Numbered from the stretch's first letter, positions 1 through 64,000 are shown. The stretch is 64,000 bases of DNA from Candidatus Bathyarchaeota archaeon (GCA_963717465.1 OY970340.1:288001-352000), one strand, 5' to 3'. The notes: generated by a model from the sequence alone, not told the origin. Numbers and translations: made by a program.

Positions 1-1672
1 TTATCGTCATTAGCATTTCATCCAGTTTATTTTCGTCAGCTTCAATTTTGTGGAATAAAGGTTTTGCAACACCTATTTTGTGGCCTGTTGGAAGAGGCTC
101 TAATGCGTCGTTGAATCTGGCTTTGTGGACGCTTCCTGGAAGATTAAGTATTTGCCATAGTTGTTCTGCAGTGTTAGGAATGAAAGGTGCGCATACAACC
201 GTGCAGGCTTTCACTACTTGAGCTGCCACGTAGAATATTGATTCGGCTTTTTCCTTATCGGTCTTCAAAAGCTTCCAGGGTTCTTTCTCGTTTAGATACT
301 GATTTCCAAGACGACTGATTGCGATTAACGTGTTGGTTGCTGATTGGAAGTTCGAATCCTCAAGGTCTTTGGCTACGCTTGAGACTTTTTCTTTTAATTC
401 TTCGAATATTTTTTTGTCATTGTCGTCCAGTTTGCTTGCTGTTGGAATTGTGCTGTTAAATTTTGAGTTAATGAATGAAAGAGTTCGGTGTATAAAGTTT
501 CCAAAAGTGTCATTTAGGTCAGCGTTGATTTTATCTGTAAATGCTTCCCATGAGAAATTTGTGTCTTTGCTTTCTGGTCGAGTAGCGATGAGAAAGAAGC
601 GCCAGTAATCTACAGGGAACATTTCTAAGGCTTCGTCTATCCATATACCGATTCTTTGGCTTTTTGATGCTTTTTGACCCTTAAACTGCAAGAATTCAGT
701 TGCGGAAACTGTCCAAGGCAGATTGTAGCCTTCACCTGAAGCCAAGAGCAAAGCAGGAAGAATAATTGTGTGAAAAGGAATGTTATCTTTACCAACAAAG
801 TACAAAGTTTTAGCGTCCTTGTTAAACCAGAATTCCCGCCATTTCTCAGGTTGACCAAGACGTTGACACTGCTCGATAGTGGCTGAAACGTAACCTAAAA
901 CAGCATCTACCCAAACGTAAATGGTTTTGCCCTGGGCTCCTTCAAAAGGCGCTGGAATTCCCCATTCTACATCGCGAGTTACTGCTCGGGGTTTTAAGCC
1001 TTCTTTTATCCAGTTTAAACTAAAATTTTTAACGTTTGAAGGAAGATGCTGGTTATCTCTTAAGTACTGGTTTAACGGCTCGGAGAGTTTAGAGAGGTCA
1101 ATGTACCAGTGTCGGGTAGTTTTTTGCACCGGCGAACTCTTGCAGATAACACAATAAGGCTCAACAAGCAAAGTTGGCTCTAAAAGTTTGCCGCAGCGGT
1201 CGCATTGGTCTCCGCGGGCTTTTTCATAACCGCAGTATGGGCATTTGCCTTCAACGAATCGGTCAGGCAGAAAACGATGATCTTTTTCGCAGTAAAGCAT
1301 CTTTGTATCCTGCGGGAATATGTAGCCGTTCTTTTGAATTTCAAGCAGGATTTTCCGTACAAACTCTTTGTGAACTGGACTTTCAGTGGTGGTGTAATTG
1401 TCAAAGGAGGCACCCCATTCTTTGAATAATTTAGTGACCCGTGCATGGTTTCTGTCAGTTAATTCTTTAGGCGTAATATGCTGTCTTAACGCTTCAACCT
1501 CAATGGGCGTGCCATGGGTATCTGAACCGCTAACCATAAGAACATCATCACCTCGCATTCTGTAATATCGGGCTGCAACATCAGCGGACAAAACTGACCC
1601 AACTAAGTTGCCAAGGTGCGGTGTCACGTTAATGTAGGGCCAAGCGGACGTGACCAAAACTTTTTCAGGCAA
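1..1672 (-). CDS. metG: Methionyl-tRNA synthetase (several frameshifts; runs off window start)
   Basis: TTG start reads MPEKVLVTSAWPYINVTPHLGN (HIGH-like), then SGSDTHGTPI, IYVWVDAV and KASKS (KMSKS-like) in shifting frames. Confidence 0.92.
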   Translation of the reverse strand, partial: MPEKVLVTSAWPYINVTPHLGNLVGSVLSADVAARYYRMRGDDVLMVSGSDTHGTPIEVEALRQHITPKELTDRNHARVTKLFKEWGASFDNYTTTESPVHKEFVRKILLEIQKNGYIFPQDTKMLYCEKDHRFLPDRFVEGKCPYCGYEKARGDQCDRCGKLLEPTLLVEPYCVICKSSPVQKTTRHWYIDLSKLSEPLNQYLRDNQHLPSNVKNFSLNWIKEGLKPRAVTRDVEWGIPAPFEGAQGKTIYVWVDAVLGYVSATIEQCQRLGQPEKWREFWFNKDAKTLYFVGKDNIPFHTIILPALLLASGEGYNLPWTVSATEFLQFKGQKASKSQRIGIWIDEALEMFPVDYWRFFLIATRPESKDTNFSWEAFTDKINADLNDTFGNFIHRTLSFINSKFNSTIPTASKLDDNDKKIFEELKEKVSSVAKDLEDSNFQSATNTLIAISRLGNQYLNEKEPWKLLKTDKEKAESIFYVAAQVVKACTVVCAPFIPNTAEQLWQILNLPGSVHKARFNDALEPLPTGHKIGVAKPLFHKIEADENKLDEMLMTI

Positions 1673-1974
1673 ACTATACCACAAACAATTCGTTTAGTAG
1701 CAACCTTATTAAAATTGCTATTATTGGGTTCTAAAAACTCATTTGACGTTACTATTCTTGGCTAATCAATCATAATCACCGAGACTTTGCACATTAATTA
1801 GCGTGTTAAAATTGGGAATGACGCTGCTTTGGAAGAAGAATTTGTCAGGGATTATTTTGTTGCCAACTTCTGCTTTTTACCAATTGCTGAGTATAGCAGT
1901 AAGCTCTTTTACGGGTCTCTTTGGTAACGCTTAAATAATAAAGTCAGCAATACCCCGTAACTTGAGGTTTAACG

Positions 1975-3018
1975 ATGCCTTATTGCAGAAATTGCGGCGC
2001 CAAGTTGCGAGATGACGCAAAATACTGTTATCATTGTGGGACAAAAGTAATTCCCTTAACAGGAACGTATGAAGTTCCCAGAGTTGCGAGAAGAAATTAT
2101 CTATTGCCTGTTTTAATCCTAATAGGAGTAGTAATTTGCGCATTGGTTTTTAGCGCAATAGCGTTTGTTCCTTTTTCGCCAGTGAATTTTAACCAAACAA
2201 ATGAACTGTCTCAGCCAAACGTTAATCAGCTAAATCTGAATTTTCAAGCCGACACTGCTGATGTAAATGTTATCCTGACGAACTCAACGGGCGAGACATT
2301 GCTTATGAACGTTTCAGCCACTGGATCAACAAACACCTTAGGGACAGCTAATGCTATCACTGTTTCTTTTGCTAATAGCACTGTGAATAATGTGCTAACG
2401 GTCAACGCGTCGATTTCTGATAGCTTGCCTTTCTTTGACGATGTTCAAGTAACATGCAATATTTACATTGACCCTAATGTAACAATGGATCTTAAAGTTG
2501 GCTCAGACGTCGGGCAAATTTCAATTGATGCTGAAACTCCAACGGCTATTAAAAATCTGGATCTATCGACAACAACAGGCAGCACTCAAGCAACCTTAGG
2601 AAAAAATGTAACCGTCGCTGGTGACGTCTCAATAACGACGACCACTGGAAGTGTATCTTTACTAATGAACCAGCCAAGTATTTCAGGAAACATCACAATT
2701 AGTCTTCAGTCAACAACGGGTTCAGTGAATTTGAACACAACTGAACTCAAGGAACTTTCAGGCAATATTCAAGTTAACGCTGCCACTACAACAGGTTCAA
2801 TTAACCTTAACATGGTAATTAACGGCGATGTCGGAGCAAAAATCACTTATAGCACAAACATTGGAAGCACAAGCTTACAAGACACTCAAGGCTTTTCTGG
2901 AAGTAAATCACCAATCCAATCAAGCAATTATCCTGCTGACAGCAACATTCTCGTAAACCTAAACACAAATGTTGGTGGAATCACAATAGAAGCAGTTTAC
3001 GAAGCCATAAAGATCTAA
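1975..3018 (+). CDS. Zinc-ribbon + TM + beta-repeat (DUF4097/adhesin-like) membrane protein
   Basis: N-terminal CxxC..CxxC, one TM helix, repeated STTTGSV-like beta units. Confidence 0.7.
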   Translation: MPYCRNCGAKLRDDAKYCYHCGTKVIPLTGTYEVPRVARRNYLLPVLILIGVVICALVFSAIAFVPFSPVNFNQTNELSQPNVNQLNLNFQADTADVNVILTNSTGETLLMNVSATGSTNTLGTANAITVSFANSTVNNVLTVNASISDSLPFFDDVQVTCNIYIDPNVTMDLKVGSDVGQISIDAETPTAIKNLDLSTTTGSTQATLGKNVTVAGDVSITTTTGSVSLLMNQPSISGNITISLQSTTGSVNLNTTELKELSGNIQVNAATTTGSINLNMVINGDVGAKITYSTNIGSTSLQDTQGFSGSKSPIQSSNYPADSNILVNLNTNVGGITIEAVYEAIKI

Positions 3019-3280
3019 TTTTGTCTACTTCGAATACGTTTTGTAATTGATTTTTGATTCAAAATTTTTAAAGCCAAATCCGAAGCTACGCGCCAGAAAA
3101 ATATTTTACACATTTATTGCAGAACCAAGCTACATGCAAGTAAGCATACTTAACAGATACTTAACAGATAACAAGATACTTGTTTCGTGTGGTATTCAAA
3201 TAGCTTGTTAGCGCAGAAAACCTTTTAAGAAAAGCTTCAAGTTACATTTTTCGTAGTGAAATAAAAACCGAAGGATACTC

Positions 3281-4459
3281 ATGAAGAGAAATGGAAAATA
3301 CTTGTTTACTTCTGAATCAGTCGGAGAAGGACATCCTGATAAAGTTGCAGATCAAATATCTGACAGCATCCTAGACGCTATATTTTCAAGCGATCCAAAA
3401 GCACGCGTTGACTGCGAAACTCTGGTGATGCAGGGAACAGTAATGATTACAGGCCAAATAACCACTTCAACATATGTCAATATTCCAAAAATTGTTAGAG
3501 AAACTTTGAAAGGAATCGGGCTTGACAACTCTAAGGATGGTTTAGACTGGGAAACTTGTGGAATACTGGTTTCCTTAACTGAGCAGTCGCCGGACATTGC
3601 ACAGGGTGTTAATGAATCAGCTGGACATGAGCAGGGAGCAGGAGATCAAGGAATGGTTTTTGGCTACGCTACTAATGAGACTAAAGAGTTGATGCCTCTG
3701 CCAATTATGCTTTCTCATAAACTGGTTAAGCGTTTGGCAGATTGTAGAAAGCAGGGTATTTTGCCTTATTTACGTGCTGATTGCAAGAGTCAGGTTACAG
3801 TAGAGTATGATGAGGGTAAACCTAAATGCGTAAGAACCGTGGTTATTGCTGCTCAAAATAACGGAAACATCGAGGACGAAAAGTTAAGAAAAGACATAAT
3901 TGAGCAGGTAATAAAGAAAGTTATTCCTGCTGAAATGCTAAGCTCAGACATAAAATACGTTATTAACGGCACAGGAAGATTTGTAATCGGTGGAACACTA
4001 GCAGATTCAGGGTTAACAGGAAGAAAAATTATCGTTGACACTTACGGCGGCGTTGGAAGCCACGGCGGCGGATGCTTCAGCGGCAAAGACCCATCCAAAG
4101 TCGACCGTTCAGGCTGCTACATGGCAAGATACATTGCAAAAAACATTGTCGCCGCTGGATTAGCTGAGCAATGCGAAATTCAAATCTCTTACGCTATCGG
4201 CGTTGCACAGCCAATTTCAGTCTTAGTCAACACTTATGAAACTGGGAAACTGCCTGATGAGCAACTACTTGAATTGGTTAAGATAAACTTTGACATGCGA
4301 CCTAAGGCTATTATTGATCAGCTGAATCTGTTGAGACCGATATACAAGAAAACAGCAGTTTTTGGTCATTTCGGAAGAGAAGATTCTGATTTCCCATGGG
4401 AAAAAACTGACAAAGTTGAAATATTGCAGAAAGCTGCCAAAGCAGCCATCAAAGCATAA
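3281..4459 (+). CDS. metK: S-adenosylmethionine synthetase, bacterial/eukaryotic type
   Basis: [51 protein letters not shown]. Confidence 0.97.
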
Positions 4460-4603
4460 TTCTTTCTTTTTTACACATCGTTTCTTTTGCTTTAAGTTTC
4501 TTTAGCTTAGCTGTCTGAAATCGATTAACTTTTTAAATTACGATTCATTTTGAGGCACACTACAAATGTAATGTAATACACTACAAACTAACTTGATAGA
4601 ACA

Positions 4604-5779
4604 TCATTTTACCTTCTTTAAGTAGAAATTGATTAATCCCTTAAGGAGACTATCTTGGCATTTAAGAAAGTAATAGGTTTTTTCAGATTTGCATCCACGC
4701 TCTATTTTCGCCTTCTCTGAACCTATTCTAAAATGAATTCTTTTTAATCTTCTTTGAATTGCTAATTTTATTGGCTCATAATAGACTAAATTAAAGTACA
4801 CAAAATCCGTCTTTCCTAAACTTGCATAATCAAAGCCGCAAAAATAAACATCAAGAGTTTCTTTATGCTGTAAAGATAGCGAGAAGCCAACTAATGTATC
4901 GGCTTTTTGTGCTATGAATACTTTTGTTTTATCTTTTGCATGTTCACTTAGCATTTGAAAAAAAAGTGGATCATAAGGGCTCTTAGCGTCGCTAGTATAT
5001 TTTGAAAAAAGATTAGAATATAAAGTGGAAAGCTTTTCTGAGAGTGCCTCGAAATCTTTTTCTTCTGAAACTGTCACGCCGCTGTCTTGACAGTTTTTGA
5101 TTTCCCTTTTGATAATATTTCTTGTCTTGTGATTAAATCCTCCTAAATATTCATCGAATTCACTCCATTGAATGTCAAGATACCAAGTTTTTAAGAAATG
5201 GTGGTTAAGATATCCGAAGTCTTGAAGATTTGATATCAAGGCTTTGTCGAACTCAGAGACATATGGAAAGCAACTAAATGGGATTCTTTGTATTTTGCAA
5301 AGATCATCGATCTTTTTTAGAAAAATATCTAGATAATTTTTGGTAGATGCTTTTTCTTTAAGCAAGATCTGGCTATGGAAGGAATTTGGCGAATGACAAT
5401 TCAGTTGTCGATTTGACAGAAAGCCCAAAGTGTCGCTAATCTTAATTATTCTGCCTAAACGTGAAGTTTGTTTGTTGTTGAAGGGCTCGATTAGGTAAGG
5501 TGCTATTGCTTCTACTTTGTCCTTATTGCATATAACTAAATAAAACGGCTTAAAGGGGGATGATTTTGTGGTTTCAAGAGTTTTGAAATATTCATAAGTG
5601 AAAAAGCCATCGTCAGCAATGGAATTGAGTGCCGTTCTGCCAATCAGGTCGATATTTTTTAGAGTTTTAAATTGATATTGAGTCGTCAATAGGCTTGTCA
5701 TCTCGCTCTGTTTTATCTTTTTTGTGCTTTCTAATTCGCTGCGAGTGCTTTTTGATGTCCGAACATTCCTATCCACCAT
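4604..5779 (-). CDS. GNAT/FemAB-like acyl- or aminoacyl-transferase
   Basis: WYLDIQWSEFDEYL..FNHKTRNIIKRE and YFNLVYYEPIKLA..IHFRIGSEKAKIERGC; true start may be 5701. Confidence 0.7.
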   Translation of the reverse strand: MVDRNVRTSKSTRSELESTKKIKQSEMTSLLTTQYQFKTLKNIDLIGRTALNSIADDGFFTYEYFKTLETTKSSPFKPFYLVICNKDKVEAIAPYLIEPFNNKQTSRLGRIIKISDTLGFLSNRQLNCHSPNSFHSQILLKEKASTKNYLDIFLKKIDDLCKIQRIPFSCFPYVSEFDKALISNLQDFGYLNHHFLKTWYLDIQWSEFDEYLGGFNHKTRNIIKREIKNCQDSGVTVSEEKDFEALSEKLSTLYSNLFSKYTSDAKSPYDPLFFQMLSEHAKDKTKVFIAQKADTLVGFSLSLQHKETLDVYFCGFDYASLGKTDFVYFNLVYYEPIKLAIQRRLKRIHFRIGSEKAKIERGCKSEKTYYFLKCQDSLLKGLINFYLKKVK

Positions 5780-6993
5780 CGCTCTTTAATGATTTTTTTG
5801 ACCTGTGAATTTGACATGGCGAAAAAGGGGAAAAGGTCATCGATTGCAAACCAAGCTGCTTCTTGAACTCCGTTAAGAGATTTAAGCCATTGACTTGCTG
5901 TGAGTGCGCCTCGAAGATAACCACTTGCGCTTGAAAAGAAGTCGAAGTTTTCTAAAAACCATTTTCTGCCGTCTGATACATAACTTTGTTCAACAGTTTG
6001 GCCTGTTAAGTCTAAGTATTCAGCACGAACAACATCTAGACCATTGGTTCCTGTAAAAAGTCTGAATGTTGCGCCAATACGAGGATTCATATCGAGAATT
6101 TTATACGTGTGATCTGTGCGGTCAAACACGAAATCAATGTCAACTATTCCTTTGTATTTTAGATTTTTCATGAGTTGCTTTGACAAGGAGGCAAGTTCTT
6201 CATTATTCAAACAAGCGCCTAGAGATGTCGCACCACCGTCAAAAGGTGATTGACGCACTTTAAATCCAGTAGAGCCGAACAAACATTGAGATTCATTATT
6301 GAAATACCCATCAAACATCCAAAAGGTACTGTGAGGACTAGCAAAGTATTCTTGAACTATGTAATTTCCATTTAAGGCAGCTTCATGCCGATTGTAAAAG
6401 TCTAACAGGTCGGCTCTTGTTTTAGTCAAAAAGAACTTTTTGCCATTTATTTCATTTTTAGATTCATTTGGTTTAAGAACAACTGGAAAATTCAATTCCC
6501 TTATGTGTTCCTCAAGTATTTTTCTCGAGCTAAGAAAGAAAGTTAGTGGAGATGAAATACCATATTCTTTGGCAAGATTATACATTTGTTTCTTACTGAT
6601 GATGGATTGGATAAAATCATAGGGAAGCCTATGAAAGTAGAAGTATTTTTCTAATTCTTCACTATATTTCGCAATTAAACTAACATTTTGATCTGTTGTG
6701 CATAATAAAAGAGCCTTTTTTCCGATTTCCTCTCCGATTTTTGTAAGATACGTTAACAATTCGTTTTTTTCGTAACGGTTTTTCGGCAGAAAAAACATTT
6801 TTTTGTAGTATTTTGAGTTAATGCATGGGTTTTTTGGTTCTCGATTTAGTCCATAAATAGTTATGCCGAGACGACCTAGACTACGTGCTATGCCGAGGCT
6901 TAAACGGTCATCTGAATCAAAGACAAGCACGGGTGTGGAAGTATCCCAACATGTTTCTTTGCACACGCGCTGTTTATGGTGTCTATTAACCAT
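5731..6993 (-). CDS. ATP-grasp carboxylate-amine ligase (D-aspartate-ligase-like)
   Basis: LGIARSLGRLG, FPVVLKP, IVQEY, YKGIVDIDF, ILDMNPR. Confidence 0.85.
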   Translation of the reverse strand: MVNRHHKQRVCKETCWDTSTPVLVFDSDDRLSLGIARSLGRLGITIYGLNREPKNPCINSKYYKKMFFLPKNRYEKNELLTYLTKIGEEIGKKALLLCTTDQNVSLIAKYSEELEKYFYFHRLPYDFIQSIISKKQMYNLAKEYGISSPLTFFLSSRKILEEHIRELNFPVVLKPNESKNEINGKKFFLTKTRADLLDFYNRHEAALNGNYIVQEYFASPHSTFWMFDGYFNNESQCLFGSTGFKVRQSPFDGGATSLGACLNNEELASLSKQLMKNLKYKGIVDIDFVFDRTDHTYKILDMNPRIGATFRLFTGTNGLDVVRAEYLDLTGQTVEQSYVSDGRKWFLENFDFFSSASGYLRGALTASQWLKSLNGVQEAAWFAIDDLFPFFAMSNSQVKKIIKERWWIGMFGHQKALAAN

Positions 6994-7324
6994 GCGCTAC
7001 CCTGCAAACTGAATTATTAATCTGCTCTTTTATAAGTCATATTTCTTGAAGCAGAATAGTTTCGTTAATGGACGCAAGTTCGCTCCAACTTCGCCGGTTA
7101 GCCGTTTAACCGAAAAACAACTGGATAAGTATTGTACCATCAAGCCATCGTCGTGTTGTGATGTAGTTGTTGTTGTGGACGTGTGTTGAGACAGTGGGAG
7201 AAGGAGAAGGGTTATGTGCAGGTTTGTTTGGGGATTAAAATTTAATCCGACCAACCTTTGGGAAGATTTAAAAAAATCATGAAGAAATTATAAGGTTAGC
7301 GCGCAAGCATCTTTAGGGAAAAGA

Positions 7325-7430
7325 TGGTGCGGTTACCGGGATTTGAACCCGGGTCGTCAGCTTGGGAAGCTTGCATGGTAACGTTAATGAAGCGTTACTT
7401 TGATGTCCTACCAAACTAGACTACAACCGC
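7325..7430 (-). tRNA. tRNA-Gly(CCC) with a 30-nt intron (7371-7400) in the 5' strand of the anticodon stem; CCA encoded
   Basis: Reverse complement GCGGTTG..GGACATCA[intron]GCTTCCCAAGCTGA..GGTTCAAATCC..TAACCGCACCA; removing the insert restores the TCAGC/GCTGA stem. Confidence 0.93.
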
Positions 7431-7899
7431 ACAATACTACCTTCAATTCTGATACACGACATTTATTTAATGTTAGTGTTGACTGAAAGAATTTTCCAGT
7501 TGGTTAACTGCCAAGTATGCTCCACTTACGATAAAATGCTTTTATGCTATTCAAAGAGATATTTTGATAACGGAAATGCATTAAGCAAGAAGCGTAAACG
7601 ATGTAAACTTAAATTGCGTCGATGAATTGCGTGATTATTTACGGTACAAAGTGTTTAGAAAAGGGTATTCTGGAAGCTGAGGTTAATCTTTGTCAAGGAT
7701 GAATTAATCCTAGCGTTTTCGTTAAGTATTATTGGAGCCAGAGATTGAGTGAGTTAGGAGATAAGTGTTTGAAGCGATAAAACAGAATGGTATAATGACA
7801 AAAAACCTATCACCTTTCTATTTATAGAGTTCTTAAAGTGTCAGATTGCTTGGTCAAATAAACAAACAATCAGCGCACTCCTTAATTTTTTTTGAGGAA

Positions 7900-7998
7900 T
7901 TAAGCTTTCGGGTGGTCTAAACTATGCTTCGTTTGTATGTGACTTGCCATGTCTTCCTCGCTAAAAGTATTGTTGCAATATGTGCATCTTTTGTCCAT
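7900..7998 (-). CDS. 32-aa C2H2 zinc-finger microprotein (below ORF-track cutoff)
   Basis: MDKRCTYCNNTFSEEDMASHIQTKHSLDHPKA, preceded by AGGAGGTGA SD. Confidence 0.75.
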   Translation of the reverse strand: MDKRCTYCNNTFSEEDMASHIQTKHSLDHPKA

Positions 7999-8339
7999 AT
8001 TATTTCACCTCCTAAAAACAATTCCAGTAAGTAGAAGTGCGATATTATAATAGGAATCAACTATATAGGCATGTTAATGGTTCTTTTATAAGTTATTTAT
8101 TATTTATGTTGATAGTTTTGAACTGGCTAGATTGTCTAGCCTATTTCTTTGTTTGTTGTTGTATGTTTGCACCAATATGTCTTTTGATTATTTAATAACA
8201 CACTAATGGGCTCTTTTGAAATTGTGGCTTGTTGCGTATTTTTGGTTGGGGATAAGGAGACTGCAACTTAGAAATTTTTGTTTTTGCAGGCAGGCATATA
8301 TAGTACTACTAAATACTATGCAATAGTACAGGGTTAGAA

Positions 8340-8483
8340 GTGAGCGAAACAAGAAGACTTAACAAGACGTTGAAAATAAGTCCAGAAGTCCATAAAAGAC
8401 TTTTAGATTTTGGCAAGAAGTCAGAAACTATAGACCAAATAATTTCTAGACTTTTAGATATAGCTGAAAAGAAAGGAAAGTAA
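8340..8483 (+). CDS. 47-aa ribbon-helix-helix-like DNA-binding protein
   Basis: GTG start; MSETRRLNKTLKISPEVHKRLLDFGKKSETIDQIISRLLDIAEKKGK. Confidence 0.7.
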   Translation: MSETRRLNKTLKISPEVHKRLLDFGKKSETIDQIISRLLDIAEKKGK

Positions 8484-8488
8484 AATTA

Positions 8489-8644
8489 GTGGATTCAAAT
8501 AATGAAACTGGGTACAGTGCTATAAAATGTCCCAAATGCAAGGAAAATGAATTCAGATTCACTCATAATGTAGGATGGTTCTGCTCGTATTGTGGTTATC
8601 GAATAAACATTGCTGATTATTTTAAAAAGGGATTGAACGCATGA
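8489..8644 (+). CDS. 51-aa zinc-ribbon protein
   Basis: GTG start; IKCPKCKENEFRFTHNVGWFCSYCGY. Confidence 0.65.
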   Translation: MDSNNETGYSAIKCPKCKENEFRFTHNVGWFCSYCGYRINIADYFKKGLNA

Positions 8645-8743
8645 AAGTTGAAGGCCCAGTTTGTTGACCGAAATCTACCTATGATAAAACCAAAGATGGA
8701 ACGATTGAAAAGAAGAAGGATTTGAAAAAGAGGCATAAAAAAC

Positions 8744-8995
8744 ATGAATAAAGGCAGATTATATGACGAATTAATTCCAATTGAACAATTATCTTATAAA
8801 GGTTGCAATACTCCTGAACTTGTGAATGCTAAAATAAAACAAATTTTAGATGAAGTAAAAAATGAAATGCCACCATTTATCGAGAAATGGGTTGATAAAG
8901 TAGACGGAAACCCTGATTGGAAAGCAACGTGCGACGCCATGGATGAAAGAAACAAACTAAGAGAACAGTGGTTCATTAAATGGTTTGGTGAATAA
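8744..8995 (+). CDS. Hypothetical protein (virus-like small ORF)
   Basis: 83-aa ORF at the end of a tightly coupled AT-rich mini-operon. Confidence 0.5.
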   Translation: MNKGRLYDELIPIEQLSYKGCNTPELVNAKIKQILDEVKNEMPPFIEKWVDKVDGNPDWKATCDAMDERNKLREQWFIKWFGE

Positions 8996-9240
8996 AAGGA
9001 AAATAAAATGCCCAGTTTGTAAAGACGAAGGAAACGATTACCGAAACGATTACCCAGACTCAATCGACTGCAAGCTTATAAAAGTTGTTTTTTATGATTG
9101 TTTTCCGTTTTTTGCTGGTTAGGTTTGCGATCGTCTACGCGCGCTATCGTCAATAGTAGCTCTTTAATGTTTTGAAACTGGAAGCTATCTGCTGTATTTA
9201 AAAAAATGGAACTTGCCATGCCATGATACGGCTTTGCGTT

Positions 9241-10488
9241 TTAACTGCTTGCAAGGGGTCGTTCACCTAATGTTACTTGTACCACACTTTGGGTGCTGCT
9301 TTTGTTATCGGTTACAAATGTTATGTTGATGACGTCGTTAGGCTTTGTGTATTCTTCAAGGTACGATGACAGATCGTCCATGCTTCTGATTCTAGTCCCA
9401 TTAATCGCTGTAATGATGTCGCCACCTGTATAAACAGTTGAGCCGTCTATTGTTGACTCTGTTGTGCCTGCTTCAAGTTTATTTGCTGCTGGTCCTGTAC
9501 TGTTTACCCCTTCAATTAGGACGCCATAGGTCACGCTTGCGTCAGTTTGTTGGGCTATGTCATAGGTCATGTCAGTGCCTTCAATCCCGAGGTATGGATG
9601 ATAATATGGTTCGCCGTTTGCCAAATCCGACACTTCTCTGAGTATTGTATCTGAGGGGATTGCGAAGCCTAATCCTTGGGAGTCCGAAACTATAGCCGTT
9701 GTTATGCCGATAACTTGACCAGCACTGTTTAGCAGAGGTCCACCTGAATTGCCTGGGTTTATAGGAGTGCTGGTTTGGATGATGTCAGCTATTTCGTAAT
9801 CGCCCGCAGTGTCCTCAATGATTGTTCGATTCAATGCGCTAACTATGCCTGTGGTCATGGAGCCTGATAATCCGTATGGGCTGCCGATTGCTATCACATC
9901 ATCGCCTACTTGCAGTGTTGAAGAGGTGGTGATTTGAATAGGAACAAGCTCACTTTGATTTATGTTGGCAGTTGAAAGGACAGCTAGGTCTGAGTAAGGA
10001 TCTGAGCCGAGGACTGTGCTGGTGTAGGTGTTGCCATCTTGGAAGGTTACTTCAATGTTTTGGGCGGCGCTGTACTCGTCTATTACGTGATTGTTTGTGA
10101 TTACGATCATTGTTCCTGTAAGGTTGTAGATGAATCCGGAGCCTTGAACCTGCACTTGTTCTTGAGTTGTGTATCCAAACCCCTCATCTTCTGTTTCAGT
10201 TTGGATGTCTTGGATTACTACTATTGATGGTGATGCTTGTTGATAAATTTGTGAAAGCGTGGTGTTAGTCTGTGCTTCATCAGGTGAGGCAGTCGCGTTT
10301 CCGAATGTGGCTTTTTGGTTGTTTTGAGTTATGATTAGGTATACTTCTGCTGATAAGGCGGTTGCTAGTGCAGCTATTAGGATTATGCATATGAGGAATA
10401 TGGCAAGTTTGTGGTTTGTTTGTTCTTTTGGTGGGGGAAGCATTTGTTTTACTTTCCTAAAGTCAGCTACTACTTGTGATAGTAACAA
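9241..10488 (-). CDS. HtrA/DegP-like membrane-anchored serine protease with PDZ domain
   Basis: TM helix, GSGF, TNNHV, DLAVL, INPGNSGGPL, C-terminal PDZ. Confidence 0.93.
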   Translation of the reverse strand: MLLSQVVADFRKVKQMLPPPKEQTNHKLAIFLICIILIAALATALSAEVYLIITQNNQKATFGNATASPDEAQTNTTLSQIYQQASPSIVVIQDIQTETEDEGFGYTTQEQVQVQGSGFIYNLTGTMIVITNNHVIDEYSAAQNIEVTFQDGNTYTSTVLGSDPYSDLAVLSTANINQSELVPIQITTSSTLQVGDDVIAIGSPYGLSGSMTTGIVSALNRTIIEDTAGDYEIADIIQTSTPINPGNSGGPLLNSAGQVIGITTAIVSDSQGLGFAIPSDTILREVSDLANGEPYYHPYLGIEGTDMTYDIAQQTDASVTYGVLIEGVNSTGPAANKLEAGTTESTIDGSTVYTGGDIITAINGTRIRSMDDLSSYLEEYTKPNDVINITFVTDNKSSTQSVVQVTLGERPLASS

Positions 10489-10806
10489 ATTAACATATAA
10501 ACCTTATCCCAACTAGCGCCCAACTTCTCCAGCGCCAACCCTTCCAAATTGTCAGGTCAGGCGCACGCAAATGATAAATTGCATTTTGCACTTAAGTTCA
10601 CAAAGTCGGCTATTTGTCAGGCTAATATTGTGCTCTCTAAGTGTCGGCTTTTCATTTTAGTTAGTGTAGCTGCTATTTTTGCTGTATCTTCAGGCCTCGC
10701 TTAATAGTCATCATGTAATATGTATGCTTGTTGTTGGTATTGCTGTAGTAAAGTTTTATTAGCCATCAAACATATCTCCTTGAAGAAATTTGTAGTATAT
10801 ACCAGT

Positions 10807-10884
10807 GCTCCGGTAGTATAGTCCGGTCAAGTATTCCGGCCTTTCGAGCCGAAGACCCGGGTCCGAATCCCGGCCGGAGCACCA
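10807..10884 (+). tRNA. tRNA-Glu(TTC), CCA encoded
   Basis: GCTCCGG/CCGGAGC acceptor stem, anticodon loop CT-TTC-GA, T arm CCGGG-TCCGAAT-CCCGG. Confidence 0.92.
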
Positions 10885-10979
10885 ATTAACTTCTGAATTG
10901 GGTTAGAGACCTGTTTCTATACTAGTGGGAAAAAGAACAACGAACTTAGTCCTTCTTCGTGACAAGCAGTATTTTGGTA

Positions 10980-11827
10980 TCAATGGTTGTTGATCCAATC
11001 GCCTACTGCATCAGTCACCTGTCTTCTCTTTTCTGGGTCGTCAGGAAAATGGGATTTTGGGAAAAAGACATGATAAAACCTATAATCCGCATCTTGAAGG
11101 TCTTTAGAGTTTTGTCCTTTGACGCCAAGCTGTCAAGGAGTTTTTTTGCGCCTTCTGGCAGTACATGGATATCTGTCTCGCCTTGAATAATCAGAGTCGG
11201 TGTTTGTGTTCTTGACGCATTTTTCAAGGCGTTTTTTGTAAAGGTCCTACGCAGCGAATAATGTAACGTGCGCTCTGTCCATGGGCGTTTAATGGGTTTT
11301 CATTGAGAAGTTTGAATTCGTCACTGTTTTTGAAAGCTTGTGGCATTTCCTGGTCGCCACGCAACACCTTTTTGGGAGCGAACAGTAGTAAAAACAGACC
11401 TTTGATTACCAACCCTACGGGCGTTTTTGTGGCATATTGTATAGGTGGCGCGGCTAATACTACGCCATCAAGAGAAGCTTGGTTGTTTGCGGTATACCAG
11501 AGTGCATAGCAACAGCCCAAGCTGTGACCAAGCAGGAACACTTTCTTATTTTGGTGCTTTTCGTGAATGAAAGTTACTGCTTCACTTAAATCTTGCATAT
11601 GTCTCTTGAAATTGCTTGTATCTCCCCCTTTCCAACCCTTTTTCCACCGAATTTCCGAAACCTCGAAGATCCTGGGCATAAACTTCGATTTTATCCTTTG
11701 CCAGAGCCTTTCCCAAGTTCTCAAAGAATTCCGAATTTACTCCTAAACCATGCACACATACAACGACTCTCTGAGCTTCGTCAGTGACTTTCCATTGCCA
11801 ATAAAATAGGGCAAATCCATCCGACAT
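10980..11827 (-). CDS. Alpha/beta hydrolase (lysophospholipase-like), split by frameshifts
   Basis: CVHGLG, DLRGFG, LLGHSLG nucleophile elbow and IIQGETD across consecutive ORF pieces. Confidence 0.8.
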
Positions 11828-12225
11828 CGTAATATAGTTCTGAACTTGAGCAGATATGTACTAGAGCCCCCGTTTTATTTTGCAGTTTCTTGAGTTAATA
11901 CCGTTTTTGCCGCCAGAGTTTGGGCAATTTATTTTATCTTTTGATTTGTGAAGAATTCAGCTGATCAATGCCGTTAAAATTTTATAATTATTAATTTTAT
12001 ATGACCACCACAAATGGCTTTTCACAAGCATCACAAGGATAACTTTAGAACCAAGAAAGGGGAAAACTTCGTCGTGTATAAAACAAGCACCGATTAACAG
12101 ATAAATGAAAATTGTGTTTTTGAGTTAAAACCCGAATATAGACCTAGACCGAAGCACTTTTTGGTAAATTTGATATGAAGAAGGATTATTTCTACAATTT
12201 ATTACCCTAAAAAGTTAAGTTTTAA

Positions 12226-12459
12226 TTGTTTCAAATAAAATACGATGATTGGTGTAACTGGATGACTTGGAGAATTAGAGTTGTTTTCAGGGATTCTAAT
12301 GGAAAGTTGCTTCATGCAGCGGGATGTTTGGGCGACAAGGATGGAAATGTTTACGAGTTTGCTACTAGAAATGAGTGTTACAGAGCTATCAAGTCATTGG
12401 AGAAAAAAGACTTTTGTCAGTATAAGGGATTGTTAGAACCTATGGAGACCTTGCTCTGA
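12226..12459 (+). CDS. Hypothetical protein
   Basis: 77-aa ORF only. Confidence 0.35.
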   Translation: MFQIKYDDWCNWMTWRIRVVFRDSNGKLLHAAGCLGDKDGNVYEFATRNECYRAIKSLEKKDFCQYKGLLEPMETLL

Positions 12460-12463
12460 ACCT

Positions 12464-12811
12464 CTAGCAGGTTACGTGAAGGATTGCAACCATTGTTCTC
12501 TTTTCACGCTCAATCTTATCCACGATAAGAGGCGTCGCCATCGTAGACGTCTTGAATTTACTCAACATTTTCTTCGCTTTTTCCGTTATCGGCAATCCAT
12601 TTTCGTAACCAGTTCCAACATAAACAACTTCAGGCTTTTCATCCTTAAGAAACCCTAGCTCTTTTTCCGACAGAGGAGTATGACCATAAACCTTCTTAAA
12701 ACCCTTAGATTTCTTCTTTTTCCGATTTGTTATGCGACCGTCAACATGTAATACTATGTCTTCTTCATACTCATGCCCGAAAATCTCGACTGAACCAAAA
12801 GACGCATTCAC
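12464..12811 (-). CDS. Mth938-like domain protein
   Basis: SFGSVEI, PEVVYVGTG, C-terminal AILHVTC. Confidence 0.8.
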   Translation of the reverse strand: MNASFGSVEIFGHEYEEDIVLHVDGRITNRKKKKSKGFKKVYGHTPLSEKELGFLKDEKPEVVYVGTGYENGLPITEKAKKMLSKFKTSTMATPLIVDKIEREKRTMVAILHVTC

Positions 12812-12948
12812 ATCGATTACTCTTCTACAAATAAGTAATATTTAGCGTTAATATAAACGCAAAGTGCACACGATTCCAAATTCTGGGAAAAAACAGTCTT
12901 TCCAAACTCAAATTCCTCTGCAGCTTAAAGCTTGTAATGAATTATTGA

Positions 12949-13696
12949 TTATTTTCCTCCTTTAATTAGGCCCATGGCTCCTAATATGGAAGGCAGCTGT
13001 AACGCTGTCGAAATAAACGGTTCATCCCTTGTTAATTTGAACTCCACTTTTGTTATACCCCAACTTTGAATAGTTTTCACCAGTTCTTCTGAACTGCCAT
13101 AAAGCCGCTTTAGCAAAAAAAGATCCTGAAAAGCGAAACTGCCACCCTTCTTAACAACGCGAAATGCTTCTTTGATTAAGGCCATTTTGTCTTTTTGATC
13201 TTTAACTTCGTGAAAAACGAGGTTACTTACAGCAGCATCGAAAACCTCATCGTCAAATGGCAAGTTGGAAGCGCTCGCCTGCTGAAAAGTGATTTGAGCA
13301 TTGACGTTTTCCAAAATAGCATTGTTTTCACAAACATTTTTTGAAAAACCCAATTCTTCCCCCAGTAATCAACTCCCACTAAACTTGCTTGAGGATACTT
13401 TTAAGCCAGTTTAATGGTTAAAGCGCCATTTCCACATCCTACGTCTAAAGCTTTACGTTGGCCAGCCCAATCTAAGTTAGCAACAACCAAATCCCAAATT
13501 CTACTCTGCACATCCTTACCATAAGAAGAAAGCAAAAAGTAAACATAGATAACGTATACAAGAAACAGAAAAGCGCCGCTGAAAACAAAATAAAAACCCA
13601 AGAAAAAATAGCAAGCGCTGAAAATACGAGTACAAGTATTATTGGAAGAGAAATTATTCTCTTTGAAAACCAGCTACCATAATGCGGCTTATCCAA
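12949..13696 (-). CDS. Class I SAM-dependent methyltransferase with N-terminal TM, frameshifted
   Basis: ALDVGCGNG, LPFDDEVFDAAVSNLVFHEV, RVVKKGG across three ORF pieces; start approximate. Confidence 0.8.
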
Positions 13697-14121
13697 GCTA
13701 ATGCCAACCGTAAGTACGTTATCTTGTTTTTTTAACAGTAAAATGCTATTTAGGTTTTCTATCAAAATCTTTCCATTTTCAGCTTGAACTTATCGCCGAA
13801 TAATTAGAGTTAAGTACTCGCGTATTTGGTCTTACTCTATGTTTTAGAAACCCTGAAAACAGCCATTTTCAATAGGCAAAAAGCGAAGGATATGCAGGCA
13901 AAAAAGTTTTGTTCCGCAAGAAAAGTGTGAAGAGTCTTTTAAATGACAGCAAAATCATAGATGAAAACGCAGAAAATAAACAAATTTAACCGTCGAACAA
14001 GTTAAGTCTCAAAAAATAAATGATTTATAGTGTCATTTAGAGTCTGTACAAAACTTTTTACCAGCTTAAAGTGTCAACCTCTCACTATATATTAAACCGC
14101 AAAAAACCGAAGGAATTAGAC

Positions 14122-14784
14122 ATGAGCGAAGAAAAACTAGATGCATTAAGTCAGAACAAAGAAGAAGCGCTTCTCTCGTTTTATTCTAGAATGGAAAATC
14201 TTCGCCTTGAATTCGCACAGGAAACAGTTGATTTCGCCAAAGAATGGTATGAAAAAACTGCTAGACTTTACGTCACTAAATTTATTGAAGTAACCTCGAA
14301 AATGAGTGAAAAGAGACTTTACTTCATGAAAGTTAGAGTTAACGAGCTTATAAAAGGCGCTAATGACATCGTCGAATTTGAGTTGTCTAATCCTGAATTG
14401 TGGTGGCACAAAAGACCCAAAGCGATATGCTCAGTCTCTTTATACACTCAGGCTGGCAACAAGTACCCTGAAATTCTTGACCGGGCAGTCAGACATATTT
14501 TAGGAAGTTTAGGAGCAGTTCTGGAAGCATTCGGCTACAACGTTACAACCCAAGGAAACTCGATGGTGTTTCCGGAATTTTGGTTTGATTCCACAAACGG
14601 CCAAAGAATAGTCCCCTACTATCCACACACCCTTGAATGGTCAAAAAACATGCAGATCACAATAGCAAAATACAATGAGCAGTATACGCAGGCACTTGAA
14701 CTCTTCAAAGAGGTACAGGAGCTAAAAAATCAAAACAAACAAATGCAAGTCGGCGTACTATGGGACTCGATTGAGGCAGTCTAA
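14122..14784 (+). CDS. Hypothetical protein; paralog of 63540..>64000
   Basis: Shares LRLEFA, ELSNPELWWH, KYPEILDRAVRHILG with the ORF at 63540, which aligns from this Met. Confidence 0.75.
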   Translation: MSEEKLDALSQNKEEALLSFYSRMENLRLEFAQETVDFAKEWYEKTARLYVTKFIEVTSKMSEKRLYFMKVRVNELIKGANDIVEFELSNPELWWHKRPKAICSVSLYTQAGNKYPEILDRAVRHILGSLGAVLEAFGYNVTTQGNSMVFPEFWFDSTNGQRIVPYYPHTLEWSKNMQITIAKYNEQYTQALELFKEVQELKNQNKQMQVGVLWDSIEAV

Positions 14785-14942
14785 ACCCGCCGTTTCAGTT
14801 AAGCTCAGCTTTCTCGATACACTTCATTTTTCAAAAATGCGTTCATGAGCCAAACTTTTGCCTTCAAGAAAAAATTACAGACTTACGTTAAAATGAGAAG
14901 GGTTTGCGAACTTCCAAGAAAGCTATAAATTAACGCTATGCT

Positions 14943-15413
14943 TTGTGGATATTGTGGTTTGTTTTGTCACTTGAAGTTGTATCGCATGTTGAGCTTGAAA
15001 AATATTTAGGCAAATGGTATGAAATAGCACATCTCCCAGCCAAATTCCAAGAAGGCTGCAATGAAACCATTGCTACGTACACATTAATGAAAAATGGCAG
15101 TGTATCCGTGCTTAATCAATGCATAAAAAATGGCAAGTCAAAGCATTCAAAGGGGAAAGCAAAAGTAGTTGATAAGTCGAATGCAAAACTTAAAGTAACG
15201 TTTTTTTGGCCGTTCTACGGTGACTATTGGATTATAAATCTAGGTAAAGATTATGATTATGCTGTGGTGGGCACACCCAACCGCAGGTACCTTTGGATAC
15301 TCAGCAGGACCCCTCAAATGGATGACAAGCTTTACGCACAATTAGTGGAACAGGCAAAACTAAAAGGCTTTGATGTAAGCAGACTTATCAAAACTCTTCA
15401 GAAAGTGCAATGA
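14943..15413 (+). CDS. Lipocalin (Blc-like)
   Basis: YLGKWYEIA, KLKVTFFWPFYGDYWI, YLWILSRTP. Confidence 0.9.
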   Translation: MWILWFVLSLEVVSHVELEKYLGKWYEIAHLPAKFQEGCNETIATYTLMKNGSVSVLNQCIKNGKSKHSKGKAKVVDKSNAKLKVTFFWPFYGDYWIINLGKDYDYAVVGTPNRRYLWILSRTPQMDDKLYAQLVEQAKLKGFDVSRLIKTLQKVQ

Positions 15414-15649
15414 AAACTAATTACGGTTCAATAGGGTGGATTTGCAAAAGTACCAAAACACGAAGAGTAATCAAATACTCACCCTCAATTCAACCGGCTT
15501 TTTTTAAAAAAAAGCCCTACCAATAGCAACCACGTATAGTTGAATCCTTAATTTGCATGCATAAGCAAGTCTTAAATAGCAAGCAGTAAATATGTAGCGA
15601 AAAACTTGAAAAATTCGTCGCTGCTTCAAAAAGAATAAGGTGATGTTGA

Positions 15650-17086
15650 ATGGTAGAGCAAGCCAACAAATCAACGATTACTCTAACTCATAGTAACACA
15701 GTTTTAGGCATCGTAATGTTAGGCACCATGATGGGGGCACTCGACAGCACCATCGTGCTCCTTGCATTTCCAACGATAAGCAGTAGCCTAAACTCTGACC
15801 TTGCAACTTCGATATGGATAATTCTCGCTTATCTTCTGGTCATCGCTGTAGCGACTACGCAAATGGGCAGGGTTGGAGATATCTATGGGAGGAGCCGAAT
15901 ATTCAATTTAGGCTTCGTGATTTTCACTATTGGCTCAGCGCTTTGCGGGTTCTCATCTAACATTTACTTATTAATATCTTTTAGAGCATTCCAAGCATTA
16001 GGAGGAGCCGTTATGCAAGCCACCAGTGGAGCAATAATAGCAGACTATTTCCCAAGAGAAAAACGCGGTCGAGCATACGGCTTTAACTCCCTTGGCTTCA
16101 CTAGCGGAGCGATGCTTGGCATAATTCTTGGCGGGGTAATCACTACTTACGCCAGCTGGCAGTACATTTTCTTCATAAACATCCCGATTGGAATAATCGC
16201 CGTCATAGCTGGATCAAAGTACCTCAAAGATGCTGGCAGAACACCCGCTAAGCTTAACCTAGTAGGCATGGGGCTACTTGCTTCAGGCTTGACATTGATA
16301 TCTTTCGGATTGATAGATTTCGCTGCTGAAGGACTAAGCGCAACGAATATTTTCTTGACAGTCATTGGAGCAGTGTTATTGCCCATCTTCTTCTGGTACG
16401 ATCGAAGAATTAAAAACTCCCTGATTGATTACGAGGCTTTCAAGAGCAGGGTCCTACGTAATGCAATATTGTCTGCCTTCTTCACAAGCGTAGGTTATTT
16501 TTCTGTAGTGTTCTTGGTTATCATGTACTTACAAGGCATAAGAGCCCTTTCGCCGCTTAATGCCTCGCTACTGCTGGTACCTGGATACGTAGCCGGCAGC
16601 TTCTTGGGCCCAATAATGGGCAGAGCTTCAGACAAGTACGGCTCAAGAGGAATAGCTACAACGGGCATATTCTTCCTGGCGTTGGCCATATTGATTTATC
16701 TTACGTTGGGTACTGAATCACCGCTTTACATCGTGCTTATTGCCTCAGCTGTCTCGGGTTTAGGAACCTCTATGTTCTTCCCAGCTAACAACAGCGCTGT
16801 CATGGCAAATGCAAGAACTGGTTCATTTGGCAGCATCTCAGGTTTACTTCGGACCGTACAAAACATTGGATTAGTCGGAAGCTATGTCTTGACCATCTCG
16901 GTCGCGGCAGCCTCAATACCCAGGCAAGTAGCTTTTGAAGTGTTCGTTGGAACAACCAAGCTTACTGGTGGAGTGAGCCAAGCCTTCATTTACGGGATAG
17001 ATCACGCATTCTACGCATCCATAATCATTCTTATAATCGCAGGCGTGCTATCCTTTATCAGAGGAAGAGATGTAAGAAAACCCTAG
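15650..17086 (+). CDS. MFS drug:H+ antiporter (DHA2-like)
   Basis: LDSTIV, GRVGDIYGR, YIFFINIPIG; many TM helices. Confidence 0.9.
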   Translation: MVEQANKSTITLTHSNTVLGIVMLGTMMGALDSTIVLLAFPTISSSLNSDLATSIWIILAYLLVIAVATTQMGRVGDIYGRSRIFNLGFVIFTIGSALCGFSSNIYLLISFRAFQALGGAVMQATSGAIIADYFPREKRGRAYGFNSLGFTSGAMLGIILGGVITTYASWQYIFFINIPIGIIAVIAGSKYLKDAGRTPAKLNLVGMGLLASGLTLISFGLIDFAAEGLSATNIFLTVIGAVLLPIFFWYDRRIKNSLIDYEAFKSRVLRNAILSAFFTSVGYFSVVFLVIMYLQGIRALSPLNASLLLVPGYVAGSFLGPIMGRASDKYGSRGIATTGIFFLALAILIYLTLGTESPLYIVLIASAVSGLGTSMFFPANNSAVMANARTGSFGSISGLLRTVQNIGLVGSYVLTISVAAASIPRQVAFEVFVGTTKLTGGVSQAFIYGIDHAFYASIIILIIAGVLSFIRGRDVRKP

Positions 17087-17206
17087 AATCATGCACGAAC
17101 CCAAAAAACCAGGCGACTATTAAAATCTAGAAATAGCTTGCTTTGATGACTTAATAAAAACTTTGCAAGGCGAAAATTTGGCAATGTGAAAGTGAGGAAA
17201 GTTTCT

Positions 17207-17419
17207 CTAAGAGGACCGTTTAGCTTCTTTAATTTGCTTTGTTATCTCAGAGGCCAAAACTGATAGGAACATGATGCTAAAAGCCGCCACTGCAATGCCC
17301 AACTTAAAAATCAAATCTATGTTCAAGAAGAAAAATGTAAAAAGAACGATAACTATCGTACATATAACTACCACTTCTTCGATGGCGTCAAAATTCTTTA
17401 ATGGATTTCCAAAACTCAT
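17207..17419 (-). CDS. Small 2-TM membrane protein
   Basis: Two hydrophobic segments, basic tail. Confidence 0.55.
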   Translation of the reverse strand: MSFGNPLKNFDAIEEVVVICTIVIVLFTFFFLNIDLIFKLGIAVAAFSIMFLSVLASEITKQIKEAKRSS

Positions 17420-17651
17420 TTTGCGTCACTTTCTTGACCCTGACTTCTTATCAGCGAAAAATATTAACATTCTGTTGCTACAAGCCTTATTTCTTCATTC
17501 AGCAAACGCGAAGATGCAGATAAACGATATTTATGTCTTGTGGTTGCATCTCGGAAGCTCTGTTTCTTCCTTAAAGCTCAATAAACTTATTGAATTACTG
17601 ATATAGAAACAACAAACAGATAAAACGGTAATTATTGTTTGCTATTGTTTT

Positions 17652-17750
17652 TTATGTCTTGGTTCTAAGCTCCAATCGAATACCATACAACACGACTGCG
17701 AATGAAACAACGATTACAACTACAGAAGCTGCATCAATTAGTCCAAACAT
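17652..17750 (-). CDS. 32-aa single-TM peptide (below ORF-track cutoff)
   Basis: MFGLIDAASVVVIVVSFAVVLYGIRLELRTKT; own TATA-like element plus shared motif upstream. Confidence 0.65.
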   Translation of the reverse strand: MFGLIDAASVVVIVVSFAVVLYGIRLELRTKT

Positions 17751-17806
17751 ATTTCTACCTTCTTTATGCTTAGACTAGTTGTATGCTCGGGTAAATTTAA
17801 AGATGA

Positions 17807-17833
17807 TTATGATTTGTTCATAATTCTTCTTAA
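17807..17833 (-). promoter_or_regulatory. Shared operator-like motif copy 1 (one half-site degenerate)
   Basis: ttatgatttgttcataattcttcttaa, about 6 bp upstream of TTTAAA on the minus strand. Confidence 0.6.
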
Positions 17834-17921
17834 TAGTTAAACATATGTCTAAAAAAAGTTTATATGTTGATTTTTCCTCAACGAGTCTAAAGTAACAAAA
17901 CAAAAAGGAAAGTGAATAAGA

Positions 17922-18158
17922 ATGAAAGCTTACATACTCTTAAGCACCAAGCCTGGAACATCCTTGGAAGTTGTTGAGAGAATAAAAACTAAAGTAAAAG
18001 AAAACATTACTGCAGACGCAATTTTCGGTCGATATGACGCAATCGTCGTTCTCGAAGCTCAAGAACTTGAAAAGATCAACCAAATAGTTTACAAAATAAT
18101 CGAAAAAGACCCAAACGTAATCAAAACAGAAACGTCCATTGTGCTATCACCCATGTAA
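17922..18158 (+). CDS. Stand-alone Lrp/AsnC ligand-binding (RAM) domain protein
   Basis: KAYILL, IFGRYDAIV, VIKTETSI; no HTH. Confidence 0.85.
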   Translation: MKAYILLSTKPGTSLEVVERIKTKVKENITADAIFGRYDAIVVLEAQELEKINQIVYKIIEKDPNVIKTETSIVLSPM

Positions 18159-18276
18159 TTGCAGCCAAAAACCTTTTCAGCCTTTTTTAGCTTCGATTGT
18201 GTCAAGAATTGTGTCGAAAGCAAAGAAAGGTGGAAAAATTTTTAGTTTTGCAAGGAGATCCTTTTAATGATTTTCA

Positions 18277-18573
18277 TTAAAGACACTTTGGCCCTTTATG
18301 AGCTTTAAGAACAATTGAGCTTACGGTACTTTTTACTCCTTTTATTTTCATTATCTTATTTTTCAGAATGTCTCTAAATTCTTCAATATCTGATGCAGAA
18401 ACCATAGTTACAATATCAAATTCTCCAGTTACCTCATAGAGTTCTTCCAGATTTTTCAATTTGGAAAGCGACTCTAATACAATGTCCATTTCTGGAGATT
18501 CAACGAATATATCTACGAAAGCCAACAATTTTGGCATAATGTTCATCTTTCCATACTGGACGGAGTTCGACAT
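18277..18573 (-). CDS. Stand-alone Lrp/AsnC RAM domain protein
   Basis: LYEVTGEFDIV, IKGVKSTVSSIVL; no HTH. Confidence 0.88.
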   Translation of the reverse strand: MSNSVQYGKMNIMPKLLAFVDIFVESPEMDIVLESLSKLKNLEELYEVTGEFDIVTMVSASDIEEFRDILKNKIMKIKGVKSTVSSIVLKAHKGPKCL

Positions 18574-18733
18574 ATTTATATCTTGTTGTCTCTGGTGTCG
18601 ATAAATTTGTATTTTTCATTAACAATTGGTTAAAAACATGACAATAGAGTGAAAATTCGTCAATTATATCTCAATATGCTATTCTAGAATGTTTGAAATT
18701 GGTGTAAAAATTTTTTTGAACGCGAATTAACCA

Positions 18734-19201
18734 TTAACCGTCGAATGCCTTGTAAATGTCTGGATACTGTTTTATTAATACTAGATTAATTCTCACTACA
18801 TTGACGTACGGGTTCCCGAAAATCCAAAATGTCCCTTCCTGATTCTCATTCACTATGTTATTTAATTCGTCGGTTGAGATTCCTGTGGCGTTGCTTATTC
18901 TGGGAACTTGTGAATATGCGTCCTGCAGTGTGATGTCTGGGTCTACACCTGATGCTGACGGCGATGCTGTTTCGTTTCTCGGCTGAAAGAAAAGAGGAGA
19001 TGTGAAATTTTGTACTATTAGATTTGATCCAACCGATTGCCCGTTGAGTTGAACTATTTCACCGTTAGCTTGGTAAGGGAAAAAAGCTTGACCTATACCT
19101 GTGATGAAAATTGGGTAAAAAATGCCGCAAATCAAGAATGAAGCCACTGTTATTCCTATAATAGGTTTGAAGTTCCATTTTTCTTTTTGCTGTTTCGTCA
19201 T
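18734..19201 (-). CDS. kdpC: K+-transporting ATPase subunit C
   Basis: YQANG, GSNLIVQNFT..FQPR, SASGVDPDI, VNVVRINL. Confidence 0.93.
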   Translation of the reverse strand: MTKQQKEKWNFKPIIGITVASFLICGIFYPIFITGIGQAFFPYQANGEIVQLNGQSVGSNLIVQNFTSPLFFQPRNETASPSASGVDPDITLQDAYSQVPRISNATGISTDELNNIVNENQEGTFWIFGNPYVNVVRINLVLIKQYPDIYKAFDG

Positions 19202-19213
19202 GTTTGCATTCCT

Positions 19214-21391
19214 CTAAATGTGAAATACTCCGACTAAGAGCATGTCAATTAGTTTAATGCCTATAAATGGCACAATTATCCCGCCTACACCGTAAATTAA
19301 AGTGTTCTTAAGGAAAAGCGTCATTGTACTGGTTGGTTTAAAGGCGACACCTCGCATAGCAAGCGGAATTAACAGTGGAATTATTATCGCGTTGAATATG
19401 AGTGCAGACAACACAGCACTTTTAACACCTAACTGCAGTATGTTTAAGGCACCCAGTTCTGGCAAAGTAGCGGCGAAAATAACAGGCATTATTGCAAAGT
19501 ACTTTGATACATCATTGGCGATGCTGAAAGCGGTGACTGCGCCCCGGGTCATTAACAGTTGTTTTCCAAGCATAACAACTTCGATTATTTTGGCTGGGTT
19601 AGATTCCAAGTCAACCATGTTAGCTGCCTCCTTAGCCGCCTCAGTACCAGAATTCATCGCCAAACCAACATCAGCAACACTAAGCGCAGGAGCATCATTA
19701 GTCCCATCCCCAATCATAGCAACAATCCTATTCTCAGCCTGCTCCCGCTTAGCTATTTTGTACTTGTCTTCAGGCTTAGCTTGAGCAACATACTCGTCGA
19801 TTCCAACCTCAGTGGCAATACTTCTTGCCGTAAATGGTTGATCGCCTGTAATCATTACAGGGCGGATTCCCATAACTTTAAGGGCTTGTATCTTTTCCCT
19901 GATGCCTTCCTTGAGAACATCTTTTAACCTGATTATTCCTATAGGTACGCCGTTTCTTGCGACGGCTATTGGAGTTTCTCCAGCCGCGGAAACACCGTCT
20001 ACAACTAAATCGTAATTTTTTGGAATGCTTGTCGATAGGCTTTTAATCGATTCTGGAGCGCCTTTCATTATTTCCAGTTCTGATTCTTGAGGTGTAGCTC
20101 GCTCTTCCCAGGTTAATAACGCGGTTTTTCGTCGAATTCGTGTTCTTTCGCCCATCGCTTTGCCGCCTTTAGGCAGTACGAGCCCCATTTGTGTTATTTT
20201 CACTCCGCTTGTTCGGGTGACAGCAGAGAACGGATATTTTTCGCAAGCTGCAAGAGAGTTTAGCTCTTTTGGCACGAACCCTTTCTCGTAAGCGAGCTTG
20301 AGGATGCTTCTTCCTTCAGGAGTGTCATCATGCCATGACGACAGGAAAGCAGCCTCACCCACATCCTCTTCCGTAAAGCGATCAAACGCGATAAATTCTA
20401 TGGCTTGTCTATTGCCGACTGTAATTGTTCCTGTCTTATCAAGCAGCACTACGTCTGCATCTCCTGAAGTCTCTATAGCTCTACCTGATTTTGCGATTAT
20501 TTTGCTCTTATAGAGGCGGGACATGCCCGAGAGGCCGATGGCTGGCAAAAGCGCGCCTATTGTTGTTGGAAGAAGGCAAACGTAGAGGGCTATAAGCACT
20601 GACAGGTCCGCTCCAAGACCAAGAGTCATTGACGTGCCAAGAAGTGCAAGTATGATTATGGTAAATATAGCGGTTAAACCAATCAGAACTATTGTTATCG
20701 CAACTTCGTTAGGAGTCTTTGGCCGCTTTGAAGACTCCACCATCTTTATCATTTGATCGATGAAGGTTTCACCAGGATTAGTAGTAACTTTAGCTGTCAG
20801 GGTGTCGCTGACAACTTTTGAGCCTCCAATAAGAGAATCCCCAGGCGCCTTCCTAACAGGAGCTGACTCACCAGTAACAAGCGACTCATCAACCATCGCA
20901 ATCCCCTCAATAACATCAGCATCCAAAGGAACCACATCACCAGCCTCAATCTGAACCAGGTCGCCCCTTTTCAGCTCAGTTGATTTAACAGTCACAATCT
21001 TTCTCATCCATTCATCGGTAACTATTTTTTTACTTGACACCTCCATCTCCAGCTTCCTCAGACTCCCAGCAGTACTCTTCGCCTGCTGCTCAGCCAACGC
21101 ATCAGACAAAGTACTGAACCAAACCGTAATCAGCAAGATGACAGCAACTTCCACATAGAAAACTTGCATGCTTGGGCTAGCTACAGGCACGAACGCTTGG
21201 GGAACTATGGCCATGGCGGCAACTATGAAGAAGGTGACTTCAACAATGAACATCACTGGATTTTTAAGCAACGATTTAGGGTTCAGGCGAACGACTGAGT
21301 CAACGAGTACTTTCCCAGATAAAGCAGACCTTAACCCGCCGGGCGTTGATTCTTTGGTTTTCTTTGAGTCTGCAGGTTTTACATTAGCCAA
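19214..21391 (-). CDS. kdpB: K+-transporting P-type ATPase subunit B
   Basis: TGES, CLLPTTIG, DKTGT, GDGTNDAPAL, FSIANDVSKYF. Confidence 0.97.
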   Translation of the reverse strand: MANVKPADSKKTKESTPGGLRSALSGKVLVDSVVRLNPKSLLKNPVMFIVEVTFFIVAAMAIVPQAFVPVASPSMQVFYVEVAVILLITVWFSTLSDALAEQQAKSTAGSLRKLEMEVSSKKIVTDEWMRKIVTVKSTELKRGDLVQIEAGDVVPLDADVIEGIAMVDESLVTGESAPVRKAPGDSLIGGSKVVSDTLTAKVTTNPGETFIDQMIKMVESSKRPKTPNEVAITIVLIGLTAIFTIIILALLGTSMTLGLGADLSVLIALYVCLLPTTIGALLPAIGLSGMSRLYKSKIIAKSGRAIETSGDADVVLLDKTGTITVGNRQAIEFIAFDRFTEEDVGEAAFLSSWHDDTPEGRSILKLAYEKGFVPKELNSLAACEKYPFSAVTRTSGVKITQMGLVLPKGGKAMGERTRIRRKTALLTWEERATPQESELEIMKGAPESIKSLSTSIPKNYDLVVDGVSAAGETPIAVARNGVPIGIIRLKDVLKEGIREKIQALKVMGIRPVMITGDQPFTARSIATEVGIDEYVAQAKPEDKYKIAKREQAENRIVAMIGDGTNDAPALSVADVGLAMNSGTEAAKEAANMVDLESNPAKIIEVVMLGKQLLMTRGAVTAFSIANDVSKYFAIMPVIFAATLPELGALNILQLGVKSAVLSALIFNAIIIPLLIPLAMRGVAFKPTSTMTLFLKNTLIYGVGGIIVPFIGIKLIDMLLVGVFHI

Positions 21392-23045
21392 AGCTGTTCA
21401 CCAACCCTTTGAAAAATGATGCTATTGGTCCGATTGCTAGGAACGGGAAGAACGTTAACACGACCAATATGAGAATGCTGGCAATTAGGACCAAGGTGAA
21501 TACAAATGTGTCGGTCTTGAGACCTGATGTTGTTCCTCCGCGTTTTCTGCCAATCATTGACCCTGAAAGCGCCATCAGTATGGCTATAGGTGCGTATCGT
21601 CCGACGAGCATTACTATGGCAGTGGCTATGTTAAAGAATGGAGTGTTCGCTTGGGCGCCAAGAAAGTCTGAACCATTGTTGGCGGCGGCGCTTGTGAATT
21701 CATAGAGGATTTCTGTATAGCCTATTGAATTTCCACTCACTCCAATTGCGCTTGCAGCACCACTAGCGTAAGCAACGACAGTGGGCACGAGTATGATGAT
21801 GGGGTGAATGAGAAAAGCAATCATCACAAGCTTCACATCTCGCCCTGTGATTTTCATGTTCAAGTATTCAGGAGTTCTTCCAGACATTAATCCAACTATA
21901 AAGACTGTTATAATGATGAACATAACCATATACATAAGCCCAACGCCTTTGCCCCCTGGAATTGACTGGATGAACATGCCAAAAAAGGCAGAGAGAATTG
22001 TTAAGGGATGATTACCCAAGAGACTTGAGTTCAGTGACCCTGTTGTAGCTACAGTCGTTGTAACAGTATAGAAACTGGACATAAAGCCGCCGAATCGGAC
22101 TTCTATGCCTGGAGCCACTAAGGGGAGCGATGGAATAAACGCTATAACGAGATTAATGGCGTAGAGAATGTATGCGCCCCACAGGAGTGGTCTGGATTCA
22201 GATTTTTTGCCCATCATTTGACCGAAGACAAAAATTAGTGCTGTGGGAAGTAGAAGCATTAATGAAATCAAGACGAGGTCTGAAATCGGCGACGGATTCG
22301 CGAAGGGGTATGCAGCGTTTGCACCATAATATCCGCCTCCGTTAGTTCCTAACTGCATAATCGAGTCAAGTGAAGCAACTGGCCCGACAAAAAGAGTTTG
22401 CGACGCTCCTTCTATAGTGTTAACTACAGTGTAACCGCTAAGCGTTTGGGGTACGCCGAGGGAAAGAAGGATAATCGAGGCTACTGTTGTAAGCGGGAGG
22501 AAAATTCTTGTGATGGATCTGGTGAAGTCAACGTAGAAGTTGCCCATGTCTTTTGCATCAGCCACCAGTCCCCGAATAAATGCTATACCCATGCATAAGC
22601 CGGTTATTGCTGATGTAAACATTAACCACTGTAAAACACCCATTTGACTAAGGTACGAAAATGTTGTTTCGCCACTGTAATGCTGCAGATCAGTGTTTGT
22701 TACAAAAGATACCGCTTGCATAAAGGCTAAGTCTGGACTTAAACCAGGAAAATGCATGGGATTAAGCGGCAAATAACCCTGGAAAACCATTATCAGAAAG
22801 CTGATAACAAGCATTACAATGTTTACTAGTAAACCTGAGAGGAAGTACTGTTTCCAACCCATCGTCTGCTCGGCGTTTACGCCAGTGATTTTGTAAAGAA
22901 AGTTTTCGATGGGATTAAAAATTTTGTCTAGGCGGCTTGGTTTCCGCTTAAAGACCCCTGTGATATAGGGCGCAATCAGCCAAGCTAAAAGCACGGTTAC
23001 GCCAATAGTAAGAATGACTGTTAGAGCCTGACCCGCATCTATCAA
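21384..23045 (-). CDS. kdpA: K+-transporting ATPase subunit A
   Basis: SFVTNTDLQHYSGE, LGTNGGG, GLMSGRTPEYL, SAAANNGS. Confidence 0.97.
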   Translation of the reverse strand: MIDAGQALTVILTIGVTVLLAWLIAPYITGVFKRKPSRLDKIFNPIENFLYKITGVNAEQTMGWKQYFLSGLLVNIVMLVISFLIMVFQGYLPLNPMHFPGLSPDLAFMQAVSFVTNTDLQHYSGETTFSYLSQMGVLQWLMFTSAITGLCMGIAFIRGLVADAKDMGNFYVDFTRSITRIFLPLTTVASIILLSLGVPQTLSGYTVVNTIEGASQTLFVGPVASLDSIMQLGTNGGGYYGANAAYPFANPSPISDLVLISLMLLLPTALIFVFGQMMGKKSESRPLLWGAYILYAINLVIAFIPSLPLVAPGIEVRFGGFMSSFYTVTTTVATTGSLNSSLLGNHPLTILSAFFGMFIQSIPGGKGVGLMYMVMFIIITVFIVGLMSGRTPEYLNMKITGRDVKLVMIAFLIHPIIILVPTVVAYASGAASAIGVSGNSIGYTEILYEFTSAAANNGSDFLGAQANTPFFNIATAIVMLVGRYAPIAILMALSGSMIGRKRGGTTSGLKTDTFVFTLVLIASILILVVLTFFPFLAIGPIASFFKGLVNSFG

Positions 23046-23251
23046 TTATTTCAAAACTCCAAGGCGCATTTACGTTCACTATGGCTCCTACCTTAAATGA
23101 GTACCTGATTATCAGTTGTTCTTCCAAAACACCTATGTCTCTTATAAGGATTCAGGAAAGTCTTGTTTACAGTTAAATTGCACCGATTAATTTTATCGAA
23201 ACGTCTAAGAACAGCTGTTTTCACCATGCTTTCATTCCCAGCGGAGATGCT

Positions 23252-23539
23252 TTAGCAAATTGCTTTATCTTTGCACCTGCGTCCTTTATGTGGTTGCAAC
23301 ACAATCGTGCTTATAGTACTTTTTACTCCGTCTATTTTCATAATATGCTTTTGCAAAATATCCCTAAATTCTTCCAGCGTAGAAGTGCTAACCAACGTTA
23401 CAATATCATATTCGCCTGCAACTTCGTAGACTTCCTCGATACTCTCAAGTTTGGACAAGGCTGCAACTACACTATCTATTTGTGTGGATTCAGCAAAAAT
23501 ATTAACCGATGCTAAAAGGCGTTGCATACAAAGTCCCAT
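23252..23539 (-). CDS. Stand-alone Lrp/AsnC RAM domain protein
   Basis: VYEVAGEYDIV, IDGVKSTISTIVL; close paralog of 18277 and 30181. Confidence 0.88.
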   Translation of the reverse strand: MGLCMQRLLASVNIFAESTQIDSVVAALSKLESIEEVYEVAGEYDIVTLVSTSTLEEFRDILQKHIMKIDGVKSTISTIVLQPHKGRRCKDKAIC

Positions 23540-23682
23540 CTTATTATTTTGATATTAGGCCATCGAAATGGCAAAATATAGGTAAAGAACATTGATTCAT
23601 CGTGGAATCTTTTTTAGTAAAGTGCATCCCGAAACCTTCTCATGATTCTCATAGGAACATAAACTCGTTTATATAAGGTTGG

Positions 23683-23709
23683 TTATGATTTGTTCATAAT
23701 TATTATGAA
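23683..23709 (-). promoter_or_regulatory. Shared operator-like motif copy 2
   Basis: ttatgatttgTTCATAattatTATGAA next to TTATATA box. Confidence 0.7.
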
Positions 23710-23826
23710 AAGTTAGAAAAACATCCTTAATTTTCGAAATAGGTTCAACATTTGCTCAACATATAGCTAAAATTAAAAAACAAATATAAAATAAAACCTT
23801 AATAAACAAGAATGAAACATCAATAT

Positions 23827-24183
23827 TCAAAGAGCTTGTTTACACGCATCTTCTTTTACAACGTTTAAAGTAGCAAGGGTTAGAGTTGTTTTAATGAAAC
23901 GAACTGATAAAAGTTCTTTAAAAAAAATGTTAAGGCTGTAGTCATCCTTGAACCTAGTAAACACTGCAATGTCGAAATCCCCGGTTATCTCATATACGCA
24001 GAAAACATTCTGGTAACTAGCGATCTTTTTTTCAACCTCAGCAAGATGCTTTCCCTCAACTTGAATTAGTAACATTAGGGTTAAATCGTCACCAGGTTTA
24101 ACTGAACCAATTACCCCAACGTAATCTGTTGAAACATCGCGCTTGTTTGTTGCAGCAAAGGCTAACCTATTTTTTTGTGCCAT
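23827..24183 (-). CDS. Lrp/AsnC RAM domain protein without an intact HTH
   Basis: VYEITGDFDIAV, TLNVVKE; directly downstream of glnA. Confidence 0.8.
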   Translation of the reverse strand: MAQKNRLAFAATNKRDVSTDYVGVIGSVKPGDDLTLMLLIQVEGKHLAEVEKKIASYQNVFCVYEITGDFDIAVFTRFKDDYSLNIFFKELLSVRFIKTTLTLATLNVVKEDACKQAL

Positions 24184-24211
24184 CCAAACCTCACTTTTGG
24201 GACAGCCCGGT

Positions 24212-25678
24212 TTAGTAATCGAGGTATTTCATGATCTCCCATGGTGAAACGTAGAGACAGTACTGATTCCAATCGTTAGTCTTAAGGTCCACAAAGGCAT
24301 CAAATATGTGGCTTCCAAGTGCACGTTGAAGTACTTCGTCGCTTTTCAGTTCTTCAAGAGCAGCCTTTAACGTTGTAGGAAGTTCTTTGATTCCAAGGGA
24401 CTTGCGCTTTTGAGAAGAGAGCTTGTAGACGTCTTCGTCGACTGGATTTCCAGGGTCAATCTTTTTCTTCACGCCGTCAAGCCCTGCCATTAGCAGACAT
24501 GAGAACGCCAAGTAGGGATTGCAGGAAGGGTCAACTCCTCGGTACTCCACTCTTTTTTGGGCAGCAAACTCTTTACCCTTATAGTACAATGGTATGCGAG
24601 CTAGTGCAGATCTGTTTCGTCTTGACCACATGACATAAATTGGTGCTTCAAAACCGGGTACAAGCCGTTTGTATGAGCTTATCGTTGGGCAGCAAATTGC
24701 AGTTAAAGCCCTTGCGTGTTCCAATAGGCCGCCTAAGTAGTATCGTCCAGCTTGGCTTAATTCAGCGTAATTGTCGCTTTCATCGTACATGGCGTTTTTC
24801 CCTTTAGACCAAATTGACTGGTGAACATGCATTCCACTTGCATTGTCCAAGTAAACAGGCTTTGGCATGAAAGTTGCAATTAAACCGTATTTGTGAGCAA
24901 TGTTCTTTGCAACAAATTTATAGTATAACGCTCTGTCTGCGGTTTCTATTAGCGGACCGTATTTGTAGTCGATTTCCACTTGACCGACAGTAGCAACTTC
25001 ATGGTGATGCTTTTCAATGGTTAATCCAAAATTATCCTCCAGCACTTGCGATGTTTCGTTACGGAAAGCAACTGTCGTATCTTCTGGTGGCGTTCTGTAA
25101 TAGGCTTCCTTTGGCCTCATGACGTAACTACCAGGGGTTGTTTCTGGTGACTGAGGCACTACTCTTGGAGCGCCCCATGAATCACCTTCTCCGCCTCTTG
25201 GACTTACCCAAAGATCCCATACGAGCTTAGTTGGGTCAATAGATGAAAAGACAAAGAACTCCAATTCTGGAGCGAAGTATCCAGTATAGCCCATTGCTGA
25301 AGCTTCTGCTACTGCTCTTTTGGCTACGTAACTCCGAGGGTCGACAACTGATGGTTCTTTTCCTCCGTAAGCTTCATAGACATCTCCCAGCACTATGGCG
25401 CTTTTCTGTTTTTCATCATTAATCCAGGGCATTATCGATAAGGTTTGAGCGTCAGGCATGAAAATCATGTCTGATTCTTCGATCGATTTGAAACCTCTGA
25501 CAGAAGAACCGTCAAAGCCTATTCCGGCAGTGAATGCTTCGCCACTAAGATAGTCTCTCGCGGGAAGCACCATGTCCTGCAATATTCCGCGTATGTCAAC
25601 GAAAGCTGAATGTACCCACCTTACGTTGTTGGCTTTCAGGCTCCCTATTGCTTTTTGTATGGAGTCGTTTTTTTCCAT
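24212..25678 (-). CDS. glnA: Glutamine synthetase type I
   Basis: FDGSS, APELEFF, HHEVA, ATFMPKP, SGMHVHQS, SYKRLVPGFEAP, NRSA, RVEYR. Confidence 0.97.
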   Translation of the reverse strand: MEKNDSIQKAIGSLKANNVRWVHSAFVDIRGILQDMVLPARDYLSGEAFTAGIGFDGSSVRGFKSIEESDMIFMPDAQTLSIMPWINDEKQKSAIVLGDVYEAYGGKEPSVVDPRSYVAKRAVAEASAMGYTGYFAPELEFFVFSSIDPTKLVWDLWVSPRGGEGDSWGAPRVVPQSPETTPGSYVMRPKEAYYRTPPEDTTVAFRNETSQVLEDNFGLTIEKHHHEVATVGQVEIDYKYGPLIETADRALYYKFVAKNIAHKYGLIATFMPKPVYLDNASGMHVHQSIWSKGKNAMYDESDNYAELSQAGRYYLGGLLEHARALTAICCPTISSYKRLVPGFEAPIYVMWSRRNRSALARIPLYYKGKEFAAQKRVEYRGVDPSCNPYLAFSCLLMAGLDGVKKKIDPGNPVDEDVYKLSSQKRKSLGIKELPTTLKAALEELKSDEVLQRALGSHIFDAFVDLKTNDWNQYCLYVSPWEIMKYLDY

Positions 25679-25738
25679 TATATTTTCACCATTTAAAGAT
25701 CTTATCTATCAATTCGAACAATTCTAATTTAAATGTAG

Positions 25739-25765
25739 TTAAGATTTGTTCATACATTTTATGAA
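25739..25765 (-). promoter_or_regulatory. Shared operator-like motif copy 3 (glnA promoter)
   Basis: ttaagatttgTTCATAcatttTATGAA next to TTTAAA box. Confidence 0.7.
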
Positions 25766-26017
25766 ATAATAGAAATATTTTTAAATAAATTTTATAATCA
25801 TGAACAAATGAAGTCTATAACAAAGTTATAATGCTCAAATCAATAACCAGCTGGAATGGAGGATATTTAGCACTTAATAGTTTTAGATGAACCATAACTG
25901 TCTAACTAGTCAAAATTCAAGCAAATCGACTTTAATCTGAAAAAGATTGAATTTTCTTAAAAAAAGAAAAGATTAATCTTAGCGGGTTAGGTAGTAGCTG
26001 CCAGTTTTTCTGAGCTG

Positions 26018-27520
26018 TCAGGATTCTTTGCCGCCTGGGTAGGGGAAGATGCGTGATTCTTTGGTTCTTGAGTTCAGGAGGAAGTATCCAAGTCCTATAG
26101 TCATCCACAGGGCAACTACTCCTACTGCAATTAAACACGCTAGCTGCGTGGATCCTCCACCCATTACAGCTAGCCATATCACCGCAATTAGCATGATTAC
26201 GTTAGCTGCTAAGCCTGCAATTGGGACTACGTATTTTGTAAGAATTGAACGTCTTTCTCTTGACAGCGCGTATACTGCGATGAGGCATGTTACACCGTAA
26301 AGCAGGAACGTTCCAAAGTTGCATAAGTATGTGATAGCACTCAAGTTCGTTAGCGATAGTACACCAAATGTGCCTATGCCGGCTGTAACAAGAGTTAGCA
26401 CCCATACGCCAATAGCAGGAGTCCCAAATCTTAAGTTAAGTTTTCCGAGCGGTTCAGGTACCTCGGAGTCTCGACTGATTGCGTAAGTCACTCTTACTCC
26501 AGTGTTCATGCATGACAGCGTTGTACCAAGTATTGCTGCAGCAACTACCGCAGCTACGACGATCATAACAACGAAGCCTCCGCCGCCAAATAAGCCATTA
26601 ACCGATTGCATTATCATATCACCTAGAGGCGAGTTAGAAGCGGCTGCTGCTGCAAATGTGTATTTTGAGTTGATCCAGTATTGCATGCCGAAGTATTCGA
26701 GTAGATAGCAGAACGCCCCTTGTATGATGAGCGAGAGAATGATCGCTTTTGGGACATCTTTGGGGTTTTTTGCTTCTGAGCCCAATGCAGTAACTGATTC
26801 GAAGCCGACTAGAACGAGTATAGCTATTGTCGCCTGAAACAGCATGTGGCTTGCACTGCTTGGAATCAGCACGCTAACAGCATTTGGGAAATAGAACGAT
26901 ACTTTGTCAGGGTTTAAGAAGCGATAAGCAAGAGCAATACCAGTAACGCCAATAAGCATGACGATTTGTGCAATATTTATCATCAGGTTTGTTCTTGTTG
27001 AGCCGTTAATCCCTCTGTAAGCGATAAATCCTACTACGACGCTAAACGCAACGGCTATTGCAACTTCAGTTATCGGACTAATCGCGATGCCTACTGTTGA
27101 GAGGATGTATGTTATGAAAAAACCCATCATTGCAACCATGACACCGGGATAGACCCAGTAGTATAAGTGTGAAAGCCAACCGATGATGAACTTTGCGTTT
27201 CTGGCTGTTTTGTTGCTGCTACCCTTGTCAAGCAAAGCTCGCTGAGCAAAGTAGTAAGAGCTGCCTGCACCAGCATCTGGATACCGACGGGACAGCCATG
27301 AATATGAAGCGGCGGTTAAGAAAGCTAATATCAGCGCTAAAAACAAACCTGACCATATGTCAGGAGCAGTGGAGACGCCTGAAGGGTCAACTTGAGCAGC
27401 CTGTATTTCGTAAGTTAGCCATAGGAAAGCTCCCGGCGCTATCAGCGCCATCGCGTTAATAGTTAACCCCGTGAGGCTTAATGACTTCTTCATCTGGGGT
27501 GAGCTTTGATCACTTGCCAT
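26018..27520 (-). CDS. APC-family amino acid/amine permease
   Basis: ALIAPGA, AGSSY, LVGFES, GTP motifs; about 12 TM. Confidence 0.9.
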   Translation of the reverse strand: MASDQSSPQMKKSLSLTGLTINAMALIAPGAFLWLTYEIQAAQVDPSGVSTAPDIWSGLFLALILAFLTAASYSWLSRRYPDAGAGSSYYFAQRALLDKGSSNKTARNAKFIIGWLSHLYYWVYPGVMVAMMGFFITYILSTVGIAISPITEVAIAVAFSVVVGFIAYRGINGSTRTNLMINIAQIVMLIGVTGIALAYRFLNPDKVSFYFPNAVSVLIPSSASHMLFQATIAILVLVGFESVTALGSEAKNPKDVPKAIILSLIIQGAFCYLLEYFGMQYWINSKYTFAAAAASNSPLGDMIMQSVNGLFGGGGFVVMIVVAAVVAAAILGTTLSCMNTGVRVTYAISRDSEVPEPLGKLNLRFGTPAIGVWVLTLVTAGIGTFGVLSLTNLSAITYLCNFGTFLLYGVTCLIAVYALSRERRSILTKYVVPIAGLAANVIMLIAVIWLAVMGGGSTQLACLIAVGVVALWMTIGLGYFLLNSRTKESRIFPYPGGKES

Positions 27521-27697
27521 TTATCTTCTCCTCTGGAAAACTTTTCTTAAGCAAGTTATTGTTCTTGTTTAGTTTTTGAAATTGTATAGAATTGTTTATT
27601 TCGAATGTGAATACGCTTGTTGCTGATTTAGTTGATGCTTTCATTTCTGTCACCAATTAATTTAGCTATGTGTATGTTCAGTTAAATATAAATATAG

Positions 27698-27724
27698 TTA
27701 ATAATTGTTCATAAGTATTATGAA
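27698..27724 (-). promoter_or_regulatory. Shared operator-like motif copy 4 (permease promoter)
   Basis: ttaataattgTTCATAagtatTATGAA next to TTTATA box. Confidence 0.7.
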
Positions 27725-27754
27725 AAAATGAAAAAATGTAGTATTATATGTCTT

Positions 27755-28321
27755 CTATATAGATACTTGTCTCTTTATCGGATTGGGCTTTACTGTAACA
27801 CGCAATTTAGTCAAGTTCTCTTTAATCTCTGCATTAATGCCCATGGCCGCGAAGTACGTTTCCAGAAAAATCTTGATAAAATCTTTGGTAACTTCCGACA
27901 TCAAAATCAACGTAAAATCGTTGTTTGCGTTTCTTGTTAAGCGGTAGAAGTTACATGCCTCAAGCCTGAGCAAAAATTCCTCAACCCCATTTACTTTTGA
28001 CCTCAACTGTTCCCAGTGAGATTTAGCAAGTTCTTTGTGTTCTTTCCAAAATTTCTCTCTGTTTGGAGAAGAAGATATGAGGTCAAGAAGCATAATCCAA
28101 TGATCAATATCTAAGATTACATGCTCTCCATTAAGCAACATGTCCATGTAGGACTGAACTTTTTTCTTTACAGCAGGATCTTCGAGGGCTTTATTCTCAT
28201 TGTAAAATTTTAAAGCGCGACGTACTATTTCGCTTTGAGAAACTTCAGCTTCTGAACTTATTTTTTCCAATAAATCAGCTGTCGATTTATCAAAAGCTAC
28301 AGTTACTCTAATCGGATTCAA
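27755..28321 (-). CDS. CopG/RHH transcription regulator with C-terminal putative ligand-binding domain
   Basis: IRVTVAFD..LLEKI..SQSEIVRRAL N-terminus; C-terminal alpha/beta domain. Confidence 0.8.
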   Translation of the reverse strand: MNPIRVTVAFDKSTADLLEKISSEAEVSQSEIVRRALKFYNENKALEDPAVKKKVQSYMDMLLNGEHVILDIDHWIMLLDLISSSPNREKFWKEHKELAKSHWEQLRSKVNGVEEFLLRLEACNFYRLTRNANNDFTLILMSEVTKDFIKIFLETYFAAMGINAEIKENLTKLRVTVKPNPIKRQVSI

Positions 28322-28790
28322 TTTATTTACGCCTCATAACTTTCATTAAAACATATGTTCAATATATAATAAATCTTATAAACATTATGCTAGCAAATTT
28401 ATCCTAAACCTATACAATATAATAATTTCTATTAAAAAATTAAAACAAACGTCTTTTTTATATTACCCGAAGGCGATGTTTTTAAACAAAAAAAACAAAA
28501 ATCAAACCTGCAGAAAACAAATGAACAGCAGAACGATGGCAAGGCTTTAAAGCTTAAGGGGGATAAAGGTTCAATAAATTCACAGATACAAAGATCTTTA
28601 AGCCAACTGCCGCCTTCAACTGTCCTGGTGCAAATCGCTTTAGGAAATCACGGTCAATTCAACTGGTGTAGATCAACCGCAGACAAACAAGCGCAAACAT
28701 CTAAAGAAATACAGCAAGATAAAAACATTAAACGAAACACAGGCCAATTGCTACAACAATCCACGACAATAAAAATAGTAAAAAGAGACT

Positions 28791-29489
28791 TCAGTCCTTT
28801 CGATGAAACTGGTTTTTTGCTGCTCCGCATATTGGGCAAACCCAGTTTTCTGGCAGTTTCTCGAATGGCGTGCCTGGCTGGATACCGGAGTTTGGATCGC
28901 CCTGTGCTGGGTCATATACGTAACCGCAAACTTCACAAGCATATTTCGCGGCGTCCTTGATATCTTCCTTTTTTTCAGTTTGGGCAAATGTGGGAGCTGT
29001 CTTTGGCGTTGTTCCCCTCTTTACCTCATGATAGAAATCGTAAGTCATTTGTGGATCGTTGCTTAGGACTTTTGAATCAACTACTTCCCCCAAAAAGATT
29101 GTGTGGGTTTCTGCATCTATTTCATTTGTAACTTTCACTTCAAAGTATGCAACTGTATGGTTCAAAACTATTCGGGCACCAGTCTGGCCTACTTGATAGT
29201 CAACGCCTAAAAACTTGTTAGTGTCCCTTCCACATTTGAATCCGAAGTTTCCTATGAAAGAAAGCGGCGTGTCTTTTGAGAGAACCGAAACAGCGTAGAA
29301 ACCATTTTGTTTGATGAGTTCATGGGTGAAGTTTTGCTTATTTATTGAGACAGCAACCAAGGGTGGTTGAGACGCAACTTGAACAACGGTGTTTGCAATC
29401 TGTCCGTTGCACCTACCTTCTTTCCCAGAAGTCACTACATAGACGCCATAACTTATCTTGTACAAACCTTTAGGATCCAAACAAATCAA
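28791..29489 (-). CDS. Flavin reductase - rubredoxin fusion
   Basis: [17 protein letters not shown], then [19 protein letters not shown]. Confidence 0.92.
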
Positions 29490-29592
29490 ACCCTCATTCG
29501 ATTGGTGCCTAACTTTGCATATTTGTTTTTCGATCGAACCGTGTAGAAGAAATTATTAAAGAAAAAGCAGGCGTTAAATATTCATTGGTGGT

Positions 29593-29769
29593 TCAGTGTG
29601 CGTGTCGGTTTAGTTTCTTTATTCTTTCATCTAATTCTTTTTCCGAAAACAAAATGGCTGCTACGGCTACGCAGACAACGAGCACGGTCAACCCAATAAA
29701 ATTTCTTTCTGCCAGGAAAAAGAGTAGTAATCCAGCAACCGCTATGATTCCCGCTATCCAGTTTCTCAT
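29593..29769 (-). CDS. 58-aa 2-TM membrane protein (below ORF-track cutoff)
   Basis: MRNWIAGIIAVAGLLLFFLAERNFIGLTVLVVCVAVAAILFSEKELDERIKKLNRHAH. Confidence 0.6.
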   Translation of the reverse strand: MRNWIAGIIAVAGLLLFFLAERNFIGLTVLVVCVAVAAILFSEKELDERIKKLNRHAH

Positions 29770-30180
29770 GTTTACGTCTTATTTGTTTAGGGCAATTAGG
29801 CTTTTCGGGAAGACAGCAAAAGAATAATTAACCCATAGTAAATAGCAAGACTACTCTAAATTCCCATTATCCTTAGGGATGCCTAGCGGAACGCCTATAA
29901 GCGATAAAGAATCTTTCTTGAGAGATTCATCTGGAGAGGCGGATTCAAATCGAACGAAGGGGTATGAGCAACTTGCAAGATTCTTTGCTTTGCTTAGTTT
30001 TAACTTGATAAGTAAGCTTTTCAGCCCTTTACTGAAAACGCGTTCTGCCTTTAAGAAGAATAGGAGCTTGAGGCGTCATGAACTTACTTGCACGCCTTTA
30101 CTACATTTGGCGAAGATTCTCCAAGATGATCTCAATTTTCATAGTTGTCGTTGACGTAATGAATTTGGGGCATCTTTTCT

Positions 30181-30513
30181 TTGAATAACAAACTGCATGC
30201 ATTAGTCGCCATATTTGTTGAGTCTCACAGAATAGATGATGTACTTCAAGCTATCTCCAACGCCACAAACGTGGAAAAAATTTATGAAGTAACCGGGGAA
30301 TTTGACATTGTTACTCAGGTTTCCGCCGAGGACATAGAAAACTTCAGAGACATCATAAAGAGTATAATGAAGATAACAGGAGTAAAAAGCACTGTTAGCT
30401 CCTTTATTTTAGCATCTCACAAACATTCTTACGAAAACAAACGTAATTCAAGGCAGAAAAGCAGGAATCGAAAGGCAGCCTCAGCATCACCAGTAAAAAA
30501 CCATAAAGACTGA
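30181..30513 (+). CDS. Stand-alone Lrp/AsnC RAM domain protein with basic tail
   Basis: IYEVTGEFDIV, ITGVKSTVSSFIL. Confidence 0.85.
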   Translation: MNNKLHALVAIFVESHRIDDVLQAISNATNVEKIYEVTGEFDIVTQVSAEDIENFRDIIKSIMKITGVKSTVSSFILASHKHSYENKRNSRQKSRNRKAASASPVKNHKD

Positions 30514-30623
30514 CGAGCCATAACGAAAAAACTGTTTTTTCAAAGATTAAAAAAAATCCACTTAAGTCAATGACCTCACAAAGGAGCACTATCTCGTCTA
30601 TTTTCACTTATTGATATTGCTCG

Positions 30624-31241
30624 TTATGGCTGCTTCATGAACTCTATAAATTCTTCAAGGGTTCTTGGCTTCAGGGTGTAGTTAGTTTTTTTCTCTTCGC
30701 CGATAGTCGAATAAGGTCTTTGGCCATAATCGTGCCCTGGATAAACTTCTACAGCATCATCAAGTTTAGATAACTTGTTAAGCAGGCTATCGTACATGCT
30801 TTTTGAGTTGCCACTTGAAAGATCGGTTCGTCCGCATTCGCCTACAAAAAGGGTATCACCCGTTAACAATTTCTTGCCGTCTACAAGCAAGCAAATGCTA
30901 TCAGGAGTATGTCCAGGCGTATAAATGACTTTAATCAGTACGCTACCCACTTGTAAAACGTCACCATCATCAGCGGCTACGTCAAAACTTGCTTGCGAAA
31001 GTTTGTAGGCAACTATTTTTGCACCAAAAAGTGAACGCAACTCCGCGTTGCCGCCGGTGTGATCAAAATGGCCATGCGTGTTAAAGATGTATTTTAACTT
31101 GAATTTTTCAGCTTTTAAAACGCGAGTTAATTCTTTTCCATTGTAGCTTGAATCCACTACTGCAGCTTCAAAGGAAGACTCATCAGCTACGATGTAAGAA
31201 AAGTTATCGCCGCTCGTTTGTCTGATTTGCCTTAAAAACAT
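30624..31241 (-). CDS. Metallo-beta-lactamase-fold hydrolase (glyoxalase II-like)
   Basis: THGHFDH, TPGHTPDS, TGDTLF, YPGHDY. Confidence 0.92.
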   Translation of the reverse strand: MFLRQIRQTSGDNFSYIVADESSFEAAVVDSSYNGKELTRVLKAEKFKLKYIFNTHGHFDHTGGNAELRSLFGAKIVAYKLSQASFDVAADDGDVLQVGSVLIKVIYTPGHTPDSICLLVDGKKLLTGDTLFVGECGRTDLSSGNSKSMYDSLLNKLSKLDDAVEVYPGHDYGQRPYSTIGEEKKTNYTLKPRTLEEFIEFMKQP

Positions 31242-31640
31242 TTTTCAACCACCTACACATCCATTTTATGATTTCTCTATTTTGAAGGTTCTTGTTTGAA
31301 ACTTTTTTCTCATGAAATCCTCAAAGAGAAATTTTGATTTAATAAATGGTTCCTGTTAACTAATAGCCCGTCCCGTAAAAAGCTTTGTTAACTAAACTGT
31401 CAATAACTGCACGATGTACTTCTCCACCAACATTTCATTGGAAATAAAAGACTATAGTGCTCAAAATTAATTAAGGATTTAAGGGGACTGAGCACTAATT
31501 ACTTGATTCACAGGCTTCCATTAAGTTCTTTTACAACATTGCATCCATTGAAAGTATCTTTTACAAAAAAAGTGCAATATTTTTTTAGCAAATATTAAAT
31601 ATAACTTAGGTAGAATTGGATGCCTAGAGGTGACCAATGT

Positions 31641-31949
31641 ATGCCTCAAAGTGAACCAAAAAAGGAACCTAAGTCAACCTTTTCTTTAAAAGAGGAACTA
31701 AATAAAGACGACATTCTCCTGTTAGATATGCTGAGAAGCCCGATTGAAACATTAAAGAATCGTGATATACTTTGCGATCAGGTAATGGTAAACCATCTCA
31801 ACGTTGCTCGCGATGATATTATGAAAAGAGCTAGAGCAGTATTCATAGAAGTGGGTTTGAAACATGACGCAATTCGCGAAGATGGAACCCAAGGATGCCA
31901 AGGTTGCAATGGATGCCAAGGATGCGGGTCAAAACACGTAATGATGTAG
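31641..31949 (+). CDS. Putative RiPP precursor: long leader + Cys-repeat core (QGCQGCNGCQGCGS)
   Basis: SD GAGGTGA before ATG 31641; four 9-bp repeats at 31890-31925; ends 13 bp before the radical SAM gene. Confidence 0.65.
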   Translation: MPQSEPKKEPKSTFSLKEELNKDDILLLDMLRSPIETLKNRDILCDQVMVNHLNVARDDIMKRARAVFIEVGLKHDAIREDGTQGCQGCNGCQGCGSKHVMM

Positions 31950-31962
31950 ACAAAAGAGGAAT

Positions 31963-33069
31963 ACGCAAACGAAAGATACAACACCAATTCTTGCACAATG
32001 GGACATCACCACCGGCTGCAACTTTTCATGTTCATTTTGCCTTAGCAGTAGCGGACAGCGATCAAGAAATGAACTTAACAGTTCACAAGCAATTGAAGTA
32101 ATAAACAGGCTGTATGACGCGGGGATTTTGTTTCTTCGAATACTCGGTGGTGAACCTTTTTTCCGCAAGGATATAATGGATATAATTAATTATGCGACGA
32201 AAAAGGGGATGCTAATTTCTTTTAGCACCAACGGTTCATTGATAACAAAACAAGTTGCCAAGAACCTTAAAGCGGTTGAAAACAACATCAATTACTTTCA
32301 GGTTAGTCTGTACGGTGCAGATTCGCCCTCGTACGAAAAAGTTACGAAAAACCCTCAGGGTTTCAAACTCGTAACGAAAGGGATTCAAAACTTAATTGAA
32401 ATCGGTATGAAACCAAGCATTTTTTGGGTGTTAACTAAAGACAATATAGATCAAGTTGAGAAGGCATACGAACTTGTGTCGAAATTAGGCCTTTCTGAAC
32501 TTAGACTCTCATCTAAGCTTAATTTGGGAAGAGGCAAAACTGATTGTGAATCCGATCCTACAGAATCGATAGAAGCTTGGCGGAAAACCTTGATTATCCT
32601 AAAACAATTAGATAACATGACAAAGTTAGCTGGATCGCCAAGAGTTGTTTTACATGAAAGACCCCTGCTTGGCGAATACCTATATCATTTAACGGGTTTA
32701 CCATACTTTTTTGTAACTTGTAAAGCTGCAACAACGATGATTTATGTCAATTCAGAGGGATATTGCAGTCCATGTCCCTTCTCAACTAATATGCCCAGTA
32801 TGTATGATCCATTAGGACTAAGCAAAGCGCCTACTTGTTTGAATATTCTTGAAAATAGTTTTAGTGAAATTTGGAATTCAGACATTTTTATGACTTACCG
32901 CAAACTCCAAGATCCAAATTTTAATCCGAAGGAAATATTCGTCAAGTGTCCTCATTTTAAAAGTGGGTTCTGCGATCCATGTGTATTTACACCCTGCACA
33001 TGTAGATTTTCAATGGAATTGATCGCAAAAGCCTTCAAAGCAAACCAAACAAACAAAATTATCATTTGA
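31963..33069 (+). CDS. Radical SAM/SPASM-domain enzyme (peptide maturase-like); extends 5' of the called ORF
   Basis: In-frame upstream WDITTGCNFSCSFC (CxxxCxxC), GGEPF, STNG, VSLYG; C-terminal C-x12-GxCxPC and CPHFKSGFCDPCVFTPCTC. Confidence 0.9.
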   Translation, partial: TQTKDTTPILAQWDITTGCNFSCSFCLSSSGQRSRNELNSSQAIEVINRLYDAGILFLRILGGEPFFRKDIMDIINYATKKGMLISFSTNGSLITKQVAKNLKAVENNINYFQVSLYGADSPSYEKVTKNPQGFKLVTKGIQNLIEIGMKPSIFWVLTKDNIDQVEKAYELVSKLGLSELRLSSKLNLGRGKTDCESDPTESIEAWRKTLIILKQLDNMTKLAGSPRVVLHERPLLGEYLYHLTGLPYFFVTCKAATTMIYVNSEGYCSPCPFSTNMPSMYDPLGLSKAPTCLNILENSFSEIWNSDIFMTYRKLQDPNFNPKEIFVKCPHFKSGFCDPCVFTPCTCRFSMELIAKAFKANQTNKIII

Positions 33070-33257
33070 GCATATGATTTACCTCAATAAACGTTTAGAT
33101 AAGACGCCAACCCCATGCTAACCAACTTGAACGATTAACTTAAAAATTCTTCTTTCAAGGGCGGCCGCATAAGCACTTGTTGTGATTTGAATAAGCTTTT
33201 ATACGAATTTGCTGAGATGATAAAAAAAGCGTGCATCCGAGTGAGGATAAAGACTAA

Positions 33258-36200
33258 ATGCCGTACATTAAAAAAATTGAGTTAAAAGGCTTTAAGTCTT
33301 TTGGACCGCAAACCGTTAAAGTAGTACTGGATAAAGGCTTCACTGCTATAACAGGTCCAAACGGAAGCGGAAAAACCAACATTATGGATGCAGTATTATT
33401 CTCATTAGGTGAATTAAGCACAAGAAGACTTCGCGCTGAAAACGCTTCCAACCTGATTTTTCACGGTTCAGAAAAAGCCGGGCAAGAAAAAGCAAAGATG
33501 GCAAAAGTCGTCATTCAATTTGACAACACTGACGGCACAATGGCGGTCGACACTACGACGGTTACTATTTCTCGGGAAGTTTACAGGAATGGCCAAAGCG
33601 TTTACAGGCTTAACGGCAGAAGAATGTCACGCACTAACATTATAGATACGCTCTCCATGGCTGCAATAAGCAGCGTTAGCCAAAACATTATTCCCCAAGG
33701 CACAATTACACGGTTAACAGACATTAACCCGATTGAGCGAAGAAAAATAATCGAAGACCTAATTGGAATCGCACAGTACGATGCGGAAAAAGCTGAAGCT
33801 GAAGATAAACTTCGAACGGCAGACATTTCAATTCGAACAGCCATGGGCAGAATCGACGAAGTTCAAAAACGCCTTGACGACTTAGAACGAGAACGCAACC
33901 AACTCTTACGTTACAATTTTATTCAAAACGAAATCAAAAAATTTGAGGCAATAAAAATCTCGCATGAAGTTAGACAGCTAAACAAAAAAATTGAAGAAAC
34001 AAATGGTCAAACTGAAAAAATCATCGCTAAAGTTGACCGCTTAAAGGGACTCCGTGACATGAGAAGGTTAAAACGCCGTGAAATTGAAGGCGAATGGAGA
34101 AAACTAAGCGGAGAAACCCTTGAAGAAGGCGGCTCACAGGTTCTTAAGGTACAAATAAAAATTGGCGAATTAAAATCTAAACTCACCGAGTTATCTTCAA
34201 AAATCAGTTCTGGGCAAGCAAGCCTTGAAAGTCTAAAGCGGGTAAAAGAAAACAATCAGGAACAACACGAAACAATTCAAAAAGAAATCAAAGATAACCG
34301 ATTAAAAATTCGCGTTCATCGAGCTGCTTATGAAAAAATTCAAAGCCAGATAAACCTGAAAAAGACTGAGCATGATAGTCTTGCTCAAGAAACAGCTCAG
34401 CTTTGGGAAGGCTTAGGAGATAACAGCCAGAAAATACGCGGATTGGAGATGCAAGTTGAAACTCACATGCGAAGGTTGGCTTACTTGCGCTCTGAATACA
34501 CAAAAGATAAGGCGGCCCTTCGAATCAGTTCAGGTCGACTAAAGAATTTGAATGTCCGCAAAGAAAAGTTCGTTGCAAGTCTAAAGGAAATTGAGACAAG
34601 CCTAAATGAATTAGAAAAAGTTCAAAAAGACCAAAAAGACCAGCTTAAAAACCTGGAAACTATCATTGACCGTAAATTGATCTCAGAAGGAAACTGTTGG
34701 AAAAGAAATTTCAGAAGCAGAAAGAATAGCTGGTTCAGCTAAGGATGCAGTAATAGAATTTGCTACACAACGTGAGCTTGCAGCAACAATAGCAGCTGAA
34801 GAAAAAGCCTTAAGAAGCATTGAAGAAATGGGCGACGCTGGAGCACTTAATGGAATTCACGGAAGACTTCGCAATTTAGTTAAAATTGACAAGAATTACA
34901 AGAAAGCTATAGATGCAGCAGCGATAGGATGGCTTGACGCTTTAGTCGTAAAAGATATTGACTCAGCGTTCATGTGCGCTGAAACGCTTAAAAAAATGAA
35001 GCTGGGACGAATAAAAATCATCCCTTTACAGGGAGCCATTAATCCGAAAAAGAAAGATACCCCTCATAGAGAAGGGGTAGTTGGTGCGCTCTCGCAATTT
35101 TTAAATTACGAGACAACGTTTGAGAGTGCCGTAAATTACGTTTTCGGAGATACCATGGTCGTTTCTAATGATCAGACAGGCTTTGATCTTTCAAATGAGG
35201 GATACCGTGCAGTCACGGTTAACGGTGACTTGTATGAGCCAGGAGCCTTTGAAAGCGGTTATTACCGAGCACCTATTGACTTCTCAACAATTATTCCAAG
35301 TGAAACCGCTATTAAAAGTCTAGATGAAGCAGTTAAAGCGCTTCAACAGCATCTTACTCAACGAGGAACAGACATAACGGGCATCGAAGAAGAAATTGAC
35401 CGTAACAAAATTGAAATGACACGACTGCTGGAATCCATTAACACTTTGGATAGGGAAATAATTAGAATTAAACGAAGCGTTAAACGAACTCAATTCAACA
35501 TTAGACACGTGGATAAGTATGGCGGAAAACTTGAACGGGAAAACGCAGCTTACAAAGGCCGCATGAGCATGTACGTATCTGAGCGAAACGCTATTAAACG
35601 GTTGCTACAGAAAGCTTCACTCAGACATAGCTACCTTAAGATTAAAAACAGATATGGGTCATATTCAAGAACTTGAAGTTCAACGAGAAAAACTTGCAGA
35701 AGAATTAAACACTTTACGCCAAAACTTGGGCTCCGCGCAAACGGAAATTTCAACATGCCAATCACAATTTGACAATGTTCTAAGAACAGGTTATCAAAAC
35801 GTTAAGATTCAAATATCAAAGATTGAACAGCAACAGAAACGTTTGGATAAAGAAGTTGCTGATGCACTTCAAGAACGTGAATCACTTAAGCAGGAAATAA
35901 ATGAACTGGAAAAAAGTCGCGTTGAAATTTCAAAAGCAGTTTTCTCAGCACGCGAAGAATCAAGAAAGTTCACTTCTCAAATAGACACAATCGATACTGA
36001 ATTAAGATTGCTTGATGCAGAGTATGAACAGTCGGAAATGCTTCTAAATCAGCTCCAACTCAGCGTGCAAACTTATAACTTGACGACTGCAACAGCATCA
36101 AAGCCAACTAAAGCAGTATCGGTTACGAGCAGCCTTTAGAAGCGACGGATAAGCAGGTAGAAGAGGCAGAGACTAGCATTCAAATGATGCAGTTTGAACT

Positions 36201-36814
36201 TGAAAGAATAGGAGCAATAAATCAGCTTGCACTTTCTCATTATGCAGATCAAATTTCAAGGTATAGAGAATTATCGATGCGTCTAAACGAGTTAGAAAGG
36301 GAAAAGCAAGCAATCGTTCAATTCATGGATGAAGTTGAAGCGAAAAAACGCAAAGTCTTCATGACTGCATTCGAAAAAATCAATGCCTAGATTAAAAGTT
36401 TATTTCTCAAAACTCACTGGTGGAGGAGATACCGAGCTAAAGCTGGAAAACCCCGATGAACCCTTCGCTGGAGGAATAGACATGTTAGTGCAGTTCCCAA
36501 ATAAACCATCTATCGTTGTTAGTGGAGCAAGCGGTGGCGAGCGTTCAGTTTCAGCAGTCAGCTTCATATTCTCACTAAAAGAGTTAACTCCAGCATCATT
36601 CTACATTCTTGATGAAGTTGACGCCCACCTAGACGCTTTCCACACAACAAAGCTTGCTGATTTACTTTTGGAGGAAGCGGGGAAAACTCAATTTATCGTG
36701 ATTACTTTAAGACCTGAAATGGTCAATAAAGCCCAAAAAGTTTATGGAGTCTATGAGAGAAATGGCGTTTCAAACGTTGTCACTGCTAAATTTCCGGGGC
36801 AGCTGCTTAAATGA
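33258..36814 (+). CDS. smc: Chromosome segregation ATPase SMC (about four frameshifts)
   Basis: GFKSF, Walker A GPNGSGKTN, hinge, SGGERS, Walker B YILDEVDAHLD. Confidence 0.93.
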
Positions 36815-37515
36815 CGCAAACGCCAACTCGCAGACCCTTCTATTTACGTCCACCATGGAATATTCTGTTCGAGTTAAGTAAACTGGAGAAGCTTACTCCA
36901 TGGAACATTAACATTGCTTACTTGCTCGGATCGTTTCTTACCGAAATGGAGCGTGATGGAAAAGTGGATTTCAGGGCTTCTGGTGTTGCATTGGATTCTT
37001 CAGCGTTAATATATTTAATGAAGTCAAAGCTTTTGCTTACTTTGCAGGAGCCACCTGTAGAGCCTAAACCAGTGGGAGATTTTGTTCCGCCACCCTTATT
37101 TTTACCCTTAAGACACGAGTTAACATCAACAACTATTCATCATTTACTTGAAGTCTTAGACGACGTGCTTAAAGGAGAAAAACTGCTTCACCTTGACAGA
37201 ACAATTGTTCAGCAGCCTGTTCTGCCAGCAGTTTCAGATTTGATGCCACAATTTGACGAGTTCATCGCAGAACTTGAACTGCAAATGGATAAATTGTATG
37301 CACAATTAGTTGAGAAAGTCAAGGGTTCAGGAATAATAGATTTTTCCACATTAACAAAGGGTGCAACTCGAATAGAAGCAATTCGTATATTCATTTACCT
37401 GTTATTTTTAGCTCAGGATGGCTTAGTTAGTTTGTGGCAAAATGAAGAAACAGAAGAATTATACATAGCAGTGGGTAGCCTAAATGTTGGAAAAGTCGGA
37501 AAACCAAGCAGTTAA
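36811..37515 (+). CDS. scpA: Kleisin ScpA
   Basis: PWNINI, FRASG, FIYLLFL..LWQ; overlaps smc stop. Confidence 0.85.
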   Translation: MTQTPTRRPFYLRPPWNILFELSKLEKLTPWNINIAYLLGSFLTEMERDGKVDFRASGVALDSSALIYLMKSKLLLTLQEPPVEPKPVGDFVPPPLFLPLRHELTSTTIHHLLEVLDDVLKGEKLLHLDRTIVQQPVLPAVSDLMPQFDEFIAELELQMDKLYAQLVEKVKGSGIIDFSTLTKGATRIEAIRIFIYLLFLAQDGLVSLWQNEETEELYIAVGSLNVGKVGKPSS

Positions 37516-38089
37516 AAGAAGAAGACGTTGAACAAGCTATAGATAATGATGAAAAGGTAAGGCAGTGCCTTTCATTAATTGAAGCTGCACTGTACGTTTC
37601 AGGAAGACCATTAGATCTAAATGAGCTCTGCCAAGTTATAGGCAGCCGATCAAAAAAGAAAGCAAAGAAATACGCAGACATTCTTATGCAGAAGTATTCC
37701 GCCCGCAATACTGCACTAGAAATTTTAGCGTTAAAGGACGAACGCTACGTTCTGCAAGTCAAAGCTGATTACACGCCGTTAGTTAAGAAACTTGTTAACA
37801 GACCACTGCTTTCTTCAGGTCCACTAAAAACTTTGTCCTACATCGCGTACAGGCAACCGATTTCGCAGAAACGCGTGATTGATGTACGGGGCAGCATGCT
37901 TATGGACACATAAAGATGCTTAAAGACATGAATTTGATTAATTCTGAGAAAAGCGGTCGCTCCATGGCTTTGAAAACTACAGATTACTTCGCTGATTACT
38001 TCGGGCTATCTCATGATACTGGAGTGATGAAGAAAGAGTTGAAACGTATTTTCGGTGAAGCAATAAAAGAAGAGGAACAACCATCCTAA
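37484..38089 (+). CDS. scpB: ScpB (frameshifted)
   Basis: LIEAALYVSGRPL, LKTLSYIAYRQPI, TTDYFADYFG. Confidence 0.87.
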
Positions 38090-38353
38090 TGTGTTGTGAA
38101 ATTTTCTGATTTTCATATTATGCTTATAATAATTTTAACATGAATTTATTGGATAAACTTGCATTTTTCGAAATTAAATTTTAAATCCAGTTTATTTAAA
38201 CCATGTTTAGTTATTGTTTCCTATTAATTGGAATCTAAAAACTTTTAACATATTATTAGAATTCTAAAAAAACATATTTCAAATCATTCTAATTAAAAAC
38301 TGTATCTGAAATTCATAAGCTTATTTACATAATAAAATGTTCTTTCAATAAAT

Positions 38354-39790
38354 ATGAGGTCATTATATATGTCTATTGATACACAAAATAATCAAGCTCA
38401 AATCGAACAACTTGAAGCAGAAAACAAACAGCTCCTGGATGATTTTATCAACTTCATAAAGGAAGCTATTGATGGAGCCAAAGAAATCTCAGTGATGAGC
38501 GACGAAACGCTGAAACTGAGCAAAGAAACAATAACATTGGCTTTTAGCGTTGAAGGAAACGCCAATAAAGTCGCCGATACTGCAAGCAAAGCAGCCTCAA
38601 GCGCTCAACAGAGTGTTGATGCTGCTTTATCGTTGGTCAATGAGGCTGAGAATTCTATGGCAGCGGCTGTAAATGTAGTGGAATTTGGAAATAAAGTTTC
38701 AAGCCTATCTAATGATTTGGTAGCTGGTATGCAGCAAATAGCCTCTGCCTCAAAAGAAGTAGCTAAGGGCGCACAAAAACTCTCCGAACTGTCCCAAAGG
38801 GCTGCATCGAGCACTGAATCATTAAATAAAGTTATGGATGAAGCGGGTACAATAGCTAAGGAAACTTCAGTCATAACCGGCGATGCTGTAAAAAGATCAA
38901 AGGATGCAAACGACCAAGGTCAAAAGGGTCTTTTAGCGATTGAGAATATTAAAAGTAACATTACAAGAGTTTCTGAAGCTGTAACATCAATGGTTAACGC
39001 TGTTGAGCAGGTTGGGCAGATGGCTAATTCCGTCTCAGATATAGCTGGCCAAACAAACATGCTGGCGTTAAATGCTGCGATAGAAGCGGCTAGAGCGGGA
39101 GAAGCAGGAAGAGGCTTTGCAGTAGTTGCTGATGCCGTTAAAGGCTTAGCCGGGCAATCAAAAGTAGCGGCAGGATCAGCCATCAACCTAGTAAAAGGCA
39201 TCAAAGAAGCAGGCATTCAGACTAATTCCATAACCCAGCAATCACAGACAGGCGCAGCCGAGGGAGCAAAAGTCGTTTTAGGTTCTATAAAAGAGTTAGA
39301 TGGAATAGCTGAAATAATGAATGAAATAGCAAGCAAAGTAAGCCTTTTAACGACGGGCGTTGAACGAGGACTCGCCGCATTGGGATCAGTGGTTAGCGTA
39401 ATTAATGAGGTTGCATCCATTGCAGAGGAAAGCTCATCAGCCTCAGAGGAGACTTCTTCAGCAATTGAGCAACAAGCCTCTGCTTCACAAGAAATCACTG
39501 ATATCGCTGGTTATGTTTCTGCCTCTGCTGATTACGTATCTCAATCAGCCAAAGAAGCAAAAAAAGACGCACCAATCATTGCAAAGGCTTTAGATGAAGT
39601 GGCTGCTGGCGTTAATACAGTACAAATAACTGCAAAAGAAGTAGCATCTACCTCGCAAAGCGTTTCAAAAACAATGGAAGAAATTGGAAAAATAAACGAG
39701 AAAGAAAAACAAGCGCTAAATAGGCTAATTGACAAGCGCAGACTAATGCTTGACGAATTAACAAAGAAAAAAGCAAAATATTCAAACTAG
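38354..39790 (+). CDS. Soluble methyl-accepting chemotaxis protein
   Basis: [30 protein letters not shown]; no TM. Confidence 0.9.
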
Positions 39791-40019
39791 AGGAAAAATA
39801 GTGAAATTGATGGCAAAAGAAAAATTTTTTGCTAATCAAGAGCTATTACTTTTTTTGTGTTCTTGAATTAAAGTCATTTTATCTAGTTTTCTTGAACGCT
39901 TAAGGAATTAGTTAATATAATTTCTTAAGCTTTGCCTGATGCCTATGTAAGATGTTGAAAAAAAGGTTTTAGGTTAGTTTCTGTTCCAATTAATTTAAAT
40001 AAATAGGTTTAACCTAGTT

Positions 40020-43001
40020 TTCTTGATGAGATTCACACGGAAAAAGGAAAAAGAGCGCAAGAATCTCCTTATAAAAGGGAAGAAAAATATCGGGAAATTG
40101 TAAATGATGCGCCTATTGCAATTTTAGAAATTAGTTTTGACGGCTCAGAGCTCAGATACGCGAATTCCATCGTAAGCGAATTACTGCATTATTCAAAAGC
40201 AGAGCTTCTCTCAATAAATCCTTTAGAAGACATATTAGTTGAAGAAAGCAAAAAGGATTTCAAAAAAACCGTTAAAGAAGCACTGGCTGGTAAAAAAAAT
40301 CTTAACGCTGAGCTTAAAGTAAAAACAAAGGATGGAAAAACCTTTTGGGGACTATTTAATGCAAGAGTGATTTTTAAGAATAAGGAGCCTTATTCACTCT
40401 TAGTTTTTGCCCAAAATATAAATGAACTTAAAAAAACAGGAGAAGCTCTGCAATTATCAGAAGAAAAGTTTTCAAAGGCATTCAAATTCAGCCCAAATGC
40501 TGTAACACTAACTCGCCTAAGAGACGGCAAAATAATTGACACTAACGATTCAGCATTAAACATTTTAGGTTTTACTCCTCAGGAAGCAATCGGTCACACT
40601 ACGTTAGAGTTAGGGATTTGGAGTGATCCCAAGGACCGCGTAAGCTTGACTGAGGAGCTTTCCTCAAAGGGATTTGTTCTTGGCAGAGATTTTGTTTTAA
40701 AAAGGAAAGATGGAACTAAAATTACAGTAACCCTGTCGGCGTCGTCTCTTAAGATTCAGAATGAAGATTGCTTCTTGTCTTCATTTTTAGATGTGACTGA
40801 ACAAAAAAGGGCAGAGCAGAGACTTTGGCAAGCGAAGAATGATTGGGAACGTACCTTCGATGCGGTTCCAGATTTAATCATGATAATAGATTGTGAGCAT
40901 AGAATTGTTCGTGCTAACCGTTCAATGATTGGAAAAATAGGTGTTACGCCTCAACAAGTAGCAGGACTACCTTGTTATAATGCAGTTCATGATGCTAATT
41001 TACCTCCAACTTTCTGTCCTCATGCCAAGACAATCTGCGACGGCAAAGAACACGTTGCTGAAGTGCATGAGCCAAAACTCGGCGGCGATTTCGTAGTTAG
41101 CACTACCCCGCTCAAAGATGAAAATGGACGATTGATTGGTTCAGTACATGTAGCCCGAGACATCACTAAACGCAAAAAAATTGAAGAAGAACTTAAGAGC
41201 AGTGAAACTCGTTTTCGCTCGTTATATGAAAATAGTCTTGATGCTGTCATGCTGACTATTCCTAATGGCGCCATTCTCAGTGCTAATCCTGCGGCACAGC
41301 ACATGCTGGGCATGACTGAGGATGAAATTAAGAAGGCTGGTCGAAACGGCATTCTCGTTATGGACGACCGGGCGGCTGAGACTATTAAGGAGCGCGCAAA
41401 GGTTGGAAGAGCACAAGCGGAATTGACCTTGAGAAGGAAAGGTGGCTCCAAGTTTGAAGCAGAAGTGTCTTCAGGCTTGTTTACCGATGGTGATGGCGTA
41501 ACAAAAACAAGTATGATAATGAGAGACATAACTGAACGCAAAAAGGCGGAGGAAGTGATTAGGGAAAGAGAGCAGTTGTATAGAACTTTATTTGACAACA
41601 GCGATGATGGTTTTATCCTACTTGAGCCGTTTTACGACCAAAATGGTAAAGCATGTGATTTTAGGTTTTTGAAAGTTAACCCTGCATTTGAGCGTCAAAC
41701 TGGCTTAAGAGCTGAAGATGTCGAAGGCAAAAATGTAGGAAAAGCTGTGAGTGGTCTTGAGCTAGAGTTTTCTTCAATTGTTAAAAAAGTTGTTGAGACA
41801 GGTGAAGCTGCACGTTATGAAAGCTTTAATCAAGATAGGAGCAGGTTGTACGAGGGGCATTATTTCCCTTTTATAAGAGGAAGAGTTGGCGTTCTTTTCA
41901 GGGATATAACTGAGCGTAAGAAAGCTGAAGACAGCGCTAAAGCAAAGCGAGAAAAAATATCATCAGCTTTTTAATTCTATGACTGAAATGTTTATTGTTG
42001 CAGATTTGGTGCGCGATAAAAATGGGTTAGCAATCGACTTCGTTTATGTTGACGCTAACCTGGCATTTCTAAAAAACATCAAGAAAATAAGGAATGATGT
42101 TATAGGCAAAAGATTAGGAGAACTTTTTGAAATCAGCGGAGATTTTCGATTGGAGTTACTTAACAGAGTTGAAAAAACTGGGAAGCCGCATCGCTTCTTA
42201 GCTAAAAGCGAAATAGAAAATCGTCAATTTGAAGTTCTTGCCTGGAAAACTAGTAAAAATCAAGTAGGTTGCACGATTGAAGACATTAGTGAACGCAGAT
42301 TACTAGAAAAGCAGTTGCAAGATAAAGAACGCATGGCAGCTATTGGTGAAACTGCTGGAATGGTTGGACACGACTTACGTAATCCTTTGCAAACTATCGT
42401 CGGTGAGTTATATCTTGCAAAATCAGAATTAGATGAAATTCCTCAAGAAAATAGGAGAGAAATATTACAGGAGAGCATTGAAAGCATAGATACACAAGTC
42501 ACGTACATGGACAAAATAGTGAGCGACTTGCAAACCTTCGTTAAACCAGTGCAGACAAACAAGCAAAAAGTAAACTTAAATGAACTAATCGCATCAACTT
42601 TAACGCAGACCAGCATCCCTGAGAACATTCAAGCAACGACCAAACTCAAAGATAAACTAACTATCGATTCAGACCCTCAACTGCTAAGAAGAGTCTTAAT
42701 AAATCTCATCACAAACTCGATTCAAGCCATGCCAAAGGGTGGAGAATTAATAATAAATGCAAACGCTAGCAGTAAACGTCGAATGAAAATTGAAGTTGAG
42801 GACACCGGAGAAGGAATCCCTGAAGAGATCAAACCTAAAATTTTCACTCCATTGTTTACAACTAAATCAAGAGGCCAAGGTTTCGGTTTATCAGTGTGCA
42901 AAAGAGTGATTGAAGCTCAAGGAGGAACAATAAGTTTTATTAGCGAAGTTGGAAGAGGCACAAAATTCACAATAACATTACCATTAAAATCGTCTGGATA
43001 A
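40020..43001 (+). CDS. Multi-PAS sensor histidine kinase (frameshift near 41935; start approximate)
   Basis: Repeated PAS/PAC (RDITERK), H-box GHDLRNPL, NLITNS, DTGEG, FTTK, GQGFGL. Confidence 0.87.
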
Positions 43002-43170
43002 AATCTGGATAAAAAACATGAGACTAAGTCTTTGATTTTGCCCTCAAAAGCTTAACCAAGAGGAATACTTCCTCGCAAAGTCGCTTAAGAAAATTACGTG
43101 GTCTTACTGAGCATATGCCGAAAAAAATTATTCTGGATTAAATTTAATCCAACCTTACCAAAATTATGGT

Positions 43171-43368
43171 TTATTCTTTCATTTCTTTGATTTTTTCTTC
43201 TACGGCTGCAAGTTCTTTTTTAAGTTCATTGGCATAATTCTTTAATTTCTCTATTTTTTCAGCCTTTGTAAAGAAGCGTCTTTTGTAACCCCCTTCGCGG
43301 AGAGGGAAGGGACGCCAGCCGCATGAATAGTTATGGTCCATGCCACGATCATAATAATCATCATCCAT
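43171..43368 (-). CDS. Small coiled-coil protein (DUF5320-like)
   Basis: RRFFTKAEKIEKLKNYANELKKEL; GAGGTGA SD. Confidence 0.7.
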   Translation of the reverse strand: MDDDYYDRGMDHNYSCGWRPFPLREGGYKRRFFTKAEKIEKLKNYANELKKELAAVEEKIKEMKE

Positions 43369-43576
43369 ATTTTTTCACCTCACAAATTCATCATAAAAGT
43401 GGATATATAAAATGCGGGAGAATCACTCGGAAACTTCGAACTTAACACCGATAATGCACTTCTTAACGCGCAGTTTTAGTTCAGAGGAAAAGAGGAAAAA
43501 GTAGTTACTGTCGGCTTATAGTCACAAACGTAAAAATTCTCAATTGGCTTTCAACTGTAATTCGGAGGTGCAAAGT

Positions 43577-43783
43577 TTGAAATTAAGTGCCAGAAACCAG
43601 TTTAAAGGAAAAGTATTATCCGTTGACAAAGGCATAATAACAGCCAAAGTTAAAGTTGAAGTAAAAACGCCAGTTACCGTTACAGCGGTTATAACAAAAG
43701 AAGCTGTTGAAGACCTAGACGTAAAAGTTGGCGACGAGGTTAATGCAATAATGAAGTCAACCGAAGTCATGATAAGCAAATAA
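43577..43783 (+). CDS. TOBE/Mop molybdate-binding protein
   Basis: KLSARNQFKG..VITKEAVEDL..KSTEV; GGAGGTG before TTG. Confidence 0.9.
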   Translation: MKLSARNQFKGKVLSVDKGIITAKVKVEVKTPVTVTAVITKEAVEDLDVKVGDEVNAIMKSTEVMISK

Positions 43784-44174
43784 CTAACTATTTTTTAGCC
43801 AATATACTTGTTTCAACCCGCGTTATCTCTAATTTAACGATAAAAAGCAAAACAGGCTTCAAATAGCAAGAAAGTTAACAGGCGTTTAAACTCAAAAAAA
43901 TGCTAAAATTCATGTTTTCTACACCCATGACCCAATTCGCGAAGTTTCCCTGAAACTTAAGCCAAACAACATTTTAGAAACCATGAGTTTTAAAGACTTT
44001 TTCTGAATTTCCAATAGTTATATGAGGGATATGTTTATATTGAAATCCATTGATATAACCGTACATTTCTAATTCGAAAAACACGTGGAAACGTTAATTC
44101 TGAAACTCTGGACATTTTATTAATAACGAAGGTAAGCTCTTTTGCATAAAAGTCACTTCAGTAAATAAAAGTAG

Positions 44175-44360
44175 ATGTTAGTTGAATTGACCTTGTTTTA
44201 GTCCAAGCGAACACAAAAACTAGCAGGAGAGGGGGGACACTGGAACGCATTCCGCTTGGATTAAAAGTCAATTCAACCAACATTTTTTGTAAGCGATATA
44301 CAATATCAATTTAACATTATTTTTTATAAAAATATGTGACTGTCTTTAAACTACTACTTA
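44175..44360 (-). repeat. Dispersed hairpin/promoter repeat, copy A (full)
   Basis: Long inverted repeat 44175-44283 plus conserved TATGTGACTG..CTACTACTTA; aligns to 47314-47498. Confidence 0.8.
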
Positions 44361-44511
44361 TGCTTGTTAGCTAAATTTGATTGAACTGATATTCTTTCTA
44401 CTCTTCAAATTCTTCACTATTTGGGTTTCTGAAGAGAGAGTAGCATAATAGTAATTGCGGTTGACAAGCGTAACTCGCAAAATAAAAAAGTCAGGGGTGT
44501 TTAAATAATAT

Positions 44512-44922
44512 ATGGAAGTTATGAAAAAAGGGTTTTCAACTTCTATGGAGGGAGAGACGCTCAAAAACACTGACTTCAGATGTGTCCTCTACACGGGAAA
44601 GTACAGTCAACTTGTCTTGATGTGTCTGCAACCAAACGAAGAAATTGGAATGGAAACACATGATTCAGTTGATCAATTCTTCAGATTCGAAAAAGGCGAA
44701 GGAAAAGTGGTCATTGATAAAACCGAGTACAAGGTCAAAGATGGCGATGCAGTAATTGTTCCATCAGGTGCACAGCACAATGTAATAAATACTTCAAAAA
44801 AGCGAAAACTAAAACTCTACACAATCTATTCGCCACCAGAACACGTAGACAAGACAATTCGACACACTAAAGCCGATGCAGAAGCTAAACCAGAAGAGTA
44901 CGATGGAAAGGCAACAGAATAG
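44512..44922 (+). CDS. Cupin domain protein
   Basis: EIGMETH..DQFF..G..VIVPSGAQHNV..YSPPEH. Confidence 0.9.
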   Translation: MEVMKKGFSTSMEGETLKNTDFRCVLYTGKYSQLVLMCLQPNEEIGMETHDSVDQFFRFEKGEGKVVIDKTEYKVKDGDAVIVPSGAQHNVINTSKKRKLKLYTIYSPPEHVDKTIRHTKADAEAKPEEYDGKATE

Positions 44923-44981
44923 GCTCTTCTCACTTTTCTAGAAATAAGAAATAGTAGAACTGCTTACTTGTTCAATCCTTT

Positions 44982-45305
44982 TTAGTCCTCAATGTCTTTC
45001 ATTGTTTCTCTTAATGCCCCAAAGGTTTCCTGAACTGTTCGATTGTCAAGCATGTCTGTGTTCAAGTCTATCGCTTTATTATTTCTCAAAAAATTATCTG
45101 TTATGAAGTCAAGTACAACCCTAACAAAAAGCTTCCACAGTTTAGACATTTGCATATTGTAGATTTCATCATTTGTAAAACCTTCTTCACTTATTCTGCC
45201 TAACAATTCATTTCCTATATCGATTTCTAAGAAGCCTTGCTTTTTCGTTTCATCCAAGAACTCTCTGAAAGTCATATTATAAACGTTCTTGCTTGAACTA
45301 GACAT
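44982..45305 (-). CDS. Hypothetical protein
   Basis: 107-aa ORF. Confidence 0.5.
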   Translation of the reverse strand: MSSSSKNVYNMTFREFLDETKKQGFLEIDIGNELLGRISEEGFTNDEIYNMQMSKLWKLFVRVVLDFITDNFLRNNKAIDLNTDMLDNRTVQETFGALRETMKDIED

Positions 45306-45385
45306 GTTATATTTGTTTGTTGGGTTGCTTTTTTAATAATTATTGCATGCCAAAATGGATGCACATTCTTAGATGAGCTTTCCAT

Positions 45386-47236
45386 TCACTTGGCAGGCAA
45401 ACGTAAGGTGAAAGTTGTCCCTTTACCCTCTTGACTATCAAAAGATACGGTGCCATTTAATGCTTCAGTCATACGCTTAACCACTGGCAAACCAAAACCT
45501 TGCCCCTTCGCTTTAGTCGTAAACATTGGTGTAAACAATTTATTCTTGATTTCTTTAGGAATACCAACACCTGTATCCTTAACACTTATAACAAAATAGT
45601 TTTCATCTTTGTAAGCGTGTATTGTCAGACTACCCCCATTGGGCATAGCTTGAACAGCATTATTCACTAAATTGTACATAATACGGTTAATGAAAGTAGA
45701 GTCGGCTACAATGCTCCGAGCGTCAGGTTCAACATTAATGCTGACTTTAATATTCTCAGGCGCACTTGTCTTTGATAGCAACTCTTCAATTATGCCTTTA
45801 ATGTCAGCTTTTTCAATAGAGGGGTTAAGTGGTTTAGAGTAGTCTTGAAGATCGGCTACAATTTTATTAATATAATCAATATTCCTCTCAATTTCCTGAA
45901 TGCTCTCCAAGGAATTCTTTTTCTGATCACTTTCCAAAGTTAATTCCAATTCTGATTTAAGCAAGTATAAATCACCAGTAATAGCCTGCAATGGATTACG
46001 TATATCATGACCTACCATGCCTGCAGTAGCACCAATAGCTGCTAAGCGCTCGGCATCTTTCAACTGCTTGGTGCGTTCATCAACAAGCCTTTCCAAGTGA
46101 TCACGGTATTTCTCAAGCTGCTCTTCAGTTTTCTTGCGTTCGGTAATATTTAGCACATACATACGTATGCGCTGAGCTTTTGGCACGTTGAAGCAGTGCT
46201 GAAGGTACCAGTCATCGCCGATTTTTACCTCACTAACAAAAGTGTTCGCGGTCTTCTCTCGAAATAATTTAACCATCCTTTTCCAGTCGGCAAACAATGG
46301 ATGCTTTAAACCCAATGCTTTAAGGTTAGCAAATTTGGCTTTTGCCGTAGGATTAGCATATTCGACTTTGCCCTCAAAATCTACTTCAATAACAGGGTTA
46401 GGGTTAAGTATTGGAAATGAAGCTAATCTTTTAACTTCTTCTTCAGCTTTCTTGCGTTCTGTAATGTTTCTTGTTATTCCTCGCCAACCCAGTAGTCTAC
46501 CTTTAGCATCAAAGAAGGGAACACCATTAATCTCAACAAAAATCAATCGTCCCTTACTATCATAAGATGGCACTTCTAAACCATTAAATGGCTTAGGATT
46601 ATCGTTCAATTTATTAAATAATAAAAGCATTTCTTCTTTTACTGAATCGGGCATTCTAATAAACACTGTCTTACCAATAATATTCTGAGGTTTAATTCCC
46701 CATAACTTTTCTATTTGAGGACTACAATAGGTAAAGAGTCCCTTATTATCCGCTTCCCAAATTAAGTCACTTGTAGTTTCGATTAAATCCTGATATTTCT
46801 CTTTACTTTCTTTGAGGGCTATTTCTGCTTTCTTGTCTTTTGTAATATCCTTGAATATTACTGCAAACCAGTTTTCCTCTTTTAGAGGTAGAACTGTTGC
46901 TCCAAGCCATTTATCCATACTTATTGAGTATGTCTCAAAACTGACAGCGTTTCCTGATTTAACAGCCTTTTCATAATTTGATAAGTACTCTTTACTTGCT
47001 AATTCAGGTGTGAACTCTGTTACTTTTTTGTCTAATACATTGCGTCTTGTTAAGTTTAATATTTGCTCAAAGAGTTTATTATAACCATGAAGGATGTAAT
47101 CGATGGCTTCTTCTTTATCATTAAAGGCAAGCTCACAGACCTGAACACCTTCACCTAAGGATTCTAAAAGTTTAAGGCAATTATCAAAACTATTTTGGAA
47201 GATATCTTTGATTTGTTTTTCTTCCATAAATCCCAA
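45386..47236 (-). CDS. PAS sensor histidine kinase
   Basis: PAS repeats, GHDIRNPL, NLVNNA, DTGVG, GQGFGL. Confidence 0.93.
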   Translation of the reverse strand: MGFMEEKQIKDIFQNSFDNCLKLLESLGEGVQVCELAFNDKEEAIDYILHGYNKLFEQILNLTRRNVLDKKVTEFTPELASKEYLSNYEKAVKSGNAVSFETYSISMDKWLGATVLPLKEENWFAVIFKDITKDKKAEIALKESKEKYQDLIETTSDLIWEADNKGLFTYCSPQIEKLWGIKPQNIIGKTVFIRMPDSVKEEMLLLFNKLNDNPKPFNGLEVPSYDSKGRLIFVEINGVPFFDAKGRLLGWRGITRNITERKKAEEEVKRLASFPILNPNPVIEVDFEGKVEYANPTAKAKFANLKALGLKHPLFADWKRMVKLFREKTANTFVSEVKIGDDWYLQHCFNVPKAQRIRMYVLNITERKKTEEQLEKYRDHLERLVDERTKQLKDAERLAAIGATAGMVGHDIRNPLQAITGDLYLLKSELELTLESDQKKNSLESIQEIERNIDYINKIVADLQDYSKPLNPSIEKADIKGIIEELLSKTSAPENIKVSINVEPDARSIVADSTFINRIMYNLVNNAVQAMPNGGSLTIHAYKDENYFVISVKDTGVGIPKEIKNKLFTPMFTTKAKGQGFGLPVVKRMTEALNGTVSFDSQEGKGTTFTLRLPAK

Positions 47237-47313
47237 TAATTAATTAATTCTGTTTAGGTATTTTATTTTTTAGGTTTAATCTAGTTAATATCTTTATAGA
47301 GCCACAAGTAGAG

Positions 47314-47498
47314 ATGGTTTGAATTGACCATGTTTTAATCCAAGAGAAAATAAAAATAAGTGGTAGAGAGGGAATGGAGATTTTTTCCGCTTGGACTAAA
47401 TGTTAATTCAACCAACATTTTTTTGTAAGGGATATGCATGATCATTTGTAACATTATTTTTTAATAAGAATATGTGACTGCCTTCAAACTACTACTTA
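47314..47498 (-). repeat. Dispersed hairpin/promoter repeat, copy B (full)
   Basis: Co-linear similarity to copy A (TTGAATTGACC, CCGCTTGG, AATTCAACCAACATTTTTTGTAAG, TATGTGACTG). Confidence 0.8.
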
Positions 47499-47667
47499 CT
47501 ACCATAGCGCGCTTGCGGCTTTTCAAACTGAAGTTGCCATTAACATAAGCTAAAGCTCTAAAACTATCCCACTTAACCTCAAAAACCCAATCGTTGCTAC
47601 TAAAAATCCTAAGAGGAAGGTTTGGGTAACATTGGTTTATAAAAATGCATAATCGATCAGAAATTAT

Positions 47668-48147
47668 TCAACTGTGTGATTGCTCTTTTACTTCTATATT
47701 ATGTCTTGCAAGAGATCGGTAGGTAGCTGGTTCAATTCTTGAAACCAAAGGGTCTGCTATTCGATGAATAATTCTCCATTCTTCTTTTTCTTGTCTAAAG
47801 ATTGTTGTAGCCCTTAGAGCAATATGAACTATCTCACCTGTATCATCTATTTTAGCATCGAACTGCTCCACCTCTACAACATATCCCAAGTCTTGAGTTG
47901 AAAACTTCACAAGCCTATCCCAGCTTACGTTATATCCTGCTTGGAACCAAGAAGCACGTGAATTCAAGTGATGGATGACTTCTTTTAAACCCACTGAGAT
48001 ACCGCCTTGTGCTCCAAGCAATGAAACGTCCTTTTCGATGGAGAAGAGTTTATCGTAAGGTTCTGGGTTGCCCTTATAGAACTCTTTGACTGCAAGATGT
48101 GTCCTTTCAACCATTTGTTCAAAGTCAGGTATAACCAAATATATCAC
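47668..48147 (-). CDS. SnoaL/NTF2-like protein
   Basis: LGYVVEVE..LRATTIFR..WRIIHR. Confidence 0.75.
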   Translation of the reverse strand: MIYLVIPDFEQMVERTHLAVKEFYKGNPEPYDKLFSIEKDVSLLGAQGGISVGLKEVIHHLNSRASWFQAGYNVSWDRLVKFSTQDLGYVVEVEQFDAKIDDTGEIVHIALRATTIFRQEKEEWRIIHRIADPLVSRIEPATYRSLARHNIEVKEQSHS

Positions 48148-48273
48148 AATTAGACAGCTATAGTGCTTGGCACTTCAAGTTATGTGATTGTTCTATGCCT
48201 ACATTGAAGCGTTAGCTATAACAGAGTCTAAGTTATTGCTAGATGTCTCTTTTATAAGATCAAGCTTTCTAAT

Positions 48274-48330
48274 TTAATAAGAATATATGACTGCCAGTTT
48301 ACAACTACTTAGCTAAATCTGCCACCACAT
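48274..48330 (-). repeat. Partial repeat copy C
   Basis: TTAATAAGAATATATGACTGCC..ACTTAGCTAAA..CCACCACA shared with copies B and D. Confidence 0.6.
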
Positions 48331-48390
48331 ACAGAAAAGAACACGCTAACCTTAATAGCTAATAATTAACTAGTATATTGAGGTATTATT

Positions 48391-48717
48391 TTGAATAAGA
48401 ATCACCAAGTCATAGCTGATTTTAGCATAATACCAATTGGACACAATGAGACAAGCGTAGGACGCTTCGTTGCAACTGCCGTTAAAGCGTTTAAGAATGT
48501 TAATGGCTTAGATTATGAAATAACTGCTATGGGGACAGTCCTTGGAGCTAAAGATTTGGATACAATTTTTGAAGCTGTTAAACAAGCCCATCAAGCAGTG
48601 ATAGATAAGGGCATTAAAAGAGTAGAATCCACATTAAGGATAGATGATAGAAGAGATAAGGCTCGTACAATTGATGACAAGGTAAAAGCAGTTAATGAAT
48701 ATATCAAACAATCTTAA
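48391..48717 (+). CDS. Thiamine-binding (MTH1187/YkoF-like) protein
   Basis: IADFSIIPIG, AMGTVL, LRIDDRRDK. Confidence 0.88.
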   Translation: MNKNHQVIADFSIIPIGHNETSVGRFVATAVKAFKNVNGLDYEITAMGTVLGAKDLDTIFEAVKQAHQAVIDKGIKRVESTLRIDDRRDKARTIDDKVKAVNEYIKQS

Positions 48718-48855
48718 TGGTTTAGAAAAAAAGCTTCTAAAGAAAATCCAAGCGCGCGGCGCGCGAATACAAAGAAACGTAACTGTTATTCTACAGTAAC
48801 AAAGATTAAAATCGTCAACTTTTTTATTTAAACATTGATTTTAGGAGGTGAATGC

Positions 48856-49083
48856 ATGCAAGTAACCGAGCCTAAGCAAGAAGGCAATCTAAGCAACGGT
48901 GTCTACGATCTAATGTATCAACTCCTTGAGGAAAATCAGAGCCTTTGGCGAATAAAAAACAACTACAAAAATGATTCCAAAGGTGACCCTGAAGCAAACA
49001 AGTTCTGGAAAAACCTAGGAAAGGATAAAGAAGAACATATCAACCAACTTACGAAACTCTTGGCAAAGAGGATACAGAGTTAA
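48856..49083 (+). CDS. Small ferritin-like two-helix protein
   Basis: YDLMYQLLEE..LWR..DKEEH; GGAGGTG SD. Confidence 0.6.
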   Translation: MQVTEPKQEGNLSNGVYDLMYQLLEENQSLWRIKNNYKNDSKGDPEANKFWKNLGKDKEEHINQLTKLLAKRIQS

Positions 49084-49118
49084 AGCGCGAATCCTTTCTG
49101 ACAACTGTTCGAAGCCTT

Positions 49119-49319
49119 TTAAGGACAAAATGAGATAGCTAAAACATCATCCTTATCCCACTTCAGCTTAGTTTTGCACACAGTGCATTTGAATTCTCTT
49201 TCTTCAAATTCTGAGGAACAAAATGTTTTCATATTCATCGACAATCCAGTATCAACTAAAGCTTTGCACTCACGACATTTTATTAAAAGAGACGGCAACT
49301 TTTCCTTCACTTGAATCAC
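49119..49319 (-). CDS. Small zinc-ribbon protein
   Basis: CREC..CTVC..W. Confidence 0.6.
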   Translation of the reverse strand: MIQVKEKLPSLLIKCRECKALVDTGLSMNMKTFCSSEFEEREFKCTVCKTKLKWDKDDVLAISFCP

Positions 49320-49356
49320 CGAAAGGACAATAAGTAGAATAAGTAGAAAAGGGTTT

Positions 49357-49447
49357 GTTTGAATTGACCCACTCTACTGTTATTTTATTTTTTTATAAAA
49401 GTATGTGACTGCTTTCTTGCAATCACTTAGCTAAACCTTCCACCACA
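49357..49447 (-). repeat. Internally deleted repeat copy D
   Basis: TTGAATTGACC joined to TTTTTATAAAA-TATGTGACTG..ACTTAGCTAAA. Confidence 0.6.
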
Positions 49448-49634
49448 CATTGGACATTCAGCTGGGAACTTGTTCTAATAAATCATAAGCCGATAATGAC
49501 ATAGAAAATAGAAGTAAATGTTGCATTTAGGGCAGTAACTAAAGCCACCAACAGGTTTGCCACATGCATCGCAAGGACGAGCTAAAAAGGTTAACCATAA
49601 ATGTGCTCATGGACTCATAAGTAAAGTGTTGAAA

Positions 49635-51046
49635 CTACAGCCAAGAACAGTGGAGACATTGATGAAAATAAGGGAAAACTGGAAAGCCGCTTAATCGTTT
49701 GAAACAACAATTTTTCCGCTCGGCAAACACACGACAACGTGCCAGCCTTGAGGTAGCAAAGTTTCCAGTTCCTGTTCGGTTACTAGCCTTTGGCAGTTTT
49801 TGCCATCGGCGCATCCCGCCATTACGCGATATCTTTGTGCTTCGCTCTCTTTTGATTTGCTCAATTTCTCTGTTGATTGAATCTTTAGAAATCATTACGC
49901 ATTCTTGAAACAAATCAATGCCTTCCCTGTAAGCAATCCGTTGTATTGCCTCAGCCTCCAAAGTAATGTTAGGAATGGCTATTGCAGGCTCTTTACCAAC
50001 CCATTCAGCTTCAAGCTGTCCGAGTATGTCCTCAGAAAAGTGTCCTGATTGTCGCAGGTTGTCGATTGCTACCTTTATTCTAATATCATCTTCGCTCGAT
50101 ACAGCCTTAGTTGTTGTGAATTGTAACAGCGGAACAGCTTCTTTGTATTTTTCTCGAAGCTTCTCTATTTCAGGCTGTGAGTATGGGCTTTCCTCTTCTC
50201 TAACTTTGCGACCTCTAATTTTCTTGCCCAATTCGGGTGAATGCCAACCTCTTCCAGTGCAGTTTCAACCATTCGCCTGCCATCATGCCATGTAAAGTGC
50301 ACATTAGCATTTTTTTGATAGTTCCACAATCAAATCACCCATATGATTGTAATTTAGCGGTTAGTAAGGCTTACATATGTTTCTCCAAACTTTATTCTCT
50401 AAGCCTAACCGTCTGCCCATCTTCTTCTCATCCATTCCTTGTAATTCAAGAAGTCACGTTTTACCTCAGGTTCAAGAAGGCTATCTGTCGCACACCTTTG
50501 TATCGTCCTACACCGTTACCTTTCAAAATCTCAGACAGACAACTAATACAAGGCAAATCCTTTATTTCCCAATTATCTTCAAAATACTTGAATTTTAGCT
50601 CAATCATCGTTTCCTTGGCTAAAGCCTACTGTTGACAAAGCTGATTAGCGATTTATCTCTTAGATTTTGAGCATAATCCCACAGTCTCGTAAACCGTCTT
50701 TTGAGGGCTTTCGATGTTCCCTCTGCTGGATTAATGTGATTGCGCCTGATAGTCTTGCTAAATCGCGGTAGCTATGCTTGTAAAAGCTCTTGACGGCTGT
50801 AACCATGTTTACTTTGATAGGATTGGTAAATTGAGGAGTTTCAGCAGTAACAAAATCATCCAAAAGCTGTTCTGCCTCTTTGCTTGCTGGACTATCTTTT
50901 AAAGCAAGCAGTTCTGTCGGGTTCTTTTTAGCCCACCTGCAAAACTCCAACAGATAAAAGCAGTTGGCATTTTTTGATTGCAATTTGCCAACCCAGCGCA
51001 TAACTTGAGAGATTACGTTGCTTCTTGTTATCTTCTCGCCGCCCAA
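49635..51046 (-). pseudogene. Degraded tyrosine recombinase/integrase
   Basis: Fragments read AVKSFYK, NLRDKSLISF, HFTWHDGRR (HxxR), EESPYSQP (catalytic Tyr region) with frameshifts and in-frame stops. Confidence 0.75.
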
Positions 51047-51202
51047 GAAAATTCACCGTCTGCATAACCTTCAATATAATAATGACCATAACTTTCGTAT
51101 AAACGTGCGATAAACATATTCTTATAAAACAAAGCTTTATATTGAAATTAACGGTTTTAGTGACTACCTATTTGGATTAGAATAGAGAAAAAGGGAATTA
51201 AA

Positions 51203-51598
51203 ATGTCAGTTTGGCATGGCAGTTTGCGCAAAAGAAAACTAACAGGCGGCAAAAAAAGAGCCTACCGAGGGAAGAAAAAGTTTGAGCAGGGCGGATTTGC
51301 AGCTGAAACAATTCTTGGTGAACCGAAAAGGAAAAGCACACGCGGCTTTGGCGGCAACAGTAAAGTCAAAGTGTTAAGCGACAAGTTTGCTTCAGTGACC
51401 GACCCGAAAAGTGGTAAAATCGAAAAAAGCGAAATTTTACGCGTTGCAAAAAACGCAGCTAATGTTGATTATAACCGAAGAGGCGTAATAACAAAAGGCG
51501 CCGAAATTGAAACAGCATTAGGCTTGGCACGTGTCACTTCTCGCCCAGGCATAGACGGCGTAATAAACGCGGTCCTAATAAGCAAAGAGAAAAGCTAA
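51203..51598 (+). CDS. rps8e: 30S ribosomal protein S8e
   Basis: RKLTGGK, RRGVITKGA, VTSRPGIDGVINAVL. Confidence 0.96.
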   Translation: MSVWHGSLRKRKLTGGKKRAYRGKKKFEQGGFAAETILGEPKRKSTRGFGGNSKVKVLSDKFASVTDPKSGKIEKSEILRVAKNAANVDYNRRGVITKGAEIETALGLARVTSRPGIDGVINAVLISKEKS

Positions 51599-51601
51599 AT
51601 T

Positions 51602-51905
51602 TCACTGCTGGCTTGCAGCTTCACTTTTAATTTTTAGCTAGTTGTTTTGCTATTTTTTGTATTATTTTTTCTTTTGCTTCTTTCTTTTCAACCAGCAGCA
51701 TTCCTGTTGTAGCCCAAGGTGTTCTGGGATAGTGAGCTTCAAGTTTCACCTCGCTTTTTAAGCCTAAGCGATCAGCCGCATCTTTAACTTCGGTGATTTT
51801 GGGTAATTGCACAGCCAAGTTTTTGGGTACTCGTCTTCCATTTTTTCTAGCTTTAGAGCTATCAAAGTATACGGGCCAAATTATTACTTTATCGAGTTTA
51901 CGCAT
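51602..51905 (-). CDS. srp19: Signal recognition particle protein SRP19 (C-terminal indel)
   Basis: IIWPVYFDS..GRRVPK..YPR. Confidence 0.92.
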
Positions 51906-51919
51906 TTTTTCACCTTAAA

Positions 51920-53670
51920 TTACTTGTGGGCGTAATAAGCCACCAATTTCTGATCAACTTCATCTACTTTGGCGAATCCGAACCGTTCAAACTGAATAAT
52001 AGTTTGCGGCTTTAAGTTTTTGCAGGCGCTCTCAGCATACCCTTCAACAATTGATGCATCAGGCATCACCACTTGGCAACTGAACGTTTGCTCGTGTGGT
52101 ATCCACTGTATAAGTTGCGGCTTAATTTTTCTAATTTCCTCATAAGACTCGCTTTCAAACAACGCCTCAACTATGCCGCTTTTTTCGCCCACTATTTTGA
52201 TGTTGAACAATTCCATAAGCCTAACTATTTTATCCTTCTCCATTGCTTGCGCGTCTTTTCTTGAAATCCAAAAACACACAAGCCCATCTTCTTGTTTCGG
52301 CGTTACAGTGTATTCTCTGAATCCTCGTTCAGCTGTTCAGGATGCAACGGCAATTTTGCGTGGAAAGCCTTTGGAACCTGCCTAACTTTTAATTCCACTG
52401 GCTCTGGAACAAAGAAGTATCTGTCGCTTGTGGCGTCAAGGATTTTGCGGTTGTAGGCATACAGGTTTTCCCAGCTTAATGTGACATCGTTTGTTTTTGG
52501 TCCAACGTCGATTATCATTTTTTTGATGGCTTCAGGTGTGATTCCGCGTTTGCGCAAAGCGGCAAAGGTGCCGAGTCGTGGGTCATCAAAGCCTTTGTAG
52601 ATGCCTTCATTTATACCTTGAATAATTTTTGATTTGCTCAGGAATGCCCCTGTTATTTTCAGTCTGCCATAATGAATTGCTTCAGGATACGTCCAACCGA
52701 GATACTGATACATGTATTTTTGCCGAACCATGTTCGTTAAATGTTCTTTACCTCGAATAATATGCGTCATGCCCATCAAATGATCGTCTAACCCAGCTGC
52801 CAAATTATAAAGAGGCCATAGAACGTATTTGCTTCCAACTCTTGGATGAGGATACTTTTTTGTGTCAATAATTCGCAGCGCAGGCCAATCTCTAACTGCA
52901 GGGTTTGGATGATTTAAATCAGTTTTGACTCTCACAACAGCTTGACCCTCAGAGTAACCGCCATTTAACATCTGTTTCCAACGTTCCAAATTCTCCGCAG
53001 AAGCTTTGTCTCGGCAGGGGCATGGTTGCATAGCTATCGTTTTTTTCCTAAACTCTTCTGAGGGGCAAACGCAAACGTAAGCGTTACCATCAGCAATTAG
53101 CTTTTCAGCGTACTCGTAATATATGGGCAATCGGTCACTTTGAATGTACTCTTCATCGATTTTGCAGCCAAGCCACTTCAAGTCTTGCCTGATGCTTTCA
53201 TAGAATTTCAATGATGGCTTCTTTACTTTTGGATCCGTATCTTCAAAGCGCAGAATAAATTTGCCATTGTACATGCGAGCGTACTCGTGGCTTAATATTA
53301 TGGCTCTTGCTGAACCTAAATGTAAGACGCAATCAGGGTTTGGAGAAAAGCGAGTAATCACCTGAGCGTATTTTTCAGCGTTTGGCAATGGTGGCAAACG
53401 TTTCTCTTCGACGTTTTCTTTCTTTTGAGTTTCAGGCCAGTTTTTCTCAATAATGCTTTTTTGCTCTGAAACCGATAGAGCATTGACTTCATTAACAACT
53501 GTTGCGATTACGCTGGATAACTCTTTTACTTTTGACCGGAGCTCCTGTTTTTCGCCTAAGATTTTGCCGACTATTGCTCCTGCCTGAGCCTTGCCGTCGT
53601 GTTGAACTGCATTTAGCAAGACGAGTTTTCGAATAAATTCTCTAAGTTCAGCGTCATTTTCAAGTGCCAA
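51920..53670 (-). CDS. gltX: Glutamyl-tRNA synthetase, archaeal type (frameshift near 52330)
   Basis: TRFSPNP..HLGS, RFEDTDP, IIRGKEH, LSKS, QFERFGF. Confidence 0.94.
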
Positions 53671-53686
53671 CTTTTGCGCCTACTGA

Positions 53687-54759
53687 TTACATGGTTCTTT
53701 TAATCAAGAATTCAGCGAATGCTTTTAATTTTTCCTTAGCTTGTGGAGTGGGCAAAAGTTTTTCCACTTCAATCCAGCTTTCTTTGACAATTCTTTCAGC
53801 TGCAAGTTTAGCATCTTCAATGGCGTTATATTTTTGAATCAAAGAGATGGCTTCATCTCGCAAAGCTTGATCCGAACTATGCATGTTAAGAATTTCGACT
53901 AAGTCGTTTCTTATCTGAACTACTGGCTTTTTTGAGTGCATAAAGGATTATTATGGTTCTTTTGCCTTCAGTGATATCCTGCCCGACTCCGCCCTTGTTC
54001 TTGGCAAATTCTTTCCCAGTTAAATCCAGAACATCATCTTGGATTTGAAACGCAACACCGAGGCTTTCAGCGAAACGTCCAAGTTTATCCGTTAACTCGC
54101 GAGTTCCGCCTGCTAAGACTGATGCCATTTTTGCTGCCATACGTGCTAGTGTGCCTGTTTTGTAAGCGCACATTTGAAGATAATCTTCTTCAGCATACTT
54201 CGTCTGCGTTAGCTATGCCTCTGTGCCAAGCTATGTCCATTGCTTGACCCATACTAAGGTTAATCATTTCTTGAACGTAAATCTCGTAAATATCACAAAG
54301 TACTTCTTTGGGCAATTTTACTGTTTTCTGCATCAGTGTTAAGAAAGGCAAATAGTACATTGCGTTGCCAACATTTACTGATATGTCTAAGCCGAAAATC
54401 TTGTATGTGCAAGGTTTTCCGCGGCGCAATTCTGAGGAGTCTTGTATATCATCAATTACGAGAGTGCCGTTGTGGACTACTTCTGGAATTATTGAAAAAT
54501 CGACCCAATAATCAGGATTTTTACCCAACGTTTCGCAAATCAGTAAGAAAAGCGCGGGGCGCCATCTTTTCCCACCTCTATCGAGCATGTCCCAGATTGG
54601 CGTTGCAATAGCTTTATTCAAGGGTTCCAAATTGTAACTGTACATTGGCGGATTAACCTCGAATAAAATCGCGTTTTTTGAGAATTCTCTGGGAAGGTAT
54701 TTTTCAATGGCTTTATCGATTAATGGTGCTTTCTCTTCAAGAAACTTTGCAACGTTCAA
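53687..54759 (-). CDS. idsA: Geranylgeranyl diphosphate/polyprenyl synthase (frameshifted)
   Basis: GGKRWRP, DDIQD, GQAMD, YKTG, FQIQDD, DITEGK. Confidence 0.9.
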
Positions 54760-54761
54760 TC

Positions 54762-55859
54762 TTATGCTCCTCGTTTCGCGTATTTCTCTACGTTGAAGCC
54801 TCTTGTTTTTAGCCACTCTGCTGTTTTTCCAGTAACTACAACTGGAGCCTTTGGCAGGGTGCTAATTTTTTGTGCTCCGACAAGAAACATGGAAGTTCGT
54901 AATTCCTCAATTAATTTTAACAGTTTAGCCTCAGTTTCTTTTAAACTTTTAACCGCAGTTTCAAGTATTGGCTGAGAGATACTTGCTAAGCAAGCGTTAA
55001 GCGCTAGAGCCTTAGCAACATCGATTCCGCTGCGCAGGCCACCTGAAGCAATAATCGGCAACTTTACCGTTTGCGCAGTCTCGACGAGGCTTACCGCAGT
55101 TGGCACTCCCCAATCCCAGAAGGCTTCGGCTAAATCATGCTGTACACTGTCTTGACTATTTGAACGGTAGTATTCAACTGCTGAAAAACTTGTTCCCCCA
55201 ACGCCGCTGACATCTATAGCTTTCACACCTGCAGTCTCAAGCGCTCTTGCAGTTTCAGCGGAAATACCCGCGCCTGTTTCTTTGACGATAACTGGCTTGT
55301 CAAGGTTCCCTGCGATTTCACTTATCTTTGACAGGACACTCTTGAATTCGGTTTGGCCTTCAGGTTGAACAGCTTCCTGCAACGCGTTCAAGTGCACAGC
55401 TAAAGCATCAGCATCGATCATTTCAATTATTTTCTTAACTTCCTTTAAGCCATAGCCGTGAGCAAATTGTACCCCGCCAATGTTGGCAATTAAGAAGGCA
55501 TTAGGCGCTTTTTTACGCGTTATGGAAAAAGTTTTTTTTAAGCTTTTGTCTTCAATTGCGGCTCTTTGGCTTCCAACACCCATGCCTAACCCCAAATGTT
55601 CTACTGCCTCAGCGATTGACGCGTTGATTTGAAGAGCCCGCTCAGTTCCACCTGTCATGGCACCGACGATTATAGGCGCTGACAATTTTTTACCCAAAAA
55701 AGACGTGGATAATTCAATGTCTTTTCGATTAATTTCTGGCAAGGCACGATGAATAAAATGAATATCTTCAAAACCGGTTGTTACTGTTTTAGCTTGGATG
55801 TTTTTTTCCAGAGATATTTTTATATGTTCATCTTTTCGTGTCCTCGTTGCCTGGACCAA
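54762..55859 (-). CDS. fni: Type 2 isopentenyl-diphosphate isomerase
   Basis: RKDEHI, AMTGG, GSQR, HLNALQE, KETGAG, GGTS. Confidence 0.96.
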   Translation of the reverse strand: MVQATRTRKDEHIKISLEKNIQAKTVTTGFEDIHFIHRALPEINRKDIELSTSFLGKKLSAPIIVGAMTGGTERALQINASIAEAVEHLGLGMGVGSQRAAIEDKSLKKTFSITRKKAPNAFLIANIGGVQFAHGYGLKEVKKIIEMIDADALAVHLNALQEAVQPEGQTEFKSVLSKISEIAGNLDKPVIVKETGAGISAETARALETAGVKAIDVSGVGGTSFSAVEYYRSNSQDSVQHDLAEAFWDWGVPTAVSLVETAQTVKLPIIASGGLRSGIDVAKALALNACLASISQPILETAVKSLKETEAKLLKLIEELRTSMFLVGAQKISTLPKAPVVVTGKTAEWLKTRGFNVEKYAKRGA

Positions 55860-55861
55860 TT

Positions 55862-56665
55862 TTACGCCTTCTCGATAACAGTGCCTAAAACGCTTTGGTC
55901 AGTTAATGCCCGGAAGATAGATAACGATTTTGTTGCACCTGTAATGGTTACTGGAATACCCTGCTCTACTGCTGGAATCAATTCAGCAATTTTGCCCTGC
56001 ATTCCGCCGGTAACGTCTTTTCCAGCAGCTTTACCCAGCTTGGGCTGAATTTTCTTTAACTCCTCTAAAGTTAAGTGCTTGTATGGTTTAGCGTTCGAGT
56101 TTTCTTTAGGATCTGCATCAAATAAGCCATCAGTATCAGCGCCAATAATAATTTTTGAAGCATTGTACCTAAGAGCCAGATAAGTTACCAGTTGGTCGCC
56201 GCTTAGTATCGTGAAGCCCAACTTGTAATCTAACACTGCGTCGCCGTAAAACACTGGGGTGAAAGTCATTTTCATCATGCTTTTCAAGACGGTTTCATCA
56301 AATGTCTTGACTTTGCCGTTCTCCGTGATGAAACATGATGATGGCGCGATGCTTATTGCTGGAATTTCATGCCAGATAAGAGCGTCCATGACTAAACCGT
56401 TAAGAACAGTCATCACGTGGTGGGTTTCTGCGAAGCCTAGTTTCTGCGTCGGGTCCTCTTTGTAGCCGTCTTTGATACCGTATTTCTGGGCTGTTGGATG
56501 ACCAAAACTTCCGCCGCCGTGCACAATTATCAAGTTATCTAGGTCTGCTCTTTTTATTTCTTCAGCTAAACGATTTATTATTTCGGTTTTAGCGGCTAAT
56601 TCTCCGCTTTTATCGGTGATTGCGGAGCCGCCGATTTTCAAGATTATTGGTTTTGCTTGGTTCAT
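55862..56665 (-). CDS. ipk: Isopentenyl phosphate kinase
   Basis: LKIGGSAIT, HGGGSFGH, SGD, DVTGGM. Confidence 0.94.
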   Translation of the reverse strand: MNQAKPIILKIGGSAITDKSGELAAKTEIINRLAEEIKRADLDNLIIVHGGGSFGHPTAQKYGIKDGYKEDPTQKLGFAETHHVMTVLNGLVMDALIWHEIPAISIAPSSCFITENGKVKTFDETVLKSMMKMTFTPVFYGDAVLDYKLGFTILSGDQLVTYLALRYNASKIIIGADTDGLFDADPKENSNAKPYKHLTLEELKKIQPKLGKAAGKDVTGGMQGKIAELIPAVEQGIPVTITGATKSLSIFRALTDQSVLGTVIEKA

Positions 56666-56706
56666 CCAGTATCACCCTACATTTACAATGTTCTGCTAGA
56701 TTAATT

Positions 56707-57093
56707 TTACAGTAGTGAGACTACTTCATTCTCAACTTTTACCCTATTGCCAGTCTTAATCTTGCTGGTTTCTATCTTATCGACACATGGAATTTCACTT
56801 ATTATTGCGCCAACAGCCACCACGGTTTCACATTCCTTGTTAATTATCGCAGCTGGAGCAGTTTTATTCTTTTTCATCCTATAAAGCGTATAGGAGCCGA
56901 CTGTGCTGCCTTTGCCGGTGGGAAACACCAATATTTTATCCTTAACGCTTATTCCTTGAAGTTCATGCCCCTTCTCAATCACAACACCTGAATTGGGATC
57001 TACGCCGCCGTAGAAGGATATGGGCATAGAAGTAACCAGTGCTTCGCCTTCGCTTTTTCCTTTTGAAATTAATCTTCCCTTTAACTGCTCCAT
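56707..57093 (-). CDS. Phosphomevalonate dehydratase small subunit (AcnX swiveling domain)
   Basis: ISFYGGVDP, GKGSTVGS; operon context. Confidence 0.88.
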   Translation of the reverse strand: MEQLKGRLISKGKSEGEALVTSMPISFYGGVDPNSGVVIEKGHELQGISVKDKILVFPTGKGSTVGSYTLYRMKKNKTAPAAIINKECETVVAVGAIISEIPCVDKIETSKIKTGNRVKVENEVVSLL

Positions 57094-58280
57094 TTTCCAG
57101 TCACCGCTGATTGGACGCATTCCTCCATGCTGCCCATTTTTGTTTTCATAGCGTTCTGCCGTGAGTAAAAGCAGCCTTTAGCCGAAGTAGTTGCTAACGA
57201 TTTGAACCTGCCTTTCAGTGGAGCCACAGCCATGCAGGTATCACAAGCAAATTTTCCTCCTGCCGCTTCAATTACTTTTGTGTAACCGCGTTTATCAGCA
57301 AGCTGCTTGGCGGTTCTTGAAGTAGCAACCCAAAACTCTGTGCCCCTGGCAACTTTCTTGCCTGCTAACAAATCGGCGATCTGCTCAATTTCTTTTATTG
57401 AACAATGAGGGCACCCGACACAGACCAACTCAATTTCAGACACTTCATCATTGATATTGGCATAAGCATCTTTAATGTCAGAAGATTCCACTAGGACTTT
57501 TTCTTTTGGTTCAGATTGTAATTCAGCTGCAGGCGTTATGCCTTTAATGTAGAAAAGCGGTTTAGCACCATAAGTCACAACTGAAGCACAAAAAGACTTA
57601 AGCTCATCAAGTTCCGCAGACTTTATGCCAGTTATATAGGGAATCTTGTTCTCAGCTTTTTTCCCAATAGCATATCCCAGTGCACCCCAGTCAGATAACT
57701 TTGTTAATTCTGTTTTGACTTGCACATGAACGTCGGGAACTCGGTTCTCGTCTAAGTGCAGACCGTAACAGGGCGTTTTGCCGACAAATGCGGCTGCCAA
57801 CGCGGATGGACCGCCTTCACGGTTAGTTTTTGCGCCCAGAACTGAGTTTGCGAAGGTTACTGCGCTGCTTTCTGACCATGCAACATGTTCACCGTAAAGT
57901 GGCAGGTTGCCGATTAGGTATGGTGTGCATGTGCAGCTGATTAGTATGCCCATTTTTTGGAAGGCTTCGATTACAAGGTTTTGTTTTTCAGCGAACTCGG
58001 GGCTTATGCCTAATTCACGCCAGTTCTCTAAATCCATGCCTGCTGGGTTTAGGGTTGTTAATACTTTGACTTTGCCGTCAGCAGCTAACTCGTTTAAAAA
58101 TTCTAATCCTGCGTCGCCAAGGTTGTGGTAGGAGACGCCGGCAACTTGTACACTGCCAACTTTGATTAGGCTTTCAGCACCGTAAATGTCGCCTAATGCA
58201 ACTAGAATTTCCATGCTTTTACGTACTGCATAGCCTTGTTTGCCTTTGAGCATTTCTTGTTCTTGCTTAGTTAGGTGCAT
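57081..58280 (-). CDS. Phosphomevalonate dehydratase large subunit (aconitase X)
   Basis: CTCTPY, WSESSA, GCPHCS, DTC; operon context. Confidence 0.9.
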   Translation of the reverse strand: MHLTKQEQEMLKGKQGYAVRKSMEILVALGDIYGAESLIKVGSVQVAGVSYHNLGDAGLEFLNELAADGKVKVLTTLNPAGMDLENWRELGISPEFAEKQNLVIEAFQKMGILISCTCTPYLIGNLPLYGEHVAWSESSAVTFANSVLGAKTNREGGPSALAAAFVGKTPCYGLHLDENRVPDVHVQVKTELTKLSDWGALGYAIGKKAENKIPYITGIKSAELDELKSFCASVVTYGAKPLFYIKGITPAAELQSEPKEKVLVESSDIKDAYANINDEVSEIELVCVGCPHCSIKEIEQIADLLAGKKVARGTEFWVATSRTAKQLADKRGYTKVIEAAGGKFACDTCMAVAPLKGRFKSLATTSAKGCFYSRQNAMKTKMGSMEECVQSAVTGKWSS

Positions 58281-58287
58281 AATGTGG

Positions 58288-59598
58288 TCACAGGTACTTG
58301 TTTAAGTCAACTTTTCGGTACGTTTCCTTGCCGAACCCCTTTTCTGTTTTCCCGAATGGAACTGTAGCGTCTAAACCTGCTTTGGCAGTGGTGGCTTTTT
58401 TGCCCTCTGTTAAATCTCCTGACGGGTCAAGCGAGGATCCACCCTGGTTAGAAAGGATAACAGAATTTTTGTCCGCTTGGAACCTTGTGGCAATTGCCCA
58501 TTCAACGTCGTGAGGGTCATAAATGTTTATATCTTCATCCACTACCACGCAGTGTTTCAGGGACTTGTGGCCTTCAAAAGCTGCAGCAATCGCTTTTTTG
58601 CCGTCATCAGCATTCTGCTTCTTTATTTGCACTACAGCATGTAGCCAACTGCATCCGCCAGGCGTGATGTAGACGTCTTTGCATTGGCAGACCTTGTTAA
58701 CCTCGTTGAATATGGTTGGTTCCTTAGGCATACCCATAAGAAACTTATGTTCGTTTCTTCCCGCCAAAATAGTTTGGTAAATCGGGTTCTTGCGGTGGGT
58801 CATGCATTTGATTTCTATGATTGGCTGTTGTCTAACACGGTCTTCGATGCCTGTGAGGTCTAAAAAGGGTCCTTCAGAAACTTTTTCTTTGGTTATTCTT
58901 CCTTCCAGAATAATTTCTGAATCTTTTGGAACTTCAAGATCGATTTTTTTGCATTTTACTAGGTCGGTTTTTTCTAGCGCGTTTGCCATGCCAAGCTCAT
59001 CAACACCATTAGGCAAGGTGGTAGCGGCTGCGAGAAGAATAGCGGTTGAGTTGCCAATGCAAATGGCAATGTCGAGTTCTCCTCCGGCCTTTTTGAGTGC
59101 GCTGTCTGTTCCGCGGTTTTCCACTATGCGTGCCACAAAATGATTCTTATCCAGGAGCATTAAGCGGTGGAAGCACATGTTTCGGCTTTTGAACTCAGGA
59201 TCCTTTATGATGGAGACGGCTGAGGCAATGTATTTTCCCCCATCCTTCTCCGTATACTTCATTATCGGGAGCTTGGTTAAATCAACATTTGACTCGACTA
59301 CTTCTTGGCACTCGCCAGTCTTCTCCACTTGCGGCGGCTTCGGATGCTCAATCGCGCTCGATAACTTGGGCAGCAACAGGTCCTTTTTTGCGCCTAAGGC
59401 TTGAGCTATCAATTCTTTAGAAGATATGAGCCCCGCAACGACGGGAATGTTGGATTCCTTGATTTTTTCGAAAAACACGGGTTTCTCGCCTAACGCCTCA
59501 ACGATACCCGCCAATTCGAACTCTGCTGAAACTGGTTTACGTATCCTTGTTAATTCGCCCTTCTTGTCCAGTGCATTAATAAAGCTTCTAAAACCCAT
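58288..59598 (-). CDS. UbiD-family decarboxylase (probable anhydromevalonate phosphate decarboxylase)
   Basis: EGPFLD, VVVDEDI, WAIATR, DPS; lies between mvk and acnX. Confidence 0.88.
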   Translation of the reverse strand: MGFRSFINALDKKGELTRIRKPVSAEFELAGIVEALGEKPVFFEKIKESNIPVVAGLISSKELIAQALGAKKDLLLPKLSSAIEHPKPPQVEKTGECQEVVESNVDLTKLPIMKYTEKDGGKYIASAVSIIKDPEFKSRNMCFHRLMLLDKNHFVARIVENRGTDSALKKAGGELDIAICIGNSTAILLAAATTLPNGVDELGMANALEKTDLVKCKKIDLEVPKDSEIILEGRITKEKVSEGPFLDLTGIEDRVRQQPIIEIKCMTHRKNPIYQTILAGRNEHKFLMGMPKEPTIFNEVNKVCQCKDVYITPGGCSWLHAVVQIKKQNADDGKKAIAAAFEGHKSLKHCVVVDEDINIYDPHDVEWAIATRFQADKNSVILSNQGGSSLDPSGDLTEGKKATTAKAGLDATVPFGKTEKGFGKETYRKVDLNKYL

Positions 59599-59639
59599 AA
59601 GCGAACTCAACCTACATGGCTTAATCATTTTCTAAACGT

Positions 59640-60584
59640 TTATAGTTTTTCGACGCCGATCTTTGTCCGCAGCACTTCAAAGCCTAACTTCTGAATGGCG
59701 CTTGCAACTTTATCCTGCAAATCTTTCCCAGGAGTCAGGGCAGTCATGCATCCACCGCCCCCTCCGCCTGTAAGTTTAGCTCCAAGGGCGCCTTCTTTAC
59801 GGGCAACATCCACCAGCAAGTCAAGTTCTTTGCTTGAAACCTCAATCTCTTGCAGTAACCGATGATTCTCATTCATGATTGCGCCGACTTTTTTTAAGTC
59901 GTATTCTTCTAAAGCTTTCCGTCCAGCGTACGCTAACTCTTCAGCTCGCTTGAAGAGGGGGTTGTATCTTTGCGGGTTATTCTTTTTGCGTTCGGCGACA
60001 CCTTCAACCATGACTTTAGTGTTCGCCACTTTACCTGTGCTACCGATGATGATTTCGATAGGTTCACGAATACCAAGATGCTCAACGTCATCTGGTCCAC
60101 CAGCCGTGTTCTTCATAAACCAGAGTAAGCCGCCGTATGTTGCCGCAGTGTTATCTATGCCTGAAGGGTTTCCAGCATAGGCTTTCTCGGCTTCATAAGC
60201 AATTTGATTAATTTCATCATCTGAGACCTTCATGTCTAACTCTTGGGCGATAGCTCTTGCGATAGCCACGCTACTTGCTGCTGAAGCACCAAGCCCACTA
60301 AAGCCTGGAAGACTACCTCCAATCCAAATACTTAAAGAAATTTTTGGGTCAAACCCCATAGATTTAAGCATACGCTGTATGGATTCAATTTGTTGAAGAC
60401 GCTTTTCTTCAGCATAACCTTTGCTGGCTAACCGTTCATCCTTAATTTTTAAGCCCCCACTTGAAGCCTTAGTGACAATAGCGTCTGTTGTTGAGTCAAT
60501 AGCTGAAACAACGCCTGGAACACCATGAACCACAAAATGTTCCCCGAACAAAATTACTTTTCCATACCCTGAACCTTTACCCAT
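59640..60584 (-). CDS. mvk: Mevalonate kinase
   Basis: GKVILFGEH, GLGASAA, PSGID, KLTGGGGGG. Confidence 0.95.
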   Translation of the reverse strand: MGKGSGYGKVILFGEHFVVHGVPGVVSAIDSTTDAIVTKASSGGLKIKDERLASKGYAEEKRLQQIESIQRMLKSMGFDPKISLSIWIGGSLPGFSGLGASAASSVAIARAIAQELDMKVSDDEINQIAYEAEKAYAGNPSGIDNTAATYGGLLWFMKNTAGGPDDVEHLGIREPIEIIIGSTGKVANTKVMVEGVAERKKNNPQRYNPLFKRAEELAYAGRKALEEYDLKKVGAIMNENHRLLQEIEVSSKELDLLVDVARKEGALGAKLTGGGGGGCMTALTPGKDLQDKVASAIQKLGFEVLRTKIGVEKL

Positions 60585-60913
60585 GCAGTTTATCCCTAAA
60601 GGGCATTGTATTGGCTCTTTGAGATAAAAGTTTTCGCAAATTTCGCCCTTTTCTCACATTTTCTCGCCAGTTTTGACAAAGCAGTCAGTACCAATGCGCT
60701 TAGTTGGTTGTTAAGCAATATAGATAATGAAGTCAAAGAAAAAGATAGAATTGAACAGATTAAGCAATAATTACTAAGTGATGAAGCTATTGGCGATGCA
60801 TTTGTTTATAATATTACTTTAGTTCAGTCATCAGACAGGCTCAAACAAATCCTACTTCATCGCACAAAATAAAGACAAACAAAAAAAGAAATAAGAAGAA
60901 ATAATTAAAAGTC

Positions 60914-61528
60914 TTATAACGTGCTAACTGAATGTAGAAGTGAAGACTGACTAATGTTTTTTCCTTGTCTAGGCGAGAACGACCGAGTCTCAGGCGGTAG
61001 AATCAGCGATTCTATTCTTTTAAACGAGAACGGTTTGAGAACGAATCCTGTCTTACCTAAGACGGCAATGAAATTCTGAAAACGCAGAGGAGCATGATAT
61101 CGTATTCGTTCTTCTGTCACCTTTTTGAAGAATGCTATGTAGTCTTCATAACTTTTGTGAACAGAGATCATGATGAAGTCTGAATCTAAACCTTGTCCTT
61201 CCAACTCGCAAAGTACTTCGGGTTGTTCATTTAGCCATTTCCGAATATTTGATAATTCTTCTGATGACAGCAAGTAATTAGCTATTGAGCTAAAAGAGAA
61301 TGCGATAATTTGGATTCCAATTTTAGCTAAGTTAGGAATCGCTGTGTATTCGCTTATGTAACCTTCCTTTTCCAACTCTTGCCTTCTCCGAGTTGTTGTT
61401 GTTTGAGACATACCCAAAATCTTGGATAGTTCCTTGTCGCTTGTTCTTGACTCATTAATCAAAGCGAACAAAAGCTTTATTTTTTCTTTATTTTTCCTTA
61501 CCTCGTACTTGGCGCGTGTTTCTTGCAT
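60914..61528 (-). CDS. Lrp/AsnC-family transcription regulator (with HTH)
   Basis: SRTSDKELSKILGMSQTTTTRRRQELEKEGYI..IPNLAKIG. Confidence 0.87.
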   Translation of the reverse strand: MQETRAKYEVRKNKEKIKLLFALINESRTSDKELSKILGMSQTTTTRRRQELEKEGYISEYTAIPNLAKIGIQIIAFSFSSIANYLLSSEELSNIRKWLNEQPEVLCELEGQGLDSDFIMISVHKSYEDYIAFFKKVTEERIRYHAPLRFQNFIAVLGKTGFVLKPFSFKRIESLILPPETRSFSPRQGKNISQSSLLHSVSTL

Positions 61529-61794
61529 TTAGAATACCCCAGTTTAGGGTTATTTCTTCTTAGTTTTAAGTTTTGCTTGAAGACACCAAGAACAGCATTG
61601 CGTCTGGCGTCTTCTATTCCAGCAATAAAGGGTATGCGACTTATTCATTTCACAAAGCGCTGTTCATCTGGTGACAAGAGTAATATGTAATTACCCCAGA
61701 GTAAGAAACAGCGCTTAAAATAGCGCGTCCTATAAGGGTAGCGTGCTCTCTTTGACTACCCGACATGGGATTTAAAATGGAGGTACTATAGAAG

Positions 61795-62571
61795 ATGGGA
61801 ACATTAGATAACAAGGTTGCTCTAATCACCGGAGCAGCCAGAGGGCTCGGGCGAGCAATGGCCCAGAAATTCGCCAAGGAAGGAGCCCGAGTCGTTGTCG
61901 TCGATATTAGCCGAGATGGCGGTGAGGAAACCGTCAAGCTTATCAAAGATGCTGGAGGCGACGCAATATTTGCGACAGCCGACGTATCGAATATGTCAGA
62001 GGTACAAGCCATGGTGCGCACAGCAGTTGACACATTCGGTGGTCTTGATTGTGCTGTAAACAATGCAGTAATTGACGTAGGTCCGCATCCCGTCGCGGAG
62101 ATACCTGAAGAGGACTGGAACAGATCTATGGCGGTAAATCTTACTGGCGTGTTCCTTTGCATGAAATACGAGATATCTGCGATGCTCAAGCGGGGAGGTG
62201 GGTCGATCGTTAATGTGGGTTCCGGCCCAGGTAACCTCGGTGCTCCTGGGGTAGGCTGGTACCTCGCTGCTAAAAACGGCGTAATTGGACTCACAAAGAC
62301 CGCCGCCCTCGAATATGGTCCGCGTGGGATCAGAATAAACATGCTAGGTCCAGGGACAATGTGGACTCCAGCGCTACGGGAAGTGGCAAAAAAGAGCCCG
62401 CAACACTTCGAGGTCATGAAGAATATGGTCCCTGTCGGGCGCCTTGCGGAACCCGAGGAAGTGGCTGAAGCGGCTGTGTGGTTATGTACACCCGCAGCAT
62501 CATATGTTATCGGACACACGCTCGTCGTTGATGGGGGAGCAACTGCTGGAATAATGGGGTATAAGCATTGA
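61795..62571 (+). CDS. Short-chain dehydrogenase/reductase
   Basis: TGAARGLG, NNA, YLAAK, VDGG. Confidence 0.93.
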   Translation: MGTLDNKVALITGAARGLGRAMAQKFAKEGARVVVVDISRDGGEETVKLIKDAGGDAIFATADVSNMSEVQAMVRTAVDTFGGLDCAVNNAVIDVGPHPVAEIPEEDWNRSMAVNLTGVFLCMKYEISAMLKRGGGSIVNVGSGPGNLGAPGVGWYLAAKNGVIGLTKTAALEYGPRGIRINMLGPGTMWTPALREVAKKSPQHFEVMKNMVPVGRLAEPEEVAEAAVWLCTPAASYVIGHTLVVDGGATAGIMGYKH

Positions 62572-62631
62572 CAGTTGTCTTTTTTCTGTTATATCTAAAC
62601 GGCTTAGCACTGTGCTAACTGGTGATTCGTA

Positions 62632-63054
62632 ATGTCAGAATTCAAAAAAATGAAGGCGAGTGCGCTTCGCGGCGTTGAGGCGTTCAACAATGGATATGAT
62701 GCTTGGTCTGCCAACGCTGACAAATCGTACGATCCTGACTGCGTTTATCACTCAGGTCTATTTGAAGCACATGGTATGGAGGATATCAAACAAATGACTG
62801 CTGCATACATGAAGGCGTTTCCAGACATTCATCTCAAAGTGGAGGAGTGTGTCGCTGAAGGAAACGCGGTAGTGCTACGTTACACGGTTACCGGCACTTT
62901 CAAAGGTGAATTTATGGGTATGCCACCTACCAATGAGAAGATAACATATCCGATGATGGAGGTCGGCCACTATGTTAAAGGCAAGGTCATAGAAGGTTGG
63001 GGAGTGGTCGACATGACCTTATTGTTGCAGATTGGCGCGAAGTTGGAAAAATGA
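62632..63054 (+). CDS. SnoaL-like ester/polyketide cyclase family protein
   Basis: AFPDIH, AEG..V, GTFKGEFMGMPPT. Confidence 0.87.
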   Translation: MSEFKKMKASALRGVEAFNNGYDAWSANADKSYDPDCVYHSGLFEAHGMEDIKQMTAAYMKAFPDIHLKVEECVAEGNAVVLRYTVTGTFKGEFMGMPPTNEKITYPMMEVGHYVKGKVIEGWGVVDMTLLLQIGAKLEK

Positions 63055-63095
63055 TAATTTCGATTAGTTCATTCTTGCCCTATTTTTTTTAGTGA

Positions 63096-63173
63096 CTTTC
63101 GATGTTCCCTTTGCTGGATTAAAGTGATTGCGCCTGATGCCCTTGCTAAATCTCGGTAGCTATGCTTGTAAAA
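63096..63173 (-). repeat. 78-bp fragment of the integrase gene (direct repeat of 50708-50785)
   Basis: 72/78 identical by manual alignment. Confidence 0.9.
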
Positions 63174-63539
63174 AACTTTTGATCCGAAAACCCTAACATT
63201 TTTAGGTGAATCCTAGCATGAGCTATTCAAAGTCCATCATAAAAGTTCGAATTTTTGGTAAATTTAGATAAAAATGTTCGTTTACTCTTGGTTCTCAAGA
63301 GCTTTGTTGAATTGTTTTATCTGTATATTATTTGCTAGGCAAATAAGGTTAATTCCAGCTGGTTCGTGTGATAAACATTCAAATTAAAAGAGAAACAAAG
63401 CAAGTTTCCCATCAGTTAGTATCAAGGAATTCTGTGTTATTTAGAGTCTGCACAAAATTTCTTATATCAATTCAAGACGTAATCAATTCATCGTGAATGC
63501 CAGGACTGGAATAGAGCTTAACCGTTCAAGGTATTCAAA

Positions 63540-64000
63540 ATGAGTGAAGAAGAATTAAATGCTCTAATTCAGGAAAAAGAAAAAGAACTGTTCTCTCTTA
63601 TTTCACAAATGGAAATTCTCCGCCTTGAATTCGCTAACGAGACAACTGATTTTGCAACAGATTGGTATCAGAAAAATGTCAAGATTTACATTATGAAATT
63701 CTCTGAAATTACGTTAAAAATGAAAGAAGAAAAAATTCATGAAATGAAAACCAAAGTCAACGAACTTGTAAGAGACGCTGATAAAATAGTGAGTGAAGAG
63801 CTTTCCAATCCTGAATTGTGGTGGCATCAAAGACCCAACTTGGAGGAATCAGCTTACTTGTACACTCAGGTTTCTGATAAATACCCTGAAATTCTTGATC
63901 GGGCAGTTAGACATATTCTGGGTCGTTTAGGGGTTATTCTGGAAGAGTTCGGTTATAACGTAACAACTCAAGCTAACTCCGGGGCGTATCCTGAATGCTG
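63540..64000 (+). CDS. Hypothetical protein (partial), paralog of 14122..14784
   Basis: MSEEELNALIQEKE..LRLEFA..ELSNPELWWHQRP..KYPEILDRAVRHILG; open to window end. Confidence 0.8.
   Translation, partial: MSEEELNALIQEKEKELFSLISQMEILRLEFANETTDFATDWYQKNVKIYIMKFSEITLKMKEEKIHEMKTKVNELVRDADKIVSEELSNPELWWHQRPNLEESAYLYTQVSDKYPEILDRAVRHILGRLGVILEEFGYNVTTQANSGAYPEC

Follow-up and report, generated by a model that had tools for sequence, protein, structure and literature searches.

A Cys-repeat peptide and a radical SAM/SPASM enzyme form a free-standing two-gene module found mainly in bacteria and, as a lone copy, in a Bathyarchaeota genome

Introduction

Besides forming thioethers, enzymes of the radical SAM/SPASM type epimerise residues, form carbon-carbon or carbon-oxygen links and oxidise cysteines. 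The thioether products are classed by their acceptor, the Cys sulfur being bound to an alpha-carbon in sactipeptides and to a beta- or gamma-carbon in ranthipeptides. Among the peptide-modifying members, GggB, QmpB, NxxcB and PapB carry or use RREs and have short precursors. The type 2 sactipeptide enzymes (GggB, QmpB) and the ranthipeptide enzymes (NxxcB, PapB/freyrasin) are described as cases in which one SPASM enzyme places several small unnested rings on short repeated motifs, i.e. NxxC, CxxxD, GGG and QMP. The rings made by GggB (streptosactin) and QmpB are given as unnested small sactionines, those of QmpB being named as 9-membered in a title of the reference list, and NxxcB is described as tolerating several acceptor side chains (PMC9389541). 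In Streptomyces sparsogenes, the enzyme StsB is most like MftC over its full length and yet makes three Cys-to-Gly sactionines, i.e. alpha-thioethers, in the Cys- and Gly-rich core of StsA, as described by Precord et al. in connection with a compendium of RRE-associated enzymes only (PMC10288494). A methanogen system, CrpA/CrpC (TIGR04463), was described in 2026: the SPASM enzyme CrpC of Methanococcus voltae, which has an RRE, cross-links the leader-bearing Cys-repeat protein CrpA by thioethers, CrpA having ten 17-residue repeats with C-x-x-Q/D (PMC13692751). Cys-Xaa-Xaa units whose number varies between strains are likewise described for the heterocycloanthracin-type TOMM precursors, for which thiazoles are predicted and whose cyclodehydratase operons are encoded elsewhere (PMC2674419).

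Here we describe a pair of neighboring genes in a stretch of 64,000 nucleotides from a Candidatus Bathyarchaeota genome (GCA_963717465.1, OY970340.1:288001-352000; hereafter the window, in which positions are counted from its first letter). One gene encodes a ~100-aa peptide with a C-terminal run of x-(G/A)-C units, and the other a radical SAM/SPASM enzyme. The latter resembles StsB in being a SPASM enzyme that is MftC-like over nearly its full length, but where the StsA core reads CxCxC...GxGxG with hairpin rings, the peptide has a three-residue period behind a ~80-aa leader. With the type 2 sactipeptides and ranthipeptides it shares short repeated units next to a single SPASM gene, although their motifs differ from x-(G/A)-C. 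The pair also recalls CrpA/CrpC, a methanogen SPASM enzyme acting on a leader-bearing Cys-repeat protein, but CrpC is of another family and the family described here is mostly bacterial. Finally, the radical SAM/SPASM gene is always adjacent to the peptide gene, unlike the maturation genes of the heterocycloanthracins. A family of enzymes devoid of RREs would fall outside the compendium of Precord et al., since that covers RRE-associated enzymes only. We did not find the family described in print; the supplementary datasets of PMC10288494 and PMC13692751 lay outside the search and could list members. No curated family covers either gene, so that the suggestion in the first-pass annotation, made from the sequence alone, that the core belongs to no described family still stands. 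We consider the pair an unnamed precursor family to be added to the radical-SAM peptides, and not a new kind of system.

Results

The peptide gene

The precursor gene (gene 1; 31641-31949, plus strand) encodes 102 aa and ends in a TAG stop. A Shine-Dalgarno-like AGAGGTGA (31626-31633, plus strand) can be read 7 nt 5' of its ATG, in line with the first-pass annotation, which had listed a 102-aa gene with such a site upstream. The start at 31641, and not the upstream ATG at 31620, reproduces the N-terminal length of the homologues. The conserved leader or domain, which is helical, takes up residues 1-82; the core follows at residues 83-102, the tail reading TQGCQGCNGCQGCGSKHVMM. Four 9-bp units (31890-31925, plus strand) encode QGC QGC NGC QGC (residues 84-95), and Tandem Repeats Finder returned a 9-bp period with 4.1 copies and 78% matches at 31889-31925, which bears out the early reading of the core as the product of four 9-bp repeats.

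The peptide had no match in Pfam or NCBIfam. An AlphaFold2 model, built from a 15-row alignment, has helices at residues 16-40 and 47-89 with pLDDT mostly above 85, while the tail (residues 87-102; pLDDT below 50) is modelled as disordered. A fold search of this model against the PDB gave no match at E<=0.001, a profile sequence search against the PDB nothing below E 0.05, and a search of a protein atlas with the peptide no usable match. Pyrrolysine read-through of the TAG codon was considered and rejected, as no PylS over its cut-off was found in the host genome and the read-through frame misses the enzyme frame; the TAG is therefore read as a stop. A frameshift that would join the two genes found no support, as the homologues are separate genes, situated 12-300 bp apart.

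The peptide family and its leader

The peptide family is rare, as a complete HMMER search of 1.84 billion representatives returned only 8 matches, one of which, a repetitive 1190-aa protein, looks spurious; a profile search returned 25 proteins. Subgroup A, which includes the window peptide, has identical (Q/M/N)GC units in 3 to 5 copies, and subgroup B has a fixed five-unit core, e.g. GQACDACNGCRACKAC, with variants. In both subgroups Cys is invariant with a strict period of three. This Cys mostly follows a Gly or Ala (in subgroup B also, on occasion, V, I, S, K or L), and the first residue of the unit is variable (Q, M, N, D, E, R, K, F). Two Nitrospirae peptides, whose leaders differ at two positions, carry 5 and 3 units, respectively, which would fit processing unit by unit. 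Yet another arrangement, with two tandem leader domains followed by one core, was found in a single member (P0048). All related loci examined have such a periodic Cys core behind a homologous leader, so that it appears to be more than a product of chance.

The leader is unusually conserved, its mean column identity reaching 69% across nine members of subgroup A that represent five phyla. It had been likened loosely to NHLP/Nif11-type leaders; three out of 15 members of the family, all in subgroup B, gave matches to NHLP-clan models (NF038399, TIGR04509) that stayed below the cut-off, the best reaching 19.6 bits (cut-off 40; E 7e-4), whereas the window peptide had no match to these models at E<=10. 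Such sub-threshold matches weakly suggest a distant likeness of the leader to NHLP.

The enzyme gene

The maturase gene (gene 2; 31969-33069, plus strand, counted from an ACG that aligns with the TTG and ATG starts of its relatives) lies in an open frame extending from 31945 as far as the TGA at 33067-33069 and closes with the Cys-rich tail CPHFKSGFCDPCVFTPCTC. The Pfam domains Radical_SAM (PF04055) and SPASM (PF13186) were identified with 77.4 bits (cut-off 29.5) and 28.9 bits (cut-off 21.5), placing gene 2 in the superfamily and the subfamily, respectively. The CxxxCxxC motif (CNFSCSFC; 32017-32040, plus strand), which holds the ligands of the SAM-binding 4Fe-4S cluster, contributes C25, C29 and C32, invariant in 18 out of 18 sequences. 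Seven further invariant Cys, the number with which a C-terminal SPASM domain binds two auxiliary 4Fe-4S clusters, are located in the SPASM region (32719-33003, plus strand), namely C259, C277, C335, C343, C346, C351 and C353 (P0001 numbering), and the SPASM spacing C-x7-C-x2-C-x4-C-x-C differs from the canonical form. In an alignment of 18 sequences (A1), 64 columns are invariant, 10 of them Cys, and gene 2 has kept every one. Together with the two passing domain scores, this agrees with the initial description of a CxxxCxxC motif and a SPASM-like Cys-rich tail.

No curated family cut-off in NCBIfam is passed by gene 2. The best score was obtained for MftC (TIGR03962; 125.9 bits against a cut-off of 265), over residues 12-322 and thus nearly full length; like the enzyme of gene 2, MftC is without a fused RRE. 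NirJ1 scored 111.1 bits (cut-off 650), and StsB (NF045574) came third with 109.6 bits (cut-off 625) at profile positions 89-278 of 466, its N-terminal part, presumed to contain the RRE, being without counterpart in gene 2. The families of GggB, QmpB, NxxcB and PapB were not among the best NCBIfam matches at a passing score. By sequence, the closest solved relative in the PDB is the sactisynthase SkfB (E 1.8e-19), which was also ranked first in a Foldseek search with the enzyme model (pLDDT 81.8), followed by BlsE, SuiB, anSME, PqqE and CteB.

The start of gene 2 and the quality of the assembly

Gene 2 had been taken to start 13 bp after gene 1, which does not hold, as the codon at 31963 is ACG and no canonical start precedes the cluster motif. 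The first ATG, GTG or TTG in the frame is the TTG at 32128, 3' of the CxxxCxxC motif, and in the public annotation the protein (P0003) has only 286 aa, without the motif. A second ACG is found at 31969, and AAGAGG, which is Shine-Dalgarno-like and may act as such, lies 9 nt 5' of it (31954-31959, plus strand). The homologues start 4-6 residues ahead of a conserved P-I-L-A-Q-W and 16-18 residues ahead of the cluster motif. At the position equivalent to ACG 31969 other loci have ATG or TTG; in one of them (L060), the aligned TTG is situated 12 bp 3' of the peptide stop.

The host genome is a single contig with a completeness score of 88%. At least three frameshifts, and another break near 36385, divide its SMC gene into separate head, hinge and head ORFs, whereas an intact 1183-aa frame is present in five out of five genus-mates; ScpB is also split. 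Because the assembly is error-prone, the ACG at 31969 may be a base-call error, or it may be a real change from ATG or TTG. Unless it is an assembly error, an ACG in the start position would mean that the window copy may be weakly expressed or silent.

Conservation of the gene pair

A search of 5.8 billion proteins with the enzyme gave 37 matches at E<=1e-20, falling into one group with 50-68% identity and another with ~40% identity. By scanning one genome per species we confirmed 13 loci, ten of which encode enzymes with 42-54% identity and are all found in bacterial MAGs (three Nitrospirae, Pirellulales, Planctomycetota, Prosthecochloris, Bacteroidetes, one unclassified, Bradyrhizobium and Anaerolineales). 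Directly upstream and on the same strand, all ten encode a peptide of ~100 aa whose leader is homologous and whose C-terminal part carries 3-5 x-(G/A)-C units. The other three loci (24-26% identity) belong to candidate-phyla bacteria. Two of these (L050 and L051; 24-25% identity) are preceded by a short Cys-rich peptide of another kind, and none was flagged upstream of the third.

The peptide itself was also used as the starting point, with an alignment of the 9 closer rows as query against metagenomes. Eight loci were found, amounting to 4 distinct sequences, one of them identical to the Prosthecochloris peptide. The enzyme lies directly downstream in seven, and the contig of the eighth ends 158 bp past the peptide. 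The proposal of a dedicated pair had been given a test beforehand, i.e. whether homologues of the enzyme have Cys-repeat neighbors, and it comes out strengthened by the 10 out of 10 enzyme loci and the 7 out of 8 peptide loci.

Complex prediction with the enzyme, the peptide, three 4Fe-4S clusters and SAM gave a score of 0.32 (runs of 0.02, 0.32 and 0.36), the best control scoring 0.00. The mark applied is reached by 116 out of 157 solved complexes and by 2 out of 215 mismatches, and scores of 0.60 or less comprise only 18 of the 157 solved complexes together with both passing mismatches. The partner pLDDT was at least 42 and the contact agreement at least 19%, and no interface is given. At this level the prediction weakly supports the pairing of enzyme and peptide.

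The genomic neighborhood

In the window, the two genes are flanked by a Lactamase_B protein (30624-31241, minus strand; Pfam) on one side and by SMC, ScpA and ScpB on the other, i.e. they form a two-gene unit between a metallo-beta-lactamase (MBL) hydrolase and smc, as the first-pass annotation had it. In order to cover the flanks of the related loci as well, 148 ORFs were scanned: 65 of at least 90 aa in 13 loci, and 83 of 55-89 aa in 13 sources, one of which was the window. Unrelated loci had no family in common, and no second candidate substrate gene was conserved nearby. Neither a PqqD/RRE, which would mark an RRE-dependent maturase, nor an ABC exporter was found among the 148 ORFs. The same applies to MftB/PqqD-like genes as known from the mycofactocin system, and the actual neighbor, a ~100-aa Cys-repeat protein, is unlike the mycofactocin precursor MftA, a short peptide ending in Val-Tyr. 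No cyclodehydratase was present among these ORFs either; the heterocycloanthracin precursors, for their part, are described as lying far from their maturation operon (PMC2674419).

A Peptidase_S9 was the one flanking peptidase, found at a single locus. Upstream of the cassette, sensor kinases or response regulators are found at the Anaerolineales locus and at all three Nitrospirae loci, and LuxR-type regulators at two loci. An IS200-like transposase lies beside one locus, and a reverse transcriptase beside one. The early remark that no RRE, peptidase or exporter adjoins the genes thus extends to the family, none of the three being conserved across the 148 ORFs scanned. The peptide and the radical SAM/SPASM enzyme constitute a free-standing two-gene module.

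Host and origin

The host genome encodes McrA, which identifies the host as a methanogen. An ammonia-oxidising archaeon had also been considered; AmoA was not found, but as it was missed in the control genomes too, this negative carries no weight. One of the tRNA matches in the host genome, of 103 nt, is absent from the ARAGORN calls, suggestive of an intron.

The system had been labelled archaeal, a label that is not supported, as the named homologous loci are all in bacterial MAGs. At E<=1e-60, no orthologue of the enzyme was found in 119 other genomes of the genus, nor in 400 genomes of the phylum from 161 genera; the genus-mates have only a paralogue with ~30% identity. The MBL and SMC genes are far apart in five out of five relatives, so that the cassette sits at a rearranged junction. 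Its GC content (0.37-0.41) equals that of the flanks and shows no sign of recent transfer, and the enzyme had no match at E<=1e-30 in a plasmid collection. The cassette family is mainly bacterial, and the methanogen copy is a lone, foreign one. The simplest reading of its origin is an acquisition from bacteria that is either old or matched in composition.

Discussion

The two-way co-occurrence, with complex prediction giving weak additional support, makes it very probable that the peptide is the substrate of the enzyme. That the modification is a thioether is something we hold to be probable, with moderate confidence. Cys is the invariant residue of the core, neighboring enzyme clades also pair with Cys-rich peptides, and sactisynthases are among the characterised relatives that come closest in score and fold, all of which point in this direction. 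Gene 1 would yield a precursor of ~100 aa, whose first ~80 residues would form a helical, distantly NHLP-like domain. Because there is no RRE, this domain probably docks straight onto the enzyme. The disordered C-terminal tail would then present its 3-5 x-(Gly/Ala)-Cys units, and the enzyme, with three 4Fe-4S clusters, would most likely process them unit by unit. With each Cys thiol bound to an auxiliary cluster, the 5'-deoxyadenosyl radical would take a hydrogen atom from a nearby residue, leading to a C-S thioether. Taken as a whole, the account of a self-contained peptide-maturation cassette, with a SPASM enzyme that likely cross-links the Cys tail, is one we regard as reasonably probable.

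The details of the product can be put forward more tentatively. Units with a variable first residue and a small one ahead of Cys would fit an alpha-carbon acceptor at i+2 as well as a beta-carbon acceptor at i-2. We somewhat doubtfully propose that Cys(i) is linked to the alpha-carbon of the small residue at i+2, giving a string of unnested 9-membered rings; the preference for this acceptor over the beta-carbon at i-2 is just as tentative. As for the fate of the product, it may be a cleaved peptide or an intact small protein. The lack of a conserved protease or exporter is unusual for a secreted RiPP and counts against the account given above. Together with the highly conserved helical domain, it makes an intracellular modified small protein a live alternative. 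The leader is also more conserved than recognition alone would need, so that it may have a function of its own. In a far-reaching version, which we consider quite unlikely, the ~100-aa product is never cleaved but stays a helical protein whose tail is a contiguous ladder of nine-membered thioether rings, serving as a redox or metal prosthetic group in anaerobic cells and spread as a mobile two-gene module across bacterial phyla and to a methanogen.

Enzyme and peptide could also belong together through chemistry other than thioether formation, e.g. epimerisation, carbon-carbon links or an oxidation that turns Cys into formylglycine or a dehydro residue; the Cys might later be used for metal binding or disulfides. 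The fold search indeed ranks anSME (Cys oxidation), SuiB (carbon-carbon link) and PqqE high, the best NCBIfam score is for MftC, which is no thioether former, and NHLP-type leaders occur with several maturase classes. Against this, Cys is the only invariant residue of the core and keeps a strict period of three, more distant relatives of the enzyme also adjoin Cys-rich peptides, and the case of StsB shows that the chemistry does not follow from resemblance to MftC (PMC10288494); we hold such other chemistry to be unlikely. Very unlikely, in our view, is that the small protein is no substrate at all but a partner of the enzyme (electron donor, chaperone or regulator) that binds metal or an Fe-S cluster through CxxCxxCxxC, the true substrate being encoded elsewhere. 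CxxCxxC-type spacing does resemble the cluster ligands of ferredoxins, the helical domain is strongly conserved across phyla, and no protease or exporter is found nearby. However, a site of fixed geometry would not tolerate a change between 3 and 5 units behind near-identical leaders, the tail is modelled as disordered, and the flanks hold no conserved second candidate for a substrate.

A different question is whether the copy in the window is still in use. It may be a decaying relic, in which the enzyme start has been lost by a change from ATG or TTG to ACG and any peptide stays unmodified, and although we do not favor this, its probability is appreciable. No ATG, GTG or TTG lies ahead of the cluster motif, the ACG aligns with the TTG start at L060 and the ATG starts of others, and the copy is the sole one found in the genus and phylum genomes searched. 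That decay does occur among these cassettes is seen in the Bradyrhizobium MAG, where the enzyme has a stop at the first cluster Cys. On the other hand, the 374-codon enzyme frame is otherwise intact with every invariant residue retained, a Shine-Dalgarno-like site precedes the ACG at a distance of 9 nt, and in an assembly that breaks SMC and ScpB the codon itself may be miscalled. Reinitiation after the peptide stop, 20 nt upstream, might moreover use a near-cognate codon.

The family combines a long NHLP-like helical domain with three-residue Cys units that vary in number, an enzyme devoid of an RRE and a lack of helper genes. As a minimal two-gene system it should be easy to reconstitute; it could show how SPASM enzymes recognise a substrate without an RRE, and whether strings of very small thioether rings form on a repeat. 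Should the product turn out never to be cleaved, its logic would be closer to that of mycofactocin or PQQ than to that of an antibiotic. The lone archaeal copy, for its part, would be the record of a cassette transfer from bacteria to a methanogen.

Paralogues and gene integrity in the host genome

Elsewhere in the genome that carries the cassette, two adjoining radical SAM paralogues were found (loci L004 and L005, G000:C1:1117329-1119036), with 31% and 22% identity to the cassette enzyme. Among the other genomes of the genus, 28 out of 36 carry a paralogue that is about 30% identical to this enzyme and whose open frame spans about 490 aa.

The genes for SMC and ScpB, located beside the cassette, are both broken in the window (33258-36814 and 37686-38089). 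Frameshifts divide SMC into at least four ORFs, with head, hinge and head encoded separately, and ScpB is in two pieces. Because the SMC frame is intact (1183 aa) in five out of five genus-mates, and the completeness of the single-contig host genome is 88%, this breakage points to either an indel-rich assembly or pseudogenes being widespread in the genome. Also in the window, a 103-nt tRNA on the minus strand (7328-7430), matched by Rfam and absent from the ARAGORN calls, is probably an archaeal tRNA with an intron.

Variants of the peptide and the enzyme

One member of the peptide family, P0048 (172 aa), has a tandem pair of leader domains followed by a single Cys core. A different peptide of 46-51 aa, with a dense Cys cluster, precedes the distant enzyme relatives (24-25% identity) in two candidate-phyla bacteria (L050:1651-1806 and L051:1547-1687), and likely represents another, unnamed precursor family. 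In the Bradyrhizobium MAG copy of the enzyme (L046:230-530), a stop codon occupies the position of the first Cys of CxxxCxxC; the gene could be a pseudogene, the codon could be recoded, or the stop could stem from an error in sequencing.

Possible expression signals around the bacterial cassettes

The peptide gene is separated from the enzyme gene in all three Nitrospirae loci by a stretch (L040:2476-2566, L041:3898-3988 and L044:3910-3988) that contains a GC-rich inverted repeat, 10 bp long and perfect (GGCCGGCGGC with its complement). This repeat looks like an attenuator, which would yield more peptide than enzyme. Several of the bacterial cassettes are directly preceded by regulator genes (L044:2566-3351, L045:3213-3416, L040:1622-1996 and L041:3039-3407). 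These encode a LuxR-type protein that has an autoinducer-binding domain, a protein with GerE only, and response regulators, which hints that cassette expression in these bacteria is signal-dependent.
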